Positions 1-64,000 of a stretch of 64,000 bases of DNA are shown one piece after another. Under the pieces are notes generated by a model. It was not told the origin of the DNA. It saw only the letters and a program-made list of their open reading frames with translations, and did not search any database. Position numbers and translations under genes: made by a program. Source of the DNA: Escherichia phage arall; sequence record MN850584.1, one strand, 5' to 3'. How positions within the stretch are numbered: position 1 is the first letter of the stretch; each line of letters begins with the position of its first letter.

Positions 1-784
1 AGTACGGCAGCACAGGAGAACAGATAATAGGAAGACCCTTTGCACCTGCTTCCAAAATCTTCAAATTGCTTTTACAGTTGTTGAAGTCATTATCTACTAG
101 GGGAGCAATTGCAATACTGTGACCGTCATACACAGACATATACTCACCTAAATTTTTAATAGCTGGTTTATACTGTGCATTTGGAATTTTACGTTTTATT
201 TTAACCCACTCCGCAGTAGTTAGATACTGACTATTATTTCCAACAGGTGCAGAAGGATACACTTCATACCCTGCAATTGTCAATAGTGTATCATCAAATG
301 TATTAGCTACAAGAGATAAATCAGGCTCATGGCTTGCTCCTCCAGCCCAGATAATAGGTGTGTCAGAACTACGGTCTTTTGTCAAAGTAAATTGACCTTC
401 GTCGTAAGGTAGTGCGTTTCTAATAACGACAACATTACGATTTAAATGACGAATTTTGTAAGCTAGGTATTCTGTTGTTACAGTAACCACATCTGCTAAC
501 TTAATCATCTCTACAATAGTCTTTGAGTGATTAGTAAATACGCCAGCCATATAATGTTCAGGATTAAGCGAATAAAAATCATCTAAATCAACAATAATCT
601 TAACACCTTGTGCCTTCAGGCGTTTAACTTCGTCTGATCCACGAGAATACACTCTATTAAAAACTAAAACGTCTTTCTTAGGTTTAAACGTATTTCCAGC
701 AAATGGCATTACAATACGATGGTAATCACAACCACTGCCTAACTTATTATCACACTTAAGTACAGGAGTATTAGGATTTACCAT
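1..784 (-). CDS. Glycosyltransferase-like protein, N-terminal part (gene runs off window start)
   Basis: Open minus-strand frame from ATG at 784-782 to position 1, translated by eye; segment KILEAGAKGLPIICS resembles the GT-B family 1/4 EAxAxGxPVI motif. Not in ORF track because no stop lies in window. Confidence 0.4.
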   Translation of the reverse strand, partial: MVNPNTPVLKCDNKLGSGCDYHRIVMPFAGNTFKPKKDVLVFNRVYSRGSDEVKRLKAQGVKIIVDLDDFYSLNPEHYMAGVFTNHSKTIVEMIKLADVVTVTTEYLAYKIRHLNRNVVVIRNALPYDEGQFTLTKDRSSDTPIIWAGGASHEPDLSLVANTFDDTLLTIAGYEVYPSAPVGNNSQYLTTAEWVKIKRKIPNAQYKPAIKNLGEYMSVYDGHSIAIAPLVDNDFNNCKSNLKILEAGAKGLPIICSPVLPY

Positions 785-1457
785 ATTTTTGAGCCTCCTC
801 ATAAGAGATAAAAGTTTTACCATTGCGAAGATCCTCCAGTGATTGTTTATATTGTTCCCAGTTTACACCAATCCCCTGTTCTTTCTCTTCTTTTGACAGA
901 TTCGCAAAAGGTAAAGGATTATCTCCAAACACATCGTCAGGATGGATAAACGCCATAATTCGAATAGGACATGGTACACCGAGAATGCCTCGGTTCAAAC
1001 CTGCCAGTGGAACGCGCTGAATCCACTCTGCATCTTCATATCCATAACCGTGGGTGTATGAGCGGAAATAGCCAGCTTTCTCAATAACTGCACGGGAATA
1101 CATACCAAACTGGCACATACCTAGTTCCCAAATAACCACCTCCCCTTCAATACCTTTTACTTTATCTTTAAAGTATTCAGGCATACCAAAGAAATCCCAA
1201 CCATTTTCCTTTGCCTGTTTTACAAAATATGTTTCCCACCCTGGAACAACAGGATAGCAATCATCATCAAAAATAAACCAGTAGTCATACCCTTCATCAT
1301 AAAACTTTTTCATCAGTTCATTACGGGCATATGCAACACCTTTTCGTTCACGATCATACTGTACAACAAAAGTAGCATTAGGATCAGTCACAAGATAATC
1401 TTTAAGAGGACGCTTACCTACAGTAATAACACCAACACCAATTTTTGTATTTTCCAA
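771..1457 (-). CDS. GT-A fold glycosyltransferase-like protein
   Basis: 228 aa ORF; FIFDDDC (DxD) and YGYEDAEW motifs typical of GT-A enzymes; TTG start preceded by AAGGAG. Confidence 0.55.
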   Translation of the reverse strand: MENTKIGVGVITVGKRPLKDYLVTDPNATFVVQYDRERKGVAYARNELMKKFYDEGYDYWFIFDDDCYPVVPGWETYFVKQAKENGWDFFGMPEYFKDKVKGIEGEVVIWELGMCQFGMYSRAVIEKAGYFRSYTHGYGYEDAEWIQRVPLAGLNRGILGVPCPIRIMAFIHPDDVFGDNPLPFANLSKEEKEQGIGVNWEQYKQSLEDLRNGKTFISYEEAQKYGKS

Positions 1458-1466
1458 AATAACTCC

Positions 1467-2030
1467 TTAAATAATTTTATTCATGTCTTGACAATGTAAA
1501 AGGTGTGAAACAGCTTTTCTAGGATCATCATTACCTAAACGGTAGGTGTGAAATAAATATAACCCACGTAATAAACCTAGCCTTTTGTTGTTAGCATGTA
1601 ATGCTTTAGAGAAAATTATATCAAACTGTATTGATCTTTCCTCAAAAGGAATTTCATTCCACAGACTCTTACGAAAGAGAAGAAAGAATCCTGCTAAGAT
1701 AGCATCTGTAGGTACTTCCTCTATTGAGTTTCCCCATTCTAGATGTGCTCTTTTTGCAATCTCAATGTGGTGTAATATATTCGGATCTTCACTTCTTTCA
1801 TTATTAAATAATTGATATGTTGATCCCAATCTGTTACAAGATGCACCAAGAACATCAAAATCAGGATTTGAACGGACAATTGATTCCAGCCAAGCAGGTT
1901 GTTCTGGAAGAAGAAACATTGTATCAATGTCTCTTAGGCAAATCCAACTATCTTCTGGTAAGACACTTATTGTGTCATTGATACCTTTTCCAATATCTCC
2001 AGAAAGATAGGGAGTTATGTGAAATATCAT
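1467..2030 (-). CDS. Putative glycosyltransferase (GT-A-like)
   Basis: 187 aa ORF with CLRDID DxD-like motif; third consecutive glycosyltransferase-like gene. Confidence 0.4.
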   Translation of the reverse strand: MIFHITPYLSGDIGKGINDTISVLPEDSWICLRDIDTMFLLPEQPAWLESIVRSNPDFDVLGASCNRLGSTYQLFNNERSEDPNILHHIEIAKRAHLEWGNSIEEVPTDAILAGFFLLFRKSLWNEIPFEERSIQFDIIFSKALHANNKRLGLLRGLYLFHTYRLGNDDPRKAVSHLLHCQDMNKII

Positions 2031-2087
2031 ACTCCCTCCGTATTATTACTTTAGCATTTTTAGACTAAAAAGTCCAAATGGTTTTAC

Positions 2088-2282
2088 CTATTGATTACGT
2101 TTTGCGAGTTCCATTTGGATAGCTAAACTGTGATCTCGTGCTTCCATATACTCTTTATATGTTTCATTAAGATGATCACGACAAACATCACGCAGTTTAA
2201 TCAGTTTATCTGTAGGGATACCACTAAGATCATCCCAAGATTTTACAACTTCACCAGTATCATTGATCCCAATGGTTTTCAT
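2088..2282 (-). CDS. Hypothetical protein
   Basis: 64 aa ORF co-oriented in minus-strand block. Confidence 0.4.
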   Translation of the reverse strand: MKTIGINDTGEVVKSWDDLSGIPTDKLIKLRDVCRDHLNETYKEYMEARDHSLAIQMELAKRNQ

Positions 2283-2490
2283 CTACAACCTCCTTAATTG
2301 CTACAGCACAGTTTTTGCAGATACACTGCCCTTTACCTTTAGAAATCTGGATGTAAGGTTCATTTTCATTTTCGCCCTTACGTGAGTCATATATTACAGT
2401 ATTGAAGCACACAACGCAAATATTTTTTAAGATTGTATACTTATCAACTTTCTTTTTTGTTTTAAAGTTAACTTCAATAACATCAGCCAT
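2260..2490 (-). CDS. Small Cys-rich (zinc-ribbon-like) protein
   Basis: ATG at 2490 overlaps upstream stop (ATGA); CxxC...CxxC pattern (CVVC, CICKNC). Confidence 0.45.
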   Translation of the reverse strand: MADVIEVNFKTKKKVDKYTILKNICVVCFNTVIYDSRKGENENEPYIQISKGKGQCICKNCAVAIKEVVDENHWDQ

Positions 2491-2768
2491 CAGTGTAACA
2501 CTCCCAGTATGTTGTTTTGTGACATAACCATAGAACATTCAACATTATCGTGACTACGTGAAAAACGTTCCCAAACATCTTCATCGACTCGTAAAGCTAT
2601 ACAAGGATAGACGTTATCATTGATCATTTCAATTGAATAAACATCCACATTGTCTTCGTCTTCGATGAACATCATTGCAAACTGTTCTAAATGTTTCCTA
2701 ATGTAATGTACATCCTCTTCTGTAAGACCAATAACAAGATAACTTGCAACGATAACGCCATCTTTCAT
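2490..2768 (-). CDS. Hypothetical acidic protein
   Basis: 92 aa ORF in gene block. Confidence 0.5.
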   Translation of the reverse strand: MKDGVIVASYLVIGLTEEDVHYIRKHLEQFAMMFIEDEDNVDVYSIEMINDNVYPCIALRVDEDVWERFSRSHDNVECSMVMSQNNILGVLH

Positions 2769-2778
2769 CTATATCTCC

Positions 2779-3288
2779 TTAGCGATAGAATTGATGTTCT
2801 TTGTAGCGGTACACTAGAACCATATCTTTTTCCCAGTGTGCTCTTATTGTAGATTTTTTAAAGTATAATGCTCCTTTTGTAATATCTAATGCAATTCGTA
2901 ATTCTGGAAAATGGTTATCGAGATAAAGTAGACGTTCTGCTATAGCTTTAGCGTCTTTCCACTTATCGTGTTCCATAACGTTGAATGTCTTTGTGTAAGA
3001 GAATTGTCCTTTCTGAAACAAAACTTCTTTTATAGTATCAGGGAAATATGAATCTTTAGCCCTATTCAATACTACATTACCAACAGCAGACATACCGCGC
3101 TTTCCTTGATTACGACTTTCTGCATAGATTGCACAAGCTAATAGATTTTCTTTACTATCACGCTTTGTACACTTGTGAACTACTTTAGCAGTTTTTACGT
3201 TTGCAGCTTCGGCTTGCGCCACAACAGGTGTAAATGTAAAAGCAGTTAAGGATAGTAACGCAATTGCGACAAAGGTTTTTATTGACAA
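2779..3288 (-). CDS. Secreted SleB-like cell wall hydrolase
   Basis: N-terminal signal peptide (ALLSLTAFTFTPVVAQA); ACAIYAESRNQ...VGNVVLNRAKD...QKGQFS matches cell-wall hydrolase (Hydrolase_2/SleB) signature. Confidence 0.7.
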   Translation of the reverse strand: MSIKTFVAIALLSLTAFTFTPVVAQAEAANVKTAKVVHKCTKRDSKENLLACAIYAESRNQGKRGMSAVGNVVLNRAKDSYFPDTIKEVLFQKGQFSYTKTFNVMEHDKWKDAKAIAERLLYLDNHFPELRIALDITKGALYFKKSTIRAHWEKDMVLVYRYKEHQFYR

Positions 3289-3380
3289 ACTTGCCTCCTA
3301 TTTTGTTAAACGAACTTTTATTGTAACACAGAAGAGGCTATTTTGCAAGTGGAGGGGGACTATCCCCCTCTTACACTCTG

Positions 3381-3983
3381 TTAGATATTGTAAACCTTTG
3401 TATGAGTTACTACACCATCTTCTACAAAATCAATACGTTCTTGATCCGTGACTAGTGCAGACAACACTTTAAATTTAATTTTTACACGTTCAAAAGCTGG
3501 TTGACCATCTTTAAGATAATTATGTTCGGTTGTCACTGTCTTGTTTACAAAATCAACTTTTGCTTTACCGTTTTCGCGTAGGTGGAATGTTTTTCCTGCT
3601 TTATACACAATTTCAACATTACCTTCGAGAGTAATTCCTTCAAAAAGTTCACCCTCTTCTTCATTTTCTTCGCTTTTGAACAGACGACGAAACTCTTCCA
3701 TATCAAGATAAACAACATCTTCAGAATAACTATCAGTAAGGTATGTCTTACCATCCATTAACCCGAAATATTGCCAGATCGCAGAATAAACATCACTAGT
3801 TGATCCAAGGGTATCTCTGAGTTTAGTTCCACGGATTACTTCATAAACTTCAAAATTGAAACCAGACTGCAAAGCATCAAACAGCACATCACTAACTTCT
3901 AAAGCATAATCTTCATTGTTGTCAATATCTACAAGAAAATTGCCGCTACGAATAAGTTTTTGACCTTCTAAAGTAATACTCAT
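3381..3983 (-). CDS. Hypothetical protein
   Basis: 200 aa ORF in gene block. Confidence 0.55.
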   Translation of the reverse strand: MSITLEGQKLIRSGNFLVDIDNNEDYALEVSDVLFDALQSGFNFEVYEVIRGTKLRDTLGSTSDVYSAIWQYFGLMDGKTYLTDSYSEDVVYLDMEEFRRLFKSEENEEEGELFEGITLEGNVEIVYKAGKTFHLRENGKAKVDFVNKTVTTEHNYLKDGQPAFERVKIKFKVLSALVTDQERIDFVEDGVVTHTKVYNI

Positions 3984-4035
3984 TGTTTTCTCCTCTTCTA
4001 TTTAAAATATGCGCCCCGAAGGGCACTATGATTTA

Positions 4036-4632
4036 TTACTCGAACCAATCGTCGCCAGCGCCAAACGCTTTAACTACATCATAAATGTCAAGTCCAGCTT
4101 TACCTACACCATATGCTTTCAGTTTCCATTCACTATCTTCCCGCACCAGGGAGGCAACGTGGCAAATGGTATTACCTGCAAGTTCTGGAGCCAAGAAGTC
4201 AAAATCCAGCAGTTCAACGTTACGTTCATCATCGAAGATTTTAAGGAAACCTTCGGTAGCGTGACCAAGGCGTTTCTTACCCGTTTCGTCATCAATAGTA
4301 ATTACGAATGCAATTTCCTGTGCTTCAGCAGAGATATTATCCAGTGTAACATCAATCTGCTCCATTTGTCCTACACCGTCACGAACATCTTCACCTGCAA
4401 AAGTAGAACGTTCAGGGTCAAATTTCTGTGCGTAGCATACCAGGTGGCGAGGAGACAACAGTTCCGGCAGACCAGATGCATTGTGTCGGCAAATCAGAGC
4501 ACTAACATCCAGATCCAGTTTTTCGTTAGATTTCCAAGAGAATTCCAGACGAATGCGTTTCAGTGCTGGTGCAATCTTTTTCAGAGAAACTTTTTCGCTA
4601 GAACCTTTTTTCAGGGAAATTTTCTGAGTCAT
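4036..4632 (-). CDS. TerD-domain protein (tellurite resistance TerD/TerE/KlaB family)
   Basis: ISLKKG...VSLKK N-terminus, DLDVSA, AFVITIDD and SEWKLKAYGVGKAGL segments align by eye with E. coli TerD. Confidence 0.8.
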   Translation of the reverse strand: MTQKISLKKGSSEKVSLKKIAPALKRIRLEFSWKSNEKLDLDVSALICRHNASGLPELLSPRHLVCYAQKFDPERSTFAGEDVRDGVGQMEQIDVTLDNISAEAQEIAFVITIDDETGKKRLGHATEGFLKIFDDERNVELLDFDFLAPELAGNTICHVASLVREDSEWKLKAYGVGKAGLDIYDVVKAFGAGDDWFE

Positions 4633-4704
4633 AATTTATTATCTCCTTTGTTGTTAATTTACGTTATCTATTTTACTAATCTTTTCTACAAAGTCAAGCG
4701 TTTT

Positions 4705-5499
4705 TTACGCTTTTGCTCCGAATTTTTTAACCCACTCGCCAAACTCTTCGGATAGCAGTTTATCGTAAAGTTCTTCGTCAGACAAGGACAAATCTGCAAT
4801 ACCGATAAAGTCAACGTTATCGTATTCTTTTGCCAAGTCTTTCAGGAATTTAAAGTTTGCATTACCTACACCAACCATAAACCAGTAAACAGGAGTGTTG
4901 CGGTGTTTGTTCAGCAAACTACGTACTGCTGAAGTATCCATGTTCTCCCCGTCAGTTTGGAAGAAAATCATTGCAGGAGTACGATCAACTTGTGCATCAG
5001 TATCTACAACCTGTTCTACAACAGTACGTGTAACTTCTACAAGTTCTTTTTTACCAGTTAGTTTAGCAAGGAAACCCTTAGCCGGAACTTCTTCATACTC
5101 AACGACTTCGCGTGTAATATTTTTCATAGGTACACTACCGAAGTATGTATCATAGATCTCTTGCATTACTGGAGCATAAGCTGTACCACCATTGATGCAA
5201 ACGTTAGACATACAAGAGCCGACATAATCATCATATACATCAGCCGTAGCAGGAGGCAGTTCAAAAGAAGAACTATTGAAAGCCCACATGTCAATCTGTG
5301 CATTATCATCAAACTTCATACCAAACGGCAGCAGCTTACCTACAAAATCACTAACAGTGCCATCACGATACAGCTCACACATACTACCCGAAATATCTAA
5401 GGCGCTACCGACACGAAGAACAACATCGTTAATCTTTTTCTTACGCAGAGATACGGTAAGAGTTTCTTGACGTTTTTTAAGACTGATTTTATTGGACAT
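4705..5499 (-). CDS. vWA-domain protein (TerY/TerF-like)
   Basis: MIDAS-like LDISGSM motif; TerD-like ISLKK...VSLRKK leader; adjacent to TerD gene. Confidence 0.6.
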   Translation of the reverse strand: MSNKISLKKRQETLTVSLRKKKINDVVLRVGSALDISGSMCELYRDGTVSDFVGKLLPFGMKFDDNAQIDMWAFNSSSFELPPATADVYDDYVGSCMSNVCINGGTAYAPVMQEIYDTYFGSVPMKNITREVVEYEEVPAKGFLAKLTGKKELVEVTRTVVEQVVDTDAQVDRTPAMIFFQTDGENMDTSAVRSLLNKHRNTPVYWFMVGVGNANFKFLKDLAKEYDNVDFIGIADLSLSDEELYDKLLSEEFGEWVKKFGAKA

Positions 5500-5500
5500 A

Positions 5501-5770
5501 TTATTTCTCCTTTCTGAGTGTAATGTTAGTAACTTCTAAATCCACTTCTACCATTTCTGTATCATACGAAATACAGCTAAGTTGACCTCTTTGCGAACCG
5601 TTCAGACACATTGCTTGGTTTGTATTAACTTTAATAAACACTAAGTTTCTGAATGTATCTAAACCAGAATCTTGATAGGCAACATAATATACAAATGTAT
5701 CACCTGCGTCAAGTTCTCCAAAACATTTAGGTTCATCTGATTTGTCGTCTTTGATATTAAATTTAAGCAC
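5501..5770 (-). CDS. Hypothetical protein
   Basis: 89 aa ORF in block. Confidence 0.45.
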   Translation of the reverse strand: MLKFNIKDDKSDEPKCFGELDAGDTFVYYVAYQDSGLDTFRNLVFIKVNTNQAMCLNGSQRGQLSCISYDTEMVEVDLEVTNITLRKEK

Positions 5771-6326
5771 TGTCTTCTCCTTTACCTGCTCTCAAGCCTA
5801 AATAGAAAGCCTCTCTGGTGATCTTTTGCAACTCGTTTAAAGAGATAGTTACAACTAAATCATCTTCAATTTCTAGCTTTGAGTCTTCTTCTGTCTCAAT
5901 GCAAGTATTATGCACTTTGTGGTAAGGATTGTCAACACGTTTAAATTTATTATTTTCAGTGCTGAAGAAGCAATCTGGATCTTCTTCCCCATCACCCCAA
6001 CCCTGGTTAGGATCTTCTTCAGATCTTTCTGTTGGGATCTCGCCTGTAAAGTGCTCTTCTAATACCAGAGCAATCCCATCTCCAAGATCGGAAGAGAACA
6101 TCAAATTACAAACTTCTTCCCAAGGCATAGACCACTTAAATCTTTTACGATTGCCATGTTTATCTTCTTCGTTAGAGAAAACACTACCATAACTATCATA
6201 ATTCCCATACATCTCTTCGACAACCTTACCACCTTTCAAAAGAAATAGGTAGCAAGGAGAGCCATCGAAAGAGGTAGAAAGAGCAGCATTACCAGACTCT
6301 TTGCACAAGAAACTAAAACACCCCAT
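5763..6326 (-). CDS. Hypothetical acidic protein
   Basis: 187 aa ORF in block. Confidence 0.5.
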   Translation of the reverse strand: MGCFSFLCKESGNAALSTSFDGSPCYLFLLKGGKVVEEMYGNYDSYGSVFSNEEDKHGNRKRFKWSMPWEEVCNLMFSSDLGDGIALVLEEHFTGEIPTERSEEDPNQGWGDGEEDPDCFFSTENNKFKRVDNPYHKVHNTCIETEEDSKLEIEDDLVVTISLNELQKITREAFYLGLRAGKGEDSA

Positions 6327-6526
6327 TATACACCAGCCTTAAGATCAATTAAAGCCAAAGTTGTTTCAGAGTGTGTTTGCTCGTCTACAGGTGCAGTCAT
6401 ATGATAATACAAAAAATCTTCGGCATCATACCAATCTGATTCTTGACCTTGTTTCCAACCATCAATGAAAGCATCTTCCATAATGGTTTGCAATTCTTCA
6501 CGAGTTAAGTGAATATCTTTACTCAT
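6326..6526 (-). CDS. Hypothetical protein
   Basis: 66 aa ORF, start/stop overlap with neighbours. Confidence 0.4.
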   Translation of the reverse strand: MSKDIHLTREELQTIMEDAFIDGWKQGQESDWYDAEDFLYYHMTAPVDEQTHSETTLALIDLKAGV

Positions 6527-6759
6527 TACACATTCTCCTCTTTTACCAATTCCATCGTTGAATTGTCAAAACCATCTTTAGAAGAATAGGTATAGACAGA
6601 ACGTAGTTCTCGCAGGACAGTGAATACATTAGGATCATCTAACCAAGCATCCTGGAGGAGAACATAACGATCTTCATTGTCATACTGAACAGCAATCATA
6701 GAACCAGACAGTTTGTAAATTTTAATATTCATAATATATTTCTCCTTAAAGTAGACCAC
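6526..6759 (-). CDS. Hypothetical protein
   Basis: 77 aa ORF in block. Confidence 0.4.
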   Translation of the reverse strand: MVYFKEKYIMNIKIYKLSGSMIAVQYDNEDRYVLLQDAWLDDPNVFTVLRELRSVYTYSSKDGFDNSTMELVKEENV

Positions 6760-7849
6760 GTTTAACAGTTTGAATCATACCATCTTCAAGAGATTGCACT
6801 TCTTGAATGTAATCAATACGAGCAGCACGGGCTTCAGTGTTGATTCGGTTAGTTTCTTCCAACATTTTAACTAAGTTTTCTTGATCACGACGCAATGTTT
6901 CAATATCCAATACTTGACGATTAGCAAGTTGTGTAGCTTCAATCTGGTTTTGTGCAGCCAGATCACTACCCATTGCAATAGCAGCATTAAATTCATTCAG
7001 TACGTTGTTCTGTGTATCGGCTGCTTTCTTCTGGCGTAGACTTTCAATATACATAGAAAAGTTTGCAGAGTAAGCAGGAATAACATTATTCACAATATTA
7101 CGGGCTGATCGCATCAAACTTGCAGATACTTTCTGCATACTTTGTACACGTGGCCCCATCTGAACACATAGTAAGCGTAGGGCTTTCAGGTCTGCAATAC
7201 GAATTTCAAGCAGATCCATAGTATCACGAGTACGTTGACGCTCTTCTACCTCATTTTCAGGTAGTGTATTAAGGCGAATTTCTTCTTTTTCATAAGTAGC
7301 TGTTAGAAGCTCTATATCCCTGTTTAAGCTAAGGGCATATTTTGCAATAGCCTCTTCTAAACGTTGCAGATATCGTAAAGAATCTTCTTCTTTTTTCAAG
7401 TCTGTTTGGAGTGTCTTTACCAAACCTTCAATACGGTTATTGATGGTGTCAAATTCTCCAAACAAATCTTCTTTCATACCTAAAACTTTCTTAACTAGTT
7501 TACCTAAACCTTTAGATTGTTTAATAGAGTTAGGATCAAGTTGCTTTGCTTGCTTAATAAGTGCAGTTAAACGTTCACTCATTTCATCTCCCTGAGATGA
7601 ACGCTGGTGTTTAAGCACTTCAGCATTAAGGTTACGAAGAGTAAGTCCTGCATCAGCACCAACCTGTTCAATCTCTTCACGAGACATTGGAGGCAGCATT
7701 TGTACAGGGCGTGCAACAGCAGGGGCATATACAGGGCTTGCATCCATAGCACTTGGAGCAAACAAAGACTTACTTTTTTCTGTTGTTGCCGTGAATACAC
7801 TCATTTCAGACGGTTTGCTTTTTACGGCACTGATAAAAGGACTGGACAT
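6746..7849 (-). CDS. TelA/KlaA-like toxic-anion-resistance protein (tentative)
   Basis: 367 aa, strongly coiled-coil, size and context match TelA, which pairs with TerD-like KlaB in kilA-type operons; assignment is by context and composition. Confidence 0.4.
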   Translation of the reverse strand: MSSPFISAVKSKPSEMSVFTATTEKSKSLFAPSAMDASPVYAPAVARPVQMLPPMSREEIEQVGADAGLTLRNLNAEVLKHQRSSQGDEMSERLTALIKQAKQLDPNSIKQSKGLGKLVKKVLGMKEDLFGEFDTINNRIEGLVKTLQTDLKKEEDSLRYLQRLEEAIAKYALSLNRDIELLTATYEKEEIRLNTLPENEVEERQRTRDTMDLLEIRIADLKALRLLCVQMGPRVQSMQKVSASLMRSARNIVNNVIPAYSANFSMYIESLRQKKAADTQNNVLNEFNAAIAMGSDLAAQNQIEATQLANRQVLDIETLRRDQENLVKMLEETNRINTEARAARIDYIQEVQSLEDGMIQTVKRGLL

Positions 7850-7917
7850 TCAATTTCCTCCATATTCTTTAGTAGATGGTGATACCTCTGTACCACCATC
7901 ATAACACAAATTAAGTA

Positions 7918-8769
7918 TTAAACAAACATATCTAAATAATTTGTAGTAATAAATGCTCCATCTGCTTCCAGATTAACATAACCCGTGGTATTAGCAGTTA
8001 AGAAATCCAGATCGAAGGACTCTTTAACACCCCGTACCTCAACACGAGAGATATCGAATACAGGTAGTGTAACAGCCTCTTCGTGCAATACCGTACCTTT
8101 GTAGGTTGCCTTAATGATAAACTTGATATTACCTGTTCCAGCATCATATAAAACACTTTCAAACCCTTTGAGAGTATATTTATCACCAGAAGTGAAGTGC
8201 AAAGTTGCTTTGTTTACAGTACGTTTCTTACGAGGAGTTCCTTTCACACATTTATGATCACTACGTTTTTTGTATTTAGGAATGAATACAAACGATACAC
8301 TCTCAAGAAAGGTATCAACATCAAGGATTTTAATATCCTCTGTTGCAGCAAATTTTGAAGTCGTTGCATCAAAATGCTTTTCCCTGCGATCATACATAAA
8401 GATATCAAACCGATCTTCTAAATCAAACAAATTATGTATTTTAATTTCAGAATGCTTGCGCATTGCAGCAACCTTGAACTCTTCAAAACGTGGGTGTTCT
8501 ACAAGTTCTTCAAGTTTTACACCAAAGATAGTATATTGCTTCGAAGTCTTTTCTGGTGTTGGCATTACAGAAGCATAGTCCCCGATTGCGCTCTTAAAGC
8601 AAAATTGTTCTTGACCTGTATTTTTACCAACGAATTTACAGTATTCGTCATCGTGCATACTTTCCTTGGTAGTACCAACAAACTCAAAACCATCTTTATT
8701 CTTCTCAAGGATTTCTTGATTAAAGATCCAACCTTCCAGGCGATATACTTTACCAACTTCTAGTTTCAT
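7918..8769 (-). CDS. Hypothetical protein
   Basis: 283 aa ORF in block. Confidence 0.55.
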   Translation of the reverse strand: MKLEVGKVYRLEGWIFNQEILEKNKDGFEFVGTTKESMHDDEYCKFVGKNTGQEQFCFKSAIGDYASVMPTPEKTSKQYTIFGVKLEELVEHPRFEEFKVAAMRKHSEIKIHNLFDLEDRFDIFMYDRREKHFDATTSKFAATEDIKILDVDTFLESVSFVFIPKYKKRSDHKCVKGTPRKKRTVNKATLHFTSGDKYTLKGFESVLYDAGTGNIKFIIKATYKGTVLHEEAVTLPVFDISRVEVRGVKESFDLDFLTANTTGYVNLEADGAFITTNYLDMFV

Positions 8770-8804
8770 CTGTTTCTCCTTCTTATTTAATCTGTATTAA
8801 ATTA

Positions 8805-9395
8805 TTAACGACGACGTGAGCTACTAAAACTACGTTTCGACGAAGAATAACTTTTCGAAGACTTACTATAAGAGCTAATAGGGCTTGAGTAAGACTTACG
8901 AGCAGAGTAATCACTATTCACTTTTGTTGTTGACGGGCGTGAATACGTTTGTACACTTTGCTGCTTAATTGTGTTTTGTTTAGTGGTTGTATATGTATTT
9001 CCTTGTTTATCATAAAAACTATGCTTTTGTGTTGTATATGCTTTACTGTTAGTTGTAGGAGCAGCGTTGTTATTAATAATTGTTGTGCTGCTACCACCAT
9101 CTCTATAACCGCCACCGCCACTATTACCACTCAACATATGACCAAGAAGCATACCTGTAGCAAACTCACCTACACCAGACGAACCACTGCCGCCTCCTTG
9201 CACAACAACTGTTGAAGGTTGTGCAGGTGCTGCTTGAACAACTTGAGGTGCAGGCTGGTTTACATATTGTTCATCTACCATCTGATTTGGTGTTTGTTGG
9301 TAACGTTGATTTTGTACATTTTCAGAATCATCACAACCTACCAGCAATGCACTACCTAAAACAACTGCAACAATAAAAGATTTAATGTTTTTCAT
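8805..9395 (-). CDS. Lipoprotein with Gly/Ser/Tyr-rich low-complexity region
   Basis: ATG at 9395; signal peptide plus lipobox (LLVGC); glycine-zipper and S/T/Y-rich tail. Confidence 0.55.
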   Translation of the reverse strand: MKNIKSFIVAVVLGSALLVGCDDSENVQNQRYQQTPNQMVDEQYVNQPAPQVVQAAPAQPSTVVVQGGGSGSSGVGEFATGMLLGHMLSGNSGGGGYRDGGSSTTIINNNAAPTTNSKAYTTQKHSFYDKQGNTYTTTKQNTIKQQSVQTYSRPSTTKVNSDYSARKSYSSPISSYSKSSKSYSSSKRSFSSSRRR

Positions 9396-9588
9396 TTGTA
9401 ACCCTCTCATTTAAAGTCTCAACACAATTTTTAAAATCCCTAGAGAAACAATACATCTGTTCTCCGTTCCTGTTGATAGTAATTGTATGGTTATCAATAT
9501 ATGTTGTCAAGATAAAAATCAAACAAAACAACCCTAGAGCAAAACAAATATTTTCAAACAGAATCCAAAGAACACGTAAAACCACCAT
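9382..9588 (-). CDS. Small putative membrane protein
   Basis: 68 aa ORF with hydrophobic N-terminus; overlaps start of downstream gene. Confidence 0.3.
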   Translation of the reverse strand: MVVLRVLWILFENICFALGLFCLIFILTTYIDNHTITINRNGEQMYCFSRDFKNCVETLNERVTNEKH

Positions 9589-9628
9589 CAGATCACCTCA
9601 ACAAAGCCCCCCGAAGGGGCTTAATGAA

Positions 9629-10606
9629 TTAAGCAACAGTCTGGTCTTCTTTTTCAGGGAAGATTAAACTTGCAAGAACACCCAGCCCAAGAGTACCTAA
9701 CACAATATACATACTGATCGTCGGGTCAATGTGTGCTGGCAGGAAACTCATTTTTGCGTGCAGAGTTTCTGCAAACGGATGATACATCAGTTTTACACCA
9801 ACAAATACCAGGACTACGATAACTGCTTTCTCCAGATGAACCAAATACTTCAGTGCAACACTAAGAACAAAGAACAGAGCACGTAAACCTAAGATTGCAC
9901 AGAGCATCGAAGAGAACACCAGCAGAGGTTCTTGTGTCACTGCAATTACTGCTGGAACAGAGTCTACTGCAAAGATTACGTCAACCATTTCCATTACAAA
10001 CACACAAACCAGAGCCGGAGTTGCTACACGAACACCATTTTTTATTGTGAAGAACTTCTCACCATTCATCTGATCAGATACAGGGAACAGCTTACGAACA
10101 ATGCGAGTAGCCCAGTGTTTAGAGTAATCAACTTCTGCATCATCATCCCCAGCGAATACCATTTTAGCCGCACAGAAAAGGATGACAGCACCGAAGAAGA
10201 TATTAACATACCAGCCCAAACTCAACAAGTAAGTACCTACTGCTACAAACACACCTCGGAAGACAATCGCACCTGCAATACCCCAAAGTAGAATTTTGTG
10301 CTGCAAGTGTGTGCTTTTAATACCAAAACTTGCGAAGACTGCCACAAATACTACTAAGTTATCTACAGAAAGAGATTTCTCCAACACATACCCACTCAAG
10401 AACAAGCTCGCAAAATCAGCACCGTGTTGGAAGTATACAAAACCATAGTAGGCTAATGATACCCCAATCCAGAAAATTGACCAGCCAATTGCAGATTTAA
10501 ATGAAATTTCTTTGTTTTCTCTGTGTCCAAAGAAGTCAATACAAATCGACAAGACTAAAATACCCACTAAAACAACCACATCAATAATTGGGAAACCCAG
10601 TTGCAT
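9629..10606 (-). CDS. TerC-family integral membrane protein
   Basis: Multi-pass membrane protein with LSVDNLVVF TerC signature. Confidence 0.8.
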   Translation of the reverse strand: MQLGFPIIDVVVLVGILVLSICIDFFGHRENKEISFKSAIGWSIFWIGVSLAYYGFVYFQHGADFASLFLSGYVLEKSLSVDNLVVFVAVFASFGIKSTHLQHKILLWGIAGAIVFRGVFVAVGTYLLSLGWYVNIFFGAVILFCAAKMVFAGDDDAEVDYSKHWATRIVRKLFPVSDQMNGEKFFTIKNGVRVATPALVCVFVMEMVDVIFAVDSVPAVIAVTQEPLLVFSSMLCAILGLRALFFVLSVALKYLVHLEKAVIVVLVFVGVKLMYHPFAETLHAKMSFLPAHIDPTISMYIVLGTLGLGVLASLIFPEKEDQTVA

Positions 10607-10683
10607 TCTTTTCTCCTCTTTAATGCGGAGGACAATCCTCCGCTCTATGTCTTATACTATAAACTGTTTTTAAAGAAAGTCAA

Positions 10684-10932
10684 CTAGTTCAGTTCTGTAA
10701 TTTTAAGTTTATCTTCTTTGTTAATGATAGGGAAAGCTACAGCATCACCTACGTCATCAATAAAGCAAATAGCAAGACCACCTTCCACTTTGCTAATCTG
10801 ACCATTAAAGGCGTGATACGGGGCAGGAACTTGATCTCCATCTTCAAGGAGAATAGCCTCGTAAACCTTGCCGATAGTACAATCACGAGTGTTTCTAAAT
10901 TTTTCAAGCACTTCAACATTTACTTTACGCAT
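10684..10932 (-). CDS. Hypothetical protein
   Basis: 82 aa ORF in block. Confidence 0.45.
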   Translation of the reverse strand: MRKVNVEVLEKFRNTRDCTIGKVYEAILLEDGDQVPAPYHAFNGQISKVEGGLAICFIDDVGDAVAFPIINKEDKLKITELN

Positions 10933-10946
10933 ATAAAAATCCTCTC

Positions 10947-11153
10947 TTATTTGTTAGATTGAAAGATACCACGGAGTACCGCAAGAATGAACGTCACACA
11001 GACTACACTCCAAAACGTTACAGGAACATGATGCCAGTCTAAGCCGATAATGTCAATCATATAGTTGTATGCTAAAAGCAGTAGCCAACTAGGGATTAAC
11101 ACAATCAAAAACACAACAATAAAACAACCTAATACTGCTAAAACACCTGCCAT
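10947..11153 (-). CDS. Small membrane protein
   Basis: 68 aa, two hydrophobic segments. Confidence 0.45.
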   Translation of the reverse strand: MAGVLAVLGCFIVVFLIVLIPSWLLLLAYNYMIDIIGLDWHHVPVTFWSVVCVTFILAVLRGIFQSNK

Positions 11154-11162
11154 ACTTTCTCC

Positions 11163-11879
11163 TTATTTCAGTTTGTAAACAATTACATTTAAACCTTTGT
11201 TTACTAGAGTTTCTTCGATCATAAGTTTTACAATATTCCAAGAACCTCCAGCCAAACCACAACCAAGCATTGGTAAACCTACAATTTTACCGCCTGAAGA
11301 TACAACATCGTCTCCCATACTATCTAACGCATTGTAGATAGCTTCATAATTCAGGTCACGCTTACCTTCCTCACGACGACTATAACCATATTGTCCATAT
11401 AAATTATAAATTGTCAAATTGTTTTCTGTATACTTAGTAAACGTACCTAATTTTTTATAATCACCACGTTTAGTGGCACAATCTGCTTTAAACGCACCAG
11501 GCCACTTGCTTTTAATTTTTGGTGCAATACCACTACCCATAGTGCAAAAACAGTTACAGCAGTGTGCTATAGCGTCTATATCGCCTCTCTCGGCTGCTGC
11601 TAAAAGATCACCGTATACCTCAATGATACCTGCTAGATAACTTGTTACAATTTCATCTTCCCAGTACATTTGCTCTACACCACCGATCAGTGCAAAGTTT
11701 TGTGTAAGGCGATCATCAATATAGTTAAGACCTGAAACATACACAGCATATTCATCCTGTGCTGTAATACCTTGTACACGAATTCTTAAGACACCATCTT
11801 TATCTGTTGCTACACGCCCAAAATCTTTTTCTGTAATATTGGTGATAGGATCTCCGAAAGTCATTACTTTATTAGACAT
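11163..11879 (-). CDS. Macro-domain protein (putative ADP-ribose binding/hydrolase)
   Basis: ATG at 11879 overlapping upstream stop; GDIDAIAHCCNC...GSGIA...VGLPMLGCGLAGG follows macro-domain motif order. Confidence 0.5.
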   Translation of the reverse strand: MSNKVMTFGDPITNITEKDFGRVATDKDGVLRIRVQGITAQDEYAVYVSGLNYIDDRLTQNFALIGGVEQMYWEDEIVTSYLAGIIEVYGDLLAAAERGDIDAIAHCCNCFCTMGSGIAPKIKSKWPGAFKADCATKRGDYKKLGTFTKYTENNLTIYNLYGQYGYSRREEGKRDLNYEAIYNALDSMGDDVVSSGGKIVGLPMLGCGLAGGSWNIVKLMIEETLVNKGLNVIVYKLK

Positions 11880-12729
11880 AATAATCCCCTTTAACATTAG
11901 ATTTGTTGATAATGTTGCTTTCAAAAAATTGACGTAGGAAATCAAAGTTCTCTTTATATTTTTCAATGTTATTGTAGCCTTCTGCAAGGCAACCAAAGAA
12001 CAGTTGTTCTACATAATACAAAGGAAGCTGTGAAAGTGCAATTTTAAAATCAACTTCGCTTTGACTCATTAGATACTTAATAGGACGAACCAAACATTTA
12101 GCATCAGTTTCTTGCTTAATCATTTTAATAAAAGCTGCCAGGTTATTGATATAGTTGAAGTTAAGTGCAGCTTCGGTATTGGCTTCTGTACCTTCATACT
12201 TTGCAAAGTACAGGAAAAACGTATCGTTTTCAACACCTTCTTTGTCTAAAATTTCAATAAGTTTTTCTTCGTGCGTTCCTGTAATATTAACATCATCAAT
12301 GAAAATCAGAGTTTTATTACCCCAGAAATCACGATTGATAGAGAAAGTGTCACCATCGATCAAAGCCTTACGATCTTCTTTGCTAAGAAATCCATAATCA
12401 TTGATATAGCTCACTTTACGATGAACGATATCCCACTCCACTGCTTTACCTCCTTTGATAGAGATTAGGTAGTTGAGGTGATCTACAAAATGTTCAGATA
12501 ACACTGTAGCTGCATTTTTCACATAGTTATATGGAGATGGAATAACAACAAAACTTTCATTTACCAGTCGTTCTTCATACTTGGAAAAGAAACTTTCAGC
12601 CAGAATGCGTCCCATTCTTTTTGCTGCTTGGTTACTACCAAACTTTAGTTTGGAATAATCTGCAATGTTAAATTTTGCTTCCTTCAGGTTAGTAAAAGTA
12701 TTAGCAAAATGTTGAATTTGATTACGCAT
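11872..12729 (-). CDS. Type I phosphoribosyltransferase-fold protein
   Basis: KTLIFIDDVNITGTHEE matches the PRPP-binding loop of type I PRTases; unusual N- and C-terminal extensions. Confidence 0.55.
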   Translation of the reverse strand: MRNQIQHFANTFTNLKEAKFNIADYSKLKFGSNQAAKRMGRILAESFFSKYEERLVNESFVVIPSPYNYVKNAATVLSEHFVDHLNYLISIKGGKAVEWDIVHRKVSYINDYGFLSKEDRKALIDGDTFSINRDFWGNKTLIFIDDVNITGTHEEKLIEILDKEGVENDTFFLYFAKYEGTEANTEAALNFNYINNLAAFIKMIKQETDAKCLVRPIKYLMSQSEVDFKIALSQLPLYYVEQLFFGCLAEGYNNIEKYKENFDFLRQFFESNIINKSNVKGDYYV

Positions 12730-13378
12730 TAATAAGTTCCTCTTTTTTAAGTTTAGCCAACAAGTCTTCTGGATTAATAATATGACAGAACTTCATCCCT
12801 ATGTCAACAGCTTTTCCATCATAAATCAAACTATCCCCAACGTGTAAAATCTCCTCTGGTGCGAGATCAAACGTTACCATTTCATCAAAAGAGAGTTTAA
12901 AAAACCTAGGATCTGGTTTACACAAGCAAAACTCATCAGAAAAATGCATAAAGTCAAATGGTAATTTTGTCAAGCCAGAATATACAGCTAAGAAACTACC
13001 AGGTACAAAATTGGTATTGCTTTTAATACTCAAAGAATAGGTTGAACTTAGCTCTTCCAACTTCTTGCAAAGTTCAGGGTTTAATATTGGAGGATGTTTT
13101 ATAAACATTGCTAAACAGTCTCTTTTTAACCCATCTACTTTATCAAGATCAATGTTCAAATGAGCAGAAAGTGTTTCCCAAGCATTTCTAGATGTTCCAC
13201 AAATGCCTTTTTCTGCTCTTAAATCCAGGAGAGTTTTTACTTCTTTATATACGGTAGCTGCTTCTACCTCAGAACAAGAGGCATACTCGGCAATAACCTT
13301 GTTGCGTTCTTCTGCATACAAAGGATTAGCAGTAATAAGAGTATTCCATACATCAAAAGAAATATGCTTAACAGTCAT
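12722..13378 (-). CDS. HAD-superfamily hydrolase-like protein
   Basis: ISFDVWNTL (motif I-like), KPDP (motif III), HVGDSLIYDGKA (motif IV); ATG at 13378; overlaps downstream gene. Confidence 0.55.
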   Translation of the reverse strand: MTVKHISFDVWNTLITANPLYAEERNKVIAEYASCSEVEAATVYKEVKTLLDLRAEKGICGTSRNAWETLSAHLNIDLDKVDGLKRDCLAMFIKHPPILNPELCKKLEELSSTYSLSIKSNTNFVPGSFLAVYSGLTKLPFDFMHFSDEFCLCKPDPRFFKLSFDEMVTFDLAPEEILHVGDSLIYDGKAVDIGMKFCHIINPEDLLAKLKKEELINA

Positions 13379-13547
13379 TTTTAATCCTCCGTCCAAAAGA
13401 ATATCATCTGCTTAATTTTATTGATCTCTTGATGTAGTAACTTTCCAGCATGTGATTGATCTTTAATATTGACAGCAAGAATTTCAAGCTCCGTTAGTTT
13501 TTCTTGGATAGCTTTATATTCATCATCTGTAAGCATTTTCTTCCCCT

Positions 13548-13751
13548 TTAGAATGGTAATCTTTGTATGTCACTTATCCCCACACCAAGAAGTCTAGCAA
13601 TATCCTTATCTAAAAGCAACTCTTTTTGTTCTAAAATGTTAATCAGATCTCCTAATACTTCTTTAATGTCACGATCATTTTTAGCAACGTGACCACCTGC
13701 GGTATCAACTTTATCTTTAAAAACAAAATAATGATCCATAATACCCTCCAT
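13548..13751 (-). CDS. Hypothetical protein
   Basis: 67 aa ORF. Confidence 0.4.
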   Translation of the reverse strand: MEGIMDHYFVFKDKVDTAGGHVAKNDRDIKEVLGDLINILEQKELLLDKDIARLLGVGISDIQRLPF

Positions 13752-13785
13752 ATAAATAAAGGAGGCTTTCGCCTCCTTTTATCAC

Positions 13786-14946
13786 TTAGTAAGAACGACC
13801 ACCAAACACATACTCTGTGTAGTTTTTACGTTCTTTGTTTTTAATAACAACTTCAATGTTGTTACCTTTATCATCGGTGAACATAAAGTGATAGCCGTCA
13901 CCACCCATTGTACGAATGTGTTTTTCATCATACGTTAGCAAGATACGGTCTACACCCCAGTAGTAGTCACCTTCTTCATCTTTATCTTCTACGGTAACAA
14001 TCCCTTCCATTTCAGGAAGATGCTCTTCACCTAGTTTATGGTCTACAGCTACAACATAACGATTACCGCTAAACAAACCTTGTGCTGTCATACCGTCAAT
14101 ATCGGTATCTGACGAAACATCTCCTGTACGATCTACACCGTTAACTTTCAGAAGTTTAACCTCTTTTGCAGCATAGCGGTGTTCAGTAATACTGATACCC
14201 ATCAATGCAAGTGCATCAGAGAATTTGTCATTAGGGTAACGGTTAAGTTCTTCTACTAATGACTGAACAATATCAAAGTTCAAATCCACGGAGAGATTAT
14301 AAAGCGTTTCAAAATCTGGTAAGAAGGCTTTGTTCTCCAGATTTTTAGCCAGATAATCATCCATAGTAGCTTTAGGTAGTTTCTTATAGCTAAAACTGTA
14401 GAAAATACGGCTAGGACGATTACGCAAAAATTCTGATACATAACCATCATTTTTAGTCAATACAAACAGTTTGTCGTAGCCACCAACACCATCCAGCAGG
14501 GTAAGCAAACCATCTTGTGCATCTTTTTCAGCATACAGTTTATCAAATTCATCGATCATAATCATCACAGGTTGTGTGATTTTAGACATAAAATTGATAA
14601 AGCCTTCACCATTAAAAGCACTACCGATAGAAATAGTAGGAATACCCATTTCACGAAGAGCAGAAGACAGCATTTTAGCTTGCAAAGTTTTACCGCTACC
14701 TTTCGTACCTTCAAGGAGAACACCTGTGTTTTTACCTTTGCGGCTAAGGAACGTTTTGATAATACGTTCTGATTTATCATCAGTATCACCGTATGTTACT
14801 GAAGGGACTTCCATATCGTTTTTAGGATACAGGAAGAACTCACCACTTTGAGTAACACCTACACCAAAAGTTCCTGCTGGAATTTCTTCAATATCTGTAC
14901 CAGATTTCTGACGCAGAAAGATTTGATTGCCGAATACTGTAAACAT
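13786..14946 (-). CDS. AAA+/P-loop ATPase-like protein (paralog of 30965-32092)
   Basis: Walker A GTKGSGKT and Walker B MIMIDEFD; clearly alignable with the plus-strand ORF at 30965-32092. Confidence 0.6.
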   Translation of the reverse strand: MFTVFGNQIFLRQKSGTDIEEIPAGTFGVGVTQSGEFFLYPKNDMEVPSVTYGDTDDKSERIIKTFLSRKGKNTGVLLEGTKGSGKTLQAKMLSSALREMGIPTISIGSAFNGEGFINFMSKITQPVMIMIDEFDKLYAEKDAQDGLLTLLDGVGGYDKLFVLTKNDGYVSEFLRNRPSRIFYSFSYKKLPKATMDDYLAKNLENKAFLPDFETLYNLSVDLNFDIVQSLVEELNRYPNDKFSDALALMGISITEHRYAAKEVKLLKVNGVDRTGDVSSDTDIDGMTAQGLFSGNRYVVAVDHKLGEEHLPEMEGIVTVEDKDEEGDYYWGVDRILLTYDEKHIRTMGGDGYHFMFTDDKGNNIEVVIKNKERKNYTEYVFGGRSY

Positions 14947-14966
14947 AGTTTTCTCCTCTATTTAAT

Positions 14967-15437
14967 TTAGTCAGATTCCCAAATGTTGTCTTTCTTAACC
15001 CACATTCGTTGATTATCTGAACCTCTATAACGTTTCGTTGTTGGTTGATTCATATCATACTTACCATCTATCACTATGTCAACCAGTTTTTTAATTTTCT
15101 CTGGAATTTCTTCAAAAAGATATCCTGTATATAAGACAATATCTTTTTTGTTTCCAAAACAATCTCTTACCTTCTCAAGAACATACTCTACAGTGTCAAT
15201 GTTCTCTTTGTCAAGAGGTTCACCACCTAAAACTGTTAATCCTTTAATGAAAGGTCGAGATAAATCTTCCAAGATAAGATCTAATGTTTCAGCAGTGAAC
15301 TCTTGTCCGTAGTTATACGACCAGGCTTTCTGGTTAAAGCAGCCACGGCAACCGTGGCTACAACCGCTCACCCACAAAGAGCATCTTACACCGTCACCGT
15401 TGAGCATGTCAACAGGTTCATATCCGGCGTAATTCAA
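14967..15437 (-). CDS. nrdG: Anaerobic ribonucleotide reductase activating protein (radical SAM)
   Basis: CSHGCRGC cysteine motif, about 156 aa, immediately downstream of nrdD. Confidence 0.85.
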   Translation of the reverse strand: MNYAGYEPVDMLNGDGVRCSLWVSGCSHGCRGCFNQKAWSYNYGQEFTAETLDLILEDLSRPFIKGLTVLGGEPLDKENIDTVEYVLEKVRDCFGNKKDIVLYTGYLFEEIPEKIKKLVDIVIDGKYDMNQPTTKRYRGSDNQRMWVKKDNIWESD

Positions 15438-16375
15438 AAGTGTTTCTCCCTTTCTAGTACCTCTTGCATTTTACCTTTATTATAAGGGCGAGAGTTAGGG
15501 GCAGAAAGGTATCCTGACACTCTTCTGATCACAGATATGGATTCTTCTTCGTGATTACCGCAACTTGGACACTCGAAGCCTTTAGCTGTTGCCTTAAATT
15601 CACCATGAAAACCACATTTGAAACACTGATCTACAGGTTGGTTCACGCCAAAATAAGGGATTTTGTTGTAGGCATAATCTACAAGAGTTTCCAGTGCTTG
15701 CAAGTTATTTTTAAGGTTCGGTGTTTCTACATAACCTATGTTCCCACCATTACTAATTTGTGCAAAACCTTCCTCATAATCCCACTTTTGGAACGGGGTA
15801 GTGTGCATCCATACAGGTTGATGGAAAGAGTTTGTCAAGTAGTCACGATCAATAGAGCCAGGATAGCGATCATTTAACGCTTTGGCAAATTTATAGCACA
15901 AGGATTCTGCTGGTGTTCCATACAAACTAAAAGCTAAACCAGAACGTTCTTTAAATGTGCAACAGATATCCTTCATATATTGAAGGATGTTTTTACCCAT
16001 TGCTTTTGGATTGGTGTTACCTGGGTATAAAATCTCCATAGCTTCTGCTAAACCTACATAACCGATACTAATAGAGGCATAACCACCTTCGAATAGCTTA
16101 CCAATCTCTTCATTAGCTTCTAGTCGAGCTAAAGCCCCTTCCATAAACAATGTAGGGTTTTGAGATGCTTTGGTATGTCTAATACGGTTAACACGTAGCA
16201 TATGTGCCTTATACGCCATCTCCATATGTTGTTCCAACAGTTCAGTAAATAAGATGCCCTTTTCACGGGACTCTGCTGCAATGATAGGTAAGTTTAAAGA
16301 AACTACGCCTAAGTTGAAACGACCATCATATTTTTCACCTTGCTCTGTTGCATAGTATGACAAGAAACTTCTACA
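15434..16375 (-). CDS. nrdD: Anaerobic ribonucleoside-triphosphate reductase, exon 2
   Basis: Begins CRSFL..., contains C-terminal zinc-ribbon cysteines (CFKCG...CPSCG) and ends with the RVSGYL glycyl-radical-region motif; upstream part of the track ORF is intron sequence. Confidence 0.85.
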   Translation of the reverse strand, partial: CRSFLSYYATEQGEKYDGRFNLGVVSLNLPIIAAESREKGILFTELLEQHMEMAYKAHMLRVNRIRHTKASQNPTLFMEGALARLEANEEIGKLFEGGYASISIGYVGLAEAMEILYPGNTNPKAMGKNILQYMKDICCTFKERSGLAFSLYGTPAESLCYKFAKALNDRYPGSIDRDYLTNSFHQPVWMHTTPFQKWDYEEGFAQISNGGNIGYVETPNLKNNLQALETLVDYAYNKIPYFGVNQPVDQCFKCGFHGEFKATAKGFECPSCGNHEEESISVIRRVSGYLSAPNSRPYNKGKMQEVLEREKHF

Positions 16376-17144
16376 CATTATGTTCAAAGTGGCTCGCAAG
16401 GCCACTCCCGCACCATTACGTGCTGCTGCATGTCACCATGCAGATCAGACTATATCTTCATGCTTAAAGCATGTCTACCATTTGGGGTGTCATAGGCTTA
16501 CACCCTACGCTGCTACATTCATCACAGCTAGTCGTTAGGCATTTCGTAACAGAACTCATAATCATAATTATTTGGTGCTCCGCGCTTTAAGATTGCAGAT
16601 ATTCTTTTTCTGTCCAACCCTAAAGCGTCAGCACAACATCTCAGACTTTTAAAGTAAAAAACTTCACCAGTAGCCTTATGAGTAGCTTTTACACTGTGAC
16701 ACCTTGTGTAGAAAGCATAACAGTTATTATCGTAACCCTCTTGCGTGTTGTCTGGACAAGATCCCCACTCAAGATTGTATACACTGTTGTCTTTCCTATT
16801 GTCACCTTTATGCTTCACATAAGGTAAATTGTCTGGATTGGGTAAAAACGCTTCAGCTACAAGTCTGTGCACCCGAAAGCAAACAGTTTTCTTGTTTTTA
16901 CGTATTCTGACAAGTTGGTATCCTGTGTTTATTTCTTCCCACGAGCGAAGGATTCTTTCATCCTTATACCTGGTACAATAAACATTTCCAAGCTCGTCAA
17001 TTTCATACCCTTCAAAATCACGAATTTGTTTTCTCATACCAGTACCCCCTTCTTCTGTGTTGGGAGTTCTGTTACGTTTAGCACGGGATTGTCTCGTTGA
17101 GAGTTCCCCCGTTTAGGCAGATTTTACATGAGCAGTTATAGTTT
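16376..17144 (-). mobile_element. Group I intron interrupting nrdD, carrying an HNH endonuclease ORF
   Basis: Exon 1 frame stops 2 codons after ...VTSMG; exon 2 resumes CRSFL; intron has the group I core recalled from T4 td-type introns (CTAAACGGGG...GACAATCCCGTGCTAAA), exon ends in U, intron ends in G. Confidence 0.75.
16528..17037 (-). CDS. HNH homing endonuclease (intron-encoded)
   Basis: VHRLVAEAF...VKHKGDNRKDNSVYNLEW matches the HNH_3 motif; lies inside the nrdD intron. Confidence 0.8.
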   Translation of the reverse strand: MRKQIRDFEGYEIDELGNVYCTRYKDERILRSWEEINTGYQLVRIRKNKKTVCFRVHRLVAEAFLPNPDNLPYVKHKGDNRKDNSVYNLEWGSCPDNTQEGYDNNCYAFYTRCHSVKATHKATGEVFYFKSLRCCADALGLDRKRISAILKRGAPNNYDYEFCYEMPND

Positions 17145-18002
17145 ACCCATGCTTGTGACGCGACCATCTGAAGATCCTGTAACTTCTTTGTTTAAAGGTA
17201 CAGAGATAAAATCAGGATAAATGCGTTCAGCACAACACTCCATTGCCAGTTGCTTCAAATCATAGTTTGGATCGCCAGCTTTCATGTTAACACCATCTTC
17301 CAAGAAGAAGATAACTTTAGGAAACACAGGAGTTACCCTATCTTTTCCTAATCCTTGTTTGTGCACCATTAGGTAGTTTTTAGTGATCATTCTACCAAAA
17401 GCAGAGGTATCCAAACCTAAACTAATTGTTATAAAAGGTGACTGACCATTTACACTCATTAGAGTGTTCACCTGGTAGATTAAAGTTTGCATTGCATCAT
17501 AGACCTGTTTATCTACCATACGCATAGCAATATCATAATCGCCAACATCGGCATATATTTTATTAAAACTTGCTTTAACGTATTGACTAAGCCCAGTATC
17601 AACATGTGCACAAGTTTGTCCACCATATTGGCTAGAAGCTACTGCTTGAATAATTTGAGTTAGGACAGTAGTCGCTACACCGATAGATTTTGGTTTTTCA
17701 ATATGTGCATTACCAATACGGAAACCGTTCTCAAGCATATCTTGGTAATTTACCAGGCAACAATTAGTTAAAGGTGAGAGTAAATAATCTAAATCGTGAA
17801 TGTGACCATACCCACTTTTATGCCATTCTGCCAGATCTTCCGGTAAAATATGGGTCATTGCCATGTGCTTGCTTAGGATACCTGCTAGTAAGTCTCGGTG
17901 AGTATTAACAATCATTGCAGGTTTGTTTGCATTTTCACGAGTAAATTCTTCGGATGTTTGTTCGAGGAATCCGATTACATCCTCATATAGTTTTTGGGTC
18001 AT
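17145..18002 (-). CDS. nrdD: Anaerobic ribonucleoside-triphosphate reductase, exon 1
   Basis: 286 aa N-terminal NrdD portion ending ...EVTGSSDGRVTSMG; exon1+exon2 about 600 aa, typical NrdD size. Confidence 0.85.
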
Positions 18003-18091
18003 TAATCCTCCGTGGAAAATAAAAGCCAGCTTAATGCTGGCTTTAGGGTGGATCTTTATTTTAAATCTTTTTCGTAAGATTGTCCTTGATC

Positions 18092-19042
18092 TTAGTCAAG
18101 GTTTTTGGTAATACGTGTACAACCGTCAGAAGTCAAACCGTCAACTTGAGTTTCCCAAGTGCCATGAATATTTCGGAACAATGTTGTTACACCTTTTGGT
18201 TCATTAATAATGATTGCCATAACAAGTTTAGGATCGATAACAGACATAATCTTTTCCTCAATACCCTCTGTAATAACATTATTGCGCACAATATTAATTG
18301 CATCTTCTTGTACAGTAAGAGCACTTACATTCTTAAGAGTATATACCTGCTGTGTAGTGTAAATGATACGAACATAGCTTACAGAACGAGTAGGCACAGG
18401 TTTACGCGGTCGGCGAAAACGTGGTTTTGGTGAAGATTCAGTCTTACTTTCATTTTTTGAATAATACTCCTCAAACAGTTTAGTAAATGTTTTTACATCA
18501 ACTACAAACCGATCTTTCCTATATGGAGAATTCTTATGTGCACCATTAATACCACTGTTTTCATCGAAGAAAGTAATGTTTTCTTCAGTTGAATACATTA
18601 GATAATGATCTGCATTTTTCCAATGTGGTTGTGGACAACGAGGATTACAAACGGAAAGCAGATAACTAATATCTTCTTCCGTGGCATCAGTATCCAGGAA
18701 ACACGTATTATGCACAGTCAGTTGTACTTTTTCAGCCATATCTTTTTCTTTATCCTCTTTAGCAAGATATTCAGTACGAATAATCTCCAGAAAACCTTCA
18801 GGTGTTACTTCCATAAATTTATATTCAGGATGAAGCTCCATATATTCAAATCCACAACCATCTAATTGCTGTAGGAAGTTAGGGTAGAAGAACAAATCAT
18901 TAACACTGTGAATCAGATCATTGATTTCTGCTTCAGTTGTGTAACCAAAACTCTTGTGAATTGCTTCGTTAAGAATATGCAGGATACCCATCTCTTCTGC
19001 TGCTTTTTTAACTTCCAGTTTATTAGCGTAAAATGCAATCAT
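18092..19042 (-). CDS. Hypothetical protein
   Basis: 316 aa ORF. Confidence 0.55.
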   Translation of the reverse strand: MIAFYANKLEVKKAAEEMGILHILNEAIHKSFGYTTEAEINDLIHSVNDLFFYPNFLQQLDGCGFEYMELHPEYKFMEVTPEGFLEIIRTEYLAKEDKEKDMAEKVQLTVHNTCFLDTDATEEDISYLLSVCNPRCPQPHWKNADHYLMYSTEENITFFDENSGINGAHKNSPYRKDRFVVDVKTFTKLFEEYYSKNESKTESSPKPRFRRPRKPVPTRSVSYVRIIYTTQQVYTLKNVSALTVQEDAINIVRNNVITEGIEEKIMSVIDPKLVMAIIINEPKGVTTLFRNIHGTWETQVDGLTSDGCTRITKNLD

Positions 19043-19059
19043 TATGTTCTCCTTCTAAA

Positions 19060-19494
19060 TTAGTTTAAAATTTCTTTGGCAATGGTAGAAGCAAGTTTTC
19101 CATCATATTGATTAGGATACTCTGCTTTAAGGTGTTTCATCATATCTGGCATTTTCTTGCCTGTCAAGGCAAATTCTTCAGCAATCGCTCGAAGGTCATC
19201 TTCAGATAGCATTTCTGGTAAATATTTTTCCAGGGTGGTGATATCCCGCATAGCTCGCTCACATTTGCTAATGGAGGCATTAACTTTCTTAAGCGAGTCT
19301 AGTTCCTCTTTAGCGTGTGCAATACCAATCTTAACAATGTTAATCATAATATCATCTTCTGATTTATTCAGATTTGCCTTTTGAGTACGAGCAAGGTCAA
19401 ACTCACCAATAATATTAGTTAACAAAGCAAAAGCACCCTTATCGGTTGTACGTGCTAAGATACGATCTGCTTTCATTTGTGTCACAATAGACAT
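19060..19494 (-). CDS. GatB/YqeY-domain protein
   Basis: 144 aa; YLPEMLSEDDLRAIAEE...DGKLASTIAKEIL resembles YqeY-family C-terminus. Confidence 0.55.
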   Translation of the reverse strand: MSIVTQMKADRILARTTDKGAFALLTNIIGEFDLARTQKANLNKSEDDIMINIVKIGIAHAKEELDSLKKVNASISKCERAMRDITTLEKYLPEMLSEDDLRAIAEEFALTGKKMPDMMKHLKAEYPNQYDGKLASTIAKEILN

Positions 19495-19506
19495 TCTATT
19501 CTCCTC

Positions 19507-20079
19507 TTATTTGCCAATGCTTTGAATCTTATTTACAACACGGTTTATTGCCAGTGAAGCCCTAGGCTCCGCAATACCTGTTGCATAGATATAAGGATGA
19601 CCTTTTGGAGACTCCCTCATACCGAATGAACCTAATTCTAAACCATATTCATCCTCTACGTCAACCCCAATATTAGTGGGTACTAAATATGTTTTAACTC
19701 CATAATAAGTAGAGAAGAAACAGCGCATAGAGTTAGCATACTCTTCAATTGTAGCATCAGGGTAGAACTCAATCAACTCCAATTTCAAGAAAATATTAAA
19801 ATGGGTATCATCTAAATTTTCTTCTGTACGGTAACATGGCGTTAGTGCCATATACGGATTACCTGCTGCAAATTCAAAACCATCCTTCTCCATTTGCAGG
19901 AAAGATTGTTCTGCACTAGCTACATAGTATTTACCGTTAGGATGCCCTAATGGGCGATCCTCTTTATTTTCTGGTAGTGTGTACGCCAGTATATCAGCAT
20001 CCACGAGATATGGAACTTCTAACATTTGTGCAAATCGACCATAGTACTCAATAGCTTGAGCTATTACTGCAACATTCAT
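19507..20079 (-). CDS. Hypothetical protein
   Basis: 190 aa ORF. Confidence 0.55.
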   Translation of the reverse strand: MNVAVIAQAIEYYGRFAQMLEVPYLVDADILAYTLPENKEDRPLGHPNGKYYVASAEQSFLQMEKDGFEFAAGNPYMALTPCYRTEENLDDTHFNIFLKLELIEFYPDATIEEYANSMRCFFSTYYGVKTYLVPTNIGVDVEDEYGLELGSFGMRESPKGHPYIYATGIAEPRASLAINRVVNKIQSIGK

Positions 20080-20327
20080 GATCGACCTCCATTGCGGAAT
20101 GCACGTTTAGTAATGTTTGACATAGTGATCAAATCTTGAAGCGTCATATCAGGAAAATGCTGTTCAAGAACACCTTCAACAGCGCCTACAATATCTGATA
20201 ACTCAATAAGTTGCATCAGCTTGCAATCTTGATCAATAGCATCTTGAAGTTCATAAAGCTCTTCTTGAATCTTAGCAACAGAACCATATTCCTCTTTGCT
20301 AATCTCCTTCAAATGATACCCTGCCAC
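20076..20327 (-). CDS. Small acidic helical protein (possibly MazG-like NTP pyrophosphatase)
   Basis: 83 aa; EELYELQDA...ELSDIVGAVE resembles the EExxE...D pattern of all-alpha NTP-PPases; weak. Confidence 0.35.
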   Translation of the reverse strand: MAGYHLKEISKEEYGSVAKIQEELYELQDAIDQDCKLMQLIELSDIVGAVEGVLEQHFPDMTLQDLITMSNITKRAFRNGGRS

Positions 20328-20337
20328 TTTAACCCCC

Positions 20338-23112
20338 TTAGTTTACCAGTTTATTTATATCTGGTAAAAGATTTATTTCACCTAAGAAATCACCTTCACC
20401 TTCCTCTAGCCAACTCTCATATGCTTGTGCATGATTATAGTTACCATCAAAAGAATCTGCAACAAATTTTTCTACAGTTTTTCGAGATGTGCCAGCGCCA
20501 AATACACCAAGTTTAATACCATTGATCGGTAAAGTGGTGCTTGTGGGTACTTTCTCTGTTGCAACACGGTTGATATCTATAATCTCCTGTACGGTTGTAT
20601 TCCATTGTAAGCATTTAACACAACGGGTGTGCGCTACATACAGTAGGTTTCGCTCTGCCTCTTCCAGTCCTACCCATTCACCAGTCTTTTTATCATAGTT
20701 GGAAGGAAAATCATTAGCAACAATAACCTGATCCCACTCCAAACCTTTAGACTTGTGTGCTGTAGTAAGTGTGACTTTTGCTGTAGGAGAATTTCTATGC
20801 GTTCTAAGTGTATGTGCTATAGTGTTTGCCTTACCAGAAACTACGATGTTTAACAAGCGTTTAGCATCTGGATCAGCCTCTGCACACTCAACAAATTCAT
20901 CCCAGTCTGCGTAAGGTAATACAGTTTCATGTTTTACTTTCTCAATATCTCCTCTCCGAAGAGCATTAACACTATCTACCATAGAGATAAAATCCCTGGT
21001 ATCTACGTTAATAATAATTTCTTCCCCATCTGCAATACGATCCATTGCCTCCATAAGCAAGGTTAAATTCTTGCGAAAGATGATAGTGTAAGGTTTTGTA
21101 TAGTCTACAACATCTGATTTGTAGCTACCTACTACAGTATCAAAGCCTTTACCAACCAAAGGGTGACGCAAAGGTTCTTTATCGCTTAAAATCATATTGG
21201 CAATGTTTGCCACTTTGGGGCCAAAACGGAAGCAAGCAGTTAATGGAAGCTCTGCCCCATACTTAGCTGTTTCAATCATCATATTAGAGCTACCTCTAAA
21301 TTGATAAATGCAGTTGTGGCTAAGAATTTCATTGCCAAAGAAGTTAGCAGTATCCTCTACTTCAATATCATAATAGATACCCTCACTATCTACAATGTCC
21401 ACAATCTCTTCTGCCGTTACAGTATCACCATCTTTTACCAACACAGACATGCCTTTAAACAAACCCGCTGCCGGAATTAAGTTATATTTGGCACTGTTCA
21501 CAGAGGACATGCATTCTTTTAAAGATGCAAACGGAACTATTTCAAGGATCTTTTGTGCAAAACTCAATGCTTCACGATAAGAATTGAAATATTTACGTAC
21601 ACGGTAACGACCTTCCAATTTAGCAGCACTTACGCTTACACCTGCTTTAATCAGTGAAGAATAGATCGGCATTTCACTTTCTGTCCACTCAAAACTAACT
21701 TGTGTTCCTTTACAACTTTGTGCTCGCAAAGTCACTGTTAGCATTTTTCTTTCATCTACTGCACAATTGATGCTGTGCCAGTGTGGATAAGCAAAATGAT
21801 AATCTTTATCCTCTAAAAGTTTAAAACCATTTTGTCCGAATTGTTCAAAGATGTTATTGATCCTTTCTTGATTAATGCCGCGTGAACTTGCTTCAAATAC
21901 ACAAGTAGGAATGCCATATTGTAAACTGTATGCCATTTCTTTTTCCATAGCAGCTTCACGGTTTTCAACAATATCCAACACCCATAATTTCTGTGCTTTT
22001 TCAGAACGTGTACGTTGCCCCAGTTTAGAAAAACCTTCTTTATCATCGAATTTGTTAGTGATCCCTACTCGGAAACCTAAATCTTTCCTCCACATTAGGT
22101 ATACCACCATCTGATCATCTTTCAGAACATAGGATGAAGCCCAAATACGATGGTTATGTGTCATATCTAAAGTTTTACCTGTGGCAGTAATAATATTCCT
22201 ACCTTTTGTACGTGTAGATAAAGTCTTATTTGTTACTTTTCTAAATGTAACTTTACCATTAGAGTAAGACTCTACCTTATCACCGATTTGCAGGTCTTTC
22301 ATTGTAACCTGACCATTCTCGGTATTAAGTACCGTGTTTTCCGACACACATTGGAATTCATCGCCCACTACCACAATTTGTTTTGCAGATTTAGCATTTC
22401 GCAGAATAGACAAGAATGCAGGGTTAACATCCTGGAATTCATCACCAAAAATAATATCATAACCAAGATCAGCACCAGACAATTCAAACAATTTTACATA
22501 GGTGTCATGCGTCATCAAAGTATCTGTATTAGGATCAATGCGCTCTCGCCACAATTGTTTTGCATACTTAACTACTTCTGTAATTAGTTTGTGTTCGTTA
22601 ATACCTTTTCTTTTAATATCTGCAAGATGTACACTAGGAAAATGTTTACGGCTGATAAAAGGATCATCCGAAAATTCAAACTTACCTACGGTTTGTTTGA
22701 TCATTAAACCAATCATAGCACGAGTTAACAGTGTTTTCCCTCGTTTATCAATAAGATTATTAATCTTAAATTTCTTTGCTATCTCGCTACCTGTACCTGC
22801 AACGTTAACATACTGTCCTTCTGGTCGTGACAGTTTTGCACGTAAACGATGATCCAGGAATTGATAGCAAATAGAATGCAATGTACGGCATTCTACATTT
22901 AGTGGCATCTTACGTCGTGCTTCTTCTGCCATGCTTTTATTGAAAGCTAAGTAAAGAATGCGATCTTCTGTACTGTTAGCCAGCAAATAAAGTGTTGACG
23001 TTTTGCCTGATCCAGATTTAGCTTGGATAGTTAAAAAGCGATGGTCTGGAAAAGCCTCCTTAATAGCTGTTTGCTCTTCTGTTGGAGTGAAGCTCAACTC
23101 TTTCTTAGCCAT
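20338..23112 (-). CDS. UvrD/Rep-like SF1 DNA helicase interrupted by an intein
   Basis: Walker A AKSGSGKTS, motif II FGDEFQD, motif III VGDEFQ|CIYQFRG split by insert, motif VI TTAHKSKGLEWD; likely ATG start at 23112. Confidence 0.8.
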   Translation of the reverse strand: MAKKELSFTPTEEQTAIKEAFPDHRFLTIQAKSGSGKTSTLYLLANSTEDRILYLAFNKSMAEEARRKMPLNVECRTLHSICYQFLDHRLRAKLSRPEGQYVNVAGTGSEIAKKFKINNLIDKRGKTLLTRAMIGLMIKQTVGKFEFSDDPFISRKHFPSVHLADIKRKGINEHKLITEVVKYAKQLWRERIDPNTDTLMTHDTYVKLFELSGADLGYDIIFGDEFQDVNPAFLSILRNAKSAKQIVVVGDEFQCVSENTVLNTENGQVTMKDLQIGDKVESYSNGKVTFRKVTNKTLSTRTKGRNIITATGKTLDMTHNHRIWASSYVLKDDQMVVYLMWRKDLGFRVGITNKFDDKEGFSKLGQRTRSEKAQKLWVLDIVENREAAMEKEMAYSLQYGIPTCVFEASSRGINQERINNIFEQFGQNGFKLLEDKDYHFAYPHWHSINCAVDERKMLTVTLRAQSCKGTQVSFEWTESEMPIYSSLIKAGVSVSAAKLEGRYRVRKYFNSYREALSFAQKILEIVPFASLKECMSSVNSAKYNLIPAAGLFKGMSVLVKDGDTVTAEEIVDIVDSEGIYYDIEVEDTANFFGNEILSHNCIYQFRGSSNMMIETAKYGAELPLTACFRFGPKVANIANMILSDKEPLRHPLVGKGFDTVVGSYKSDVVDYTKPYTIIFRKNLTLLMEAMDRIADGEEIIINVDTRDFISMVDSVNALRRGDIEKVKHETVLPYADWDEFVECAEADPDAKRLLNIVVSGKANTIAHTLRTHRNSPTAKVTLTTAHKSKGLEWDQVIVANDFPSNYDKKTGEWVGLEEAERNLLYVAHTRCVKCLQWNTTVQEIIDINRVATEKVPTSTTLPINGIKLGVFGAGTSRKTVEKFVADSFDGNYNHAQAYESWLEEGEGDFLGEINLLPDINKLVN
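21313..22350 (-). mobile_element. Intein (about 346 aa) within helicase motif III
   Basis: Insert starts with Cys (CVSENTVL...), has block B TxxH (MTHNH) and ends ...FFGNEILSHN followed by Cys; flanks rejoin as GDEFQ-CIYQFRG. Confidence 0.7.
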
Positions 23113-23113
23113 T

Positions 23114-23590
23114 TCAACCTCTCTTAATTTGTTTAACAAGCATAGGAACAAAATCTCGTTTTAAAATTTGTTCAATAATATGATCAGGTAGCTGTTGGAA
23201 ATTATAATTAAAAGCTACTGTCTCACCTTTAGGTGTTTCTACCCGCACATATAACATGTTACGAAGTTTATCCACTTGTGCTGTGTATTCTAAACCATGT
23301 AATTGATGCATTGCAAACATCAAATCATCAGTTTCAGTTTGGAATCTATCATTTGCTTGCATTAAGGACAAGGTAAAAGGTAGATTTTCCCTAAGAGCCA
23401 CCTTCTTAGGAACTAGTGAAGGAAAATACTCACCAATAACTTCCTGTGTAAGCTGGATACACTCTTTTTCAAGTTGGTTTTGTTCCTTAAGTTCACAAAC
23501 ACTTTTTTGTAAAGTGTTAACCTCTTTTTGCAAAGCTGCTAGTTGAGCACTTAACTTTCTTTTTTGATTACGACCAAAACGTTTAGACAT
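23114..23590 (-). CDS. Hypothetical coiled-coil protein
   Basis: 158 aa ORF. Confidence 0.5.
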   Translation of the reverse strand: MSKRFGRNQKRKLSAQLAALQKEVNTLQKSVCELKEQNQLEKECIQLTQEVIGEYFPSLVPKKVALRENLPFTLSLMQANDRFQTETDDLMFAMHQLHGLEYTAQVDKLRNMLYVRVETPKGETVAFNYNFQQLPDHIIEQILKRDFVPMLVKQIKRG

Positions 23591-23598
23591 ATTTCCCC

Positions 23599-24114
23599 CT
23601 AGTAAAACCCTTTAACAATCTGTATTAACTCGGCACAACGGTTGACCAACTTTTCCTCATACAATACACGTTGTGGCATATGTTGTATAATATACTCCAT
23701 TTGCTCATGCCATGTCCACTTTTCTTTTTTGTCCGGGATAACATCACTAGCACGAGAATTATCTTTTAATGTTTGTATAATCCAATTGCTTGGAAAGTGC
23801 TCTCCACCTTTCTTAAATGGTTTATAGTGGCCTAGAGTGAATTGAGAATCCCCTGTTAGAGCACCCAATTTATTTAGATGGATAATCAAACTACGAAACA
23901 CATAGTATTCATAGATGTTATCCACCGTATAGCAAGCATAATATTTCAAGATGCCCTTATCTCGCGGATACTTACCAACATCCAGATTGCACCAGTTGAC
24001 ATTTTCTGGATCATAGTGGTGTTCCTTAAGCCATATTTCTCTTTCATCAAAGTCTGGATATATTACCGCTCTGCTTACAGAGTCAACAAGTGGAGATTGA
24101 GCATCAAAAAACAT
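23599..24114 (-). CDS. Hypothetical protein
   Basis: 171 aa ORF. Confidence 0.5.
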   Translation of the reverse strand: MFFDAQSPLVDSVSRAVIYPDFDEREIWLKEHHYDPENVNWCNLDVGKYPRDKGILKYYACYTVDNIYEYYVFRSLIIHLNKLGALTGDSQFTLGHYKPFKKGGEHFPSNWIIQTLKDNSRASDVIPDKKEKWTWHEQMEYIIQHMPQRVLYEEKLVNRCAELIQIVKGFY

Positions 24115-24135
24115 TATATTTTCCTTATTGGTTTG

Positions 24136-24501
24136 TTAAACGTTTTCTAAATCTTTTAAGGCATTACCCAACGTTAGAACAATAACATCGTTTGCTGCCT
24201 CTTCCCCATTGATATTGGTGAAATTTGGTGTGACAAAAGTAACCATATAAAACTCGTCCACCTGGAAGATAGCAATAACACCATCCATCTTAACATCTTG
24301 ACGAAAGGAAAAACCAAGCATCTTCTCTTGCAAAGGCATATCCCCTTCCTTCATTACTGCCAGGGAGTTTTCAGGAATGTTATATTTATCTGCTCCGATG
24401 TAGATGTACGTAATGTTATCTTTATCGTGATGATACAGGGTTGCTTTTTCCATATCTAAACCTGACAGATCAAATACGTTAATTTCTTGTGTAGTCTTCA
24501 T
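24136..24501 (-). CDS. Hypothetical protein
   Basis: Internal ATG (MKTTQEINVF) chosen to limit overlap with upstream gene. Confidence 0.45.
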   Translation of the reverse strand: MKTTQEINVFDLSGLDMEKATLYHHDKDNITYIYIGADKYNIPENSLAVMKEGDMPLQEKMLGFSFRQDVKMDGVIAIFQVDEFYMVTFVTPNFTNINGEEAANDVIVLTLGNALKDLENV

Positions 24502-24865
24502 AAATATCCTCCCAAATCCAATAATCATCTGTGTAAGTAGGATGCCTTTTATCCCACTCTGTTCTAGCCCAAGCAACCGCTGCTACCAACACATCACCAT
24601 GACAAGGTTGAGGTGCGCAGAAGCAAACTAAGTCTTTCCCTTCTAATTCTAACAAATCCTCAAGAGTGATTTTACCACAACGAATTTGTTCCCACAACCA
24701 CTCTTTATATCTTTGTATAGTTGATCCTCGTGGTTCATCATCCTTTAACTTAAAAGGATTTGCAAACTTTGAGGCTTTTAACCCCATATGAGGCATAGCT
24801 CTGCCAATGTAAACTGCACCTTCAGGTATTACTTTACCTAAGTGGTAAAAATTTAATACTTTCAT
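24479..24865 (-). CDS. DUF4326-like protein
   Basis: MKVLNFYHLGK...ANPF...CFCAPQPCHGDVL pattern; ATG at 24865. Confidence 0.5.
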   Translation of the reverse strand: MKVLNFYHLGKVIPEGAVYIGRAMPHMGLKASKFANPFKLKDDEPRGSTIQRYKEWLWEQIRCGKITLEDLLELEGKDLVCFCAPQPCHGDVLVAAVAWARTEWDKRHPTYTDDYWIWEDIYEDYTRN

Positions 24866-24866
24866 A

Positions 24867-25217
24867 TTAACCCAAACACATCTGTGCAATCAAGCCCTGT
24901 ATAAATTTATTAGCTTCTTTACTGTCGTAGTCAGTCTCTTCTGGATATCCATCTTCATCGTACACAACTGTACCTTCAATATACCCTGCCTCAATTAAGG
25001 CGCGGATCATATCAAATTGCCAGCATGAGTTACCAAATGGACGTTTACCATTAAAACACTCTTCTTCTCTCCATAACGTAGAGAGTAGTTGTCGGAAATA
25101 TTCCCGTACAGTGACAGTACCAAGATCTGAATCCTCAAACATAACATCCAGGGCATCAGGATTGCTTTTCTCTACATAAGGGATATATTTAACACCGTTA
25201 ATAGTTACATCAAGCAT
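24867..25217 (-). CDS. Hypothetical protein
   Basis: 116 aa ORF. Confidence 0.5.
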   Translation of the reverse strand: MLDVTINGVKYIPYVEKSNPDALDVMFEDSDLGTVTVREYFRQLLSTLWREEECFNGKRPFGNSCWQFDMIRALIEAGYIEGTVVYDEDGYPEETDYDSKEANKFIQGLIAQMCLG

Positions 25218-25580
25218 TTATTTCTCCTTATCATCATATTCTAAGAACATATCTGCACGATATGCTTTACGCTCTTCAAACTTAGCAGGATCTACAACAA
25301 TAAGCAATACAAGGTTAATATCTAAATACTTCTTAACAAATAGAAATAAATCTTTTCCACAGTTAAAACCTACACCAGTATAGGCATCCCCATATTGATC
25401 TACTGATTTAATCTTCTTACTAACCGTACACTCTATGCTATTCTTTTCTTCTTGGTATAAGGCTTTCCCACCCCAATATGTAAAGAATTTAGTACCGTCA
25501 GCACCAAGTTTAAAACCCTCTGTTGCATGTCCCGCAAATGAAAGTAAGCATAACCAAGTGATCATCAGGTACTTTAGCAT
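25218..25580 (-). CDS. Putative secreted protein
   Basis: ATG at 25580 gives N-terminal signal peptide (MLKYLMITWLCLLSFAGHA). Confidence 0.5.
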   Translation of the reverse strand: MLKYLMITWLCLLSFAGHATEGFKLGADGTKFFTYWGGKALYQEEKNSIECTVSKKIKSVDQYGDAYTGVGFNCGKDLFLFVKKYLDINLVLLIVVDPAKFEERKAYRADMFLEYDDKEK

Positions 25581-25581
25581 T

Positions 25582-26064
25582 TTAACCACCCAATTGCAAA
25601 TGTTTAGAAAGAACAATATCCCACTGATCACCACAACCGTTATCTATGCGGAACATAATGTACGTATCATCTTCTTCTACGACATATAATACCTCATAGG
25701 AATTACAACAGCCTTCCCAATTTTTAACAGCTTCTGGTGTATCATGTGTAAAAATTTCATTACCATCATATGACCAAAACAAAGGGGTAAGGTTTTCGAA
25801 GGTCAGTGAAGTAGGGTTTACTTCATCTTTAACTGCTTCCTCATATTCTTTATGCGTTTGTACTGCTTTAGTTAGTGTACTCATGTCTATCTCCTTTTCT
25901 CCTTCTTGACTATGGAGGATAGCAAACTCTCTAAACTCCACTTCACGCCATGTTTTCAGGTAGTGCTTTATAATTTTATCAACATCTGCCTGTTCAACAT
26001 TACTTTTCAAGCAATAGTAATCATGGTCTTCGCCCATTCTACCCCATATGCTATACATTGTCAT
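25582..26064 (-). CDS. Hypothetical protein
   Basis: 160 aa ORF. Confidence 0.5.
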   Translation of the reverse strand: MTMYSIWGRMGEDHDYYCLKSNVEQADVDKIIKHYLKTWREVEFREFAILHSQEGEKEIDMSTLTKAVQTHKEYEEAVKDEVNPTSLTFENLTPLFWSYDGNEIFTHDTPEAVKNWEGCCNSYEVLYVVEEDDTYIMFRIDNGCGDQWDIVLSKHLQLGG

Positions 26065-26332
26065 CTGATTGATCCTTTACATTGTTCTTGGCATACACAG
26101 GAATAACATCGTCGTGATCTTTATTACTTTCATCTGTTAAAGCCCAAAACAATTTACCTGCTGGATGTTTAAAGATGTAAGCAATAGGTTCCTCTTCCTG
26201 GGCTTCTTTGCTACGGATACCATCCCGCCAGGCAAGCCAAGTGTAGATCATCACTTCTTGACGTTCTTCTTCGTTAGGCCACATATGTGGTGGAAAGTTT
26301 TTATCAAACCATTGCTTAAATTCTTCAGTCAT
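26051..26332 (-). CDS. Hypothetical protein
   Basis: 93 aa ORF. Confidence 0.45.
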   Translation of the reverse strand: MTEEFKQWFDKNFPPHMWPNEEERQEVMIYTWLAWRDGIRSKEAQEEEPIAYIFKHPAGKLFWALTDESNKDHDDVIPVYAKNNVKDQSDDNV

Positions 26333-26342
26333 AGTCTACTCC

Positions 26343-26507
26343 TTAACGTACAAAGTTAACCTCTGCTTCTTTCAGCTTTGACACTTCTACATAACCACCA
26401 TGATCATCTTTAATCCATTCTTTTCCTTTACGGATGATAACAGGATATGTAGAGTGAGTAAGTTTAGGTACAGATCTTTTTGTTTTAGTGATAGAAATGT
26501 TTTGCAT
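26343..26507 (-). CDS. Small hypothetical protein (about 54 aa)
   Basis: ATG preceded by AAGGAG at 6 nt spacing; below ORF-track size cutoff; translated by eye. Confidence 0.35.
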   Translation of the reverse strand: MQNISITKTKRSVPKLTHSTYPVIIRKGKEWIKDDHGGYVEVSKLKEAEVNFVR

Positions 26508-26567
26508 AGTAGTCTCCTTAGTAAATTTTACAAAGAGTCTAGATTATTTAGTAGATAGAGTCAATAA

Positions 26568-26834
26568 CTAATTACTGTTAGATCTGTATTCTGTCTTCCA
26601 TTCACAATGGTAAACTTCAACAGGTTCTAACTTCCAATGTTCAGGAACTAATTCAGGACAATATCTACAAAAGAGAAATAGATAGATAACTAAGACAGGT
26701 ATTAAATAGTAAAATGGTATACGATCATAACCATACTTACGAGATAACATGTAGACGTATAGATAGGGTATAACAATTAATCCTATAACTATAAGTAAGA
26801 AGAGAAGTATAAACCTTAGTGTAGTAACATCCAT
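26568..26834 (-). CDS. Small membrane protein
   Basis: 88 aa, two hydrophobic helices. Confidence 0.45.
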   Translation of the reverse strand: MDVTTLRFILLFLLIVIGLIVIPYLYVYMLSRKYGYDRIPFYYLIPVLVIYLFLFCRYCPELVPEHWKLEPVEVYHCEWKTEYRSNSN

Positions 26835-26998
26835 AGTATTCTCCTATACAGTAATATACTCTGTTCCTGCCCCTCCATGAGTGACAGGAACAATATCTAT
26901 AGAGAATACTAACTCGCTTCGCTCGTCACCTTTCAGGTTTAGGGTAGCATGTTTTTCTGAAAAAGTCAATACTCTCCACAAAACTTTACAAAATACTT

Positions 26999-27271
26999 TT
27001 ACATAGGTACAACAGAGTCTGTTTTGAAGTCGTACATATGATTTACACCTGTGATTTTTGACATAGAGATTGCACGTTTAGCACCTGCAATTACCTGGTC
27101 TGTCTTCTTAATCTCTTCACGGAACTTACGTACAGTTAAAGAGAAGAAACGATGATCCATCCATTGACGATTCACACGATCACGCTTGAAGTGACGGAAA
27201 TCTTCAATCTGTTTATTGCGCAATCGGCGCAGTACATGCAATAGTTGATAGTAAGGGTGTTTATTTTTCAT
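26999..27271 (-). CDS. Hypothetical basic protein
   Basis: 90 aa ORF. Confidence 0.45.
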   Translation of the reverse strand: MKNKHPYYQLLHVLRRLRNKQIEDFRHFKRDRVNRQWMDHRFFSLTVRKFREEIKKTDQVIAGAKRAISMSKITGVNHMYDFKTDSVVPM

Positions 27272-27274
27272 AAA

Positions 27275-27703
27275 TTATTCTCCAAATCGAAAATCGTCAA
27301 TATCATCAAACCATACACAATGGCGAGTCCTTTCTTTTTCTGTTGCAGACATTGTTTCAACAGCTTTAGGACTAAGCACAACAGGAATGTAACGAACAGG
27401 TCGTTCATAATAGTAGCCATACTTTTCTGTATTAGCTGCCTCAAAGACTTTACGGCGTTCTTCAAGATCTTCTATGGTGAATCCTACCATATAACCATCA
27501 TGTTTGCTACCCCATCCTTCCTCACTTTCAACAATCGGGATATAAAAGCCGTTACGAGTCCCTGACACTGGTTTTTCTTGAGCCTGAAGGCAAGCCTCCC
27601 ATCCTGCTTTAAAGACGTTATAGAGCGATTTACGCACATTATGAGTGCCGCTTTCGCTTGCTGGATATAGTTCATTAAATTTGTCTTGAATTTGTTGTGT
27701 CAT
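27275..27703 (-). CDS. Hypothetical protein
   Basis: 142 aa ORF. Confidence 0.5.
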   Translation of the reverse strand: MTQQIQDKFNELYPASESGTHNVRKSLYNVFKAGWEACLQAQEKPVSGTRNGFYIPIVESEEGWGSKHDGYMVGFTIEDLEERRKVFEAANTEKYGYYYERPVRYIPVVLSPKAVETMSATEKERTRHCVWFDDIDDFRFGE

Positions 27704-27846
27704 ACTCGCCCCTTAGTGATTATTTGACCAGCTAAACAAATAGCTTGTAGTACAATAAAGAAGTAGCCTAATTTTACACTACCCAATACCCAAAATGCAA
27801 TGTTTGCAAACAAACAAAAAGCAATATTAAGTCTAAAGAATAACAT

Positions 27847-28047
27847 TTAATCCCCTTCATATTTAGGTAAAGGCATATATGCCACAATAGGAGGGTAATC
27901 AAAGTGAAAATGATGGTTCACCACAATAATCTTACCAGACATACTTTTATGCACTTCACAATACCCTTTTTCACCATCTTCCATTACCACCACATACTCA
28001 CCTAGTGGGATATCGTATGGATCTTCTACTTTTACCCATTCTGTCAT
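27847..28047 (-). CDS. Hypothetical protein
   Basis: 66 aa ORF. Confidence 0.4.
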   Translation of the reverse strand: MTEWVKVEDPYDIPLGEYVVVMEDGEKGYCEVHKSMSGKIIVVNHHFHFDYPPIVAYMPLPKYEGD

Positions 28048-28058
28048 TTTGGAAACAC

Positions 28059-28313
28059 CTATTGTCCATCTTCATGCATTTGTAGTAAAGTTTCACAGAT
28101 TTCATACACATCTTGGTATGTTACAACTGAGAGATCAGAGTCTTGATCTTCGACAAGCATAGCACAAAGAGCTTTAATATCAATACCTTTACAATGTTCC
28201 GTAGCTATACGGTACATTTCACCATCCTCCCAAACAATTGGTTGCGGAAGCAAAACGTCTGTACCATCTTCACAAGTTACAATGTAATCTGCAATATTAT
28301 CACGAATTTTCAT
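28059..28313 (-). CDS. Hypothetical acidic protein
   Basis: 84 aa ORF. Confidence 0.4.
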   Translation of the reverse strand: MKIRDNIADYIVTCEDGTDVLLPQPIVWEDGEMYRIATEHCKGIDIKALCAMLVEDQDSDLSVVTYQDVYEICETLLQMHEDGQ

Positions 28314-28567
28314 TGTACTACCCCCTTAAATCCAGATGTGCTGCCAGTTTTAACTTTTGCTTTAAGATGTTCCAACTCTACCATAGGTGTTGCTACTTGT
28401 ATAGGATTTTCCTCAACCTTATGAATATAATATTCATAATAAGCATACTTACCAATAGAGTGCAGATACTTAATTGCATGTTCAGGCGAATCTGCTTCGA
28501 CATACCCTAAATCTTTTGTGGTACGACCTTCGCAATCACCTTCGGTAGTTACATGATAAAGTGTCAT
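28310..28567 (-). CDS. Hypothetical protein
   Basis: 85 aa ORF. Confidence 0.4.
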   Translation of the reverse strand: MTLYHVTTEGDCEGRTTKDLGYVEADSPEHAIKYLHSIGKYAYYEYYIHKVEENPIQVATPMVELEHLKAKVKTGSTSGFKGVVQ

Positions 28568-28716
28568 AAAACCTCCTCATAGTAAGGTAAAGCCTTGATC
28601 AGTTGTTCTGAAGTGCCATTTTGCACCCACGTAACCCCGTTGTCAACAGAAACATACCCTTTTTTGTCAATAAATTTACGCAGACAGCCAGTGAACTTAT
28701 TTTTGTAGATAACCAT
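28564..28716 (-). CDS. Small hypothetical protein (about 50 aa)
   Basis: ATG with AAGGAG 5 nt upstream; stop overlaps next ATG (ATGA); translated by eye. Confidence 0.35.
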   Translation of the reverse strand: MVIYKNKFTGCLRKFIDKKGYVSVDNGVTWVQNGTSEQLIKALPYYEEVL

Positions 28717-28728
28717 GTTCACTCCTTG

Positions 28729-29082
28729 TTACATCCACAGATTATGAAAATACTTAGCAAACAAAATGCGACCTTCTAAACGATCTTGCCGCTGTTTTTC
28801 ATTAACCTCTTCTGGTGGAGTTGAGTCCTTAAAAGAAGACTCCATTTTTTCAAGAATTTCTAACCAGTGTTCTGCTGCTCGTTCTTCCATATAAGGTAGA
28901 TAGTCACCTTTAGCGTGTGGGTACATCCGACGAAGTAACCCACTAGGAATTTTAACATTGTTTGTGGCTATCACTTTTGCACGATATGCAGAAAGTGCAT
29001 TGTAGATCAGTTTACTTAGTGTCACATCTAGATCAAGAAGATCACTCTCTTCAAATTGAATTTCATCGTGTACAATTTTCAT
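28729..29082 (-). CDS. Hypothetical protein
   Basis: 117 aa ORF. Confidence 0.45.
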   Translation of the reverse strand: MKIVHDEIQFEESDLLDLDVTLSKLIYNALSAYRAKVIATNNVKIPSGLLRRMYPHAKGDYLPYMEERAAEHWLEILEKMESSFKDSTPPEEVNEKQRQDRLEGRILFAKYFHNLWM

Positions 29083-29093
29083 ATCACTCTCCT

Positions 29094-29384
29094 TTATAGT
29101 AAAACACGTTTTGCACTGCTTGGTGCATTGTCGAACATGTTTATCACTTTGTCAAGTTTGTGTATTAACTCGTTCGTAATGTTCCACTCTTTGTATGATC
29201 TCCATTGTTTCTTATTCTCACCTACCTGGTGTAAAACTTTGATGGGTGCATTCAAACGTACATTGCGTTCTTTGTCCTCTTCAAAAGAGGCTAACCATTT
29301 TTCGTTATGCCCATGAACAGCAATAATAATGCCAAAACCATCAAAAGTTTCTGTAATATTCTTAGTTGCTAGTGTGATGTTCAT
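29094..29384 (-). CDS. Hypothetical protein
   Basis: 96 aa ORF; first gene of the minus block at the strand-switch. Confidence 0.45.
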   Translation of the reverse strand: MNITLATKNITETFDGFGIIIAVHGHNEKWLASFEEDKERNVRLNAPIKVLHQVGENKKQWRSYKEWNITNELIHKLDKVINMFDNAPSSAKRVLL

Positions 29385-29443
29385 ATCTAACCTCTTTTGT
29401 TACGATGCACACAGAGTACCAGAAATTAATTTCAGATCAAGTA

Positions 29444-29471
29444 TTGACATACTGTTTTATTGTGCTAATCT
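29444..29471 (+). promoter_or_regulatory. Sigma70-like promoter (TTGACA-16-TAATCT) at the divergent strand-switch
   Basis: Read from sequence; drives plus-strand block starting 29504. Confidence 0.4.
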
Positions 29472-29503
29472 TAATGCATACACAAATGAGAGGAGATAAA
29501 CGA

Positions 29504-30055
29504 ATGCAAAACACCAATCTGACTTGGATAGAAGCCAAAGAAGCAATGTTAAAAGGCAAACGCGTTAAACATAAATACTTTTGCGAAGGAGAATGGTTTG
29601 AAATGCGTAACCGATCCCTTGTAGATGAAAAAGGGAATGACATGGAACAATGGTTCAAAAATGAAATTTGGCAGGGGACAGGTTGGTCTATAGTTGAAGA
29701 GCAGCCTAGCCCAAGCGCACTGTTTAGCCCTATTATGTATCGCGTTATCGGTGCTTTAGTTGTTGATCACGGAATTGCAGTGGAAAAAGAATGCTGGGAA
29801 AAGGTATCTTTTTTCAACCTGGCTTCTTATGCAAAAAGCCATATGCACTTGTTTGAAGAAGGGGATGAATTTGTTCTTCGTATGCGATATGGCAAAGAAT
29901 TCAGATTACCACTTGATAATGATGTAGACACTGTTGTAAAATGGTTAGCAGAGCATTACGCTTACGATGCAATTTGTGGTCGCAGCTTCGGCAACGAACG
30001 CTGGGACATGATTTGTGAAAAATATGATTTTGAGCCAGAGTACGGAGTTTTATAA
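29504..30055 (+). CDS. Hypothetical protein with possible N-terminal DUF2829 (Tad2-like) segment
   Basis: ATG at 29504 with GAGGAG upstream; LTWIEAKEAMLKGKRVKHKYFCEGEWF resembles the W-x-EA-x-K-G-K-x-V-R pattern of DUF2829; weak. Confidence 0.5.
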   Translation: MQNTNLTWIEAKEAMLKGKRVKHKYFCEGEWFEMRNRSLVDEKGNDMEQWFKNEIWQGTGWSIVEEQPSPSALFSPIMYRVIGALVVDHGIAVEKECWEKVSFFNLASYAKSHMHLFEEGDEFVLRMRYGKEFRLPLDNDVDTVVKWLAEHYAYDAICGRSFGNERWDMICEKYDFEPEYGVL

Positions 30056-30306
30056 TGTTAAGTATCAAACCTAAAATGATAACAGAAGACGAAGCAGACT
30101 TTATTTTCAAATGTGGACGTGTATGGAGAGAATTCACAAAAGGGAATGAAGTGGTTGTTGTTGTCGAACACAAGATATCTATCCAGGATCTGTTTGGACA
30201 ATATGTTGATGTTATTAAATTAGGTATTGACAAGGGTTTAGTTGAGGTGTTAACATTAGATCAAGTTGAAGCAGAGCACCTCGATAAAGTGGTGGTTGAA
30301 TTTTAA
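30055..30306 (+). CDS. Hypothetical protein
   Basis: 83 aa ORF. Confidence 0.45.
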   Translation: MLSIKPKMITEDEADFIFKCGRVWREFTKGNEVVVVVEHKISIQDLFGQYVDVIKLGIDKGLVEVLTLDQVEAEHLDKVVVEF

Positions 30307-30326
30307 AATACAGACGGGAGAAAGGT

Positions 30327-30500
30327 ATGAGTTTCTTTGTTACAGTATTTATGGCTATCTGGATTGTAGTCTCACTCGTTCTTTTCCTGGTGGGTTGTCT
30401 GGAAGAGATTAAGAAAGCGGTTATTTGCGGTTTCTTTGGCTTTATTATCTCTCCTGCCTGGATGTGGTTCTTCATTATGATTGGTTTCCTTAAAAGGTAA
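30327..30500 (+). CDS. Small membrane protein (57 aa)
   Basis: ATG after AGGT; two hydrophobic segments; below track cutoff. Confidence 0.35.
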   Translation: MSFFVTVFMAIWIVVSLVLFLVGCLEEIKKAVICGFFGFIISPAWMWFFIMIGFLKR

Positions 30501-30514
30501 GTGAGGAATAAAGA

Positions 30515-30952
30515 ATGAGTAAAACAAACGCAATCGCAGATAAAGCAACGGATGTACTTCTGAACATGGTTAACGTCACTATTCAAACAATGAGTGATGT
30601 TGTGGAGTTTGGAAAACAACAAATTCCAGAAGTAATCCATCAATTATTAGTGTGGAAAGCAGTATCCGCAGGTTTATGGCAACTTTTTAGTATTTGCTTT
30701 ATGTTTATTACTTTTATTGCTGTGCGGAACCTCGTAAAAGCAATTAAAGATAAAGAATGCCTGTGGTCACGAGATCGCTATGGTGAAGTATCTGCTTTAC
30801 CTATTGTTGGTCTTGTTGTCTGTGCTTTCTTTTTCTTTTTAGGATTTGTTATTTTCTTTTCGAATTTTGATTGGCTAAAAATTATTATTGCACCAAAAGT
30901 GTATCTGATTGAATTTGCTGCTGATTTAATTCGTTCATCTCAACAAAGATAA
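30515..30952 (+). CDS. Membrane protein
   Basis: 145 aa with two long hydrophobic helices. Confidence 0.5.
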   Translation: MSKTNAIADKATDVLLNMVNVTIQTMSDVVEFGKQQIPEVIHQLLVWKAVSAGLWQLFSICFMFITFIAVRNLVKAIKDKECLWSRDRYGEVSALPIVGLVVCAFFFFLGFVIFFSNFDWLKIIIAPKVYLIEFAADLIRSSQQR

Positions 30953-30964
30953 AAGGGGGTTAAA

Positions 30965-32092
30965 ATGAAATACACGATTTATGGTGATATTGTAAGTGTA
31001 AATAAAGATATGGGCGTGGAATCTAACTATCTTCCACCTGGATTCTATACTGTTAGTCGTGATCCCCTTGGCAATTACTTTTTAAGCCGTGGTAATCTAA
31101 CAGGTGTACCGGATGTTCTGTATGGTGAAACAGAAAAACGAGCAAATCACGTTATTCGTACATTCCATCGCCGGAGTGCACAAGGTAAAAATACAGGTTT
31201 GCTCCTGACAGGAACTAAGGGCAGTGGTAAAACTATGTTAGCCAAACTCATTAGTCGTGACCTTGTAGAAGAAGGTATTCCAACTATTATGGTTACTCAA
31301 GCCTACAGTGATGCTAATTTCATTGAACTTATTAGCAAGATCACAGACAAAGCAGTCATTATTTTTGACGAGTTTGATAAAGTATATGAGAAGAAACAAG
31401 ATCAAGAAGCACTTCTCACTTTGTTAGATGGTACTGGCAGTGGTAATAAACTGTTTATTCTGACTAAAAACAGTGGTTTTATCTCTGAATTCTTTTTAAA
31501 TCGTCCTAGTCGTGTGTTTTATAATTTTAATTATGATAAAATCTCACTAGAAACTATGATTGACTATTTAGATAAAAACCTGGATAACAAAGCACACTTT
31601 GATAATTTCCAAAGACTTTGGGATGTAAGTTTAGAGTTGTCCTTTGATGTGATCCAAGGTATAGTAGAAGAACTTAATTTCTATCCTGATTTATCCTTTA
31701 AAGAATGCATCTCTATGATGGGCGTTTCTTTGGGTGGTGGTAATAAATGGGATATCAGCAGCGTTGTTATTAATGGAAAACTTCAGAAAGTTAGCTGGGT
31801 ATCTAGTTGGCATAACTTCACACCTGCAATCTTTTTAGGTGGTTCGTGCACACTAGACGTGTACTTGTCATCTCCAAGTGATGCAGACTCTAAAGAAGCC
31901 CTTGCTAATAGCTCTTACGTGGTTTTTGATGATGAAGGCGATGCTCGAATTCCATTGAATGCGACAAAAATGAAAGCAGATCTTATTACAGGCGGTAAAA
32001 TCGTTGTGTTTAGTGATGATCCAGAAGATTCTTTCCGTATTGTTCTGGAACCAACTATCACCAATGGTGCAACTTTGGCAAGTGTGTTTTAA
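30965..32092 (+). CDS. AAA+/P-loop ATPase-like protein (paralog of 13786-14946)
   Basis: Walker A GTKGSGKT, Walker B IIFDEFD; collinear similarity to minus-strand paralog. Confidence 0.6.
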   Translation: MKYTIYGDIVSVNKDMGVESNYLPPGFYTVSRDPLGNYFLSRGNLTGVPDVLYGETEKRANHVIRTFHRRSAQGKNTGLLLTGTKGSGKTMLAKLISRDLVEEGIPTIMVTQAYSDANFIELISKITDKAVIIFDEFDKVYEKKQDQEALLTLLDGTGSGNKLFILTKNSGFISEFFLNRPSRVFYNFNYDKISLETMIDYLDKNLDNKAHFDNFQRLWDVSLELSFDVIQGIVEELNFYPDLSFKECISMMGVSLGGGNKWDISSVVINGKLQKVSWVSSWHNFTPAIFLGGSCTLDVYLSSPSDADSKEALANSSYVVFDDEGDARIPLNATKMKADLITGGKIVVFSDDPEDSFRIVLEPTITNGATLASVF

Positions 32093-32106
32093 GTAAGCCA
32101 GCAAAT

Positions 32107-32131
32107 AAAAACCCGCTTCGGCGGGTTTTCT
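32107..32131 (+). terminator. Rho-independent terminator
   Basis: AACCCGC-TTCG-GCGGGTT hairpin followed by TTTTCTTG; identical hairpin recurs at 57026. Confidence 0.6.
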
Positions 32132-32166
32132 TGCATTAATGCCAGATTTAATAAGAGGAGTAGTAG

Positions 32167-33360
32167 ATGGCAGCACCAAAATCATGGGAACAATATAAAG
32201 AAGAGTGTCAACCTATTGCGAATAATAAAGGGATTGAGATCCTAGGATATGTTGAACCGTTTATAGGTTGTGATACGAAAATGATTCTACGCTGTAGGCA
32301 GGAACATGAATGGAAGACTTGTAGTATTAGTAATTTCAAGCACGGTAACAGTTGTCCTATCTGTTCTGGTAAGAAGCCGTTAACATGGGAAACAGAATTG
32401 CCGATCTTGGAAGAGATAGCACAGAAGAAGGGGTATCAGGTGTTAGGGTACGTTGGAGAATGGAAAGGGAATAAAACAAAACTTGATTTGTTGTGCCATT
32501 GTGGGAATAGATGGCAAAGTACAGCAATTCATCAATTTAAAGGCGGTCGAGGTTGTCCACAATGTAGGGGGGAGAATACAAGGAAGGCACTAACAATGTC
32601 CGACGATCAACATATTGCAGATTTCTTTTCTACAGGGAAATTTAAGGAAGGCACTATCTTCACTAACACAGGAACACGGAGTAAAGGATGCAGGCATAGT
32701 ATCTGGATGGTTGAATGTCCTGTTTGCTCTCATGATGAATATGTTCAAGCAGGTGTTTGTGATGGTAAATTTTACTCTGAAGGAAATAACCTTAAACGAG
32801 GGTGCATTCCGTGTCGTTGTGGGAACTATCGGTATACAGAAGACCAGATCACCTATAGGGTAAAAAAGGAAGTAGAAGGGCAAGGGTATGTCTGGGTAGG
32901 TTGGATCGGTAAACCGTCTAGAAGTCACGGTAAGTTTAAATATCTTTGTCTTGTGCATGGGGAACAGACAGGGAGGGCTAATAACTTATTAAGCCTCGGT
33001 CAAGGTTGTCCACAGTGTGCTGGTCATAATCAACAGCAATTATATATTAATATTGTTAAAGATAATGATATTATAGTGGCTCTTAAGTTTGGTATAGCTA
33101 AAGATAGTGATAGGCGATTAAATAGTCAAAATAGTTGTAATATGTTTTTTATGGAGCGTATTTGTTTATATGATTTTAGCACAGTGAAACAATGTAAGGC
33201 TGCTGAAAGAGCTATAAAGAAAAAATTAAAAACTGGTATTTTAACGGAAAGAGAGTTGAAAGACGGTTATACAGAAACAGTAAGTGTTTCTGATTTGGAA
33301 AATCTTCAAGAAATTATTACACAACATGGTGGCAAATTAGTATATAATAAGGAGATGTAA
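32167..33360 (+). CDS. Zinc-ribbon repeat protein with C-terminal T5orf172/GIY-YIG-like domain (putative free-standing homing endonuclease)
   Basis: Four repeated modules each ending in a CPxC zinc ribbon (CPICSG, GCPQCRG, CPVCSH, GCPQCAG); C-terminal YINIVKDNDIIVALKFGIAKD...RR resembles T5orf172 domain. Confidence 0.45.
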   Translation: MAAPKSWEQYKEECQPIANNKGIEILGYVEPFIGCDTKMILRCRQEHEWKTCSISNFKHGNSCPICSGKKPLTWETELPILEEIAQKKGYQVLGYVGEWKGNKTKLDLLCHCGNRWQSTAIHQFKGGRGCPQCRGENTRKALTMSDDQHIADFFSTGKFKEGTIFTNTGTRSKGCRHSIWMVECPVCSHDEYVQAGVCDGKFYSEGNNLKRGCIPCRCGNYRYTEDQITYRVKKEVEGQGYVWVGWIGKPSRSHGKFKYLCLVHGEQTGRANNLLSLGQGCPQCAGHNQQQLYINIVKDNDIIVALKFGIAKDSDRRLNSQNSCNMFFMERICLYDFSTVKQCKAAERAIKKKLKTGILTERELKDGYTETVSVSDLENLQEIITQHGGKLVYNKEM

Positions 33361-33912
33361 ATGCGGATTACTGATAAGTATGTGTTCTTCTTTTCGGCAA
33401 AAGATGAATTTAGCAACTGGTATCTATCATCTTTTATTGAACCTTTAGCTCCCAAGTATAATAATTCTATCACAAGTTCTGTCGAATTTACTTGTGTGGA
33501 ACAATATATGATGTGGAGAAAAGCATGTTTGTTTTATGATTACAATATTGCATCTTCTATTTTAACCGGAGATCTAAGATATACAGGAGAAAAAGAACAA
33601 GCATATTATAAGCGACTAGGTAGATTAGTTAAAGATTATGATGAAGACACCTGGACTTCTTTACGGGAGAAGATTGTCAAACGTGGTTTGTATCTTAAAT
33701 ACACACAAAATGAAGATCTCAAAAATAAACTTATTGCTTACGCAGATAAGGAGTTCGTAGAGGCAAGCCCTTATGATTCTATTTATGGTATCAAAATGGG
33801 GATGTGGGATCGGGACGTGGAAAATAAGGATTGTTGGAAAGGACAAAATCTTTTAGGAAAATGGCATACAGACCTTGCTGTTTATCTAAAAACACAATCT
33901 GATATTTCCTGA
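33361..33912 (+). CDS. NADAR (DUF1768, YbiA-like) domain protein
   Basis: FFFS..DEFSNWY...EQYMMWRKA...EASPYDSIYGIKMG follows the NADAR pattern. Confidence 0.7.
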   Translation: MRITDKYVFFFSAKDEFSNWYLSSFIEPLAPKYNNSITSSVEFTCVEQYMMWRKACLFYDYNIASSILTGDLRYTGEKEQAYYKRLGRLVKDYDEDTWTSLREKIVKRGLYLKYTQNEDLKNKLIAYADKEFVEASPYDSIYGIKMGMWDRDVENKDCWKGQNLLGKWHTDLAVYLKTQSDIS

Positions 33913-34130
33913 TATTTTGAAAATTTTTATTTTTATAAAAAGGGGTGTGGTTTCATGTACGGAAATCCACCCTCTGAATAATATATCCAGAGTAAATATT
34001 ATTCTGTACTCTGTTAATAAAGTATTTAATTTGTTTGTTGGACTATGGTATCTGATCTTTAAAAGGTATACTATCTCTTAACTACTACTTATAACAGAAC
34101 AGTAAAATCATTTTTATAAAAAGGATAAAA

Positions 34131-34330
34131 TTATTTAAAGTTTTTACAGATTTTTGGATACAAATTTTGAAAATGAAAAGTTCAAGTTTGGTCAAAATTA
34201 TTTAAAGTTTTTGTACGTATTTCTATCCAGATTTTGAAAATGAAAACTTCAATTTTTTAAAAATTCCCCAGTTTATTTAAAGTTTTTTTGCCTTTTTCCG
34301 TAGAAAAATCAAAAATGAAAAGTTCAATTT
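34131..34330. repeat. Three iteron-like direct repeats (period about 66-75 bp)
   Basis: Each unit has TTATTTAAAGTTTTT followed by (A)TTTTGAAAATGAAAAGTTCAA-like motif (34164-34185, 34231-34252, 34308-34327). Confidence 0.6.
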
Positions 34331-34350
34331 CGTGTTTTTATGGGTGTGCG

Positions 34351-34412
34351 GATGATAATCATTCTCACTAAGAGAATGAGAATCATTAGCAAATGAGAAT
34401 TTTTCTCATTTA
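34351..34412. promoter_or_regulatory. Nested palindromes including two Fur-box-like sites
   Basis: GATGATAATCATTCTCAC and GAGAATGAGAATCATTAGC resemble the Fur consensus GATAATGATAATCATTATC; plus perfect palindrome AAATGAGAA-TTT-TTCTCATTT. Confidence 0.4.
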
Positions 34413-34429
34413 GAGAATAACGCGCAGGG

Positions 34430-34641
34430 GTGGTGTTTGTCTCGCGCTCCCGTGTCCCCTCGCCATACAATAAGAATAGCATAACCAACAACAAAAGCAA
34501 GCGATTATTTTTATCTTTACATTTCTTTACAAATTTATTTTAGACGAGCTACCGGCGATCAACCTTCCAACCAGTGCCCCCTGGTATGTTAGCCCCGCCT
34601 TTACGCCGTGGGGGTGGCGTTTCCTCTTCTGTATGTAAAAC
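34430..34641 (-). ncRNA. Candidate structured non-coding RNA downstream of a minus-strand promoter
   Basis: GC-rich segment in AT-rich context, no ORF, directly downstream of TTGACA-17-TATACT; speculative. Confidence 0.2.
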
Positions 34642-34670
34642 AGTATAAGCCCGATCCCTGGGCTTGTCAA
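34642..34670 (-). promoter_or_regulatory. Sigma70-like promoter (TTGACA-17-TATACT), minus strand
   Basis: Consensus -35 and near-consensus -10; spacer contains GC hairpin AAGCCC-AGGGATC-GGGCTT. Confidence 0.45.
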
Positions 34671-34672
34671 GA

Positions 34673-34939
34673 TTATTTTTTGTTTTCTTGCCAGGATAGG
34701 ACACCTAACCAAAAATACATGTCGCCCCGCGCCCCTGGCGGGATCTTGCTTTCCCCGCCGCCACTGCAAGCCCATAGATAACCATTTACGAACGTATCAA
34801 AGTGATCTATCTCTTCCACCTTATGATTGCCCAGGTTGAGAACGGTTTCAACCTTTAAGCCCGTTGCGCTTGCTACCTGGTGCACCGTGCCGCCTTGCCA
34901 GCCCAATGAGTGCATGAGGTGTAAAGTAGTATTTGTCAT
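34673..34939 (-). CDS. Hypothetical protein (88 aa) in GC-rich island
   Basis: ATG with AAAGGGCG SD-like sequence; own promoter and 5' hairpin upstream; local GC content higher than surroundings. Confidence 0.5.
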   Translation of the reverse strand: MTNTTLHLMHSLGWQGGTVHQVASATGLKVETVLNLGNHKVEEIDHFDTFVNGYLWACSGGGESKIPPGARGDMYFWLGVLSWQENKK

Positions 34940-34961
34940 GGTATCGCCCTTTCTTTGATGT

Positions 34962-34977
34962 GCGCCCTGGTTGGCGC
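34962..34977 (-). promoter_or_regulatory. 5'-UTR hairpin (GCGCC-AACCAG-GGCGC) of minus-strand gene
   Basis: Inverted repeat between promoter and start codon. Confidence 0.35.
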
Positions 34978-34986
34978 GGTAGAAAG

Positions 34987-35015
34987 ATAATAGCCCTTTC
35001 CTTTATAGATAGCAA
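34987..35015 (-). promoter_or_regulatory. Sigma70-like promoter (TTGCTA-17-TATTAT), minus strand
   Basis: Back-to-back with plus promoter at 35056; shared A-tract (35016-35050) could act as UP element for both. Confidence 0.45.
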
Positions 35016-35055
35016 GCAAAAAAAAAGAAATGAAAAAAAGATTAAAAAAAAGGGG

Positions 35056-35084
35056 TTGACGTTCCTCACCTGGTAGCGTATTAT
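35056..35084 (+). promoter_or_regulatory. Sigma70-like promoter (TTGACG-17-TATTAT), first plus-strand early promoter
   Basis: Preceded by long A-tract. Confidence 0.5.
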
Positions 35085-35211
35085 TCATCTTGTCGAGGGG
35101 GGCGAGGCACAACGACAATAAACAAAAGGAGGGCGCAATGTAGGACGGGCAAAGGTGAGGATCTCCATAATCCACCGTCACAATAACATTACTTATAAAA
35201 GGTTGATAACG

Positions 35212-35307
35212 ATGATCAAGAAAGAAAACAGCTTGACGGTTGGAACGATTAACGCTATCATTCTAGCCGTTCCATTTTGGGTTGTAGTAGCGGTTATTAT
35301 CTTTTAA
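35212..35307 (+). CDS. Small hydrophobic peptide (31 aa)
   Basis: ATG 9 nt after AAGG; single TM-like segment; low confidence. Confidence 0.25.
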   Translation: MIKKENSLTVGTINAIILAVPFWVVVAVIIF

Positions 35308-35315
35308 AAATATTC

Positions 35316-35343
35316 TTGACAACGTTTTTTAATCTGATAAGAT
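35316..35343 (+). promoter_or_regulatory. Sigma70-like promoter (TTGACA-16-TAAGAT)
   Basis: Upstream of hairpin and gene 35396. Confidence 0.45.
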
Positions 35344-35353
35344 GTATCACATA

Positions 35354-35373
35354 GGGCGGCAATAGTGCCGCTC
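35354..35373 (+). promoter_or_regulatory. Conserved 5'-UTR hairpin (family member 1)
   Basis: CATAGG-GCGGCA-ATAG-TGCCGC; 40-nt element identical to copy at 38448-38487. Confidence 0.6.
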
Positions 35374-35395
35374 ATAACAGAAGAGAGAAATAATC

Positions 35396-35668
35396 ATGGC
35401 ATCATATAGCGCATCAATGATCGTAATGGGTATCACTGGTAAACCTATGCGCGGTGGCGGATCTTTCGCTAACATCAATATTGATGGGCGTTTATCCCTG
35501 GATGCAGCGATCACCGTGGCACGGGAAACATTTAAAAAAGAATGTAATTTCAATAAACAAGATTATCTCGGTTTCGCTATTGAAAAAACCGCGCGCTTTG
35601 TTGATTATAAAAGCCCGAAAATGGTTGATACTACACTAAAAGCGCAAGATGTAGCATTTTTGCTTTAA
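35396..35668 (+). CDS. Hypothetical early protein
   Basis: 90 aa ORF, ATG start. Confidence 0.55.
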   Translation: MASYSASMIVMGITGKPMRGGGSFANINIDGRLSLDAAITVARETFKKECNFNKQDYLGFAIEKTARFVDYKSPKMVDTTLKAQDVAFLL

Positions 35669-35671
35669 GGC

Positions 35672-35701
35672 TTGACACTGAAAAATAATTTGGTAATATA
35701 T
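35672..35701 (+). promoter_or_regulatory. Sigma70-like promoter (TTGACA-17/18-AATATA)
   Basis: Upstream of hairpin and gene 35755. Confidence 0.45.
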
Positions 35702-35710
35702 ACTACATAG

Positions 35711-35732
35711 GGCGGGGAAATGGTTTCCCGCC
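35711..35732 (+). promoter_or_regulatory. Conserved 5'-UTR hairpin (family member 2)
   Basis: GGCGGGGAA-ATGG-TTTCCCGCC, 9-bp stem. Confidence 0.6.
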
Positions 35733-35754
35733 AAATCAAAGAAAGGGTAACACA

Positions 35755-36117
35755 ATGAGCAAGCAAATCAATACTATCATGTTAAACCTGGTATCTTTCC
35801 GCGACGACGTGAAAAATCTTCCACGTGATGCAGTGGATGCACGTATCGAAAGCTATCGCTCACAGATCGCAACGCTACCGCTAAAACGTGATCAACATGC
35901 CGCTAATATGATGCTTAATGCTATGCTTAAAAAGATGATTCAATGTGATCTTACCCTGGCTTATGAATATGCTGGCGATCTCTTTGTAACATATAGCAAG
36001 CCCGTACCAGGTATGAGCACAACCGAAGAATTGCATGCCTTAAATCTGCGACAAGATGCATGGGATAACATGCGCCGTGTTATGGTATGGGTAGAAAGCG
36101 GTAAAATTTACGAATAA
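35755..36117 (+). CDS. Hypothetical early protein
   Basis: 120 aa ORF. Confidence 0.55.
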   Translation: MSKQINTIMLNLVSFRDDVKNLPRDAVDARIESYRSQIATLPLKRDQHAANMMLNAMLKKMIQCDLTLAYEYAGDLFVTYSKPVPGMSTTEELHALNLRQDAWDNMRRVMVWVESGKIYE

Positions 36118-36123
36118 AAACGG

Positions 36124-36151
36124 TTGACATTGCACTAAAACCTGATAAGCT
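36124..36151 (+). promoter_or_regulatory. Sigma70-like promoter (TTGACA-16-TAAGCT)
   Basis: Upstream of hairpin 36158. Confidence 0.4.
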
Positions 36152-36157
36152 ATCTTA

Positions 36158-36178
36158 AAGCGGGAATAGTTCCCGCTT
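36158..36178 (+). promoter_or_regulatory. Conserved 5'-UTR hairpin (family member 3)
   Basis: AAGCGGGAA-TAG-TTCCCGCTT, 9-bp stem, 3-nt loop. Confidence 0.6.
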
Positions 36179-36195
36179 ACATAGGATAAAACTTT

Positions 36196-36342
36196 ATGAA
36201 ACAATATGTAATGAGTATTCACACCAAAAACGGCGCTACTGTTACGACTCCGGCACGGTTTGCACTTGTAAACCGTTGCAAGAGACTAAAACGAGAGCTA
36301 AAAAACAACCGTGCAACGGGCTTTAAACGCTGGGGAGGATAA
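36196..36342 (+). CDS. Small basic protein (48 aa)
   Basis: ATG downstream of hairpin; below track cutoff. Confidence 0.4.
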   Translation: MKQYVMSIHTKNGATVTTPARFALVNRCKRLKRELKNNRATGFKRWGG

Positions 36343-36344
36343 TC

Positions 36345-36605
36345 TTGTTTTTTCTAAAAGTTTTTGATAATGTGATCGCTTTTGAACATGCTGCAACGTT
36401 CAACCTGGCGAGATACGCTATCAGGTTTAAAGATAATGTTTATCCCCGTGCTGGTGGCGGTTACACTATCTTTAATCATCGTAACGCTCAATTAACGGAT
36501 ATAACGAATCCAGATCCTGGAGTGTATCGCATAGGTTGGCTACCGTCAAAAGACGCGGCAAGCATGTTTAAGGTATGTAAACTACTAACAGAAGAGGCAA
36601 ATTAG
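36345..36605 (+). CDS. Hypothetical protein (start uncertain, TTG or GTG)
   Basis: 86 aa ORF with no in-frame ATG near 5' end. Confidence 0.4.
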   Translation: MFFLKVFDNVIAFEHAATFNLARYAIRFKDNVYPRAGGGYTIFNHRNAQLTDITNPDPGVYRIGWLPSKDAASMFKVCKLLTEEAN

Positions 36606-36606
36606 C

Positions 36607-37161
36607 ATGGGGCGTGAGTATGTGATCCAGTCCTGGGTAAAGCATGACGCTAATGATCCGCGCATAATACCAGATGACATGATCGATCACATGGTAGGGT
36701 ATAGCGGGGAGCAGATAGGAAATCGAGCGGCAAAGAGCAACGGCAACACAAAGGCGCGATCCGTTCGCCCTGGTTGGCTGGCAAATGGTAACGCTGACAT
36801 TACAAGCGCCGCAGATCCAAGCGATGACGCTAAAAATAATCCCTTATACAGCATTGATCCGGCTTTTAAGGTGTTAGAAGAATATCCCGCTAAATTAGCC
36901 GCACTAGATAAAGCATACGAAGAAAAACGGGTGGCATGGACTGTATACAACACCGCTAAAATGGTGCTAGATGCAAAATTGATTAAAGCCCAGGAGAAGA
37001 TCAATAAACTTGTTACCATAGCGCAAGAGGAAGACCAGGACGACCAGGAGGAAGAGGAAGAAATCATGCCTATCCTGGAAGAGGAAGAGATCCAGCCATA
37101 CATGCCGACGGAAGAGGAAAAAAGACAAGCCTTAAAAAATTACGAAAATTGTATTGTGTAA
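36607..37161 (+). CDS. Hypothetical protein with acidic C-terminal tail
   Basis: 184 aa ORF. Confidence 0.55.
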   Translation: MGREYVIQSWVKHDANDPRIIPDDMIDHMVGYSGEQIGNRAAKSNGNTKARSVRPGWLANGNADITSAADPSDDAKNNPLYSIDPAFKVLEEYPAKLAALDKAYEEKRVAWTVYNTAKMVLDAKLIKAQEKINKLVTIAQEEDQDDQEEEEEIMPILEEEEIQPYMPTEEEKRQALKNYENCIV

Positions 37162-37164
37162 GGC

Positions 37165-37193
37165 TTGACATATGCAAACAAGCCCCGTAATAT
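37165..37193 (+). promoter_or_regulatory. Sigma70-like promoter (TTGACA-17-TAATAT), first of tandem pair
   Basis: Followed by hairpin but no ORF before second promoter. Confidence 0.4.
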
Positions 37194-37207
37194 GTACCAC
37201 ATAAAGC

Positions 37208-37220
37208 GGGGCAACGCCCC
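37208..37220 (+). promoter_or_regulatory. 5'-UTR-type hairpin (family member 4)
   Basis: GGGGC-AAC-GCCCC. Confidence 0.4.
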
Positions 37221-37242
37221 ATAAGGTGAAATAAAAAATCAC

Positions 37243-37270
37243 TTGACACCTGAAATCAGTAAGCTATAAT
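37243..37270 (+). promoter_or_regulatory. Consensus sigma70 promoter (TTGACA-16-TATAAT)
   Basis: Perfect -35 and -10 hexamers. Confidence 0.6.
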
Positions 37271-37307
37271 GCTTATATAAATTAAAGCGTTACTAAGGAA
37301 TAAAATC

Positions 37308-37673
37308 ATGGCTAAAAATATCAATGTTTCTGCTTATGCTACCCTGGCTAACACTGCTAAAATTGAACTATCCAGCATTGAAGCGGTACATATTAGCGCC
37401 CGTCGCTGGTTTCAAAAGTCTTATGGTAATACTTATTTCTCTTTGATGGTTGACGTTGAGATCGGCGGTAAATTGGTCGAAGTGGTTAACGTTCCGTTTC
37501 AATATGGTTATGGTGATCATTTTGATACCGTCGCCCTGGAAGAGTTTAGCAAGGTTATCAACCTGGAAGGTAAAGACTTTTCAAATTATGCTTACCTTTC
37601 CCGTTTTTGCCGTGACAATGGGATCGCTGTATACAGTCATGCAAGCGATGTTAAACGTAAAAAAGATTTATAA
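37308..37673 (+). CDS. Hypothetical early protein
   Basis: 121 aa ORF. Confidence 0.55.
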   Translation: MAKNINVSAYATLANTAKIELSSIEAVHISARRWFQKSYGNTYFSLMVDVEIGGKLVEVVNVPFQYGYGDHFDTVALEEFSKVINLEGKDFSNYAYLSRFCRDNGIAVYSHASDVKRKKDL

Positions 37674-37679
37674 AAAGCA

Positions 37680-37707
37680 TTGACAGCACGAATAAAAAGC
37701 ATATAAT
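37680..37707 (+). promoter_or_regulatory. Consensus sigma70 promoter (TTGACA-16-TATAAT)
   Basis: Perfect hexamers. Confidence 0.6.
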
Positions 37708-37720
37708 ACTTATATCGAGA

Positions 37721-37737
37721 GCGGGAATAGTTCCCGC
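37721..37737 (+). promoter_or_regulatory. Conserved 5'-UTR hairpin (family member 5)
   Basis: GCGGGAA-TAG-TTCCCGC. Confidence 0.6.
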
Positions 37738-37761
37738 CTCACTGAAAAAGAGATTAACATC

Positions 37762-38001
37762 ATGGCTAAATCTAAAATGTACAACGGTCACAAAAATAAA
37801 ACTCATTGGAATGTAAGCCTTTGGATCAACAACGATGAAGGTTTTTATAATCTTGCGCGTGAATTTATCGCAGCTAACACCAATAAGAATGACGCAGCGC
37901 GTGATATGATGTTATTTCTTGAAAGTATGGATCAAGATAAAACGCCAGACGGATTCAAGTTCAGTAAAACCGCGATCCGTGCCGCTATGGTTGGAATGTA
38001 A
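37762..38001 (+). CDS. Hypothetical early protein
   Basis: 79 aa ORF. Confidence 0.5.
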   Translation: MAKSKMYNGHKNKTHWNVSLWINNDEGFYNLAREFIAANTNKNDAARDMMLFLESMDQDKTPDGFKFSKTAIRAAMVGM

Positions 38002-38014
38002 AGGAGACATAAAA

Positions 38015-38095
38015 ATGAAACATCGTTCGACCTATCTCACAAAACGTTTTAGCTTAGATCATAAATTGGGCTACTACGGAAGAAATAGAAAATAA
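38015..38095 (+). CDS. Small basic peptide (26 aa)
   Basis: AAGGAG 8 nt upstream of ATG; very short. Confidence 0.25.
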   Translation: MKHRSTYLTKRFSLDHKLGYYGRNRK

Positions 38096-38096
38096 T

Positions 38097-38124
38097 TTGA
38101 CAACGTTTTAAATTAGTGTAAGAT
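38097..38124 (+). promoter_or_regulatory. Sigma70-like promoter (TTGACA-16-TAAGAT)
   Basis: Upstream of hairpin 38136. Confidence 0.45.
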
Positions 38125-38135
38125 ATATCACATAA

Positions 38136-38156
38136 GGCGGGAAATGGTTTCCCGCC
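38136..38156 (+). promoter_or_regulatory. Conserved 5'-UTR hairpin (family member 6)
   Basis: GGCGGGAA-ATGG-TTTCCCGCC; near-identical to member 2. Confidence 0.6.
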
Positions 38157-38178
38157 AAATCAAAGAAAGGTTATAATT

Positions 38179-38406
38179 ATGGCTATCGTTATTGTTCGCG
38201 TATCCGGTACGGTTGGAAGCTCCCAGGTAGTAGCAGTTATCACAGAGAAGAAAGGGGATGATCTTCACTCTTCCTTGAATAGCTGGGCGGTCGCTAATTT
38301 TGGTCAGTGGTCGAGCGTCGAGTATATCGAATCCTACCAGGTGCCAACGATTAGCCTGACCGATCTCAACGTTGATCGTCTGTTATGCCTGGATGAATTA
38401 ATCTGA
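38179..38406 (+). CDS. Hypothetical early protein
   Basis: 75 aa ORF. Confidence 0.5.
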   Translation: MAIVIVRVSGTVGSSQVVAVITEKKGDDLHSSLNSWAVANFGQWSSVEYIESYQVPTISLTDLNVDRLLCLDELI

Positions 38407-38415
38407 AAAAGATTG

Positions 38416-38443
38416 TTGACACGGGAAAGAAAAAGAGTAAACT
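38416..38443 (+). promoter_or_regulatory. Sigma70-like promoter (TTGACA-16-TAAACT)
   Basis: Upstream of hairpin 38454. Confidence 0.4.
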
Positions 38444-38453
38444 GTATTACATA

Positions 38454-38473
38454 GGGCGGCAATAGTGCCGCTC
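38454..38473 (+). promoter_or_regulatory. Conserved 5'-UTR hairpin (family member 7)
   Basis: Identical to member 1. Confidence 0.6.
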
Positions 38474-38496
38474 ATAACAGAAGAGAGATTATCACG

Positions 38497-38712
38497 ATGG
38501 CTAATATCCGCACACTGTTAAAAAATGCAAAGCAAGTTTTATTTTCAGATGACGAATATTTTAATAAAGATATCACAGGCGTGAAAAATCTTAAAGATGT
38601 GAAAGATGTGATAGGTATTCGCGGATCTTTACGTAAAGGTGACACATACGGTAACAAGGTGCAATATAAGTTAGATCAGTTTTATGATTTTACTTTGACA
38701 ATTATTTCATAA
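38497..38712 (+). CDS. Hypothetical early protein
   Basis: 71 aa ORF. Confidence 0.5.
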   Translation: MANIRTLLKNAKQVLFSDDEYFNKDITGVKNLKDVKDVIGIRGSLRKGDTYGNKVQYKLDQFYDFTLTIIS

Positions 38713-38718
38713 AACCGC

Positions 38719-38746
38719 TTGCAATCTTAATAAAATAAAGTAAACT
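38719..38746 (+). promoter_or_regulatory. Sigma70-like promoter (TTGCAA-16-TAAACT)
   Basis: Upstream of hairpin 38757. Confidence 0.35.
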
Positions 38747-38756
38747 AAATTCATCA

Positions 38757-38780
38757 AGGCGGTGGAATAGCCCACCGCCT
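38757..38780 (+). promoter_or_regulatory. Conserved 5'-UTR hairpin (family member 8)
   Basis: AGGCGGTGG-AATAGC-CCACCGCCT, 9-10 bp stem, different stem sequence. Confidence 0.55.
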
Positions 38781-38803
38781 AACAAAGAGAAGAGGAAAAT
38801 ATC

Positions 38804-38974
38804 ATGATCACTTTCGCCACCCGTGAAGCCGCTCGCAACGTTGCACGTAAAGTTAACGCCGCCAACCTGGGCGCTACGCTTAAAGCCCCGGTGAAAGATG
38901 AATCAGGTAAATGGATCTTCCCTGGTCTGCGTCACGCTGATAAGCTGGGAACGTTAACGCTAAAAAATAAATAA
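38804..38974 (+). CDS. Small hypothetical protein (56 aa)
   Basis: ATG after AGAGGAAAA; below track cutoff. Confidence 0.45.
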   Translation: MITFATREAARNVARKVNAANLGATLKAPVKDESGKWIFPGLRHADKLGTLTLKNK

Positions 38975-38981
38975 GATCCGC

Positions 38982-39010
38982 TTGACAGTAGCATCATTTA
39001 TAAGTAAAGT
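38982..39010 (+). promoter_or_regulatory. Sigma70-like promoter (TTGACA-17-TAAAGT)
   Basis: Upstream of hairpin 39020. Confidence 0.4.
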
Positions 39011-39019
39011 AACAACAAC

Positions 39020-39040
39020 GGCGGGAAATGGTTTCCCGCC
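39020..39040 (+). promoter_or_regulatory. Conserved 5'-UTR hairpin (family member 9)
   Basis: GGCGGGAAA-TGG-TTTCCCGCC. Confidence 0.6.
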
Positions 39041-39060
39041 ATCAATAAAGAGATAAAATC

Positions 39061-39420
39061 ATGAAATCAGTAAAAGCAATTAAAACCTACATTGTGTCGG
39101 CTATTTCTTTTGAAGGTACTACAACAGAAAAAGAAAAGATCACCGAACTGATGCGCCGTTTTAACTCTGAATACTGGTATCCCGATAATCAAAAACGTTA
39201 CAATTATAACGTGATCAAGGCGATAGCCTCATGGTTACAAGGTTTACCGTCAGACATTAACATCGCCTTTGATTATAACGAGATTGATCATTTATTAATT
39301 GAATGGAAGTACATAAAAGAAACAAGCAAAGAAACAACCGTTACCCGTGAGCGGGAAAATTATTGGTTATATATTGCAAGCATGATCGTAATCCTGGCAA
39401 AACAGCATAACGTGGCGTAA
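39061..39420 (+). CDS. Hypothetical early protein
   Basis: 119 aa ORF. Confidence 0.55.
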   Translation: MKSVKAIKTYIVSAISFEGTTTEKEKITELMRRFNSEYWYPDNQKRYNYNVIKAIASWLQGLPSDINIAFDYNEIDHLLIEWKYIKETSKETTVTRERENYWLYIASMIVILAKQHNVA

Positions 39421-39435
39421 TTAAGAGGAAGAAAC

Positions 39436-39573
39436 ATGAACGCATCACAGCAGATCGAAAAATTCAACCGCAGCAAGGCGCGTAAAGATTGGAACGAAGA
39501 GATCACCAAAAAAGGCGACAAGCGGAACAAAACAAAGAGAGATCGCAGCACAAAAAGATACTGGAACGAATAA
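39436..39573 (+). CDS. Small highly basic protein (45 aa)
   Basis: AAGAGGA SD; Lys/Arg-rich; followed by terminator. Confidence 0.4.
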   Translation: MNASQQIEKFNRSKARKDWNEEITKKGDKRNKTKRDRSTKRYWNE

Positions 39574-39574
39574 C

Positions 39575-39602
39575 AAAAAAGGGCGCAATAAGCGCCCTTT
39601 TA
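39575..39602 (+). terminator. Rho-independent terminator
   Basis: AAAAAAGGGCGC-AATAA-GCGCCCTTTT. Confidence 0.65.
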
Positions 39603-39612
39603 GCTTATATAG

Positions 39613-39654
39613 AGGCTTGTTACCCATAGGCAATGGTAACGCCAGGATAAGCCT
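39613..39654 (+). promoter_or_regulatory. Nested inverted repeats upstream of gene 39693
   Basis: AGGCTT-GTTACC-cataggcaat-GGTAAC-gccaggata-AGCCT. Confidence 0.3.
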
Positions 39655-39692
39655 ATAAATCAACGTTAAACGGCTTTACAGGAGCTTTAAAA

Positions 39693-39875
39693 ATGAAATT
39701 AGACGAAATAAGCAAGGCACTAGCCCAGGGGCAAAGGTTATGCGCCCGATATCGTGATCAATATGGCTTCATAACTAGCGGCGTGATCCTGGGGATTGAA
39801 GGCAATAAGATTTTTATTGACACGTTGAAAAACGTTGTATATAGTGACAATATAATCTCAATAAAACATATATGA
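39693..39875 (+). CDS. Hypothetical protein
   Basis: 60 aa ORF, GGAG SD. Confidence 0.45.
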   Translation: MKLDEISKALAQGQRLCARYRDQYGFITSGVILGIEGNKIFIDTLKNVVYSDNIISIKHI

Positions 39876-39883
39876 GGCAAGAA

Positions 39884-40285
39884 ATGAAAAAATTATTGAT
39901 CGCTGGTTTAATCTCTTTTGGCATGGTTGGAACATCTAGCGCGGCGATATCCTCCACAGTAGCAGAATTAAGCGCCGTTGATGCAATGGAAAACGTCATG
40001 CTTATTAATAATGCGATCCCCGATGAAATCATGGAGGATTCACACATGATCGCTTATGGTGCTGTTACACAACTAACGGCAAAAATAGATAAATCTATTG
40101 TTAACGGCTTAAATGAAGATGTGCCATGTGAAATTATTACCAGTGTGCTGACTACTCAAAATTTTACGCCGTGGTTAAAAAGTATTCAAAAAGTACACAG
40201 TACAGCCGCAGATCGTAGCAATGAAAAACTAGTGTCAGCACTTGCAACGTATACCCTAGCAAAATGCACCGAGATAAAAGATTGA
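39884..40285 (+). CDS. Putative secreted/periplasmic protein
   Basis: Signal peptide MKKLLIAGLISFGMVGTSSA; ATG at 39884 (alternative 39872 overlaps upstream stop). Confidence 0.55.
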   Translation: MKKLLIAGLISFGMVGTSSAAISSTVAELSAVDAMENVMLINNAIPDEIMEDSHMIAYGAVTQLTAKIDKSIVNGLNEDVPCEIITSVLTTQNFTPWLKSIQKVHSTAADRSNEKLVSALATYTLAKCTEIKD

Positions 40286-40310
40286 CAACATAGAAAGCAC
40301 GTTATAAGAT
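40282..40310 (+). promoter_or_regulatory. Sigma70-like promoter (TTGACA-17-TAAGAT)
   Basis: No hairpin in this 5' UTR. Confidence 0.45.
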
Positions 40311-40332
40311 ACACACAACAAAGGAGAACTAC

Positions 40333-40635
40333 ATGAACGGCATAGCTAAAACGTTTTTTCTTTTTTCTGGTGTAAATGATCCATCAATAAAAGTCGATAG
40401 TGTAAAAGAAAACAATACTATCACCGCTAAATTGTTTCAAGATGAAACAAATAACGTGCTAATCATTAATCTTAAAGAAATAACGAAAGGTTATTATACT
40501 ATTGCTTACCATGCGATCTATCATGCGGGTACTAGTGAGGAAGTGCAAACAAGCAACAACGAAAGCGCGGCGCTACCTGGTGATCTGGTGCTGGGCGTTA
40601 TCAGTTTAATTGTCAATGATTTTTTTAAGGAGTAA
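40333..40635 (+). CDS. Hypothetical protein
   Basis: 100 aa ORF, AAGGAG SD. Confidence 0.5.
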   Translation: MNGIAKTFFLFSGVNDPSIKVDSVKENNTITAKLFQDETNNVLIINLKEITKGYYTIAYHAIYHAGTSEEVQTSNNESAALPGDLVLGVISLIVNDFFKE

Positions 40636-40639
40636 AACC

Positions 40640-40735
40640 ATGCCCTATTTACATTTATTTTTCGGTATCTTATTGACAGGATCTTTTTTCTTCTGTATGC
40701 TTGTTTCTATTGTAAACCACGTTTTAAGACATTAA
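40640..40735 (+). CDS. Small hydrophobic peptide (31 aa)
   Basis: AAGGAG 7 nt upstream. Confidence 0.3.
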   Translation: MPYLHLFFGILLTGSFFFCMLVSIVNHVLRH

Positions 40736-40744
40736 GGAAACAGC

Positions 40745-40864
40745 ATGAAAATTATTCCCGTACAGTATAGCGTAATAAATCCAGCATATGAGGAAGGAAG
40801 GAAAACAAGCATGGCTTTATGTTGTATTGCTACTATAGCCATGTTGTTATATATTGTGTTTTAA
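40745..40864 (+). CDS. Small hydrophobic peptide (39 aa)
   Basis: AAGGAA upstream; C-terminal TM segment. Confidence 0.3.
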   Translation: MKIIPVQYSVINPAYEEGRKTSMALCCIATIAMLLYIVF

Positions 40865-40964
40865 TAGGTTTTATAGTTGTACGCTTTAAAGGCTTGACAA
40901 TTTTTTGTTATGCTTTAAAATATATCTTGAAAACGGCAAAGGCCGCAAACAAAAGGGTAAAATT

Positions 40965-41288
40965 ATGAAATCTGTGATCGGTGTTTATTTGGATAACTCT
41001 GATTTTTTCTATCATCGCGCTCGTTTCCTTGATGCGATTGAAATGATAGAATCAGGCTTTAAAGAGTATCGCCTTGCACATGATGACCTAGAAGCATTAC
41101 AGGGCAATAGTGTTTTTACATTGCAAGCGAAAGCACTATGCAAAAGCCGGATCGACATTGCGAGCAAAAAGATAGAACGCGGCATGTCCTGGTTACGCAC
41201 CGCAGAAATCAACATGGGGCAATGGTACGGCGAAAACTTAGAAAATAAACGCACTTTTGTAAATGTAGAAAATCTTAAAGATTATTGA
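40965..41288 (+). CDS. Hypothetical protein
   Basis: ATG at 40965 (track start 40905 is inside the promoter). Confidence 0.5.
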   Translation: MKSVIGVYLDNSDFFYHRARFLDAIEMIESGFKEYRLAHDDLEALQGNSVFTLQAKALCKSRIDIASKKIERGMSWLRTAEINMGQWYGENLENKRTFVNVENLKDY

Positions 41289-41317
41289 TTGACAGCACAC
41301 CTAACAGATAGTATATT
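41289..41317 (+). promoter_or_regulatory. Sigma70-like promoter (TTGACA-17-TATATT)
   Basis: Upstream of hairpin 41330. Confidence 0.5.
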
Positions 41318-41329
41318 GTATCTCATAGA

Positions 41330-41350
41330 GCGGGGAAATGGTTTCCCCGC
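41330..41350 (+). promoter_or_regulatory. Conserved 5'-UTR hairpin (family member 10)
   Basis: GCGGGGAAA-TGG-TTTCCCCGC. Confidence 0.6.
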
Positions 41351-41370
41351 CTTAACAGAAGAGATAAGCT

Positions 41371-41655
41371 ATGAAGATCACAAAAGCACTTTCCAACTAT
41401 GCAGCACGTCGCGGATTATGTTTAACCGTTGAAAATTTAGGGAAAGAAGATTTTTTGTGCTTTTGGGAGCTTGAGAATGATAATGAGTGGATCTTCTCTT
41501 ATTCTATCTGCGAAGATCAAAACGGTTGTTTATTAACCTGGCGCGGTAATATCTATCTACCGGAAGAAATCAAAGAAGAATTACCAGGCACGATCATGAC
41601 TGAGAAACAGCTTAAGGAAGTGATCAATTTTGTAGGGCAAAACATTAAAAAATAA
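41371..41655 (+). CDS. Hypothetical early protein
   Basis: 94 aa ORF. Confidence 0.5.
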   Translation: MKITKALSNYAARRGLCLTVENLGKEDFLCFWELENDNEWIFSYSICEDQNGCLLTWRGNIYLPEEIKEELPGTIMTEKQLKEVINFVGQNIKK

Positions 41656-41656
41656 T

Positions 41657-41685
41657 TTGACACTAGGCAAACAACGTAGTAAAGT
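41657..41685 (+). promoter_or_regulatory. Sigma70-like promoter (TTGACA-17-TAAAGT)
   Basis: Upstream of hairpin 41696. Confidence 0.45.
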
Positions 41686-41695
41686 TTATCACATA

Positions 41696-41718
41696 GGGCG
41701 GGAAATGGTTTCCCGCTC
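41696..41718 (+). promoter_or_regulatory. Conserved 5'-UTR hairpin (family member 11)
   Basis: GCGGGAAA-TGG-TTTCCCGC. Confidence 0.6.
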
Positions 41719-41739
41719 ACAACAGAAGAGAAACAAATC

Positions 41740-41910
41740 ATGATCCCAACTATGTTTTATGTATCGCGCAAAGGTCACAATATTTTTTGGTCTGAAGATT
41801 TAAATGAAGCCATGACGTTTGCCCGTGATCGTGTTGCTATCGGTGGCGTTAACATTACTGTAACCGATGAAAACGGCATTGAATACTATAACGGCGACGA
41901 TGAAGAGTAA
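41740..41910 (+). CDS. Small hypothetical protein (56 aa)
   Basis: ATG after hairpin; below track cutoff. Confidence 0.45.
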   Translation: MIPTMFYVSRKGHNIFWSEDLNEAMTFARDRVAIGGVNITVTDENGIEYYNGDDEE

Positions 41911-41917
41911 TTAATGA

Positions 41918-41939
41918 GGCGGGGGGAGTATTCCCCGCC
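41918..41939 (+). promoter_or_regulatory. Hairpin (family member 12) between co-transcribed genes
   Basis: GGCGGGGGG-AGTA-TTCCCCGCC directly after stop codon, no promoter of its own. Confidence 0.5.
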
Positions 41940-41958
41940 GTCAATAAAGAGGTAAATC

Positions 41959-42228
41959 ATGAAAATATCATTGGACGTTGCAATCAAGGCCATCGAATCC
42001 GGTTACACCCTGGTAAAAGATGATAAGGCTAAAATAGTGCATCATGTTAACAAGGAAACAGGCGAAAGCATGATCACATATAAAGCCGCCTACTTTCTCC
42101 AATCAGTAGCAGATCCGCGCGTACAACGCCAGGTTACAGCGGCTATTGCTAAAAAATTATGTGCTTTACAGGGCACAAGTTTTAACGAGATCGCCCCGTG
42201 TTTTGACTGGTCGAGCTTGAAAAAATAG
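41959..42228 (+). CDS. Hypothetical early protein
   Basis: 89 aa ORF. Confidence 0.5.
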   Translation: MKISLDVAIKAIESGYTLVKDDKAKIVHHVNKETGESMITYKAAYFLQSVADPRVQRQVTAAIAKKLCALQGTSFNEIAPCFDWSSLKK

Positions 42229-42229
42229 T

Positions 42230-42257
42230 TTGATAATATGCTGTTATCTGGTAAAGT
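42230..42257 (+). promoter_or_regulatory. Sigma70-like promoter (TTGATA-16-TAAAGT)
   Basis: Upstream of hairpin 42268. Confidence 0.35.
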
Positions 42258-42267
42258 GTACGACATA

Positions 42268-42291
42268 GGGCGAGGCAATAAGGCAACGCCC
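42268..42291 (+). promoter_or_regulatory. 5'-UTR hairpin variant (family member 13, large loop)
   Basis: GGGCG-(14 nt)-CGCCC. Confidence 0.35.
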
Positions 42292-42310
42292 ATTAATGAG
42301 GGGTAGAATC

Positions 42311-42415
42311 ATGTTAGAGAAAATTTTCACGGTTGTAATAGTGGGCCTGGCGTTATCGGTTGGATTGGTTGCAACTATGGCTAACATGATCCTATCTTCC
42401 CACGGTATCGGCTAA
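42311..42415 (+). CDS. Small membrane peptide (34 aa)
   Basis: Single hydrophobic helix. Confidence 0.3.
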   Translation: MLEKIFTVVIVGLALSVGLVATMANMILSSHGIG

Positions 42416-42429
42416 AAGAGAAACACAAC

Positions 42430-42594
42430 ATGAAAACAGAAATCATTATTGAAATCATCAACGGTTATAAAGAAGCCTTTATTTTTGCCGAACCAGCGAC
42501 GGATAACAATGGGGAATATATTGAGAATCTAGACGATTATGATTTTTCTCCTAGCGCCCTGAAATATACACTACTAACACCGCCAACCGTTTAA
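42430..42594 (+). CDS. Small acidic protein (54 aa)
   Basis: ATG after AAGAG; below track cutoff. Confidence 0.35.
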   Translation: MKTEIIIEIINGYKEAFIFAEPATDNNGEYIENLDDYDFSPSALKYTLLTPPTV

Positions 42595-42671
42595 CTGATG
42601 CAGCTAAATTAATGCCATCGGTGCATGCTTACATTGGTGAAGATAATTTGATTTATATTGAATAAAAAGTA

Positions 42672-42699
42672 TTGACACCGATCCCCAATATGTTATTAT
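42672..42699 (+). promoter_or_regulatory. Sigma70-like promoter (TTGACA-16-TATTAT)
   Basis: Upstream of hairpin 42710. Confidence 0.5.
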
Positions 42700-42709
42700 T
42701 TACCACGTA

Positions 42710-42730
42710 AGCGGGAAATGGTTTCCCGCT
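42710..42730 (+). promoter_or_regulatory. Conserved 5'-UTR hairpin (family member 14)
   Basis: AGCGGGAAA-TGG-TTTCCCGCT. Confidence 0.6.
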
Positions 42731-42753
42731 AGGTAATCAAAAAGGTAAATACT

Positions 42754-43143
42754 ATGCGCAACCTGGTTTCTGTTTCTAACGTTGAAAAATTCCAATCTTT
42801 ACATGGTATCGTTAACAACGTGGCGCCTTTTTTAGTAAACGGCTTGATTGCAAAGATGAAAAATAAACATCATGCGGCATGGTCTGCTTACTGCTTTGAT
42901 AATGATGAAAAAGCGGCTGAAATGATGTTAAATATGCTGTTAGACAGTGTAGAATCATCTTTACCGGAAAACATCGCAGAAGAGATCACCTATCGTTATA
43001 ATATGGCGATCACTTACCAGGAGGTTGCGCAATTCAATATGATGGACGATGACGAACAACAGGATCAGGAAATGTTTTGGGAGTATGCAGATCGTAAATC
43101 GGCTTTTGATGAAAAGTTAGCGATGTATTATAACGAATATTAA
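42754..43143 (+). CDS. Hypothetical early protein
   Basis: 129 aa ORF. Confidence 0.55.
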   Translation: MRNLVSVSNVEKFQSLHGIVNNVAPFLVNGLIAKMKNKHHAAWSAYCFDNDEKAAEMMLNMLLDSVESSLPENIAEEITYRYNMAITYQEVAQFNMMDDDEQQDQEMFWEYADRKSAFDEKLAMYYNEY

Positions 43144-43156
43144 TACACGGTAAAAG

Positions 43157-43184
43157 AAAGGGGCGCACTAAGCGCCCTTTTTTG
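43157..43184 (+). terminator. Rho-independent terminator
   Basis: AAAGGGGCGC-ACTA-AGCGCCCTTTTTT. Confidence 0.65.
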
Positions 43185-43528
43185 TATTCTTTTTTCACAA
43201 TGGAAGCGACACGTAAAGAATAGGCGTAAAGGTGGCGTAAAACCATCTAAAACCGACTGTAACCGCTTAAACAAGGTAGGAATGATTAATCACCTTACCA
43301 GGATGAAAAAGCTGTTATAAAGCTATCTAGGGCGTTTAAAGCACATAGGAAATAATTTGCTTTTTATCTTGCCTTTTATCCTGCTTTTGATTATTATTAT
43401 GGAACGGGCGGCACCTGGGGACAGGGGAAGATAATCACCGGAAGATCCCGCTATATATTAATAGCTAATACCTATTAAACAACAAAACATCAAAGGTATA
43501 AACTATCAAATCTTTACAATTCTACCTA

Positions 43529-43557
43529 TTGACACCGGATCACGCTTACACTATTAT
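43529..43557 (+). promoter_or_regulatory. Sigma70-like promoter (TTGACA-17-TATTAT)
   Basis: No hairpin here. Confidence 0.5.
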
Positions 43558-43603
43558 TTATCACGTAGGGCAAATCATTTTAAACGGTAAACGAGGAATC
43601 ACC

Positions 43604-43987
43604 ATGAGCAATATCATCAACCTGGCAGCGACTGTAAACGGTAAAGATTTTAACGGCGCTGTAGATCGTGATCCTATGTGGTGCTTATCAGTGTTTAAAG
43701 GCGATCTGGTTGAAGTTAGAACAACCGAAGGTTATAGCGACGATTATAAATGCGAGATCCATTTACATAACTGGTACACGGGTAAAACTTATGCGCTGAA
43801 TCATGCGTTTATCGGGAAAATTGAATATCGCGAGATGATCGACGAAGAAACCGGGCAAGATTTTAGCGAAAACGTTTATATTCGTTCAGAAACATTAGCC
43901 GAACGTTTGATCGAGAAAATGAAAGCAAAAAATAAAATTAATTTAACTCATTGGATTGATATAACAAACGATCCAGCTTATCAGTAA
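43604..43987 (+). CDS. Hypothetical protein
   Basis: ATG at 43604 (track start 43529 is the TTG of the -35 hexamer). Confidence 0.55.
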   Translation: MSNIINLAATVNGKDFNGAVDRDPMWCLSVFKGDLVEVRTTEGYSDDYKCEIHLHNWYTGKTYALNHAFIGKIEYREMIDEETGQDFSENVYIRSETLAERLIEKMKAKNKINLTHWIDITNDPAYQ

Positions 43988-44001
43988 ATAACATTCCATA
44001 C

Positions 44002-44029
44002 AAGGGCGCACAAAGCGCCCTTTCTTTTT
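44002..44029 (+). terminator. Rho-independent terminator
   Basis: AAGGGCGC-ACAAA-GCGCCCTTTCTTTTT. Confidence 0.65.
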
Positions 44030-44233
44030 ACCTCAATAAAGATGATAGCTTTTACCTATCAAAAACGTTCACCGAAAAAAGTGAATAGATCGCGGTATCG
44101 AGCTAATCAAGGAGCAGATGAATAACCATACCATGAAGATCATAAGGCGCTTACAACGTGTTTTAGACCGCTTATTTTTAATTTCTTCATGCAACTATCT
44201 GGCAAAAACAGCCTTTTTCTTGTCTTTCCTCTT

Positions 44234-44250
44234 AAATGATAATCATTCTT
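44234..44250. promoter_or_regulatory. Fur-box-like site
   Basis: AAATGATAATCATTCTT; core AATGATAATCATT matches Fur consensus. Confidence 0.35.
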
Positions 44251-44290
44251 ATTTATAGCTGATTATTTATGCAATAAACTGCATAATTCA

Positions 44291-44308
44291 ATAATGATAA
44301 TCATTCTT
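44291..44308. promoter_or_regulatory. Fur-box-like site
   Basis: ATAATGATAATCATTCTT. Confidence 0.35.
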
Positions 44309-44329
44309 AACTTATGACCATCTAACCTA

Positions 44330-44640
44330 TAAAATAATAAGTTATCTAACTAAATTAAAACTAATTATCTTACTTTTATTTATAACTTACTGTTACTATC
44401 TCATTGATAACCTTATATTAAACAACAATAACTAATATAAATCATTACTAAGCTAACTATAATCTATCTAACCCTTAAAACTACAACTATAATCTATCGA
44501 ATTGTTGCACAAAGTAACTATTAAATTGTTAGTAACATTGCTAAATAATTAATATCCTATCTATTTATGATCTAATCTTTACCTTCCTATTTATTACCTA
44601 ACTAATCATTTCATACAGTAATCATTGCATACAGTAACTA
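44330..44640. repeat. G-depleted AT-rich repeat tract
   Basis: Plus strand almost lacks G; repeated CTAACT/AACTATAATCTATC (44454-44467, 44486-44499) and AATCATT-CATACAGTAA (44605-44640) motifs. Confidence 0.5.
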
Positions 44641-44676
44641 TGACAAGAAATATAATTCGCAAGCGTATCATTAGCA

Positions 44677-44845
44677 GCCTATGCCGGACACATAGGCGGC
44701 TAATATTAACGCAACTACACACCCCACATAATAACCATCGGTGATGGTTATTATTTGTGTTTATGTAGCTTGCAACAATTGCAAGCGCAACAATATACAT
44801 GGTATATTGTATTCCCTTACATTGTTGCGGTGCGTTAATATTAGC
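44677..44845. repeat. Cluster of perfect palindromes flanked by an 18-bp inverted repeat
   Basis: Hairpin GCCTATG-ccggaca-CATAGGC (44677-44697); flanking IR GGCTAATATTAACGCAAC / GTTGCG(gtgc)GTTAATATTAGC; internal palindromes ATAACCATC-ggt-GATGGTTAT (44731-44751), CTTGCAA-caa-TTGCAAG (44769-44785), CAATATAC-atg-GTATATTG (44791-44809). Confidence 0.6.
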
Positions 44846-45112
44846 TAATGTTTAGAACATTGGCTATAATATAAGCTGCATATAATAAGCTATACAATAA
44901 TAAACATGGTGAATAATGACCCTGATGATCATAATGCGCCACCCTCCAGGGGGCGCTATGTGTACACAAAAAATCTTTCTTGTCAAGAAAATATTAACAC
45001 TATTGCGCAAAATTATTTACAACTGAATAGATGATTTTTCATACTATTGCCCCTATAACATACCTCATTTGTTGAGCCTACTTTCTTAAAAGCGCAATAA
45101 ATCAGAATTATC

Positions 45113-45141
45113 TTGATTTTTAGGGCGTTTTATAGTATAGA
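45113..45141 (+). promoter_or_regulatory. Candidate promoter (TTGATT-17-TATAGA) with Fur box at predicted start site
   Basis: Weak hexamers; Fur-like 19-mer immediately downstream. Confidence 0.25.
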
Positions 45142-45147
45142 AAATAT

Positions 45148-45166
45148 GCAAATGATAATCATTATC
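45148..45166. promoter_or_regulatory. Fur-box-like operator (best match)
   Basis: GCAAATGATAATCATTATC vs Fur consensus GATAATGATAATCATTATC, 17/19. Confidence 0.45.
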
Positions 45167-45330
45167 AGCTATCTTCCACGGGTGGCACTATTTCACGCCA
45201 GATCATTTCATTTGGCAAGGTGTATATAGATGTTTAGACTTGCCAAGCCATTGATTTACTTAGAATTTATCTGTTTTGTTGTGAGTAGTACCTTTCTTGC
45301 TTAGAAAATAATCAAAAGTCTTATAAGTCA

Positions 45331-45365
45331 TTGAATGATAATGCAAATGATAATTATTCTCATTG
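45331..45365 (+). promoter_or_regulatory. Candidate promoter overlapped by tandem GATAAT Fur-like repeats
   Basis: TTGAATGATAATGCAAATGATAATTATTCTCATTG; -35-like TTGAAT, AT-rich -10 region. Confidence 0.35.
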
Positions 45366-45445
45366 ATATTTGAGGGGGACGGTCGGCAGAAATCGGGGGG
45401 CGCTGAAAATCGCGTTAAGCACCTCTCGCAAGCGAGCAGTGTTTT
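45366..45445 (+). ncRNA. Candidate small RNA (about 80 nt) between Fur-like operator and terminator-like hairpin
   Basis: GC-rich segment with no ORF, ending in CACCTCTCGC-AA-GCGAGCAGTG hairpin followed by TTTT (45420-45445); speculative. Confidence 0.25.
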
Positions 45446-45809
45446 GCGGCAAGTTATTGATATTATTGACTTTACGCTTATGAAAAGGGGGTGTGTCGAA
45501 ATAAATCGGGTATACCGGAAAATTTTTGTGGCATAGATATTTATTTGTCTATATTATGTACAAAGGGGTGTATTAAAAATAATAGGTATATATAGAATAA
45601 TTGATAGGGAAATCCTATACTAAATCCTTCATTAATGATGTTCCTATGTTGCTGTTCTTGTAACAGATGAAAAGACGCTATATGATGTGTGGCATGAGAC
45701 GTAAATTTATAAGATGCAAATAATGCTTGCATTGAATAGAAATGTCTATACACTGTGTTTCATAAGATATGCAATATCGCGCATAACAAACTACTAATGA
45801 GAGGTGTAA

Positions 45810-46127
45810 ATGAGAACCTTAGCTTTGTATATTGATCCTCACTCCATTCGAGAAATGCGAGATGTACAACAGGATTACGAATTCTACCCAGAAATTTGTG
45901 AACGCTATGAAACTATTCTTAGTTCTGTAGAAGATCCAGATACTAGTGAAACAGGTGCTTCCCACTTACTGTGGATGTTGAATGAAATTCAGGATGTGTG
46001 TAATGGTATGTCTGAAACCAAACACCATCGTTGGCTAGGCTATATTCAGGGTGTTATGGTTATGAAAAACCTTATTACAGTGAACGATGAACGTAATGCT
46101 ACACGCCCCGTCTTTAATGGAGCATAA
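45810..46127 (+). CDS. Hypothetical protein
   Basis: 105 aa ORF, ATG with GAGAGG SD. Confidence 0.55.
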   Translation: MRTLALYIDPHSIREMRDVQQDYEFYPEICERYETILSSVEDPDTSETGASHLLWMLNEIQDVCNGMSETKHHRWLGYIQGVMVMKNLITVNDERNATRPVFNGA

Positions 46128-46128
46128 C

Positions 46129-46344
46129 ATGAAAAGCATTCAGGTGTGTATTGAAAATAATTGTGGTTATCTGGGATTGACACACGTTGCTTTCCCTCTT
46201 ATGTTAGATGCCGATATCGCTTACAGCGGAGTTGCTTATGTGTCATTCAAGACAATGAGCCAAGTACCTGGCTGGAAGTGGGGAGTAGTTGATGTTGTTG
46301 AAGGAGAAGATTATGTTTTCCTTCCACACGAATATACTGTTTAA
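46129..46344 (+). CDS. Hypothetical protein
   Basis: ATG at 46129 with GGAG upstream. Confidence 0.5.
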   Translation: MKSIQVCIENNCGYLGLTHVAFPLMLDADIAYSGVAYVSFKTMSQVPGWKWGVVDVVEGEDYVFLPHEYTV

Positions 46345-46359
46345 AGAGAGGAAAAGAAG

Positions 46360-46530
46360 ATGGATAAACAAACTACTGTGTACTTAGTAACAAAGAATAC
46401 CCCAGGCTGGAGCCAATGCAGCACTGTCCCTTACAAGATCTGTGCAACACTAGCACAACGTGCAGAAGCAGAAGTGAATGCCATGCAATACAGCTATGGT
46501 GAGATCATTCCTTTTACTCTTGAACAATAA
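46360..46530 (+). CDS. Small hypothetical protein (56 aa)
   Basis: ATG after GAGAGGAAAAG; below track cutoff. Confidence 0.4.
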   Translation: MDKQTTVYLVTKNTPGWSQCSTVPYKICATLAQRAEAEVNAMQYSYGEIIPFTLEQ

Positions 46531-46541
46531 GGAGTTGTGTA

Positions 46542-46994
46542 ATGTTTGAAATTGGTAAAGTGTATCGTTTTAAGAACGCATCTTATATCCGTAAGTTTGC
46601 TAATGTGTCTGAGTGCAATAGCAGGATTGCTTCTTTCTTAGGTGATTCCTATTTTCGTGTATTAGATGTGGATGACTGGTATGGTGTCACTGCTTTGCAA
46701 TCCTTAGCAGGAGAACAAGAAATTATCGCTCAAAATGAAGGAGACTTTCTTCAGTGTTACACGTTACTTGCAAAAAGTGAGTTTGAGTATTTTGTAGAAG
46801 TCTTAGAGGAAGCACCAAAAAGTAAACACGAAGAGAAATACCTGCTTGTAGTGGATGGAGTTCCGATCATGGAAACCATCTCCCGTGAGGAAGTTGAAAA
46901 AGAGGCAAAACGTTACAAGCTGGATCGTACACAGAGTGTAGTTGAAGTCTATTCTCTTGTTGGTGTTGCAGATATTAATGTGACCATTGTATAA
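46542..46994 (+). CDS. Hypothetical protein
   Basis: 150 aa ORF. Confidence 0.55.
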   Translation: MFEIGKVYRFKNASYIRKFANVSECNSRIASFLGDSYFRVLDVDDWYGVTALQSLAGEQEIIAQNEGDFLQCYTLLAKSEFEYFVEVLEEAPKSKHEEKYLLVVDGVPIMETISREEVEKEAKRYKLDRTQSVVEVYSLVGVADINVTIV

Positions 46995-46997
46995 TAT

Positions 46998-47210
46998 ATG
47001 TGTAATGACAGATACATTCTTCGTGTATCTGATAAGTCTCCTATGTTTGACTGGCGGGGCTGGTGGCTACTAGCTCCGATGCAAGGTCTGACAGACGTGG
47101 AAAAGGAGGCTTATGTGTATACAAAAGAAGAGATAGAAGATAACCTTTATTTGACAGATAACATTAAGAATGGTATCTTTGAGTGTAAATTGAAAGGAGA
47201 GGAAGAATGA
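46998..47210 (+). CDS. Hypothetical protein
   Basis: 70 aa ORF. Confidence 0.45.
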   Translation: MCNDRYILRVSDKSPMFDWRGWWLLAPMQGLTDVEKEAYVYTKEEIEDNLYLTDNIKNGIFECKLKGEEE

Positions 47211-47506
47211 CTATTACAGAAAAACTGCGCTGTATTGCAAAGCAAAGTGGAGAAGGTTTATGGTTTCCTATTGAGGAAATTATTCAGGACTGTTATGATC
47301 AGGCTAAGACTGGCAAATACTCCAAAGCATTTAAACCATCTGTTTTCGGTTTGGATGATTATCCAAAAAATAAACAAGCAAAGAAACGCCAAGTTGATTT
47401 GATTGATCTTGCTATGGAAGCACTACGAGAGCGTGGACTTAGTAAGGTGTATGCTTTAAACACCAAAGAGGGTTTTGTAGATTCAGTGATCGTAGATTGG
47501 CATTAA
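47207..47506 (+). CDS. Hypothetical protein
   Basis: 99 aa ORF, ATGA overlap with upstream. Confidence 0.5.
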   Translation: MTITEKLRCIAKQSGEGLWFPIEEIIQDCYDQAKTGKYSKAFKPSVFGLDDYPKNKQAKKRQVDLIDLAMEALRERGLSKVYALNTKEGFVDSVIVDWH

Positions 47507-47515
47507 GGAGAAACC

Positions 47516-47884
47516 ATGCAAGAGAATAGTAAAGTGTGTAGCATGAAAAGCAGCCCCTATTTGCTACAATTTTATGAGTGGTGGTTAGAACAAGAAGATA
47601 CAAACTTTAGCAAAAAGCATTATGGTCTTTGCACGTGTCTTGTAGACTTTTTGTACAATATTGCTTGGATAAAAGATGTTGAGAATGTATCAAAGCTCCA
47701 ATCCTCTGTACGAGAGGAAATGAAGGAACAATTTAAGAAAGCGGGTTTGAACCATTTACATCCGTTTAATACGGATTTCTCGCACTACTTTACGGAAACA
47801 GAACTAGGCATTGCACACCTTAATAAAGAACGTGTACAATGGGTGATTGATCGTATTCGTGATATGGAGGAATACAATGGTTAA
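47516..47884 (+). CDS. Hypothetical protein (paralog of 48794-49378)
   Basis: Shared LLQFY...HPFN...HLN..R..WV..R pattern with 48794 ORF. Confidence 0.55.
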   Translation: MQENSKVCSMKSSPYLLQFYEWWLEQEDTNFSKKHYGLCTCLVDFLYNIAWIKDVENVSKLQSSVREEMKEQFKKAGLNHLHPFNTDFSHYFTETELGIAHLNKERVQWVIDRIRDMEEYNG

Positions 47885-48086
47885 GTTTAAAACTTTCTGT
47901 GCAATCACTGTTTGTCTTATTCTTGCATACGTGTTATTCTCTAGTATCATTCGTTTAGGTGAGTATATGGCAAGAGAAGCTCGTGAAAGTGAAGCTAAAA
48001 AAGAACAGTGCATCGTGTTAAAGCACCAAAGGGATGCTGAAAAATTTCTTGAACAGGATTGTGGGCGCTATGTGAATTATAATTAG
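47877..48086 (+). CDS. Small membrane-anchored protein (paralog of 52875-53099)
   Basis: ATG at 47877 with GGAGG SD; N-terminal TM; shared KE(K/Q)CI(I/V)LKH...AE.FL...C..Y(I/V).Y with 52875 ORF. Confidence 0.5.
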   Translation: MVKFKTFCAITVCLILAYVLFSSIIRLGEYMAREARESEAKKEQCIVLKHQRDAEKFLEQDCGRYVNYN

Positions 48087-48095
48087 GAGGGAAGT

Positions 48096-48344
48096 ATGTT
48101 AGATATTTTTACCTTTGATCGTGTTGGTACACCGATTACCGAAGAAGAACGTACCAAAATTGAACAAGAATTGGATGCTTTACGTGCGTCTCTTACAGAC
48201 ACAGCCTCACTACAACGTGAAGCTGCACATCTCACAGAGATCACTGGTATTCAGTGGAGCACGGAGTGGGTTGTAATTACAATTGAAGCGGATATTTGGG
48301 GACATGAAGAGACGCTACGTACCGGAGTAGTAACGGTTTGGTGA
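48096..48344 (+). CDS. Hypothetical protein
   Basis: 82 aa ORF. Confidence 0.5.
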   Translation: MLDIFTFDRVGTPITEEERTKIEQELDALRASLTDTASLQREAAHLTEITGIQWSTEWVVITIEADIWGHEETLRTGVVTVW

Positions 48345-48390
48345 TAGATGTTATTCTTTTGTGTTTCTTGATATATAAATAGGAGGGTTT

Positions 48391-48615
48391 ATGGTAAAAC
48401 GTCTGGAATGGGATGCGTGTACTGCTCACGCTTGCCACTGTGATATTGTTGAAGATCCTAATGGAGAGATGGTGTATTATGAAGATTACGAAGCATTGCA
48501 CAATGCTGTGATTGCTTTACTGGATGATATTAGCTCACGCTATCCAGGACAACAATTCACGTGTCCACATATCCAACTATTAGCCGAACTTACGGAGTAT
48601 CCAAGTGTTCCATAA
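48391..48615 (+). CDS. Hypothetical protein
   Basis: 74 aa ORF. Confidence 0.5.
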   Translation: MVKRLEWDACTAHACHCDIVEDPNGEMVYYEDYEALHNAVIALLDDISSRYPGQQFTCPHIQLLAELTEYPSVP

Positions 48616-48793
48616 TATGGGTGTCCCTGAACAACTGCTCTTTATTGTAGGATTAGTAGGCTTATTGGCGGCTGGCGCTAAAGCCGCTTCTCACACGCAT
48701 CACATAATGTTAAGATTTCTGTTCCTACTCCCTTCTATCCTTGTATTATTAGTCATATTGATTGATAACATTTTTCACAATTAAGGAGAGGTT

Positions 48794-49378
48794 ATGAATA
48801 AAATTATACCAAGCAGTTATGAATTATTGCAGTTTTATGTATATTACTTAGACTGGGTTAATAGATCGAATGTTAAAGACAATGCGATGTTTAGTAAAAA
48901 CATCTGTTTAACAGAAAGTATCTTCCGTTATTGGCACACAGGTAGAAAGTGTACACACAGTGAAGCTATGCGCATTGTAGGAGAATATCTGGAGCAATTG
49001 CAAAAAGCAGAGCTACCTGTCCTTCACCCATTCAATGAATCTAAAGAAGAATTAGAACAAGAGTGTAGAGAAGGTAAGTGCCATTTGAATGAAAAACGTA
49101 TCGAATGGGTGAGGCAACGTTTAGCCGATGCAGGAAAGCCTCCTAGTGACTCTGACTATACGTGGTATGATGTAGAGGGTTTAGTTCAAGGTTTTGAGGC
49201 TTGTGCTATAGATAATACCAACTTTGCCAAAGTTTTATGTGAGGCTTATGATCTGGCAGATAAAATCCGAAATCACGGATGGAAACAAGAGCATAAAGAA
49301 TCATATGAACGCCTTGACAAGATTTTCAAACAGATCTATTCTAACCACAAGAAGATGTTCCAAATGGAGGATGTGTAA
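48794..49378 (+). CDS. Hypothetical protein (paralog of 47516-47884)
   Basis: 194 aa ORF. Confidence 0.55.
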   Translation: MNKIIPSSYELLQFYVYYLDWVNRSNVKDNAMFSKNICLTESIFRYWHTGRKCTHSEAMRIVGEYLEQLQKAELPVLHPFNESKEELEQECREGKCHLNEKRIEWVRQRLADAGKPPSDSDYTWYDVEGLVQGFEACAIDNTNFAKVLCEAYDLADKIRNHGWKQEHKESYERLDKIFKQIYSNHKKMFQMEDV

Positions 49379-50064
49379 TGAAAGAGATTATGTTTGAAGG
49401 GCATTGTTACGAAGTTCCAGACAATGCAAATTTCATGGCTCGTGATATCACTGGAGATGTGTTCTGGTTTGAAGATGAACCTATGTTTTCTTCGAACAAA
49501 CACTGGTTTTCACAACAATCTTCTTCGGAAAATATGACTTTTGGCTACGTAGAGCCTAAAGTGCGCTGCAAAGCAGCTTCTTCTTTGGTAAAAATTTCCC
49601 AAGATGATCAAGAAAATACTCAAGATGTTGTTAGTGCGCTACTGAAGTACATTGCAGAACTTGAGAAGAAAATTAAAGAAGCAGAAACTAAGGTGAAAGC
49701 ACGATCAGCAATCATCGAAGCCATGTCTGAACGTATTTTAGAACTAGAAGATTTGTGTGGAGAGGCTTATCAAGTGGTTGGTGCGCTGGCTTGTGAAGCA
49801 CAAATGTTTGAAACTTCAGAACAAGTTTCACATATGTTAGATAATTTGAGTGAATGTAAAATGATTCATGATGATGTATTGCCATTTTGTTGCAATGTTA
49901 ACAAAACAGAGCAAACACAAGATTCAGAAACAGTTTATGTTCCGCTAATGTGTGTTCCAGATCATCTAAAAGGTGTATTCTCTTGTAAATGGTCGCTGTT
50001 GAGCGTTACTAATTGTGGTGAAAACTATTCTGCCAACATTGAATTGCTAAAACACGTTAAATAA
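49378..50064 (+). CDS. Hypothetical protein
   Basis: 228 aa ORF, ATG overlapping upstream stop. Confidence 0.55.
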   Translation: MKEIMFEGHCYEVPDNANFMARDITGDVFWFEDEPMFSSNKHWFSQQSSSENMTFGYVEPKVRCKAASSLVKISQDDQENTQDVVSALLKYIAELEKKIKEAETKVKARSAIIEAMSERILELEDLCGEAYQVVGALACEAQMFETSEQVSHMLDNLSECKMIHDDVLPFCCNVNKTEQTQDSETVYVPLMCVPDHLKGVFSCKWSLLSVTNCGENYSANIELLKHVK

Positions 50065-50074
50065 GGAGAGTAAT

Positions 50075-50479
50075 ATGTGGTCTGTTAAAATCAAATATAA
50101 TGCGCAGTATTATGGTGGAAAGCCTTACGAAGTTGTTATTTGTGACTGTATCTCTAAAGAAGTTGCACAGCTTTGTGGCGCTGGTGTTAGTGAAGCTATG
50201 AACAAAATGCATAACTCTACTGTGCGTTACCTGGATCAAGATATTCCAGAAGATGTAAATGACTATGCTTACGAAATTATTTACAGTGAAGGTAAAAAGC
50301 TCTCTATTGAAGATGCACTTAAAGCACTACCTGCTATGTGCAACCCGACACCAGAAGCAGTTAAAGAGATTTTACCAGAATCCAACCCCGATGAATATGC
50401 CTCTATGGTTGCTTCAGATATGTGGAATCTCTGTCGAGAAACTATGATTAAAAATCTGGTGGAAATGGCGCATGAGTAA
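50075..50479 (+). CDS. Hypothetical protein
   Basis: 134 aa ORF. Confidence 0.55.
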   Translation: MWSVKIKYNAQYYGGKPYEVVICDCISKEVAQLCGAGVSEAMNKMHNSTVRYLDQDIPEDVNDYAYEIIYSEGKKLSIEDALKALPAMCNPTPEAVKEILPESNPDEYASMVASDMWNLCRETMIKNLVEMAHE

Positions 50480-50690
50480 AACGCACTTTATACATCCGTT
50501 TGATCCAAAGAACAAGGCGGTTATACACCGCCGTTGGACTGAAACGCGCATTACAAAATGTCCTGTGCCAGCAGCACAGGAATATAACAAAACATATAAA
50601 GCAGAATTTGTGGAGTACACCTTTGTAAATAACAAAGGGAAGGAGGTTTATGTTCCAGAATACTGCCTTTGGATAAAATGGGAGGAATAA
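50472..50690 (+). CDS. Hypothetical protein
   Basis: 72 aa ORF. Confidence 0.45.
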   Translation: MSKTHFIHPFDPKNKAVIHRRWTETRITKCPVPAAQEYNKTYKAEFVEYTFVNNKGKEVYVPEYCLWIKWEE

Positions 50691-50857
50691 TGCAAACATT
50701 TTTTATCGACAAGTTTAATAAAAATATGAACACGTGGATGGCAACATTCACTATGCAATTTGCGTCATTTAAAGAGGCTCAAGAATGGTGCGATCAGCAC
50801 AAGGATTTTGATTTTTACTATCAAATTAATACAAATCTTTCTCCAGAGGATAAATAA
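50690..50857 (+). CDS. Small hypothetical protein
   Basis: ATG at 50690 with GGGAGG SD, overlapping upstream stop. Confidence 0.45.
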   Translation: MQTFFIDKFNKNMNTWMATFTMQFASFKEAQEWCDQHKDFDFYYQINTNLSPEDK

Positions 50858-50858
50858 T

Positions 50859-51203
50859 ATGTTGGCTGATATTGAAATCCTTATGTACCGCCAAGGTATG
50901 ATCAAAATGTGGCTGGATTCTTTTAGCAACATATACTGCACAGTGCGATCAGCAGAGGAGCGTAAAACGCTTATTTTATCTGCTATTGTTGATAAACAAC
51001 GTTTCTTCAAAGAAGTTTTGCAAACAGGCTTCTCCGATGCAGGAGTAGAGATTGCAACTCTTAGTCTTGGGGTGCTGTCTTACTTGGAATCCGTTGTTTT
51101 ATATGTCTTCTCTTTAGAAGAACACTTGCAATTTGAAGCATTAAAACTTATCTTAGACGCTGCAATTGACATAGAACAAAATCGAATTGATTCTTTTGAA
51201 TAA
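50859..51203 (+). CDS. Hypothetical protein
   Basis: ATG at 50859 just after upstream stop. Confidence 0.5.
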   Translation: MLADIEILMYRQGMIKMWLDSFSNIYCTVRSAEERKTLILSAIVDKQRFFKEVLQTGFSDAGVEIATLSLGVLSYLESVVLYVFSLEEHLQFEALKLILDAAIDIEQNRIDSFE

Positions 51204-51219
51204 AAATAAGGAGAAAACC

Positions 51220-51678
51220 ATGCAAGAGGTTAAACATTATCCACATGGTCGTAGTTTTGTAGCTGTATGGCATGTTCCTGCTCGTAATGAACTGTTTTGT
51301 GCATCTTTTCATTACAAAGATGGACAATATTTCACCTATGACGAGACGATGGATGATTTTATCCCAGAGTGCGATCATGGGTATACACCAATGTTCTTTA
51401 AACGTATGAAAGCTCGTTTCTTCGTTACAGATGTTGATGGTGAACCTACTTGGCACATCGAAGAAGATTGGCAAGATTCTGTGGATATTAAAGAAGCCCC
51501 AGAATGGGCTACACTACTGGTACACGTGAAAACCCCTACCCTTGACATTATGGCGTGGGTTAATCATGATGATACCCATTACCAATACATAAACAGTAGC
51601 ACAGAGATTTCTGGTGAGATTATTGGTCGTTGGAAGCCTACGAATCAGGTTGCTATTGTCGGATATAAGACAGTATAA
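51220..51678 (+). CDS. Hypothetical protein
   Basis: ATG at 51220 with AAGGAG SD. Confidence 0.55.
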   Translation: MQEVKHYPHGRSFVAVWHVPARNELFCASFHYKDGQYFTYDETMDDFIPECDHGYTPMFFKRMKARFFVTDVDGEPTWHIEEDWQDSVDIKEAPEWATLLVHVKTPTLDIMAWVNHDDTHYQYINSSTEISGEIIGRWKPTNQVAIVGYKTV

Positions 51679-51679
51679 T

Positions 51680-51874
51680 ATGAAAAGTAGCGTAGATTGG
51701 GATGATTTATCCGCTTTTGAAAAATGGTTCTTAGGTAGTGGTTGTTATGCAGATGGGGATCTCGAAAGAGATCCTTCTGGAAACTACATTATGCCATTAA
51801 CCCAAGGTTTTTATGAGTGCTGGTGCGCAGCACAAAACAACGTACTGAATAAGGAGACAACACAATGCAATTAA
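51680..51874 (+). CDS. Small hypothetical protein
   Basis: ATG at 51680. Confidence 0.45.
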   Translation: MKSSVDWDDLSAFEKWFLGSGCYADGDLERDPSGNYIMPLTQGFYECWCAAQNNVLNKETTQCN

Positions 51875-52104
51875 ACATCGGACAACCAATTTTTGATGCA
51901 GATACTGGTCAATATGCAGTGATTGTTGCTCGTATGAGCGGTGATGACTTTATTGTTTCAGAACTACTGGAATCAGATCCGCAACTGCGTGTGGTTTGTG
52001 ACCTATATCTTCGAGACGAAAGTGATCGCATTGCACTGAAAGAAGATGGTATGCTTTACTACACCTGGACTAGAGATCCTGGTGTAAAGGAGGTAGAGGT
52101 ATAA
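51865..52104 (+). CDS. Hypothetical protein
   Basis: 79 aa ORF. Confidence 0.5.
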   Translation: MQLNIGQPIFDADTGQYAVIVARMSGDDFIVSELLESDPQLRVVCDLYLRDESDRIALKEDGMLYYTWTRDPGVKEVEV

Positions 52105-52403
52105 TGGTAAGGAATAGGGGTTTACATAAAAGAAGACACCTTACTTACTGGCATCGCAAAGTACATGAACCTGTATCAAAGAAAGAATGGCAATACCTTC
52201 CTTATGGAAAGGAGCGAAGGAAGTATTTGTTAGCTCATTTAAGGGTACATGGTTCGCTTCCTGTTAACAGTAAGTGGCAATTGCAAACAGCTTATGACGA
52301 AGATATGAAATATCTGTTAAAGAGAGGCATTATTTGCCTTGTTAAGATAGGACGATGGAAATCTCGTCAATCTTATATCGTACTTAAACAGGAGAAACGA
52401 TGA
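52104..52403 (+). CDS. Basic protein (possible nucleic-acid binding)
   Basis: 99 aa, Arg/Lys/His-rich. Confidence 0.5.
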   Translation: MVRNRGLHKRRHLTYWHRKVHEPVSKKEWQYLPYGKERRKYLLAHLRVHGSLPVNSKWQLQTAYDEDMKYLLKRGIICLVKIGRWKSRQSYIVLKQEKR

Positions 52404-52651
52404 ATATCAAAGATGTTGTAGCATACGTAGAAGATGAAGTTAAAAACCATACAAGTTTACTGAAAGTAATGGTTGTGGTTAAAGATGGTATTGGACAAGT
52501 AAACGTACAACATGTCTTATCTGACACTGTATATAATGTGTTTGAATGTAAAGAAACACCTCATGGAGTACGTGTGGTTTATATTGATAACAATTTCAAA
52601 GAATGTGTGAGACATACCTTAGAAAATGAACTAAGGATCACAATCTTATGA
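52400..52651 (+). CDS. Hypothetical protein
   Basis: 83 aa ORF. Confidence 0.5.
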   Translation: MNIKDVVAYVEDEVKNHTSLLKVMVVVKDGIGQVNVQHVLSDTVYNVFECKETPHGVRVVYIDNNFKECVRHTLENELRITIL

Positions 52652-52821
52652 GTTATTATGTTGTACCTTATGCCAATAAGTGGAGAGTAAGAGAAACTTG
52701 TTTTCTGTTCTCCTGGTGGGCTACATTCGGAGATGGCTGTGGAAATGATACAGGGAAGCCTGTAGAGTATGACACAAAAGAAGAATGTGAACAGTGGATA
52801 AAATTAACACAAAGATGTTGA
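52648..52821 (+). CDS. Small hypothetical protein (57 aa)
   Basis: ATGA overlap with upstream gene. Confidence 0.35.
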   Translation: MSYYVVPYANKWRVRETCFLFSWWATFGDGCGNDTGKPVEYDTKEECEQWIKLTQRC

Positions 52822-52846
52822 CACGATCTTAACTTCTTGTTAGTAT
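52818..52846 (+). promoter_or_regulatory. Sigma70-like promoter (TTGACA-17-TAGTAT)
   Basis: Upstream of gene 52875. Confidence 0.45.
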
Positions 52847-52874
52847 CAATGTGTACTAACGATAAGGAGGGTTT

Positions 52875-53099
52875 ATGAAGTCTGTAAACAAGTTGCAACA
52901 ATTTTTGTTATCAACAGCAATCTTTTTGCTTTTGTTAATTGGTATTCTGTATGGTGCATCTAACTTATACAATCTACATAATGATGTAGAACAGAATAAA
53001 GAGAAGTGCATCATTCTAAAACACAAGAAACAAGCAGAAGATTTCTTAAAGAATAAGTGTTACAACTACATTGATTATGAGGAGACAAACAATGATTAA
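52875..53099 (+). CDS. Small membrane-anchored protein (paralog of 47877-48086)
   Basis: N-terminal TM; conserved C-terminal motif. Confidence 0.5.
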   Translation: MKSVNKLQQFLLSTAIFLLLLIGILYGASNLYNLHNDVEQNKEKCIILKHKKQAEDFLKNKCYNYIDYEETNND

Positions 53100-53334
53100 A
53101 GAATTAGGTATGCGAGTATACAGTGAGTGGACTCCAAGCAATGGCCCAGGAGTTGTTGCAGCTAAATGTATCAATGGTCGTATTGAGTACCTGGAAGGGT
53201 ATGAAGATAATGAAGAATTAGTAGATTATGCTAAATCTTTTATTGAAGATGATACAGACTTTATTGTATTATATGATACAGGAGAGTTAGAGTATGGATA
53301 TGATGGAGATGGGGATATCTTTGAACTTCAATAA
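53092..53334 (+). CDS. Hypothetical acidic protein
   Basis: ATG at 53092 with GAGGAG SD. Confidence 0.5.
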   Translation: MIKELGMRVYSEWTPSNGPGVVAAKCINGRIEYLEGYEDNEELVDYAKSFIEDDTDFIVLYDTGELEYGYDGDGDIFELQ

Positions 53335-53352
53335 GAGTAGTAAGTAAGGTAT

Positions 53353-53416
53353 AAAGAGTATATAGTTAGTTATAGAGTTAGTAACATTACATATACTCTT
53401 TCCATGTATAACATGG
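53353..53416. repeat. Inverted repeat plus near-palindrome in intergenic gap
   Basis: AAGAGTATAT...ATATACTCTT (10-bp arms) followed by CCATGTATAACATGG. Confidence 0.4.
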
Positions 53417-53541
53417 AATATTCTCTACCTCGCTATCGCTCGGTATATAAGATTAGGGTAGCATGTTTTTTACGAAAAGTAAAACTGTTTATACCGATTG
53501 ATAGCAGGTTTTTAATAGATTCTATCTGTGAGGAGTAGAAA

Positions 53542-53760
53542 GTGTACAAATTATATAAAGGAAAAGATAAGTTTACGGGTAATACATCTGGTTTCTATGT
53601 AACACCACGCGGCGTTGCCGTATTTGATTGGATTCCTGGTACTCCAGATCGTGAAATGATCTCTCTTGTAAAACTGTCGGAACAAGAGTACACTTACGGT
53701 GACATTACAACATTCTATTCTCGTGCAGAAAATCCAAAACTGATTGCGGAGTGGGAATAA
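53542..53760 (+). CDS. Hypothetical protein (GTG start)
   Basis: GAGGAG SD upstream of GTG. Confidence 0.45.
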   Translation: MYKLYKGKDKFTGNTSGFYVTPRGVAVFDWIPGTPDREMISLVKLSEQEYTYGDITTFYSRAENPKLIAEWE

Positions 53761-54023
53761 TGGTTACACGATATGATTTAGAGGTGTACAGCCAAGGTGC
53801 TGCTGGTCAATGTGATATTGTACCAGATCCAGAAGGAGACTATGTTCTTCTTGCTGATTACAACAAGCTAGAAGAAAGACTTCTGGCTGTGTATGCTAAA
53901 GAGAACAAAACAATCTGTCCTTATTGCAATGGAATGGGTTGGGTGGTTGCAGATGTTGGACAAATGTATGAGTGTGTACCTTGTAAAACCACAGGCTTTA
54001 TTGAAAAGGATACTGACAAATGA
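53760..54023 (+). CDS. Cys-containing hypothetical protein
   Basis: ATG at 53760; CPYCNG...CVPC motif suggests zinc ribbon. Confidence 0.5.
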   Translation: MVTRYDLEVYSQGAAGQCDIVPDPEGDYVLLADYNKLEERLLAVYAKENKTICPYCNGMGWVVADVGQMYECVPCKTTGFIEKDTDK

Positions 54024-54268
54024 CTGTAGCAGATAAAATGAGAGAACTGGCAGAAAACGCAGAACTTAACAAAGCAAAGGAGAGTTTACAAAACATCTAC
54101 GCGTATATTGAAAGAGCAGCTAAAGATGGAGACAGAGAAGCCGCTATATACACGCTTTATCCAACTTTTGTAAAAGTTAGTTTGGATGCTGAAGGTTTTT
54201 CAACTTTTATTGATACAGAAACATCTCATTACGATGAAAACTTTACTCGAATAGTTATTCGATGGTAA
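54020..54268 (+). CDS. Hypothetical protein
   Basis: 82 aa ORF. Confidence 0.5.
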   Translation: MTVADKMRELAENAELNKAKESLQNIYAYIERAAKDGDREAAIYTLYPTFVKVSLDAEGFSTFIDTETSHYDENFTRIVIRW

Positions 54269-54373
54269 ATTTCTGATATTTATGCGCCCTGGCTACCTGG
54301 GCGTAATAAATTCAGCTTATATTTGATCCGCGCCTTCGGCGCTTAGGCAAAGCCACGCCACATAGGAGAGTTT

Positions 54374-54784
54374 ATGTTCAAATGGTTAAAAGAGTTTCTA
54401 ACATCTTTGGCAGAACCTAAGCAAGATGTTATTAAAAGCTCTATCACAGGAAAACCGCTTGTTATAGTTACAGGCGTCTTTGGTCATGGGTTTTCTCTTA
54501 AACAAACAGACATAGGTTTACAGGGATGTTTGATTAGTTTTAGAATCACTCAATTAGGAGATAATAGACAAACAATCTTAGACCTTTTCAATGGGGAGTT
54601 TGATGATTATTTATCTAAGAGTGGTAAAGAACGTCTGATCGAACATATAAAACACCGCTATGAGCATGGTGGTTACTACTTAGATACAAAACGTAATGCA
54701 CAAGGTGATCTTGACATAGTTCGTATAGCGTGGGATAATGAATTTAAAACTAAACTTGGTAAACTTCTGGAGGAGTTGTGGTAA
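54374..54784 (+). CDS. Hypothetical protein
   Basis: 136 aa ORF. Confidence 0.55.
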   Translation: MFKWLKEFLTSLAEPKQDVIKSSITGKPLVIVTGVFGHGFSLKQTDIGLQGCLISFRITQLGDNRQTILDLFNGEFDDYLSKSGKERLIEHIKHRYEHGGYYLDTKRNAQGDLDIVRIAWDNEFKTKLGKLLEELW

Positions 54785-54960
54785 ATATTAAAACAGGTGA
54801 TATTGTACGTCTTGCCAGTGAAGAAATGTTAATGACTGTAATGGTATCTACCTATGATACTTGCGAAGTGGTATGGTTTGATGTTAATGAACAACTACAG
54901 AAAGCTACATTTGATAAACGTATGCTTCGTAAAGTTGAAGAAGTGAAGGAGGAAGAATAA
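54778..54960 (+). CDS. Small hypothetical protein (GTG start)
   Basis: 60 aa ORF. Confidence 0.4.
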   Translation: MVNIKTGDIVRLASEEMLMTVMVSTYDTCEVVWFDVNEQLQKATFDKRMLRKVEEVKEEE

Positions 54961-54961
54961 T

Positions 54962-55174
54962 ATGACAATGTTGCTTCGTATGTTTGTGTTTCTTATGTTC
55001 TGGATTATCGTTGGTAACGGTATTGTGTTTTTGATTTTTCCTGAAGTAATGACAGGTAATGAAAATAAGGCAGTGCCTTACATTATGCTTATCGGTTACG
55101 GTATTGGTACACTCGGATTACTGTTTGCTGACTGGTTAGTCAATACTTTGTTCTCTAAGTACAGGAACAACTAA
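54962..55174 (+). CDS. Small membrane protein
   Basis: 70 aa, two TM helices. Confidence 0.45.
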   Translation: MTMLLRMFVFLMFWIIVGNGIVFLIFPEVMTGNENKAVPYIMLIGYGIGTLGLLFADWLVNTLFSKYRNN

Positions 55175-55175
55175 T

Positions 55176-55448
55176 ATGTCGGAAAAATTACCTAATGTTT
55201 TCTTTTGTTTTGTAGATTGTGTTACACAAGAAATTATAGTTGACGAAGAAGGTATGTTTACTTATTTTGCATCTGAAGAAGAGGCAAAACTGTCAGCTAT
55301 GAAATGTATAAGCCAATTGTCAGTACCTGCTGTCAACAGGTTCGGTATTGCACAGGTGTATAAAACAGTAACAGAGTTTACACCAGATCGAAAACTAACT
55401 TTTCTTAACGTTCACTTTGTTTGTAAGTTTAGTGAACTACGACATTAA
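55176..55448 (+). CDS. Hypothetical protein
   Basis: 90 aa ORF. Confidence 0.5.
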   Translation: MSEKLPNVFFCFVDCVTQEIIVDEEGMFTYFASEEEAKLSAMKCISQLSVPAVNRFGIAQVYKTVTEFTPDRKLTFLNVHFVCKFSELRH

Positions 55449-55461
55449 ATCAGGAGTGAAA

Positions 55462-56061
55462 ATGAAAGAATATTGGAGTGGTGAGAAGGGCTTACTAAAG
55501 CCAGGAATGCTTTTGCGAGTAAAGAACATGTTGATCACACAGGATTACATAATGCCTAATCCTGGGGCATTAGTAGAATTCCTTACTGCACGAGATCAAC
55601 CTGGGGTTGGTGAAATGTGGATTGTAACGTGGATATCTCTTGATGGTAAGTTGCGCGTTGCTCCTATCGACCCAAAACATTTGGAATCTCCTTACGCCAG
55701 CATTGATTCTCGGATCATAGATTTGGCTAGAGTTTATAAGGCTAGGACTGGTGTAGAATTAGATGTAGAAATTTTAAATCAATGTATTGACTTCTTACCT
55801 GAAAAAGTGCATAATGCACAACAAGAAGATAGCGGTTTAGAAGTTATTCTTCTGAATGATGGGATGTTCTCTGGTTTGGCATCTGTAGATTTTCCAATAA
55901 CATTAAGATTGTTACCTGGGGAATACGTACTGGATGAAACAACTATTGCTATATCCTCTAAAATTTTAGAACTCATTCCAGGTGCAAGGTGTGTTGGTGA
56001 TACCTCTTCCTTGCTGTTTACTCTGAATGAAGAAGCCATTATAGTTAAAAAGGAGAAGTAA
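55462..56061 (+). CDS. Hypothetical protein
   Basis: ATG at 55462 with AGGAG SD. Confidence 0.55.
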   Translation: MKEYWSGEKGLLKPGMLLRVKNMLITQDYIMPNPGALVEFLTARDQPGVGEMWIVTWISLDGKLRVAPIDPKHLESPYASIDSRIIDLARVYKARTGVELDVEILNQCIDFLPEKVHNAQQEDSGLEVILLNDGMFSGLASVDFPITLRLLPGEYVLDETTIAISSKILELIPGARCVGDTSSLLFTLNEEAIIVKKEK

Positions 56062-56166
56062 ATGATGACGTTTATTGTTGGTGTTGTTGTTGGTTATTTT
56101 GGTCACAAGTACCAGGATGTTATCATCGCTAAAGTTGACGAAGTAATCGAAAAATTTAAACACTAA
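56062..56166 (+). CDS. Small peptide (34 aa)
   Basis: ATG immediately after upstream stop; hydrophobic N-terminus. Confidence 0.3.
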   Translation: MMTFIVGVVVGYFGHKYQDVIIAKVDEVIEKFKH

Positions 56167-56176
56167 TTTTCTAAAA

Positions 56177-56196
56177 GGCTGTACTATTGTGCAGCC
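56177..56196 (+). terminator. Possible terminator hairpin
   Basis: GGCTGTAC-TATT-GTGCAGCC followed by TATCTTT; weak U-tract. Confidence 0.3.
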
Positions 56197-56217
56197 TATC
56201 TTTCAAAGGAGAGTAAA

Positions 56218-56391
56218 ATGTTCAAAGATACCAATTATAAATGTGTACATTGTGGTAAATCTTTTGGTGATCACCAAGCTAAAACATTCAATTGTCCACG
56301 AAAAGGGCGAGGTAGCTTTAAAGGTTTTAATCCATCCCACGTTTATTCTCCCAACTACGAGAAACCAGAAGAAGAAAAATTTGTAATCTGA
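56218..56391 (+). CDS. Small zinc-ribbon-like protein (57 aa)
   Basis: AAGGAGAG SD; CVHCG...CPRKG cysteine pairs. Confidence 0.4.
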   Translation: MFKDTNYKCVHCGKSFGDHQAKTFNCPRKGRGSFKGFNPSHVYSPNYEKPEEEKFVI

Positions 56392-56400
56392 GGAGGCAAT

Positions 56401-56688
56401 ATGGAACTAGTACAAGAAGTTTATGAAAAACTAAAAGAAGAGAATCTTGATTGGCCTGAACATGCTCTTATTGTCGTCAAAGATACTAATGGTGAAATAA
56501 AATTCTCAAGTGTAAGTGAAGACGATGTTGTTTTAAGTCCTACAGGATATTATATGAGAGGTGTTACGTGCCTATTCAACACCAAAGTGTATCCTGAAGT
56601 TAAACTTAGTTACGGTGAACCTGATCATCCAGAAATCGTTACACGTAATGAATATGAAAATTATTATTTTGCTCGTGAAAGCAAATAA
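56401..56688 (+). CDS. Hypothetical protein
   Basis: 95 aa ORF. Confidence 0.5.
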   Translation: MELVQEVYEKLKEENLDWPEHALIVVKDTNGEIKFSSVSEDDVVLSPTGYYMRGVTCLFNTKVYPEVKLSYGEPDHPEIVTRNEYENYYFARESK

Positions 56689-56696
56689 GGAAAGCT

Positions 56697-57020
56697 ATGC
56701 AAAAAATAAACACTGGTTCTCGTCCTAAACAGAAGCAAACAAAAGCAAGGGTATCTTATGTTGACAACTCTTGTTATAATTTCAAAAATGTTAAAGAAGT
56801 TATCATTGATGAAAAAGAAGGTTTGATTCACATTTCATCTGAACGTTTGAAAGGTAGTGTTACTCTTCGTGAGAATGTATCTATACCTATGAAAGTTGTG
56901 GCTACACTCTGTGTTGATAAACCAGATGTTGTTAACTACTATGTGTTCCGTGATAGTTGTATTTCATTACATAATAAGATTTTTAAATCTTCGCACGTTA
57001 AAACAAAACACATTGTATAA
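56697..57020 (+). CDS. Hypothetical protein
   Basis: 107 aa ORF. Confidence 0.5.
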   Translation: MQKINTGSRPKQKQTKARVSYVDNSCYNFKNVKEVIIDEKEGLIHISSERLKGSVTLRENVSIPMKVVATLCVDKPDVVNYYVFRDSCISLHNKIFKSSHVKTKHIV

Positions 57021-57025
57021 CACAT

Positions 57026-57047
57026 AAACCCGCTTCGGCGGGTTTTC
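57026..57047 (+). terminator. Rho-independent terminator
   Basis: AAACCCGC-TTCG-GCGGGTTTTCTTG; same hairpin as 32107. Confidence 0.6.
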
Positions 57048-57094
57048 TTGTATGTGTGTTTTTATTTGTCTTAGCATAAACAATAGGAGGTATT

Positions 57095-57316
57095 ATGTCT
57101 GTAGTTGTAGAAGGTAGTATTGGTTTCTTAGTAGATAACCCTCACCCTTTCGTGGTTAAGGTTCATATTCAAGAAAAGGTAAGCAACAATACGTGGTTGT
57201 GCTTGTTAGATAGTAAGATACACTCTTATACAGAGGTTTATCTTCACACTTGGCAAATTGGTACGATAACAGCAGAGGATGAATTGATAATTGAACTATA
57301 TGAACGAGATCTGTAG
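57095..57316 (+). CDS. Hypothetical protein
   Basis: 73 aa ORF; last gene of plus block. Confidence 0.5.
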   Translation: MSVVVEGSIGFLVDNPHPFVVKVHIQEKVSNNTWLCLLDSKIHSYTEVYLHTWQIGTITAEDELIIELYERDL

Positions 57317-57397
57317 ATGACTTTATTAGAGAGTATCGTAGTGTTAATCATCTTTATCATTGTTGTCATAGGATATTTTACAGAAGACTAAAATAAA

Positions 57398-57430
57398 GCC
57401 CCTAGAATCGCTTCTAGGGGCTTTTGTTTG
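57398..57430. terminator. Bidirectional rho-independent terminator at convergence point
   Basis: 11-bp perfect stem AGCCCCTAGAA-tcgc-TTCTAGGGGCT with T-runs on both strands. Confidence 0.6.
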
Positions 57431-57491
57431 CATTAGATAGGGAAACGTATTACTAAAATAAAAAGTGCGTTAGAATGCGTTACAGGAGGTT

Positions 57492-57749
57492 TTAAGAATG
57501 CATAAAATCTTCTTCAGGGCAGGTTGAGAGATAAGAGATGCACGTTGGGACAACAACAACATTATCTTTAAGGTTTGCAACCAAGCCTTTTGTGATTCCA
57601 GCCACTGCCCCGTTAATATCTGCTTGACGGATACCAAAACCTTGTTGTGCGGATAGATAACAAAATCCCTCACCTTTCTGTTGATTATTATTGAAGTAAT
57701 AAACGTAGTGCATCATAAAATGGTCTTTAACGATTTGTTCTGTGGTCAT
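57492..57749 (-). CDS. Hypothetical protein
   Basis: 85 aa ORF. Confidence 0.45.
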   Translation of the reverse strand: MTTEQIVKDHFMMHYVYYFNNNQQKGEGFCYLSAQQGFGIRQADINGAVAGITKGLVANLKDNVVVVPTCISYLSTCPEEDFMHS

Positions 57750-57792
57750 AATATTCTCCTATAAGAAAAGGGGCTTTCGCCCCTTGGTCAAG

Positions 57793-58605
57793 TTACTTAG
57801 TCAAATGATCTTCTATCATTTTTATGAAAGCAGGATTGCTAAAAGCATCTGCTGCCTTTTCTCTGTAAACAAAGACTCCTCTATCTTCGTAAAGAAGAGT
57901 TTCTTCGTAATTAATTCCTGGGTTAACAACAATCATTTTTGTACCCATATTAAGTGCAGGGAATAATTCCCAATTAAAATTGATAACTTGGTTTGAACAT
58001 CCTACTACAACAACCAAATCTTGCATGGTCAAAGTATCAAACAAGTGAGCCATATCTGCATACAAAGGTGCAGCCTCACCAAAAAATACAACATTAGGCT
58101 TCACCCAGTTATAATCATCTATGTTTATACTATTGTAACCAATATCTACCAGTGTTTTGTAATCTCCAGGATGCATACGGTAAACTACTTCAGGAAGATA
58201 CCCGTGCACGTGAATAACAGAATCCCTGTCCACACCTGCTCGCTCTAGTAGATCATCAACGTTTGTTGTCAAGTTTACTACTTGGTTAGGATATTCCTTA
58301 AACCACTTTGCTATTTGAATATGTGCAGCATTAGGTTGTACATCTTTAAGCTCAACACGTCTTTTGTTATAAAATTCGTGTGTTTTGGCATACAAGTCCA
58401 TACCGTTCTCGTCTACACCACCGACCACTGGAAGATCTGGAGATGTTCTCACACGATAACCTGCTTGGAAAGCTCCAATATCGCAGACCTCTTCTAAGTC
58501 ATATTCTTCCCATAAGGCACGACCACTATCTGTGTCTGTTCGGAACGTTCGAATCCCACTGTCTGCACTTAAACCTGCGCCACTAACAAAAATTACTCTT
58601 CGCAT
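57793..58605 (-). CDS. Sir2-family (sirtuin-like) protein lacking the zinc-binding module
   Basis: GAGLSADSGIRTFR, TTNVDDLLERAG, VHG, KPNVVFFGE and VVGCS motifs in sirtuin order; no CxxC...CxxC. Confidence 0.75.
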   Translation of the reverse strand: MRRVIFVSGAGLSADSGIRTFRTDTDSGRALWEEYDLEEVCDIGAFQAGYRVRTSPDLPVVGGVDENGMDLYAKTHEFYNKRRVELKDVQPNAAHIQIAKWFKEYPNQVVNLTTNVDDLLERAGVDRDSVIHVHGYLPEVVYRMHPGDYKTLVDIGYNSINIDDYNWVKPNVVFFGEAAPLYADMAHLFDTLTMQDLVVVVGCSNQVINFNWELFPALNMGTKMIVVNPGINYEETLLYEDRGVFVYREKAADAFSNPAFIKMIEDHLTK

Positions 58606-58616
58606 TCAATATCCTC

Positions 58617-59147
58617 TTAGTAATCATCATCCCAAGAAGATGCGTCGTAACGCTCTTCCTCTTCGAAATCCCAATTAATTTCTACTCCAAAATCTAAAAA
58701 CAATTTAACAATGTTTTCTGTAGAGTAGTATTTATCATAAGCATTAGCTAGTTCCCAATACTTGTCACTCAATTTTTTATATTTAGGATCATTATAGTCA
58801 TAATCTACTTTATAACCATAATCATACATCTCTTGTTTAGCTTTAAGCATAGCTTCTGGTGTAAGAAGATTAGGGAACGGACGATTTCTTTCTTTTAACT
58901 TAGAAGCAATCCAGTTTGCAACATTCGCCACTTCACCATCTCGATTATCACCTAAACAACTTGCATAATCTCCATCTTCGTAAGTGCCTAAATCCCCACA
59001 GACCACATGTACAATACTTGAATACGATCCACACGTTTCACAATCTGAAAAAGTGTCTACTGTTGTAATATCAATAGATAAAACTGGTAAAGCCATAGCT
59101 TCTTTCACACAAGCCTCCTCATATAATAACATATCATCAAAACCCAT
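58617..59147 (-). CDS. Hypothetical acidic protein
   Basis: ATG at 59147 with GGAGG upstream (track start is TTG). Confidence 0.5.
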   Translation of the reverse strand: MGFDDMLLYEEACVKEAMALPVLSIDITTVDTFSDCETCGSYSSIVHVVCGDLGTYEDGDYASCLGDNRDGEVANVANWIASKLKERNRPFPNLLTPEAMLKAKQEMYDYGYKVDYDYNDPKYKKLSDKYWELANAYDKYYSTENIVKLFLDFGVEINWDFEEEERYDASSWDDDY

Positions 59148-59201
59148 ATATCCTCCACACAAATAAAGCCCCTGATTGGGGCTTTGGTTAAGTTTTATGG
59201 A

Positions 59202-59813
59202 TTATACCAGACTTTTAAGGTACTTGTCAAGGGCTTCTTGATCACCTTGACAAACATAGCAACGGAAGTCTTGAGCAGAAGGTTCTTTGTCCTCGTCCCA
59301 ATCCCAATAAACAGTACCTTTATAACGTGAACCTGGGAACTCGAAATATGCCACATGAGTAATATGGTGTGGGCCACCCCAAAATTCTGTAAAAGTAAAT
59401 TGAGGATACGCTGCTTTAACTGTATTCTCAAACCAAGTTTTACGATCTAATGCTTCGTTTATAAAATAAGCATGGCGTTCCATTTCATCCCAATCTTTCC
59501 AAACGCATTTTTCATCCAGAGAAAAAACAAAATCTTCACTGTTAAAATCGTCTGTATCTGATTCCAAAATATCATAATCATGTGCACTAGGTATCCACCA
59601 TCCAGCTTCTAATAGTGCTTTTGCAGGTACAAAACCTTTTTCAGCATATTGATCAAATTCTTTTACTCTACGTACAGTGCAGTATTCATCTTCACCACCA
59701 ATGTCCAGCAGACAAGCACCTTTGCGTCTTGCTGCAAGACCATGTGTATCAAAAACTACAACACTACCTTCACCATCTTCACGATCTACTTGATATGCAA
59801 CTTTTTGAGTCAT
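59202..59813 (-). CDS. Hypothetical protein
   Basis: 203 aa ORF. Confidence 0.5.
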   Translation of the reverse strand: MTQKVAYQVDREDGEGSVVVFDTHGLAARRKGACLLDIGGEDEYCTVRRVKEFDQYAEKGFVPAKALLEAGWWIPSAHDYDILESDTDDFNSEDFVFSLDEKCVWKDWDEMERHAYFINEALDRKTWFENTVKAAYPQFTFTEFWGGPHHITHVAYFEFPGSRYKGTVYWDWDEDKEPSAQDFRCYVCQGDQEALDKYLKSLV

Positions 59814-59936
59814 ATTACCCCCAATGTATATGGGAAATTAACCAAAAGATAAATTCCCAAAAACACCAACCAAGAAAAGTTAATGGAATTATAAAAGCTA
59901 TCAGAGCAGTCTTCCAGCCTTTCCACAATGTTTCCA

Positions 59937-60926
59937 CTATTCCTCCATACATTTAAGAATATGTGCAATGACAGGTATAGTCCAACCGTTGCCTAACATC
60001 TTATATGCTTGTGTGTTACTACTCACTTTAAAGTAATCATCTGGAACACCTTGTAAGCGGCAACACTCTTTAACCGTTAACTTTCTGTAATGTACGCCTT
60101 CACTCAATTTTTCAAAGGCATCTAGATATCTTCCAGGTGGAATGTAAGCTAATAGTACGTCTTTCGGCACAGTCGTGAGGCAACGAGTTTTTTCACTGTC
60201 CTGAACTTCCAAACAATGTACCAAACGATCAGTTTTAGATGTACTACGTTTGCCATTCTCATTAATTCTACGCCCATATATTGCTGCCGGATAAAAAACC
60301 AGTTGTCTGCGACTCTTTTCAAAATACTGTTCTATATTACCACCTTTGGCATAATTTGCATCTATGCAATAAGCCTTATCTCTGTCTACAATACTATCAT
60401 CTTCAATAATATCTTGCAACACTTCATTGGTAATCTCCCAGGGTTTTATTTCCCAGTTGCACCAGTATAAACGTTGTCTATTCTGTGCCGTGAAATCTGC
60501 GGAGTTAATGAATACGGGATCAACACCTAAGTAACTTGTGATCACGTTTTCCCACTCCACTTTCATCTTAACGTTTTCAAGCATGAACTTAACATTAGGA
60601 TTAAACTTTTTAATATGTTCAAGAATTTCAACATATTCGAAGAATAGCTTAGATCGCGGATCTTGAAAGTTCAAACCCTTACCAGAAGAAGAGAAGCCTT
60701 GACACGGACTACCACCTAACAAAAGATCAATTTCTCCCCACGGGATATCCCATTCTCTCCATTTTGTAACATCACCTAACTGAATAATATCTGGAAAATT
60801 TGCTTGGCTTTCAGCTATGGCAAATTTGTCTAATTCTGAAGCATAATATGTATCTACTTCAATACCTGCACTTTTTAGCGCAAGCATTCCTCCTGACATA
60901 CCATCAAAAAGACTTAAAACTTTCAT
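59937..60926 (-). CDS. DNA (cytosine-5)-methyltransferase
   Basis: Motif I LSLFDGMSGG, motif IV GGSPCQGFS, motif VI ENV, motif X GNGWTIPV. Confidence 0.85.
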   Translation of the reverse strand: MKVLSLFDGMSGGMLALKSAGIEVDTYYASELDKFAIAESQANFPDIIQLGDVTKWREWDIPWGEIDLLLGGSPCQGFSSSGKGLNFQDPRSKLFFEYVEILEHIKKFNPNVKFMLENVKMKVEWENVITSYLGVDPVFINSADFTAQNRQRLYWCNWEIKPWEITNEVLQDIIEDDSIVDRDKAYCIDANYAKGGNIEQYFEKSRRQLVFYPAAIYGRRINENGKRSTSKTDRLVHCLEVQDSEKTRCLTTVPKDVLLAYIPPGRYLDAFEKLSEGVHYRKLTVKECCRLQGVPDDYFKVSSNTQAYKMLGNGWTIPVIAHILKCMEE

Positions 60927-60928
60927 TA

Positions 60929-61339
60929 TTACTTCTTCTCCTTAACACTAGCTGGTAATTCTGCCTTGAGGCAGAAGTTTAAACGGTAAGCCTCATTCTC
61001 ATTTAAAAGTACAGATTCACACGATAACCAGAACAAGAGATCCTCAATACCAGGGCTGTTAAGCCAACAGTGCAGAAGAGAATGTTGTTCTATATCAATG
61101 TAATTTAGTAACAAGGCTTGTAAGGCGTAACTAGTTCCTGTCGTTTTTGCTTTTTCAAGGATGATATTGTGTTTACTAACAACTTTCTTCTTAAGACCAA
61201 ACCATTTATTAACAACAACAGTCTCTTCTTGTAGTTGTTTTCTTATTTTCTCACATTCTTTAACTACAATCTGCATCTTATCCACTGCTGATTGAAGTTG
61301 TTCTTTTGTTGGGTTTACAAAATAGTCACTATAGTACAT
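60929..61339 (-). CDS. Hypothetical protein
   Basis: 136 aa ORF. Confidence 0.5.
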   Translation of the reverse strand: MYYSDYFVNPTKEQLQSAVDKMQIVVKECEKIRKQLQEETVVVNKWFGLKKKVVSKHNIILEKAKTTGTSYALQALLLNYIDIEQHSLLHCWLNSPGIEDLLFWLSCESVLLNENEAYRLNFCLKAELPASVKEKK

Positions 61340-61398
61340 GCTAATCTTCTCCTCTTCTGTTTTTCTGTAGTTTATTCGAAAAAACTGGTGTTGTCAAC

Positions 61399-61421
61399 AA
61401 AAAACCCGCCGAAGCGGGTTT
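61399..61421 (-). terminator. Rho-independent terminator (minus strand)
   Basis: On minus strand AACCCGC-TTCG-GCGGGTTTTTTG; same stem as plus-strand terminators at 32107 and 57026. Confidence 0.55.
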
Positions 61422-61424
61422 ATA

Positions 61425-61682
61425 TTATTCTACAGGAACTTCTTCACCAAGAGAAACTTCTAAACGGAATGCTTTACTTTCAATACACTCACTACCTTTT
61501 AGAAAATCAAATTGCACTATAGACTGACTTAATAGGATAGATAGAATCACATCACAATCTTCACTAGGAGCTAGATGTTTGTATTCTTCCTTCAAGGTAA
61601 CATCATAAAAACATAAATCCCCTACTCCTAGTTCATCCCATCCTTCCCACGCATCTACAAAGTTAAACTCTAAACCTTTCAT
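61425..61682 (-). CDS. Hypothetical protein
   Basis: 85 aa ORF. Confidence 0.45.
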   Translation of the reverse strand: MKGLEFNFVDAWEGWDELGVGDLCFYDVTLKEEYKHLAPSEDCDVILSILLSQSIVQFDFLKGSECIESKAFRLEVSLGEEVPVE

Positions 61683-62203
61683 ACAACCTCCTCGTAGTTG
61701 TTATTGTGTTTTACTGTCTCAACATACAATAAAGATTCCATCTGTAATACATTACCAGAAATAATAAACCCGTAAGCCATTTCAGATGTGTCTATATCAT
61801 ATGCCCCGTCTTCCGGTTTAGCAAAGTGTAAAACTATTTCATCTGGGTTTTCTTCATCCCATAGTTTAGAAATTTTCCGAACCAGAATGTTAGCTAAAAT
61901 AGTTGACATTCGGGATAAAGCTGTATCCTCGTATCTTTTAAAACCTAACCAATAGAGGTTAAGAATTTCTACTTCTTCTTGTGTTAAGTTTTTGTCTAAA
62001 GTAATCAGATCTGTAGGATACATCGTTTTTGTTGAACCTACTGTTACAAAACCTGGAGTGTTATGAAAAACAATCTTAACTTTATCACGTATAAAGTTTA
62101 AACCTTGTGCCTCAACTATATATTGTATTGTAGGTACAATATCGTTTGTTACATCAATAAAACTATCTTTAATGACGCTTATATTATTTCTGGACAAGAC
62201 CAT
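61679..62203 (-). CDS. Hypothetical protein
   Basis: 174 aa ORF. Confidence 0.5.
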   Translation of the reverse strand: MVLSRNNISVIKDSFIDVTNDIVPTIQYIVEAQGLNFIRDKVKIVFHNTPGFVTVGSTKTMYPTDLITLDKNLTQEEVEILNLYWLGFKRYEDTALSRMSTILANILVRKISKLWDEENPDEIVLHFAKPEDGAYDIDTSEMAYGFIISGNVLQMESLLYVETVKHNNNYEEVV

Positions 62204-62762
62204 TCTCCTCTAAAATAGGCTTAATAAATTCGAAAATTTGTTTTTTACTTTTATCTCGAATATTAAAACAAGGAACATTAAACTTTTTAGCCAACATCCA
62301 AGCTGTTCTTGTACCACCTAAAGGATCTCCATTTTTATCTGTATTTGCACAAGCTAAAAGAAAACAAGATGGTTTTGGATTCTCAAGATCTCTTCCAAGA
62401 ACTTGGTGGATATTTCTTTGATGTAATTTTTTAGCACCTTGAGATAATCTGTCCCAAGCTGGATGCAATTCTTTTGCATATTGCAAGGTTAGAGCATAGT
62501 TTACACTATCTGGTCTGTCAAGAACAATAACCTCTCCCTCTATTTCATTACCTTTAAACGAGAGCCAAGGGATGTATATTTCTTTCTTTGTATTGTTCCC
62601 ACTATCATATACCCCGCATTCAAATGCGGAATCTGCACCTTCTGCTTTACCAGATCGCAAAATGAACCATGTAGATAACCATTTTGCAACAGATACCATA
62701 GTATCCCATTCTTCGTCTGTAATATCTCTGCTACCAACACCTGTGTAGAATAAATCGCTCAT
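62184..62762 (-). CDS. SLOG-superfamily (DprA/Smf-like) Rossmann-fold protein (tentative)
   Basis: ATG at 62762; YTGVGSRDIT...SGKAEGADSAFE resembles the GSR...G.A.G.D pattern of DprA/SLOG domains; weak. Confidence 0.35.
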   Translation of the reverse strand: MSDLFYTGVGSRDITDEEWDTMVSVAKWLSTWFILRSGKAEGADSAFECGVYDSGNNTKKEIYIPWLSFKGNEIEGEVIVLDRPDSVNYALTLQYAKELHPAWDRLSQGAKKLHQRNIHQVLGRDLENPKPSCFLLACANTDKNGDPLGGTRTAWMLAKKFNVPCFNIRDKSKKQIFEFIKPILEENGLVQK

Positions 62763-62772
62763 GGTTTTCTCC

Positions 62773-63093
62773 TTAACAAGTAATATTGGGAGTAACAATT
62801 GGATTAACAATTGGAGTAATAGGGTACGTAAACCAAGGGCTTCCAATTTCCCAAGGATAATAAGGTCTACGAGGATCGTATGGAGGAGTTACTTCAGGCT
62901 TTTTCCAAATCTCCGCTAATTGTTTCTTCCATTTATCCCTTGCTGTCTCATTATCTTCATCCAACTGTTCATCATTATCTTTTATTTCTGGTTTTGGAAA
63001 TAAAAGCTCTTTGACTAATTCAACATCTTCCGTCTCAATAGTAGTTTCTTTCGTAAGTTCTCCTACTGTTTCTTTAATTGTGATTTTATACAT
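62773..63093 (-). CDS. Pro-rich hypothetical protein
   Basis: 106 aa ORF. Confidence 0.4.
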   Translation of the reverse strand: MYKITIKETVGELTKETTIETEDVELVKELLFPKPEIKDNDEQLDEDNETARDKWKKQLAEIWKKPEVTPPYDPRRPYYPWEIGSPWFTYPITPIVNPIVTPNITC

Positions 63094-63836
63094 TAGTCCT
63101 CCTCTAAAGTAGAATAAAATTGTAACGTATTTGAATCATCAAAATATGCAAAGGTTAAATTACCATTGAAGCAAGATCCTGTGTCCATATATACCCTATT
63201 ACTGCTAATCACAGGTTTAGGAACATAAGAATGCCCGTGAAATACATAATCTACTCCTGAAACCCTAGGAAGAAGAATCCCTTCAAGTGCGCAATCTATC
63301 ATATCACGATCCCACATTAAAGATTCTGTGAATTGAGAAACTTGCTCTTTATTCATATTCAAACAAAATGGCAAAACTTCTGTCACTGGTAAATGTTCCA
63401 AAACTGAAGGATACCCACCGTGAATAAAGCCTAGTTTCATATTACGATAATTGACAACAAGTACAACAGGTAAATCTTCTAGCATCAAAGCAAGAGCAGT
63501 TGCACCCTCTTCTCCACACTCGTCTAGAACTGTATGGCCTCCGTTCTGAAACCAACATTCGTAATATCGTCTATCACCTTCTAACAACCCTTTAATCATC
63601 ATATCTTCATGATTTCCACGAATACCATAACGATTTAGCTTTCTGGTGAATTCAACAACACAACGAAAATTCTGCTTGCCGCGATCTGTAAGATCTCCTA
63701 AAGATACAACAACATCTTGATCTCGGATACCTAAAGTATTAACACCTTTCTGGTACAAATCAAAGCAACCATGTAAATCACCAATAATAAACAGGTCTTG
63801 ATCATCTTTTACACTAATTTCTTGATATACTAACAT
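63093..63836 (-). CDS. PPP-family metallophosphatase (Ser/Thr protein phosphatase-like)
   Basis: GDLHGC, GDLTDRG and GNHE motifs in canonical order; ATG at 63836. Confidence 0.8.
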   Translation of the reverse strand: MLVYQEISVKDDQDLFIIGDLHGCFDLYQKGVNTLGIRDQDVVVSLGDLTDRGKQNFRCVVEFTRKLNRYGIRGNHEDMMIKGLLEGDRRYYECWFQNGGHTVLDECGEEGATALALMLEDLPVVLVVNYRNMKLGFIHGGYPSVLEHLPVTEVLPFCLNMNKEQVSQFTESLMWDRDMIDCALEGILLPRVSGVDYVFHGHSYVPKPVISSNRVYMDTGSCFNGNLTFAYFDDSNTLQFYSTLEED

Positions 63837-64000
63837 CAACTCTCCTCAAAATCCATAAGTATAAAGATATTAACTTTACCTTCTATATTATGTTCTACAA
63901 CAAGATCTGCAAATTCTTTGTAGGCTTTTTCTTCTATTTGTTCAATGTGAGACGCTACATCTTTGTATATAGCGTCACCATCTACTTTAACAAGGAGGAA
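63836..64000 (-). CDS. Hypothetical protein, C-terminal fragment (gene starts beyond window end)
   Basis: Open minus-strand frame ending at TGA overlapping downstream ATG (ATGA). Confidence 0.35.
   Translation of the reverse strand, partial: FLLVKVDGDAIYKDVASHIEQIEEKAYKEFADLVVEHNIEGKVNIFILMDFEES

What the first reader, a model, noticed from the sequence alone, without database searches (positions are those of the whole stretch)
44330..44640. Strongly G-depleted, repeat-rich AT tract
Over about 300 bp the plus strand contains almost no G and is built from reiterated CTAACT/AACTATAATCTATC and CATACAGTAA motifs. Such strand-asymmetric tracts can mark bent DNA, origin-associated unwinding elements or recognition arrays.
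Basis: seen in the sequence. Interest (0 to 1): 0.4.

Follow-up and report, generated by a model that had tools for sequence, protein, structure and literature searches.

The report
G-poor tract beside phage genome end
The G-depleted AT-rich tract is real and is a conserved part of the large non-coding region beside the terminal repeat of phi92-like coliphage genomes, probably an easily opened DNA element used in processing the genome end, though its function is untested.

Summary
Window 44330-44640 has 15 G in 311 nt, and the full tract 44297-44641 has 16 G against 61 C. It is the lowest-G and least stable duplex stretch of the 64 kb.

The window is a Justusliebigvirus (phi92-like) phage. The tract lies in a 1.8-kb ORF-free region, 435 bp upstream of the 343-bp direct terminal repeat (window 45075-45417), so just inside the right genome end.

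The same order recurs in divergent Stephanstirmvirinae lineages. It runs: terminator, two Fur-box-like palindromes, a 218-367 nt G-poor tract (6-11% G), a multi-hairpin element with strong compensatory covariation, then the repeat with two more Fur boxes. The tract's sequence diverges, but its composition, an AACRATAAC core and AWCTA enrichment persist.

Phased A-tract bending, IHF or DnaA sites, coding potential and Rfam matches were all tested and not found.

Best reading (about 0.4): a cis-acting DNA unwinding or recognition element of the terminus module, comparable to the T7 phiOR, SRL and SRR regions. Rivals are a Rho-loading or insulator RNA, part of a non-coding RNA, or a mutation-biased spacer.

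Function is inferred, not shown. Interest is moderate, and the neighbouring Fur boxes and the covarying element are the more surprising features.

The parts
44002..44030 (+). Intrinsic terminator of the last right-end operon (after the gp248 / T4 gp30.8-like gene, 43604-43987)
   Evidence: An 8-bp stem with 6 G-C pairs followed by TCTTTTT. The GGGCGCAC(A/C)AAGCGCCC core is invariant in all six lineages aligned.
44237..44251 (.). Fur-box-like palindrome 1 (TGATAATcATTCTTA)
   Evidence: Two mismatches to the 7-1-7 consensus TGATAATnATTATCA. A box is present at this position in all lineages.
44269..44287 (+). Conserved palindrome ATGCA-N6-TGCAT, ending in TGCATAAT (a -10-like sequence), between the two boxes
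   Evidence: TGCATAA is invariant in the six-lineage alignment. The -35 match is poor (3/6), so promoter status is unproven.
44295..44309 (.). Fur-box-like palindrome 2 (TGATAATcATTCTTA), 58 nt after box 1
44297..44641 (+). The G-poor, AT-rich tract (the finding): 345 nt with G 4.6% and C 17.7% on the + strand
   Evidence: Equivalent tracts of 218-367 nt with 6-11% G occur in FKP3, phAPEC8, PsgM04F and two metagenome relatives.
44424..44432 (+). AACAATAAC core, the only block of the tract kept in every lineage
   Evidence: AAC[AG]ATAAC present in 6 of 6 lineages; expected about 0.03 per tract
44455..44501 (+). Two copies of AACTATAATCTATC(T/G)AA, 30 nt apart
   Evidence: repeat family D11, 94% identity
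44603..44634 (+). 16-nt tandem repeat TAATCATT[T/G]CATACAG x2, with variable copy number
   Evidence: D12. There are 1-3 copies among 13 Justusliebigvirus sequences. BLAST match lengths step by 16 nt (485, 501, 517, 533). It is annotated as repeat_region in phages inny and muut.
44677..44697 (.). Hairpin A of the structured element (GCCTATG-N7-CATAGGC)
   Evidence: 7 pairs, 3 of them with compensatory double changes, 100% paired in 16 sequences
44699..44845 (.). Multi-hairpin element: a 15-bp closing stem (44699-44713 with 44831-44845) enclosing hairpins C (44725-44757), D (44768-44786) and E (44786-44829)
   Evidence: Folding z-scores are -6.6 (+ RNA), -8.9 (- RNA) and -9.0 (DNA). 97.9% of cells are paired. 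13 pairs and 50 cells carry double changes against 1 one-sided change, and 0 of 500 shuffles reach this. No Rfam match.
45066..45074 (+). CATTTGTTG motif abutting the left boundary of the terminal repeat; 1-4 tandem copies in relatives
   Evidence: phage ECGD1 has 4 copies; boundary mapped
45075..45417 (.). Direct terminal repeat (single copy in this collapsed assembly). The boundaries TTGTTG|AGCCTAC and CGCGTTA|AGCACCT share GTTR|AGC.
   Evidence: The annotated 343-bp DTR of phi92 and the 342-bp DTR determined by PhageTerm for BME3 (PMC12210895) map to the same window coordinates.
45153..45167 (.). Fur-box-like palindrome 3, a perfect TGATAATcATTATCA, inside the DTR
   Evidence: 0 mismatches
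45348..45362 (.). Fur-box-like palindrome 4 (TGATAATtATTCTCA), inside the DTR
   Evidence: 1 mismatch. The sequence is identical in phAPEC8, and FKP3 has TGAGAATgATTCTCA.

Best explanation
The tract is a cis-acting DNA element of the genome-terminus module of a phage that packages with direct terminal repeats.

What is shown. It is a roughly 345-bp stretch, the most easily melted DNA of the region. One strand lacks G and the other lacks C, so neither single strand can fold back on itself. It lies about 435 bp inside the right genome end. Upstream are two protein-binding palindromes that match the Fur box. Downstream is an inverted-repeat element capable of forming hairpins or a cruciform. The tract carries a one-directional scatter of A[AT]CTA and TAAC motifs and a conserved AACAATAAC core.

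What is inferred. Under negative supercoiling the tract opens first. Opening would help the adjacent inverted repeats to extrude, and would offer single-stranded or motif-bearing DNA on which replication or terminase proteins assemble. That assembly would start the local DNA synthesis or processing that duplicates the terminal repeat, and/or start packaging from the right end. The analogy is with the phiOR / pacB / short-repeat region next to the T7 terminal repeat.

Whether the process served is replication initiation or packaging cannot be decided from sequence.
For: Location next to the DTR is fixed by two independent determinations of the ends.

The tract has the lowest G and the lowest duplex stability of the 64 kb.

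The same module order and a G-poor tract (6-11% G, with C kept at 13-24%) recur in FKP3, phAPEC8, PsgM04F and metagenome lineages, although the tract sequence is mostly unalignable.

Short motifs and one core are conserved and enriched in every lineage.

The adjacent element covaries almost exclusively through Watson-Crick double changes (50 cells against 1 G-U). This fits DNA hairpins at least as well as RNA.

No ORF, no Rfam family and no specific RNA structure is found in the tract.

No convincing conserved sigma-70 promoter feeds it, and a strong terminator precedes it.

The CCTAAAG array of T7, next to its terminal repeat, is likewise G-poor on one strand (G 10.8%, C 27.9%). In T7, packaging is started at the right side of the concatemer junction (PMC3276506).
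Against: Nothing here shows DNA opening, protein binding, replication initiation or a packaging defect.

There is no phased bending and no DnaA or IHF consensus site.

Tract length (218-367 nt) and the copy number of the 16-nt repeat vary freely.

Within-genus polymorphism shows no detectable selection against new G's: A>G is 0.082 per A site in the tract, against 0.043 and 0.070 in the flanks.

Loss of G with C retained is a single-strand property. It is explained just as naturally at the RNA level (a rut-like site).

A second very AT-rich non-coding region, with direct repeats and Fur-like boxes at 33913-34420, looks more like a classical origin and is not strand-asymmetric.
Confidence: 0.4

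Rival explanations
1. RNA-level insulator. The tract is transcribed in the + sense, either by read-through from the right-end operon or from a weak promoter between the Fur-like boxes. It gives an unstructured RNA that contains C but little G and loads Rho (a long rut site). Termination there would keep transcripts from crossing the terminal repeat into the next genome's early genes on concatemers.
For: C/G is 3.8 over 345 nt. The + strand RNA is essentially unstructured (-27.4 kcal/mol for 361 nt). In every lineage the tract directly follows the last operon's terminator. In the rV5-like phage the equivalent stretch after the terminator is C-rich and G-poor without being very AT-rich (C 46-54 and G 21-30 per 200 nt). 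The sign of the GC skew is opposite to that of coding DNA. G-specific depletion is a single-strand property.
Against: The preceding intrinsic terminator is strong and invariant, so little read-through is expected. The TGCATAAT element has a poor -35 in all lineages. 300 nt or more is far longer than a rut site needs. C is only 18% here. Other parts of the window have a larger C-minus-G excess. It does not explain the conserved core, the motifs or the adjacent covarying element.
Confidence: 0.22
2. The tract and the adjacent hairpin element are one non-coding RNA, on either strand: an unstructured tail joined to a structured domain. Its expression might be controlled by Fur.
For: The element has strong covariation and very low folding energy on both strands. 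Mismatches are mostly C.A on the + strand, which would be G.U on the - strand (about 5 events against 2). Fur-like operators flank a -10-like TGCATAAT.
Against: There are 50 double Watson-Crick changes against one G-U, which is unusual for an RNA family. The strand test is not significant. No promoter or terminator conserved across lineages delimits such an RNA on either strand. There is no Rfam match. The tract itself has no structure beyond what its composition gives (z = 0.17 and 1.14).
Confidence: 0.13
3. A functionless spacer. Its composition would reflect a local strand-biased mutation pressure, such as cytosine deamination of a frequently single-stranded minus strand, rather than selection.
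For: The sequence turns over almost completely between lineages, the length varies, and the 16-nt repeat expands and contracts. Polymorphism shows no extra avoidance of G. In three of four lineages the minus strand is T-rich as well as C-poor.
Against: The bias is confined to this segment. Neighbouring non-coding stretches that are equally unconserved are compositionally normal. The tract keeps the same position between the same conserved elements in all lineages. It also keeps a core motif and a 2.5-3.4x motif enrichment. A local mutation bias would itself imply that the DNA here is often single-stranded.
Confidence: 0.15

Closest known systems
Bacteriophage T7 short-repeat arrays (SRL/SRR) and the phiOR region flanking the 160-bp terminal repeat
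   Same: Both are non-coding DNA close to a direct terminal repeat. Both are built from a short C-containing motif in one orientation: CCTAAAG in T7, A[AT]CTA / CTAAC here. In T7, nt 161-400 has G 10.8% and C 27.9% on the top strand. In T7 a promoter/origin (phiOR) lies before the right repeat, and packaging starts at the right side of the concatemer junction (PMC3276506). The function of the T7 arrays is, to my knowledge, still not settled.
   Different: The T7 arrays abut the repeat and occur on both sides of it. They use a regular 7-mer at 12-15-bp spacing and are not AT-rich. The tract here is on one side only, 435 bp from the repeat, 78% AT, far less regular, and separated from the repeat by a covarying hairpin element. 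No sequence homology was seen.
DNA unwinding elements of promoter-plus-AT-rich-region origins (T7 primary origin, T4 oriF/oriG, lambda ori AT-rich region)
   Same: It is the least stable duplex of the region, it is strand-asymmetric, and it lies directly beside repeated palindromic protein-binding sites. rV5-like phages, and presumably this phage, have a T7-type replisome (PMC3606486).
   Different: It is 345 bp rather than about 40-100 bp. No initiator protein is known. The adjacent palindromes match the host Fur box, not a known initiator site. No initiation data exist.
Rho utilisation (rut) sites
   Same: The + strand would give unstructured RNA with C in excess of G, downstream of the last translated gene.
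   Different: It is very AT-rich with only 18% C, it is much longer than a rut site, it lies behind a strong intrinsic terminator, and transcription through it is unproven.
The unexplained 'non-coding' box on the rV5 genome map (Kropinski et al. 2013, PMC3606486)
   Same: It is a region of more than 2 kb without ORFs at the same place in the gene order. In the rV5-like phage HeinrichReichert the region has a terminator, a stretch with C in excess of G, a hairpin plus an 18-bp closing stem, and Fur-like boxes.
   Different: G depletion there is mild (10-15%) and the stretch is not AT-rich. The covariance model of the hairpin element scores only 12.4 bits there (E = 0.6), so homology is not shown.

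Membership tests
Intrinsically bent (phased A-tract) DNA | A/T runs phased at about 10-11 bp | tested here: not met
   Power at 10.5 bp is 0.18 for AA/TT and 0.09 for A3+/T3+, against null 95th percentiles of 1.67 and 0.85.
Origin DNA unwinding element | Local minimum of duplex stability | tested here: met
   It is the least stable 100-, 200- and 300-bp window of the 64 kb: -1.06 kcal/mol per step against a mean of -1.27, sd 0.043.
Origin DNA unwinding element | Adjacent array of initiator-binding repeats | tested here: inconclusive
   Two palindromes lie immediately upstream. They match the host Fur box, and no initiator is known to bind them.
Origin DNA unwinding element | DnaA boxes or IHF sites, as in host-dependent origins | tested here: not met
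   Only one-mismatch matches are found, as expected in AT-rich DNA.
Origin DNA unwinding element | Replication starts there | not testable with these tools
   This needs marker-frequency analysis, 2D gels or nascent-strand mapping.
T7-type terminal short-repeat arrays / pac region | Non-coding array close to the direct terminal repeat | tested here: met
   The tract ends 435 bp before the DTR at 45075-45417.
T7-type terminal short-repeat arrays / pac region | Regularly reiterated short motif in one orientation, with a G-poor strand | tested here: inconclusive
   A[AT]CTA is 16 against 4.7 expected and all copies are on one strand, but the spacing is irregular. The T7 SRL is G-poor as well.
T7-type terminal short-repeat arrays / pac region | Arrays on both sides of the repeat | tested here: not met
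   The DNA after the repeat (45418-45800) is not G-poor and carries a different motif, GGGGTGT..AAATAAT.
T7-type terminal short-repeat arrays / pac region | Required for terminase binding or concatemer processing | not testable with these tools
   This needs genetics or TerS binding assays.
Rho utilisation site | Unstructured RNA with C in excess of G | tested here: met
   C 61 against G 16. MFE is -27.4 kcal/mol for 361 nt, no different from shuffles.
Rho utilisation site | Transcribed and untranslated, with Rho-dependent 3' ends | not testable with these tools
   A strong terminator lies upstream and no convincing promoter is present, so transcription is doubtful.
Known RNA families (Rfam 15) | Covariance-model match | tested here: not met
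   There are no matches better than E = 0.8 in 43500-46300, and both that are listed fall far below gathering score.
Protein-coding sequence | Open reading frame | tested here: not met
   There are 9-21 stop codons per frame. The longest open stretch is 44 codons, and no listed ORF of 40 aa or more lies inside the tract.
Fur operator (applies to the flanking palindromes, not the tract) | Match to the 7-1-7 consensus TGATAATnATTATCA | tested here: met
   Eight sites have 2 or fewer mismatches, against 0.98 +/- 1.15 expected. One is perfect.
Fur operator (applies to the flanking palindromes, not the tract) | The tract itself is an extended array of GATAAT-type hexamers | tested here: not met
   13 hexamers with 1 or fewer mismatches, against about 10 expected (P = 0.22).
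Fur operator (applies to the flanking palindromes, not the tract) | Fur protein binds | not testable with these tools
   This needs EMSA, a FURTA assay or ChIP.

The most novel reading that the evidence does not exclude
The terminus region may be a module gated by host iron status. Consensus Fur boxes bracket the G-less tract, sit inside the terminal repeat, and form a triple cluster in a second non-coding region. Two readings follow. In the first, Fe-Fur occupancy controls opening or transcription of the tract, and through it replication or packaging at the genome end. In the second, the eight or more boxes per genome, amplified by replication, titrate Fur and derepress host iron uptake for the phage's benefit. 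Either would be a use of Fur by a virulent phage that I could not find described.
Probability: 0.12. Interest if true: 0.8.

Novelty: new variant of a known kind. Interest (0 to 1): 0.5.

Why it matters
Phi92-, phAPEC8- and rV5-like phages are broad-host-range candidates for therapy, yet their replication origin, pac signals and early regulation are unknown. The rV5 genome paper simply draws this region as 'non-coding'.

Placing the tract in a conserved, ordered module at the physical genome end gives concrete cis-elements to mutate. The module runs: terminator, Fur-like boxes, G-poor unwinding tract, covarying hairpin element, cut-site motif, terminal repeat.

It would also matter for engineering these phages, since insertions or deletions here may be lethal. 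It could link phage development to host iron status.

The parallel with the still-unexplained T7 short-repeat arrays suggests a general feature of phages with direct terminal repeats.

Tried and rejected
- Curvature. There is no 10.5-bp phasing, so the bent-DNA reading was rejected.
- Tract as a Fur 'sink' of GATAAT hexamers. Density is not above expectation, so this was rejected.
- IHF and DnaA sites. None reaches consensus.
- Coding potential. None was found. The 64-aa minus-strand ORF 44606-44800 lies over the hairpin element and is probably spurious.
- Rfam. No family matched.
- Selection against G in within-genus polymorphism. The A>G to T>C ratio in the tract (0.63) is like that of the flanks (0.53, 0.73), so no signal was seen.
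- Which strand of the hairpin element folds. The count of C.A against G.U mismatches is about 5 to 2, which is not significant.
- A mirrored 'Fur boxes then G-poor tract' module at 33913-34420. That region is AT-rich but symmetric (C 46, G 55 of 428), so this was rejected.
- Homology of the hairpin element to the rV5-like element. The covariance model scores 12.4 bits (E = 0.6), so homology is unproven.
- A conserved sigma-70 promoter feeding the tract. Only a -10-like TGCATAAT with a poor -35 was found.
- Literature. Searches for Fur boxes, transcriptomes or a description of this region in these phages found nothing relevant. The phi92 genome paper is not held.
- Wider sequence scans. IMG/VR and metagenome pattern scans added only 11 relatives.

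Full report
**What the window is.** A 3-kb query around the finding matches 123 phage records. The best are 94-96% identical Justusliebigvirus genomes (phi92-like, Stephanstirmvirinae; about 147 kb). No tRNA lies in the window.

**The observation.** Window 44330-44640 contains A124, T119, C53 and G15. Across the window, 311-nt windows average 56.3 G (sd 12.2). This is the only place with 25 G or fewer; the next lowest clusters have 26-30. The natural limits of the tract are 44297-44641 (345 nt; A136 C61 G16 T132). With 77 G+C, 16 or fewer G has binomial P = 1.2e-7. GC skew falls to -0.61 here, whereas the flanking genes, all on the + strand, run at +0.1 to +0.3. The tract is also the most AT-rich stretch and the least stable duplex of the 64 kb at every window size tried.

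'Repeat-rich' needs a qualification. Overall k-mer recurrence is only marginally above a first-order Markov model of this three-letter composition (k=7, P=0.058). A few words are clearly over-represented: A[AT]CTA 16 against 4.7, ATCATT 4 against 0.25, TAACTA 6 against 1.4.

**Genomic context.** The tract lies in a 1.82-kb ORF-free region (43988-45809). Upstream is a T4 gp30.8-like gene (phi92 gp248) and downstream is the first left-end gene. The phi92 record carries an annotated 343-bp direct terminal repeat (DTR) at both ends. Phage BME3 has a 342-bp DTR determined with PhageTerm (PMC12210895). Both map to the same window coordinates, 45075-45417.

The window is therefore an assembly in which the repeat is collapsed. 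The tract lies 435 bp inside the right genome end. The two repeat boundaries share a motif, TTGTTG|AGCCTAC and CGCGTTA|AGCACCT. A CTATTTGTTG unit just before the left boundary varies from 1 to 4 copies among relatives.

**Anatomy of the non-coding region on the + strand.**
- A strong terminator at 44002-44030.
- Two palindromes TGATAATcATTCTTA at 44237 and 44295, flanking a conserved ATGCA-N6-TGCATAAT.
- The G-poor tract.
- The 16-nt tandem repeat at its 3' end.
- A small hairpin at 44677-44697.
- A 147-nt element at 44699-44845, closed by a perfect 15-bp stem and holding three hairpins.
- About 230 nt of variable sequence.
- The DTR, with two further palindromes, one of them a perfect TGATAATcATTATCA.

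**Conservation.** Within the genus, 55 records carry the tract at 90-97% identity. Match lengths step by 16 nt because of the tandem repeat, which has 1-3 copies in my sample.

Divergent lineages were reached through the hairpin element and through pattern scans. They are Klebsiella phages FKP3 and phi1_175008, Phapecoctavirus (phAPEC8, ESCO5, anhysbys), PsgM04F and several metagenome contigs. All show the same order of parts.

Between box 2 and hairpin A the sequence is largely unalignable and the length is 218-367 nt. G stays at 6-11% while C stays at 13-24%. An AACRATAAC core is present in all six lineages, and A[AT]CTA is 2.5-3.4 times enriched in each. So composition, position and a few short words are conserved, but the long repeats are not.

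In an rV5-like Vequintavirus the equivalent region of more than 2 kb has a terminator, a milder stretch with C in excess of G, a hairpin plus an 18-bp closing stem, and Fur-like boxes. My covariance model of the hairpin element does not score there (12.4 bits, E = 0.6). The rV5 genome paper shows this region only as a 'non-coding' box (PMC3606486).

**The neighbouring hairpin element.** RNAalifold on 16 distinct sequences gives 39 pairs, 13 of them with compensatory double changes. On the named structure 97.9% of cells are paired. Fifty cells carry changes on both sides against one G-U. None of 500 shuffles and no slid register comes close. Folding z-scores are -6.6 (+ RNA), -8.9 (- RNA) and -9.0 (DNA).

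Mismatches lean towards C.A on the + strand, which would be G.U on the - strand. The count is only about five events against two, so the folded strand is undecided. The near-absence of wobble pairs fits DNA hairpins at least as well as RNA. Rfam has no match.

- No 10.5-bp phasing of A/T runs is present, so intrinsic bending is unsupported.
- No DnaA or IHF consensus site is present.
- The tract has no ORF.
- The tract has no RNA structure beyond what its composition gives (z = 0.17 and 1.14).
- Fur-type hexamers are not enriched inside the tract.
- Within-genus polymorphism shows no extra avoidance of new G's.
- A second very AT-rich non-coding region at 33913-34420 has three 63-nt direct repeats and three Fur-like boxes, but it is symmetric in G and C. 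The strand asymmetry is therefore specific to the terminal tract.

**Comparison with T7, checked on the sequence.** The array of CCTAAAG repeats right after the left terminal repeat of T7 (nt 161-400) is G-poor on the top strand (G 10.8%, C 27.9%). A looser array precedes the right repeat, downstream of the promoter phiOR. In T7, RNA polymerase pausing at the right side of the concatemer junction starts maturation and packaging (PMC3276506). From my own knowledge (Dunn and Studier 1983), these arrays have no settled function.

**Interpretation.** Four things are shown: an extreme, strand-specific composition; minimal duplex stability; a fixed place in a conserved module beside the DTR; and conserved short motifs. 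The mechanism is inferred.

I favour a DNA-level cis-element (about 0.4). It would be an easily opened stretch whose separated strands cannot fold back. Opening would aid extrusion of the adjacent inverted repeats and loading of replication or terminase proteins near the end that is probably packaged first. That in turn would serve repeat duplication and/or packaging initiation.

A Rho-loading or insulator RNA (about 0.22) explains the G-specific bias equally well, but it needs transcription past a strong terminator. A single ncRNA made of tract plus element (about 0.13) lacks a conserved promoter and terminator, and lacks wobble pairs. A mutation-biased spacer (about 0.15) fits the sequence turnover. 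It does not fit the sharply local bias, the fixed position or the conserved motifs.

**Novelty and score.** I found no description of this tract, of the Fur-like boxes, or of the hairpin element in these phages. The kind of feature, a strand-asymmetric short-motif array beside a phage terminal repeat, is known from T7. This is therefore a new variant of a known but unexplained kind.

The tract alone is of moderate interest. The consensus Fur boxes at a virulent phage's genome end (8 sites with 2 or fewer mismatches against 0.98 expected) and the covarying element raise the value of the locus. Overall interest is 0.5.

Noticed in passing
window 44237-44251, 44295-44309, 45153-45167, 45348-45362; also 34353-34367, 34377-34391, 34394-34408, 21797-21811, 35204-35218: Palindromes match the E. 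coli Fur-box 7-1-7 consensus TGATAATnATTATCA. Eight have 2 or fewer mismatches against 0.98 expected, and one is perfect. They cluster in non-coding DNA: two before the tract, two inside the terminal repeat, three in a second non-coding region. Equivalent boxes, including the GAGAAT variant, occur at the same places in FKP3, phAPEC8, metagenome relatives and an rV5-like phage. I found no paper describing them.
   Followed up: partly
window 44677-44845: A roughly 170-nt multi-hairpin element (hairpin A, a 15-bp closing stem, hairpins C, D and E) has very strong compensatory covariation across Stephanstirmvirinae and no Rfam match. It has 50 double changes against one G-U, so it may act as DNA hairpins or a cruciform rather than as RNA.
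   Followed up: yes
window 44740-44742 (loop of hairpin C), compared with L001-L009: The window has AACCATC-GGT-GATGGTT where most relatives have AACCATC-ACC-GATAGTT. This is the reverse complement of the hairpin, as if the hairpin had flipped.
   Followed up: no
window 45066-45095 and 45411-45430: The two boundaries of the terminal repeat share GTTR|AGC(A/C)... (TTGTTG|AGCCTACTTTCT and CGCGTTA|AGCACCTCTCGC), a likely terminase cut-site motif. The (C)TATTTGTTG unit before the left boundary is present in 1-4 tandem copies in relatives. Other lineages repeat TGTTGAGC(C)AC up to 3 times.
   Followed up: partly
window 33913-34520: A second large non-coding region lies after gp223. It is the second least stable DNA of the window and has three direct repeats of about 63 nt (34127-34331) followed by three Fur-like boxes. 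It is not strand-asymmetric and looks like a classical iteron-plus-AT-rich origin or control region.
   Followed up: partly
window 45488-45506, 45565-45583, 46143-46161, and 33940-33950: A repeated motif (A)AAGGGGTGT..AAATAAT..GGTATA occurs in the left-end non-coding DNA and may mark early promoters. Its G-run is complementary to the conserved unpaired ACACACCCC of the hairpin element (44715-44725). The two appear to change together in FKP3 (CCACCCC / GGGGTGG). This was seen by eye and not tested statistically.
   Followed up: no
window 44118-44258: A 46-codon ORF is preceded by AGGAG (44110-44114) and ends inside Fur-like box 1. It is annotated as a CDS in phage Antha but is absent from the phAPEC8 and FKP3 lineages. 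It is probably not a conserved gene.
   Followed up: partly
L061 8020-9480 (Escherichia phage HeinrichReichert, Vequintavirus): The non-coding region of rV5-like phages, more than 2 kb long, has an analogous layout: a terminator, a stretch with C in excess of G (G 21-30 per 200), a hairpin plus an 18-bp closing stem enclosing an AACCATC hairpin, and Fur-like boxes. The covariance model does not detect it.
   Followed up: partly
L064 161-400 (phage T7 left end): The CCTAAAG short-repeat array of T7, next to the terminal repeat, is itself G-poor on the top strand (G 26, C 67 of 240). Strand-specific G depletion beside terminal repeats may therefore be more general.
   Followed up: partly
L011 4457-4770 and 4961-5274 (Klebsiella phage FKP3, PP895363.1): The terminal-repeat sequence appears twice about 500 nt apart at the start of this record. 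This is either an assembly artefact of the DTR or a real local duplication.
   Followed up: no

What the first reader, a model, noticed from the sequence alone, without database searches (positions are those of the whole stretch)
44677..44845. Three tandem perfect palindromes inside a larger inverted repeat: candidate origin or packaging site
Within 170 bp there is a 7-bp hairpin, an 18-bp flanking inverted repeat, and three perfect palindromes each with a 3-nt centre (ATAACCATC-ggt-GATGGTTAT, CTTGCAA-caa-TTGCAAG, CAATATAC-atg-GTATATTG). The locus sits in the largest non-coding region, next to a G-depleted repeat tract. This density of cruciform-capable sequence is typical of replication origins, packaging or terminase sites, or multi-site operators.
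Basis: seen in the sequence. Interest (0 to 1): 0.6.

Follow-up and report, generated by a model that had tools for sequence, protein, structure and literature searches.

The report
Folded DNA signal beside phage genome end
The palindrome cluster is real: it is a conserved 190-base element that folds as one strand into a three-armed structure 229 bp from the terminal repeat of a phi92-like phage, so it probably helps mature or replicate the genome ends, though its function is untested.

Summary
The window is a circularly permuted phi92-like phage (Justusliebigvirus, Stephanstirmvirinae). Its 343-bp direct terminal repeat (DTR) maps to 45075-45417, so the cluster (44663-44851) lies 229 bp left of the genome-end repeat. 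It is the best-conserved block of a 1.8-kb CDS-free gap.

The element occurs in 132 phage records; every one I inspected is a Stephanstirmvirinae relative. Across 30 distinct sequences the stems keep pairing through double (compensatory) changes. All departures are A.C on the + strand, which are G.T/G.U on the - strand, and never the reverse. The - strand folds better in 30 of 30 sequences.

On the - strand every lineage gives the same fold:
- a 15-bp closing stem;
- two long arms, forming a three-way junction;
- a neighbouring hairpin with an invariant loop.

The 3-nt "centre" of palindrome 2 covaries with a distal segment. Palindrome 3 is genus-specific. The "three tandem palindromes" are therefore parts of one larger single-strand fold.

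No Rfam match, conserved ORF or DnaA box was found. The best reading is a cis-acting genome-end signal for terminal-repeat maturation or packaging, positioned like the T7 pacB/hairpin region (confidence about 0.4). The rivals are a replication origin or priming signal, and a minus-sense non-coding RNA.

The parts
44677..44697 (-). Hairpin H1: 7-bp stem (8 bp with a U.G/T.G closing pair on the - strand) and a nearly invariant loop (+ strand CCGGACA). Extendable to 44670-44704 through ATTAGC/GCTAAT.
   Evidence: 100% paired, with 3 of 7 pairs changed on both sides (GC<->CG twice, UA<->CG).
44699..44713 (-). Left arm (+ coordinates) of the 15-bp closing stem S, GCTAATATTAACGCA. Pairs with 44831-44845.
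   Evidence: 450 of 450 cells are Watson-Crick in 30 sequences, and 4 pairs change on both sides (AT->TA in this window alone, AT->CG, CG<->GC, GC<->CG/AT).
44831..44845 (-). Right arm of closing stem S, TGCGTTAATATTAGC. It contains one ATTAGC box.
44714..44769 (-). Arm C: invariant CAACTACAC, a 5-bp helix (44716-44720 with 44763-44767, fully paired only on the - strand), and palindrome 1 (44728-44754, 12-bp arms, 3-nt loop).
   Evidence: In palindrome 1, 6 of 9 core pairs change on both sides and the loop sequence varies freely (GGT, ACC, GCC, GGC, GAT, CCT, CCA).
44768..44786 (.). Palindrome 2, GCTTGCAA-NNN-TTGCAAGC. It is sequence-invariant apart from the 3-nt centre. It can form its own hairpin, or its halves can join arm B and arm C.
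   Evidence: The centre triplet covaries with the distal segment at 44821-44828.
44771..44828 (-). Arm B: a long imperfect hairpin (the I4 arms 44772-44798 / 44802-44828). Its tip is palindrome 3 (44790-44810) in Justusliebigvirus and a different hairpin (AAGCGTAAT..ACGCTT) in the other lineages.
   Evidence: (I4).
44605..44677 (+). Upstream boxes related to ATCATTAGCA, spaced about 15 nt apart (TAATCATTTCATACAG, TAATCATTGCATACAG, AATTCGCAAGC, ATCATTAGCAGC).
   Evidence: other lineages carry 3-9 exact ATTAGC copies in the + orientation within about 300 nt of the element, against 0.34 per kb in the window overall.
44300..44660 (+). G-depleted, AT-rich tract with loose 30-nt repeats. Its sequence is poorly conserved, but the G depletion (5-10% G) is conserved in all lineages.
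   Evidence: (D1).
44852..45074. Variable spacer between the element and the DTR. The distance is 229 nt here and about 190-465 nt in the other lineages (my arithmetic from the positions).
45075..45417 (+). Direct terminal repeat. It is present once in this permuted assembly, and its first and last bases are the physical genome ends.
   Evidence: 337 of 343 identical to the annotated phi92 DTR; the BME3 record (342-bp DTR by PhageTerm) ends at window 45416; the Ro121lw record ends exactly at the left boundary.
45066..45085 (+). Conserved left-boundary (cut-site) motif ..TGTTG|AGCC..
45397..45436 (+). Conserved right-boundary (cut-site) motif AAAATCGCGTTA|AGCACCTCTC, related to the left-boundary motif (GTTR|AGCMC..CTC).

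Best explanation
The locus is a cis-acting structured element of the concatemer-junction (genome-end) region of Stephanstirmvirinae phages.

Shown:
- It is one conserved unit of about 190 nt whose helices are maintained by compensatory change.
- Its pairing is complete only on the - strand.
- On that strand it forms a closing stem, two long arms (a three-way junction) and a flanking hairpin with an invariant loop.
- It lies 229 bp left of the 343-bp direct terminal repeat, inside an array of ATTAGC-type boxes and next to a G-poor AT-rich tract.
- Both repeat boundaries carry a conserved, related cut-site motif.

Inferred:
- During concatemer maturation, the packaging machinery (terminase with accessory nuclease or primase) recognises this region near the right genome end. 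I assume that end is packaged first, because the early genes lie at the left end. The boxes would provide duplex binding sites.
- The folded - strand, exposed by unwinding or strand displacement, would serve as the structural signal or fold-back point used to duplicate the single junction copy of the repeat and create the right end.
- This parallels the inverted repeat and hairpin intermediate left of the terminal repeat in phage T7.
For: Identity and position:
- The window is 93-96% identical to phi92-like phages.
- The phi92 DTR maps to 45075-45417.
- BME3 has an independently determined 342-bp DTR (PhageTerm, PMC12210895), and its record ends at window 45416.
- The Phapecoctavirus Ro121lw record ends exactly at the homologous left boundary.
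- Both boundaries are conserved islands with a shared motif.

Conservation:
- The element is the most conserved block of the gap, at 0.91-0.96 column conservation against 0.2-0.6 in its flanks.
- It is found in 132 phage records.
- It stays adjacent to the DTR in every lineage, at 190-465 nt.

Structure:
- 13 of 39 pairs change on both sides and 98.4% of cells are paired; no shuffle or slid control reaches these values.
- On the - strand 45 of 45 pairs are 100% paired.
- The same three-way junction appears in 14 lineages.
- The centre of palindrome 2 covaries with its distal partner.
- The - strand is more stable in 30 of 30 sequences.
- ATTAGC boxes are enriched around the element.

T7 parallel:
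- T7 has an imperfect 19-nt inverted repeat with a 3-nt centre, centred 190 bp left of its right terminal repeat. It also folds better on the - strand.
- A hairpin-ended DNA containing the terminal repeat has been reported in T7 infection and linked to repeat duplication (PMC4281155, citing Chung & Hinkle 1990).
Against: - No functional data exist.
- The classical staggered-nick model of repeat duplication does not expose the - strand 230-400 nt left of the repeat.
- The spacing to the DTR is variable (190-465 nt).
- rV5-like LL12, which has a mapped 459-bp DTR, has no comparable hairpin cluster, so such an element is not a general requirement of short-DTR myoviruses.
- Tolerance of G.U/G.T with strand polarity is at least as typical of an RNA.
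- The direction of packaging is assumed, not known.
- The strand asymmetry rests on roughly 6-10 independent substitutions (my count) and could partly reflect the same mutational bias that depletes G in the neighbouring tract.
Confidence: 0.4

Rival explanations
1. Replication origin or priming signal at the right genome end. The ATTAGC boxes would act as initiator sites and the G-poor AT-rich tract (44300-44660) as the unwinding region. The folded - strand would be either a single-strand priming signal on the lagging-strand template of a leftward fork, or the structured 5' part of a leftward primer RNA (ColE1 RNA II or T7 phiOR style). This is compatible with the packaging reading, because in T7 the right-end origin and the packaging signals coincide.
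For: - A 77% AT, strand-asymmetric tract lies immediately 'downstream' on the - strand, and its composition is conserved although its sequence is not.
- Repeated boxes surround the element.
- The fold has - strand polarity.
- From my own recollection of Chung & Hinkle 1990 (only the citation was seen): T7 plasmid packaging needs a right-end origin next to the junction.
Against: - No DnaA boxes.
- No convincing conserved promoter for a leftward primer RNA.
- The boxes are degenerate in this window (two exact copies).
- GC skew in the window follows coding strand and gives no independent origin signal.
- No initiator gene lies adjacent.
Confidence: 0.25
2. A stand-alone, minus-sense structured non-coding RNA of about 190 nt or more, encoded at the genome end. 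Its role would be regulatory, anti-defence or packaging-related. The palindromes would simply be its helices.
For: - A multi-helix junction with 100% standard pairing that includes G.U pairs on one strand only.
- RNA-parameter MFE of -72 to -84 kcal/mol, 10-24 kcal/mol better than the + strand in 30 of 30 sequences, with z = -8.5.
- Invariant loop and junction nucleotides.
- Weak sigma70-like - strand promoter matches with a start 3-37 nt before the closing stem in about 10 of 14 lineages.
Against: - Those promoter matches are no more frequent than chance in AT-rich DNA, and phAPEC8, L033 and L046 lack them.
- No intrinsic terminator follows the element on the - strand.
- No Rfam family matches even at E<=10 beyond noise.
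- All three hairpins have 3-nt loops, and some lineages have loop-less perfect palindromes (phAPEC8 AAGCGTAATTACGCTT; L040 ACAATATACAATTGTATATTGT). An exact loop inversion (GGT<->ACC) is also tolerated. These are features typical of DNA palindromes.
Confidence: 0.2
3. Duplex regulatory DNA: palindromic operators for a dimeric repressor, and/or transcription terminators that insulate the end of the upstream operon from the early promoters in the repeat.
For: - Palindrome 2 and its flanks are sequence-invariant.
- Palindrome 1 followed by a T-rich stretch is flagged as terminator-like on the + strand.
- A TTGCAA-18-TGgTATATT promoter-like match lies at 44779-44808.
Against: - H1, S and palindrome 1 change sequence while keeping their pairing, which is unexpected for protein half-sites.
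- A 15-bp stem closing 117 nt, and the covariation of the palindrome 2 centre with a distal segment, are not explained by operators or terminators.
- A strong terminator already ends the upstream operon at 44002-44030 and no gene lies in between.
- The strand asymmetry of mismatches is not expected for duplex sites.
Confidence: 0.1

Closest known systems
Phage T7 concatemer-junction processing region (pacB / phiOR / inverted repeat giving a hairpin-ended intermediate)
   Same: - Both are non-coding regions just left of the single junction copy of a short direct terminal repeat, at the right genome end.
- Both contain an inverted repeat with a 3-nt centre. In T7 it is at 39568-39608, centred 190 bp from the repeat; here the element lies 229-412 bp from the repeat.
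- In both, the repeat folds better on the - strand.
- Both are proposed to help duplicate the repeat during packaging.
   Different: - No sequence similarity was looked for or is expected.
- T7 has a single imperfect repeat, whereas this is a 190-nt multi-helix junction with perfect stems.
- T7 uses its own RNA polymerase promoter (phiOR) there, and no equivalent is identified here.
- The function here is untested.
Phage T5 injection-stop-signal (iss) region
   Same: A large untranslated region at a genome end, packed with repeats, inverted repeats and palindromes and conserved across relatives (bioRxiv 10.1101/866236).
   Different: - The T5 region lies inside the 10-kb terminal repeat and carries eight ordered DnaA boxes.
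- This element lies outside the 343-bp repeat, and the gap has no DnaA box.
Single-strand initiation signals and complementary-strand origins of ssDNA phages and plasmids (G4 ori(c), M13 minus-strand origin, plasmid sso), cited from my own knowledge
   Same: These are multi-hairpin folds of one specific DNA strand, conserved as structure rather than sequence and recognised by primase or RNA polymerase.
   Different: - They act on genomes that pass through a single-stranded stage.
- No such stage is known for this dsDNA myovirus.
- No sequence or motif match was tested.
Structured phage RNAs encoded near genome ends (phi29 pRNA) or primer RNAs (ColE1 RNA II), cited from my own knowledge
   Same: These are RNAs of about 120-550 nt with several helices, encoded next to a genome end or origin.
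   Different: - No Rfam match.
- No promoter or terminator is defined.
- This phage packages with a terminase, not a pRNA motor.

Membership tests
T7-type terminal-repeat maturation region (pacB/hairpin) | Lies within a few hundred bp to the left of the terminal repeat at the right genome end | tested here: met
   The element ends at 44845 and the DTR starts at 45075. In T7 the inverted-repeat centre lies 190 bp from the repeat.
T7-type terminal-repeat maturation region (pacB/hairpin) | Contains an inverted repeat able to fold back | tested here: met
T7-type terminal-repeat maturation region (pacB/hairpin) | Associated promoter or secondary replication origin (phiOR) reading towards the repeat | tested here: inconclusive
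   Only a weak sigma70-like match was found, TTTACA-18-CATACT at 45016-45045 on the + strand. It is not conserved across genera.
T7-type terminal-repeat maturation region (pacB/hairpin) | Required in cis for packaging; a hairpin-ended intermediate is detectable in infected cells | not testable with these tools
   Needs plasmid-transduction assays and alkaline or snap-back gels.
T5 injection-stop-signal region | Located inside the terminal repeat | tested here: not met
   The element (44663-44851) lies outside the DTR (45075-45417).
T5 injection-stop-signal region | Ordered series of DnaA boxes | tested here: not met
   No TT[AT]TNCACA, nor a relaxed version, occurs in 44030-45810 on either strand.
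Described structured RNA family (Rfam) | Match to a curated covariance model | tested here: not met
   The best hits score 16-21 bits against gathering scores of 48-100, with E of 0.3-9.
Structured non-coding RNA (generic) | Covariation-supported secondary structure on one strand | tested here: met
Structured non-coding RNA (generic) | Promoter and terminator that delimit a transcript; evidence of transcription | tested here: inconclusive
   Only weak promoter-like matches that are not consistently conserved, and no terminator on the - strand. No expression data are available.
Replication origin | AT-rich unwinding tract next to repeated binding sites | tested here: inconclusive
   A 77% AT, G-poor tract and ATTAGC boxes are present, but the binding protein is unknown and the boxes are degenerate in this window.
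Replication origin | Initiation mapped to the site | not testable with these tools
   Needs marker-frequency analysis or 2D gels.
Palindromic operator array | Sequence-conserved symmetric half-sites | tested here: not met
   This holds only for palindrome 2. H1, S and palindrome 1 vary by compensatory changes.
Intrinsic terminator | G+C-rich hairpin followed by a U tract at the end of a transcription unit | tested here: inconclusive
   Palindrome 1 is flagged on the + strand, but only 3 of its 12 pairs are G-C. This does not account for the other helices.
Protein-coding gene (64-aa ORF 44606-44800, - strand) | Reading frame conserved in relatives | tested here: not met
   Stops or frameshifts occur in 28 of the 29 other sequences, including relatives about 95% identical to the window.

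The most novel reading that the evidence does not exclude
The element is a previously undescribed class of strand-specific structured nucleic acid encoded at the end of a large lytic phage genome. It would be either a minus-sense RNA that takes part in packaging or replication priming (a terminase-phage counterpart of phi29 pRNA or of a primer RNA), or a single-stranded DNA three-way junction read directly by the end-maturation machinery. The invariant palindrome 2 would act as a switch between two exclusive folds.
Probability: 0.25. Interest if true: 0.8.

Novelty: new variant of a known kind. Interest (0 to 1): 0.55.

Why it matters
It remains unclear how phages with short direct terminal repeats recognise the concatemer junction and duplicate the repeat, even for T7. 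For the phi92/phAPEC8 group, which is widely used in phage-therapy collections, nothing is known beyond the repeat length.

This work defines, in sequence terms, a full candidate junction module:
- two conserved cut-site motifs;
- the repeat with its early promoters;
- a variable spacer;
- a strongly covarying, strand-specific three-way-junction element with flanking boxes.

That makes the question directly testable with compensatory mutants and plasmid-packaging assays. It also gives annotators a marker for the true genome ends in about 130 deposited genomes, most of which are arbitrarily permuted. If the folded molecule turns out to be an RNA, it would be a new phage non-coding RNA family.

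Tried and rejected
- Rfam scan of 43900-45900 at E<=10: only noise.
- Coding hypothesis for the 64-aa - strand ORF: rejected, because the frame is broken in close relatives.
- Protein-anchored retrieval with the upstream gene: gave only 5 viral contigs. Loci L005-L008 (61-82% protein identity) share no detectable DNA similarity downstream of the gene and lack the element and boundary motifs. L006 and L008 have their own hairpin cluster.
- Pattern scans: about two thirds of the metagenome hits (22 of 34) were chance matches and were filtered out by requiring the palindrome 2 block. The scan with the right-boundary motif added no new lineage. The single bacterial-genome hit (L124) was a chance match.
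- rV5-like LL12 with a mapped DTR: no comparable hairpin cluster, so the element does not generalise to Vequintavirinae.
- Search for a conserved sigma70 promoter driving a - strand transcript: weak hits only, at about chance density.
- DnaA boxes: none. Two IHF-like matches inside or just right of the DTR and distant Chi sites are not informative.
- The cut-site pattern derived from other lineages does not match this window's diverged left boundary.
- The phi92 genome paper (Schwarzer et al. 2012) could not be read. How its termini were mapped is therefore taken from the GenBank annotation only.
- Literature searches found no description of this element.
- I did not build a covariance model. 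BLAST-level searches already recovered the same 132 records from two divergent queries.

Full report
**What the window is.** The region 44200-45400 is 93-96% identical to about 60 phi92-like coliphages (Justusliebigvirus, subfamily Stephanstirmvirinae). In the phi92 record (FR775895.2) the homologous DNA runs to the right end of the linear genome, which carries an annotated 343-bp direct terminal repeat (DTR) at both ends. The phi92 DTR aligns without gaps to window 45075-45417, with 337 of 343 bases identical. The window is therefore a circularly permuted assembly in which the repeat appears once, as it would in a concatemer junction.

Two independent pieces of support for the ends:
- Phage BME3 has a 342-bp DTR determined from reads with PhageTerm (PMC12210895), and its record ends at window position 45416.
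- The record of the Phapecoctavirus Ro121lw ends exactly at the position homologous to the left boundary.

**The observation.** The arm lengths need correcting:
- palindrome 1 has 12-bp arms (44728-44754);
- palindrome 2 has 8-bp arms (44768-44786);
- palindrome 3 has 9-bp arms (44790-44810);
- the flanking repeat is 15 perfect bp (44699-44713 / 44831-44845), not 18;
- the first hairpin has a 7-bp core (44677-44697), extendable to 14 bp.

The window holds 39 perfect hairpins with stems of at least 8 bp. Only here do three lie within 83 nt. Folding 44663-44851 gives z-scores of -6.1 to -9.1 against dinucleotide shuffles. The neighbouring tract 44300-44660 contains 5.3% G.

**Context.** The element sits in a CDS-free gap of about 1.78 kb (44031-45809). 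The gap runs from the terminator of the gp248 homologue (44002-44030) to the first early gene. It is colinear at about 60% identity in nine lineages, with a few conserved islands:
- the terminator;
- a pair of Fur-box-like sites;
- the element itself, which has the highest conservation at 0.91-0.96;
- the two DTR boundaries.

The boundaries share a motif. The left boundary is (A/T)TGTTG|AGC(C/A).CTTCTC and the right boundary is AAAATCGCGTTA|AGCACCTCTC. This fits a common cutting enzyme and confirms that the ends are conserved across genera. The element ends 229 nt from the left boundary here and 190-465 nt from it elsewhere.

**Distribution.** Two divergent queries each recover the same number of phage records, 132. 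These are Justusliebigvirus, Phapecoctavirus and unclassified Klebsiella and Citrobacter relatives. Pattern scans added metagenomic lineages. After chance matches were removed, 30 distinct sequences were available.

**Structure.** RNAalifold on 21 + strand sequences predicts H1, the closing stem S, palindrome 1 and palindrome 2. Counting pairs on that structure gives:
- 98.4% of 819 cells paired;
- 13 of 39 pairs with changes on both sides;
- 0 of 500 shuffles reaching the observed percentage paired or covariation score;
- slid controls at 22-47% paired.

None of the changes is one-sided. All 13 departures from Watson-Crick pairing are A.C or C.A on the + strand, which correspond to G.T/G.U on the - strand. 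No G.T occurs on the + strand in these helices.

Folding the reverse complements gives 45 of 45 consensus pairs with 100% of 810 cells paired. This includes an extra helix around palindrome 1 and a closing pair on H1 that exist only on the - strand. The - strand is more stable in 30 of 30 sequences: by 10-24 kcal/mol with RNA parameters and by 2-8.5 kcal/mol with DNA parameters.

The - strand minimum-energy fold has the same architecture in all 14 lineages examined:
- closing stem S;
- arm B, a long hairpin;
- arm C, a short helix plus palindrome 1;
- the external hairpin H1.

Arm B consumes both halves of palindrome 2. The variable 3-nt "centre" of palindrome 2 covaries with a distal segment: CAA/TTG, TAA/TTA, TTA/TAA, TGA/TCA and TGA/TTA. 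Palindrome 2 is otherwise invariant, together with its flanks, with CAACTACAC and with the H1 loop. Palindrome 3 is only the tip of arm B in Justusliebigvirus. Other lineages carry a different hairpin there, about 20 nt shorter. The "three tandem palindromes" are therefore pieces of one larger, strand-specific fold.

**What it is not.**
- Not a gene: the 64-aa - strand ORF is broken in 28 of the 29 other sequences, including close relatives.
- Not a described RNA family.
- Not a T5-like injection-stop region or a DnaA-type origin: there are no DnaA boxes and the element lies outside the repeat.
- Not simple duplex operators: three of the four helices change sequence while keeping their pairing.

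**RNA or DNA.** This is unresolved.

For RNA:
- a multi-helix junction;
- tolerance of G.U pairs;
- strand polarity.

Against RNA, or for DNA:
- no convincing conserved promoter and no terminator for a leftward transcript;
- three stems with 3-nt loops;
- loop-less perfect palindromes in some lineages;
- an exact inversion of the palindrome 1 loop (GGT in this window, ACC in phi92). This is the signature of template switching between inverted-repeat arms in DNA (PMC8604942, seen).

The strand asymmetry rests on roughly 6-10 independent substitutions, by my count. It could be inflated by the same mutational bias that depletes G in the neighbouring tract.

**Function.** Position is the main clue. 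In T7, the region left of the terminal repeat at the right end holds the packaging signals, a secondary origin and an inverted repeat. A hairpin-ended DNA containing the repeat has been reported there and linked to repeat duplication (PMC4281155, citing Chung & Hinkle 1990; the further details are my recollection). I checked the T7 sequence directly. An imperfect 19-nt inverted repeat with a 3-nt centre lies at 39568-39608. Its centre is 190 bp from the repeat, taking the repeat as 160 bp, and it also folds better on the - strand.

The present element occupies the equivalent place and is embedded in + oriented ATTAGC-type boxes. It is adjacent to a conserved cut-site motif. I therefore favour a cis-acting role in terminal-repeat maturation and packaging initiation (0.4). 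The alternatives are a right-end origin or priming signal (0.25, not exclusive of the first), a minus-sense non-coding RNA (0.2), and duplex regulatory DNA (0.1).

A caution: rV5-like LL12, whose 459-bp repeat was mapped by PhageTerm (PMC6658697), has a G-poor tract left of its repeat but no comparable hairpin cluster.

**Novelty.** Searches of the held literature found no description of this element or of the boundary motifs. I rate it a new variant of a known kind, namely structured cis-elements beside phage terminal repeats. Interest is moderate to fairly high (0.55), because the covariation and strand specificity are unusually clean and make the mechanism directly testable.

Noticed in passing
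window 45066-45085 and 45397-45436: Both boundaries of the direct terminal repeat are conserved islands across genera and share a motif: GTTG|AGC(C/A).CTTCTC on the left and CGCGTTA|AGCACCTCTC on the right. A GGGGGCG..AAATCG-type module precedes them, and further copies lie at about 45372, 45485 and 45562. These are probably the terminase or nuclease recognition and cut sites.
   Followed up: partly
window 44235-44247, 44293-44305, 45151-45163, 45346-45358; also 34351-34387: Near-consensus Fur-box sequences (AATGATAATCATT; the site at 45146-45168 matches 17 of 19 positions of GATAATGATAATCATTATC as I recall the consensus). There are ten matches with at most 1 mismatch, against 0.5 expected. 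Two lie inside the repeat, just downstream of sigma70-like promoters, and they are conserved in other lineages. This may reflect iron or Fur control of early transcription, or a look-alike site for a phage regulator.
   Followed up: partly
window 35713, 36158, 37721, 38136, 39020, 41330, 41698, 42710 (+ strand): Eight near-consensus sigma70 promoters (TTGACA-N17-TAnnAT) are each followed, about 8 nt after the -10, by the same hairpin, GCGGGAAA-TGG-TTTCCCGC, and then by an RBS and a small gene. These are repeated promoter plus 5'-stem-loop cassettes, reminiscent of the PeSL cassettes of T4-type phages (from my own knowledge).
   Followed up: partly
window 44300-44660; L134 (LL12) 1201-1500: G depletion on the + strand (5-10% G) left of the element is conserved in all Stephanstirmvirinae lineages even though the sequence is not. 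A G-poor tract also lies left of the DTR in rV5-like LL12.
   Followed up: partly
window 44740-44742 versus L001 (phi92): The 3-nt loop of palindrome 1 is GGT here and its exact reverse complement, ACC, in phi92, UAB_1 and others, with the arms kept. This is a spacer inversion of the kind produced by template switching between inverted-repeat arms.
   Followed up: partly
L011 (KP13-26), L012 (Tr1), L033, L046, L125 (FKP3): The left-boundary motif GTTGAGC occurs two or three times, 58-69 nt apart, in some lineages. These tandem duplications of the cut-site module lengthen the spacer between the element and the repeat.
   Followed up: no
L006 5853-6300 and L008 6082-6560: More distant phages that share only the upstream gene (62-65% protein identity) have their own cluster of 5-6 perfect 7-8-bp hairpins in the corresponding non-coding region. 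One hairpin differs by a compensatory change between the two (ATCATTAC/GTAATGAT versus ATGATTAC/GTAATCAT).
   Followed up: no
search hits H12-H15, H45, H46, H67 and others: Records labelled Campylobacter, Pseudomonas, Acinetobacter or Serratia phage carry this region. The Campylobacter records are about 95% identical to the window here, and the Acinetobacter record ABPW7 has the Phapecoctavirus form (about 83%). The host labels are probably unreliable, or reflect contaminating coliphages.
   Followed up: no
L133 (T7) 39568-39608: The T7 inverted repeat centred 190 bp left of the right terminal repeat has two C.A/A.C mismatches on the + strand. It therefore folds better on the - strand (-11.1 versus -7.2 kcal/mol, DNA parameters), the same polarity as the element studied here.
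   Followed up: partly
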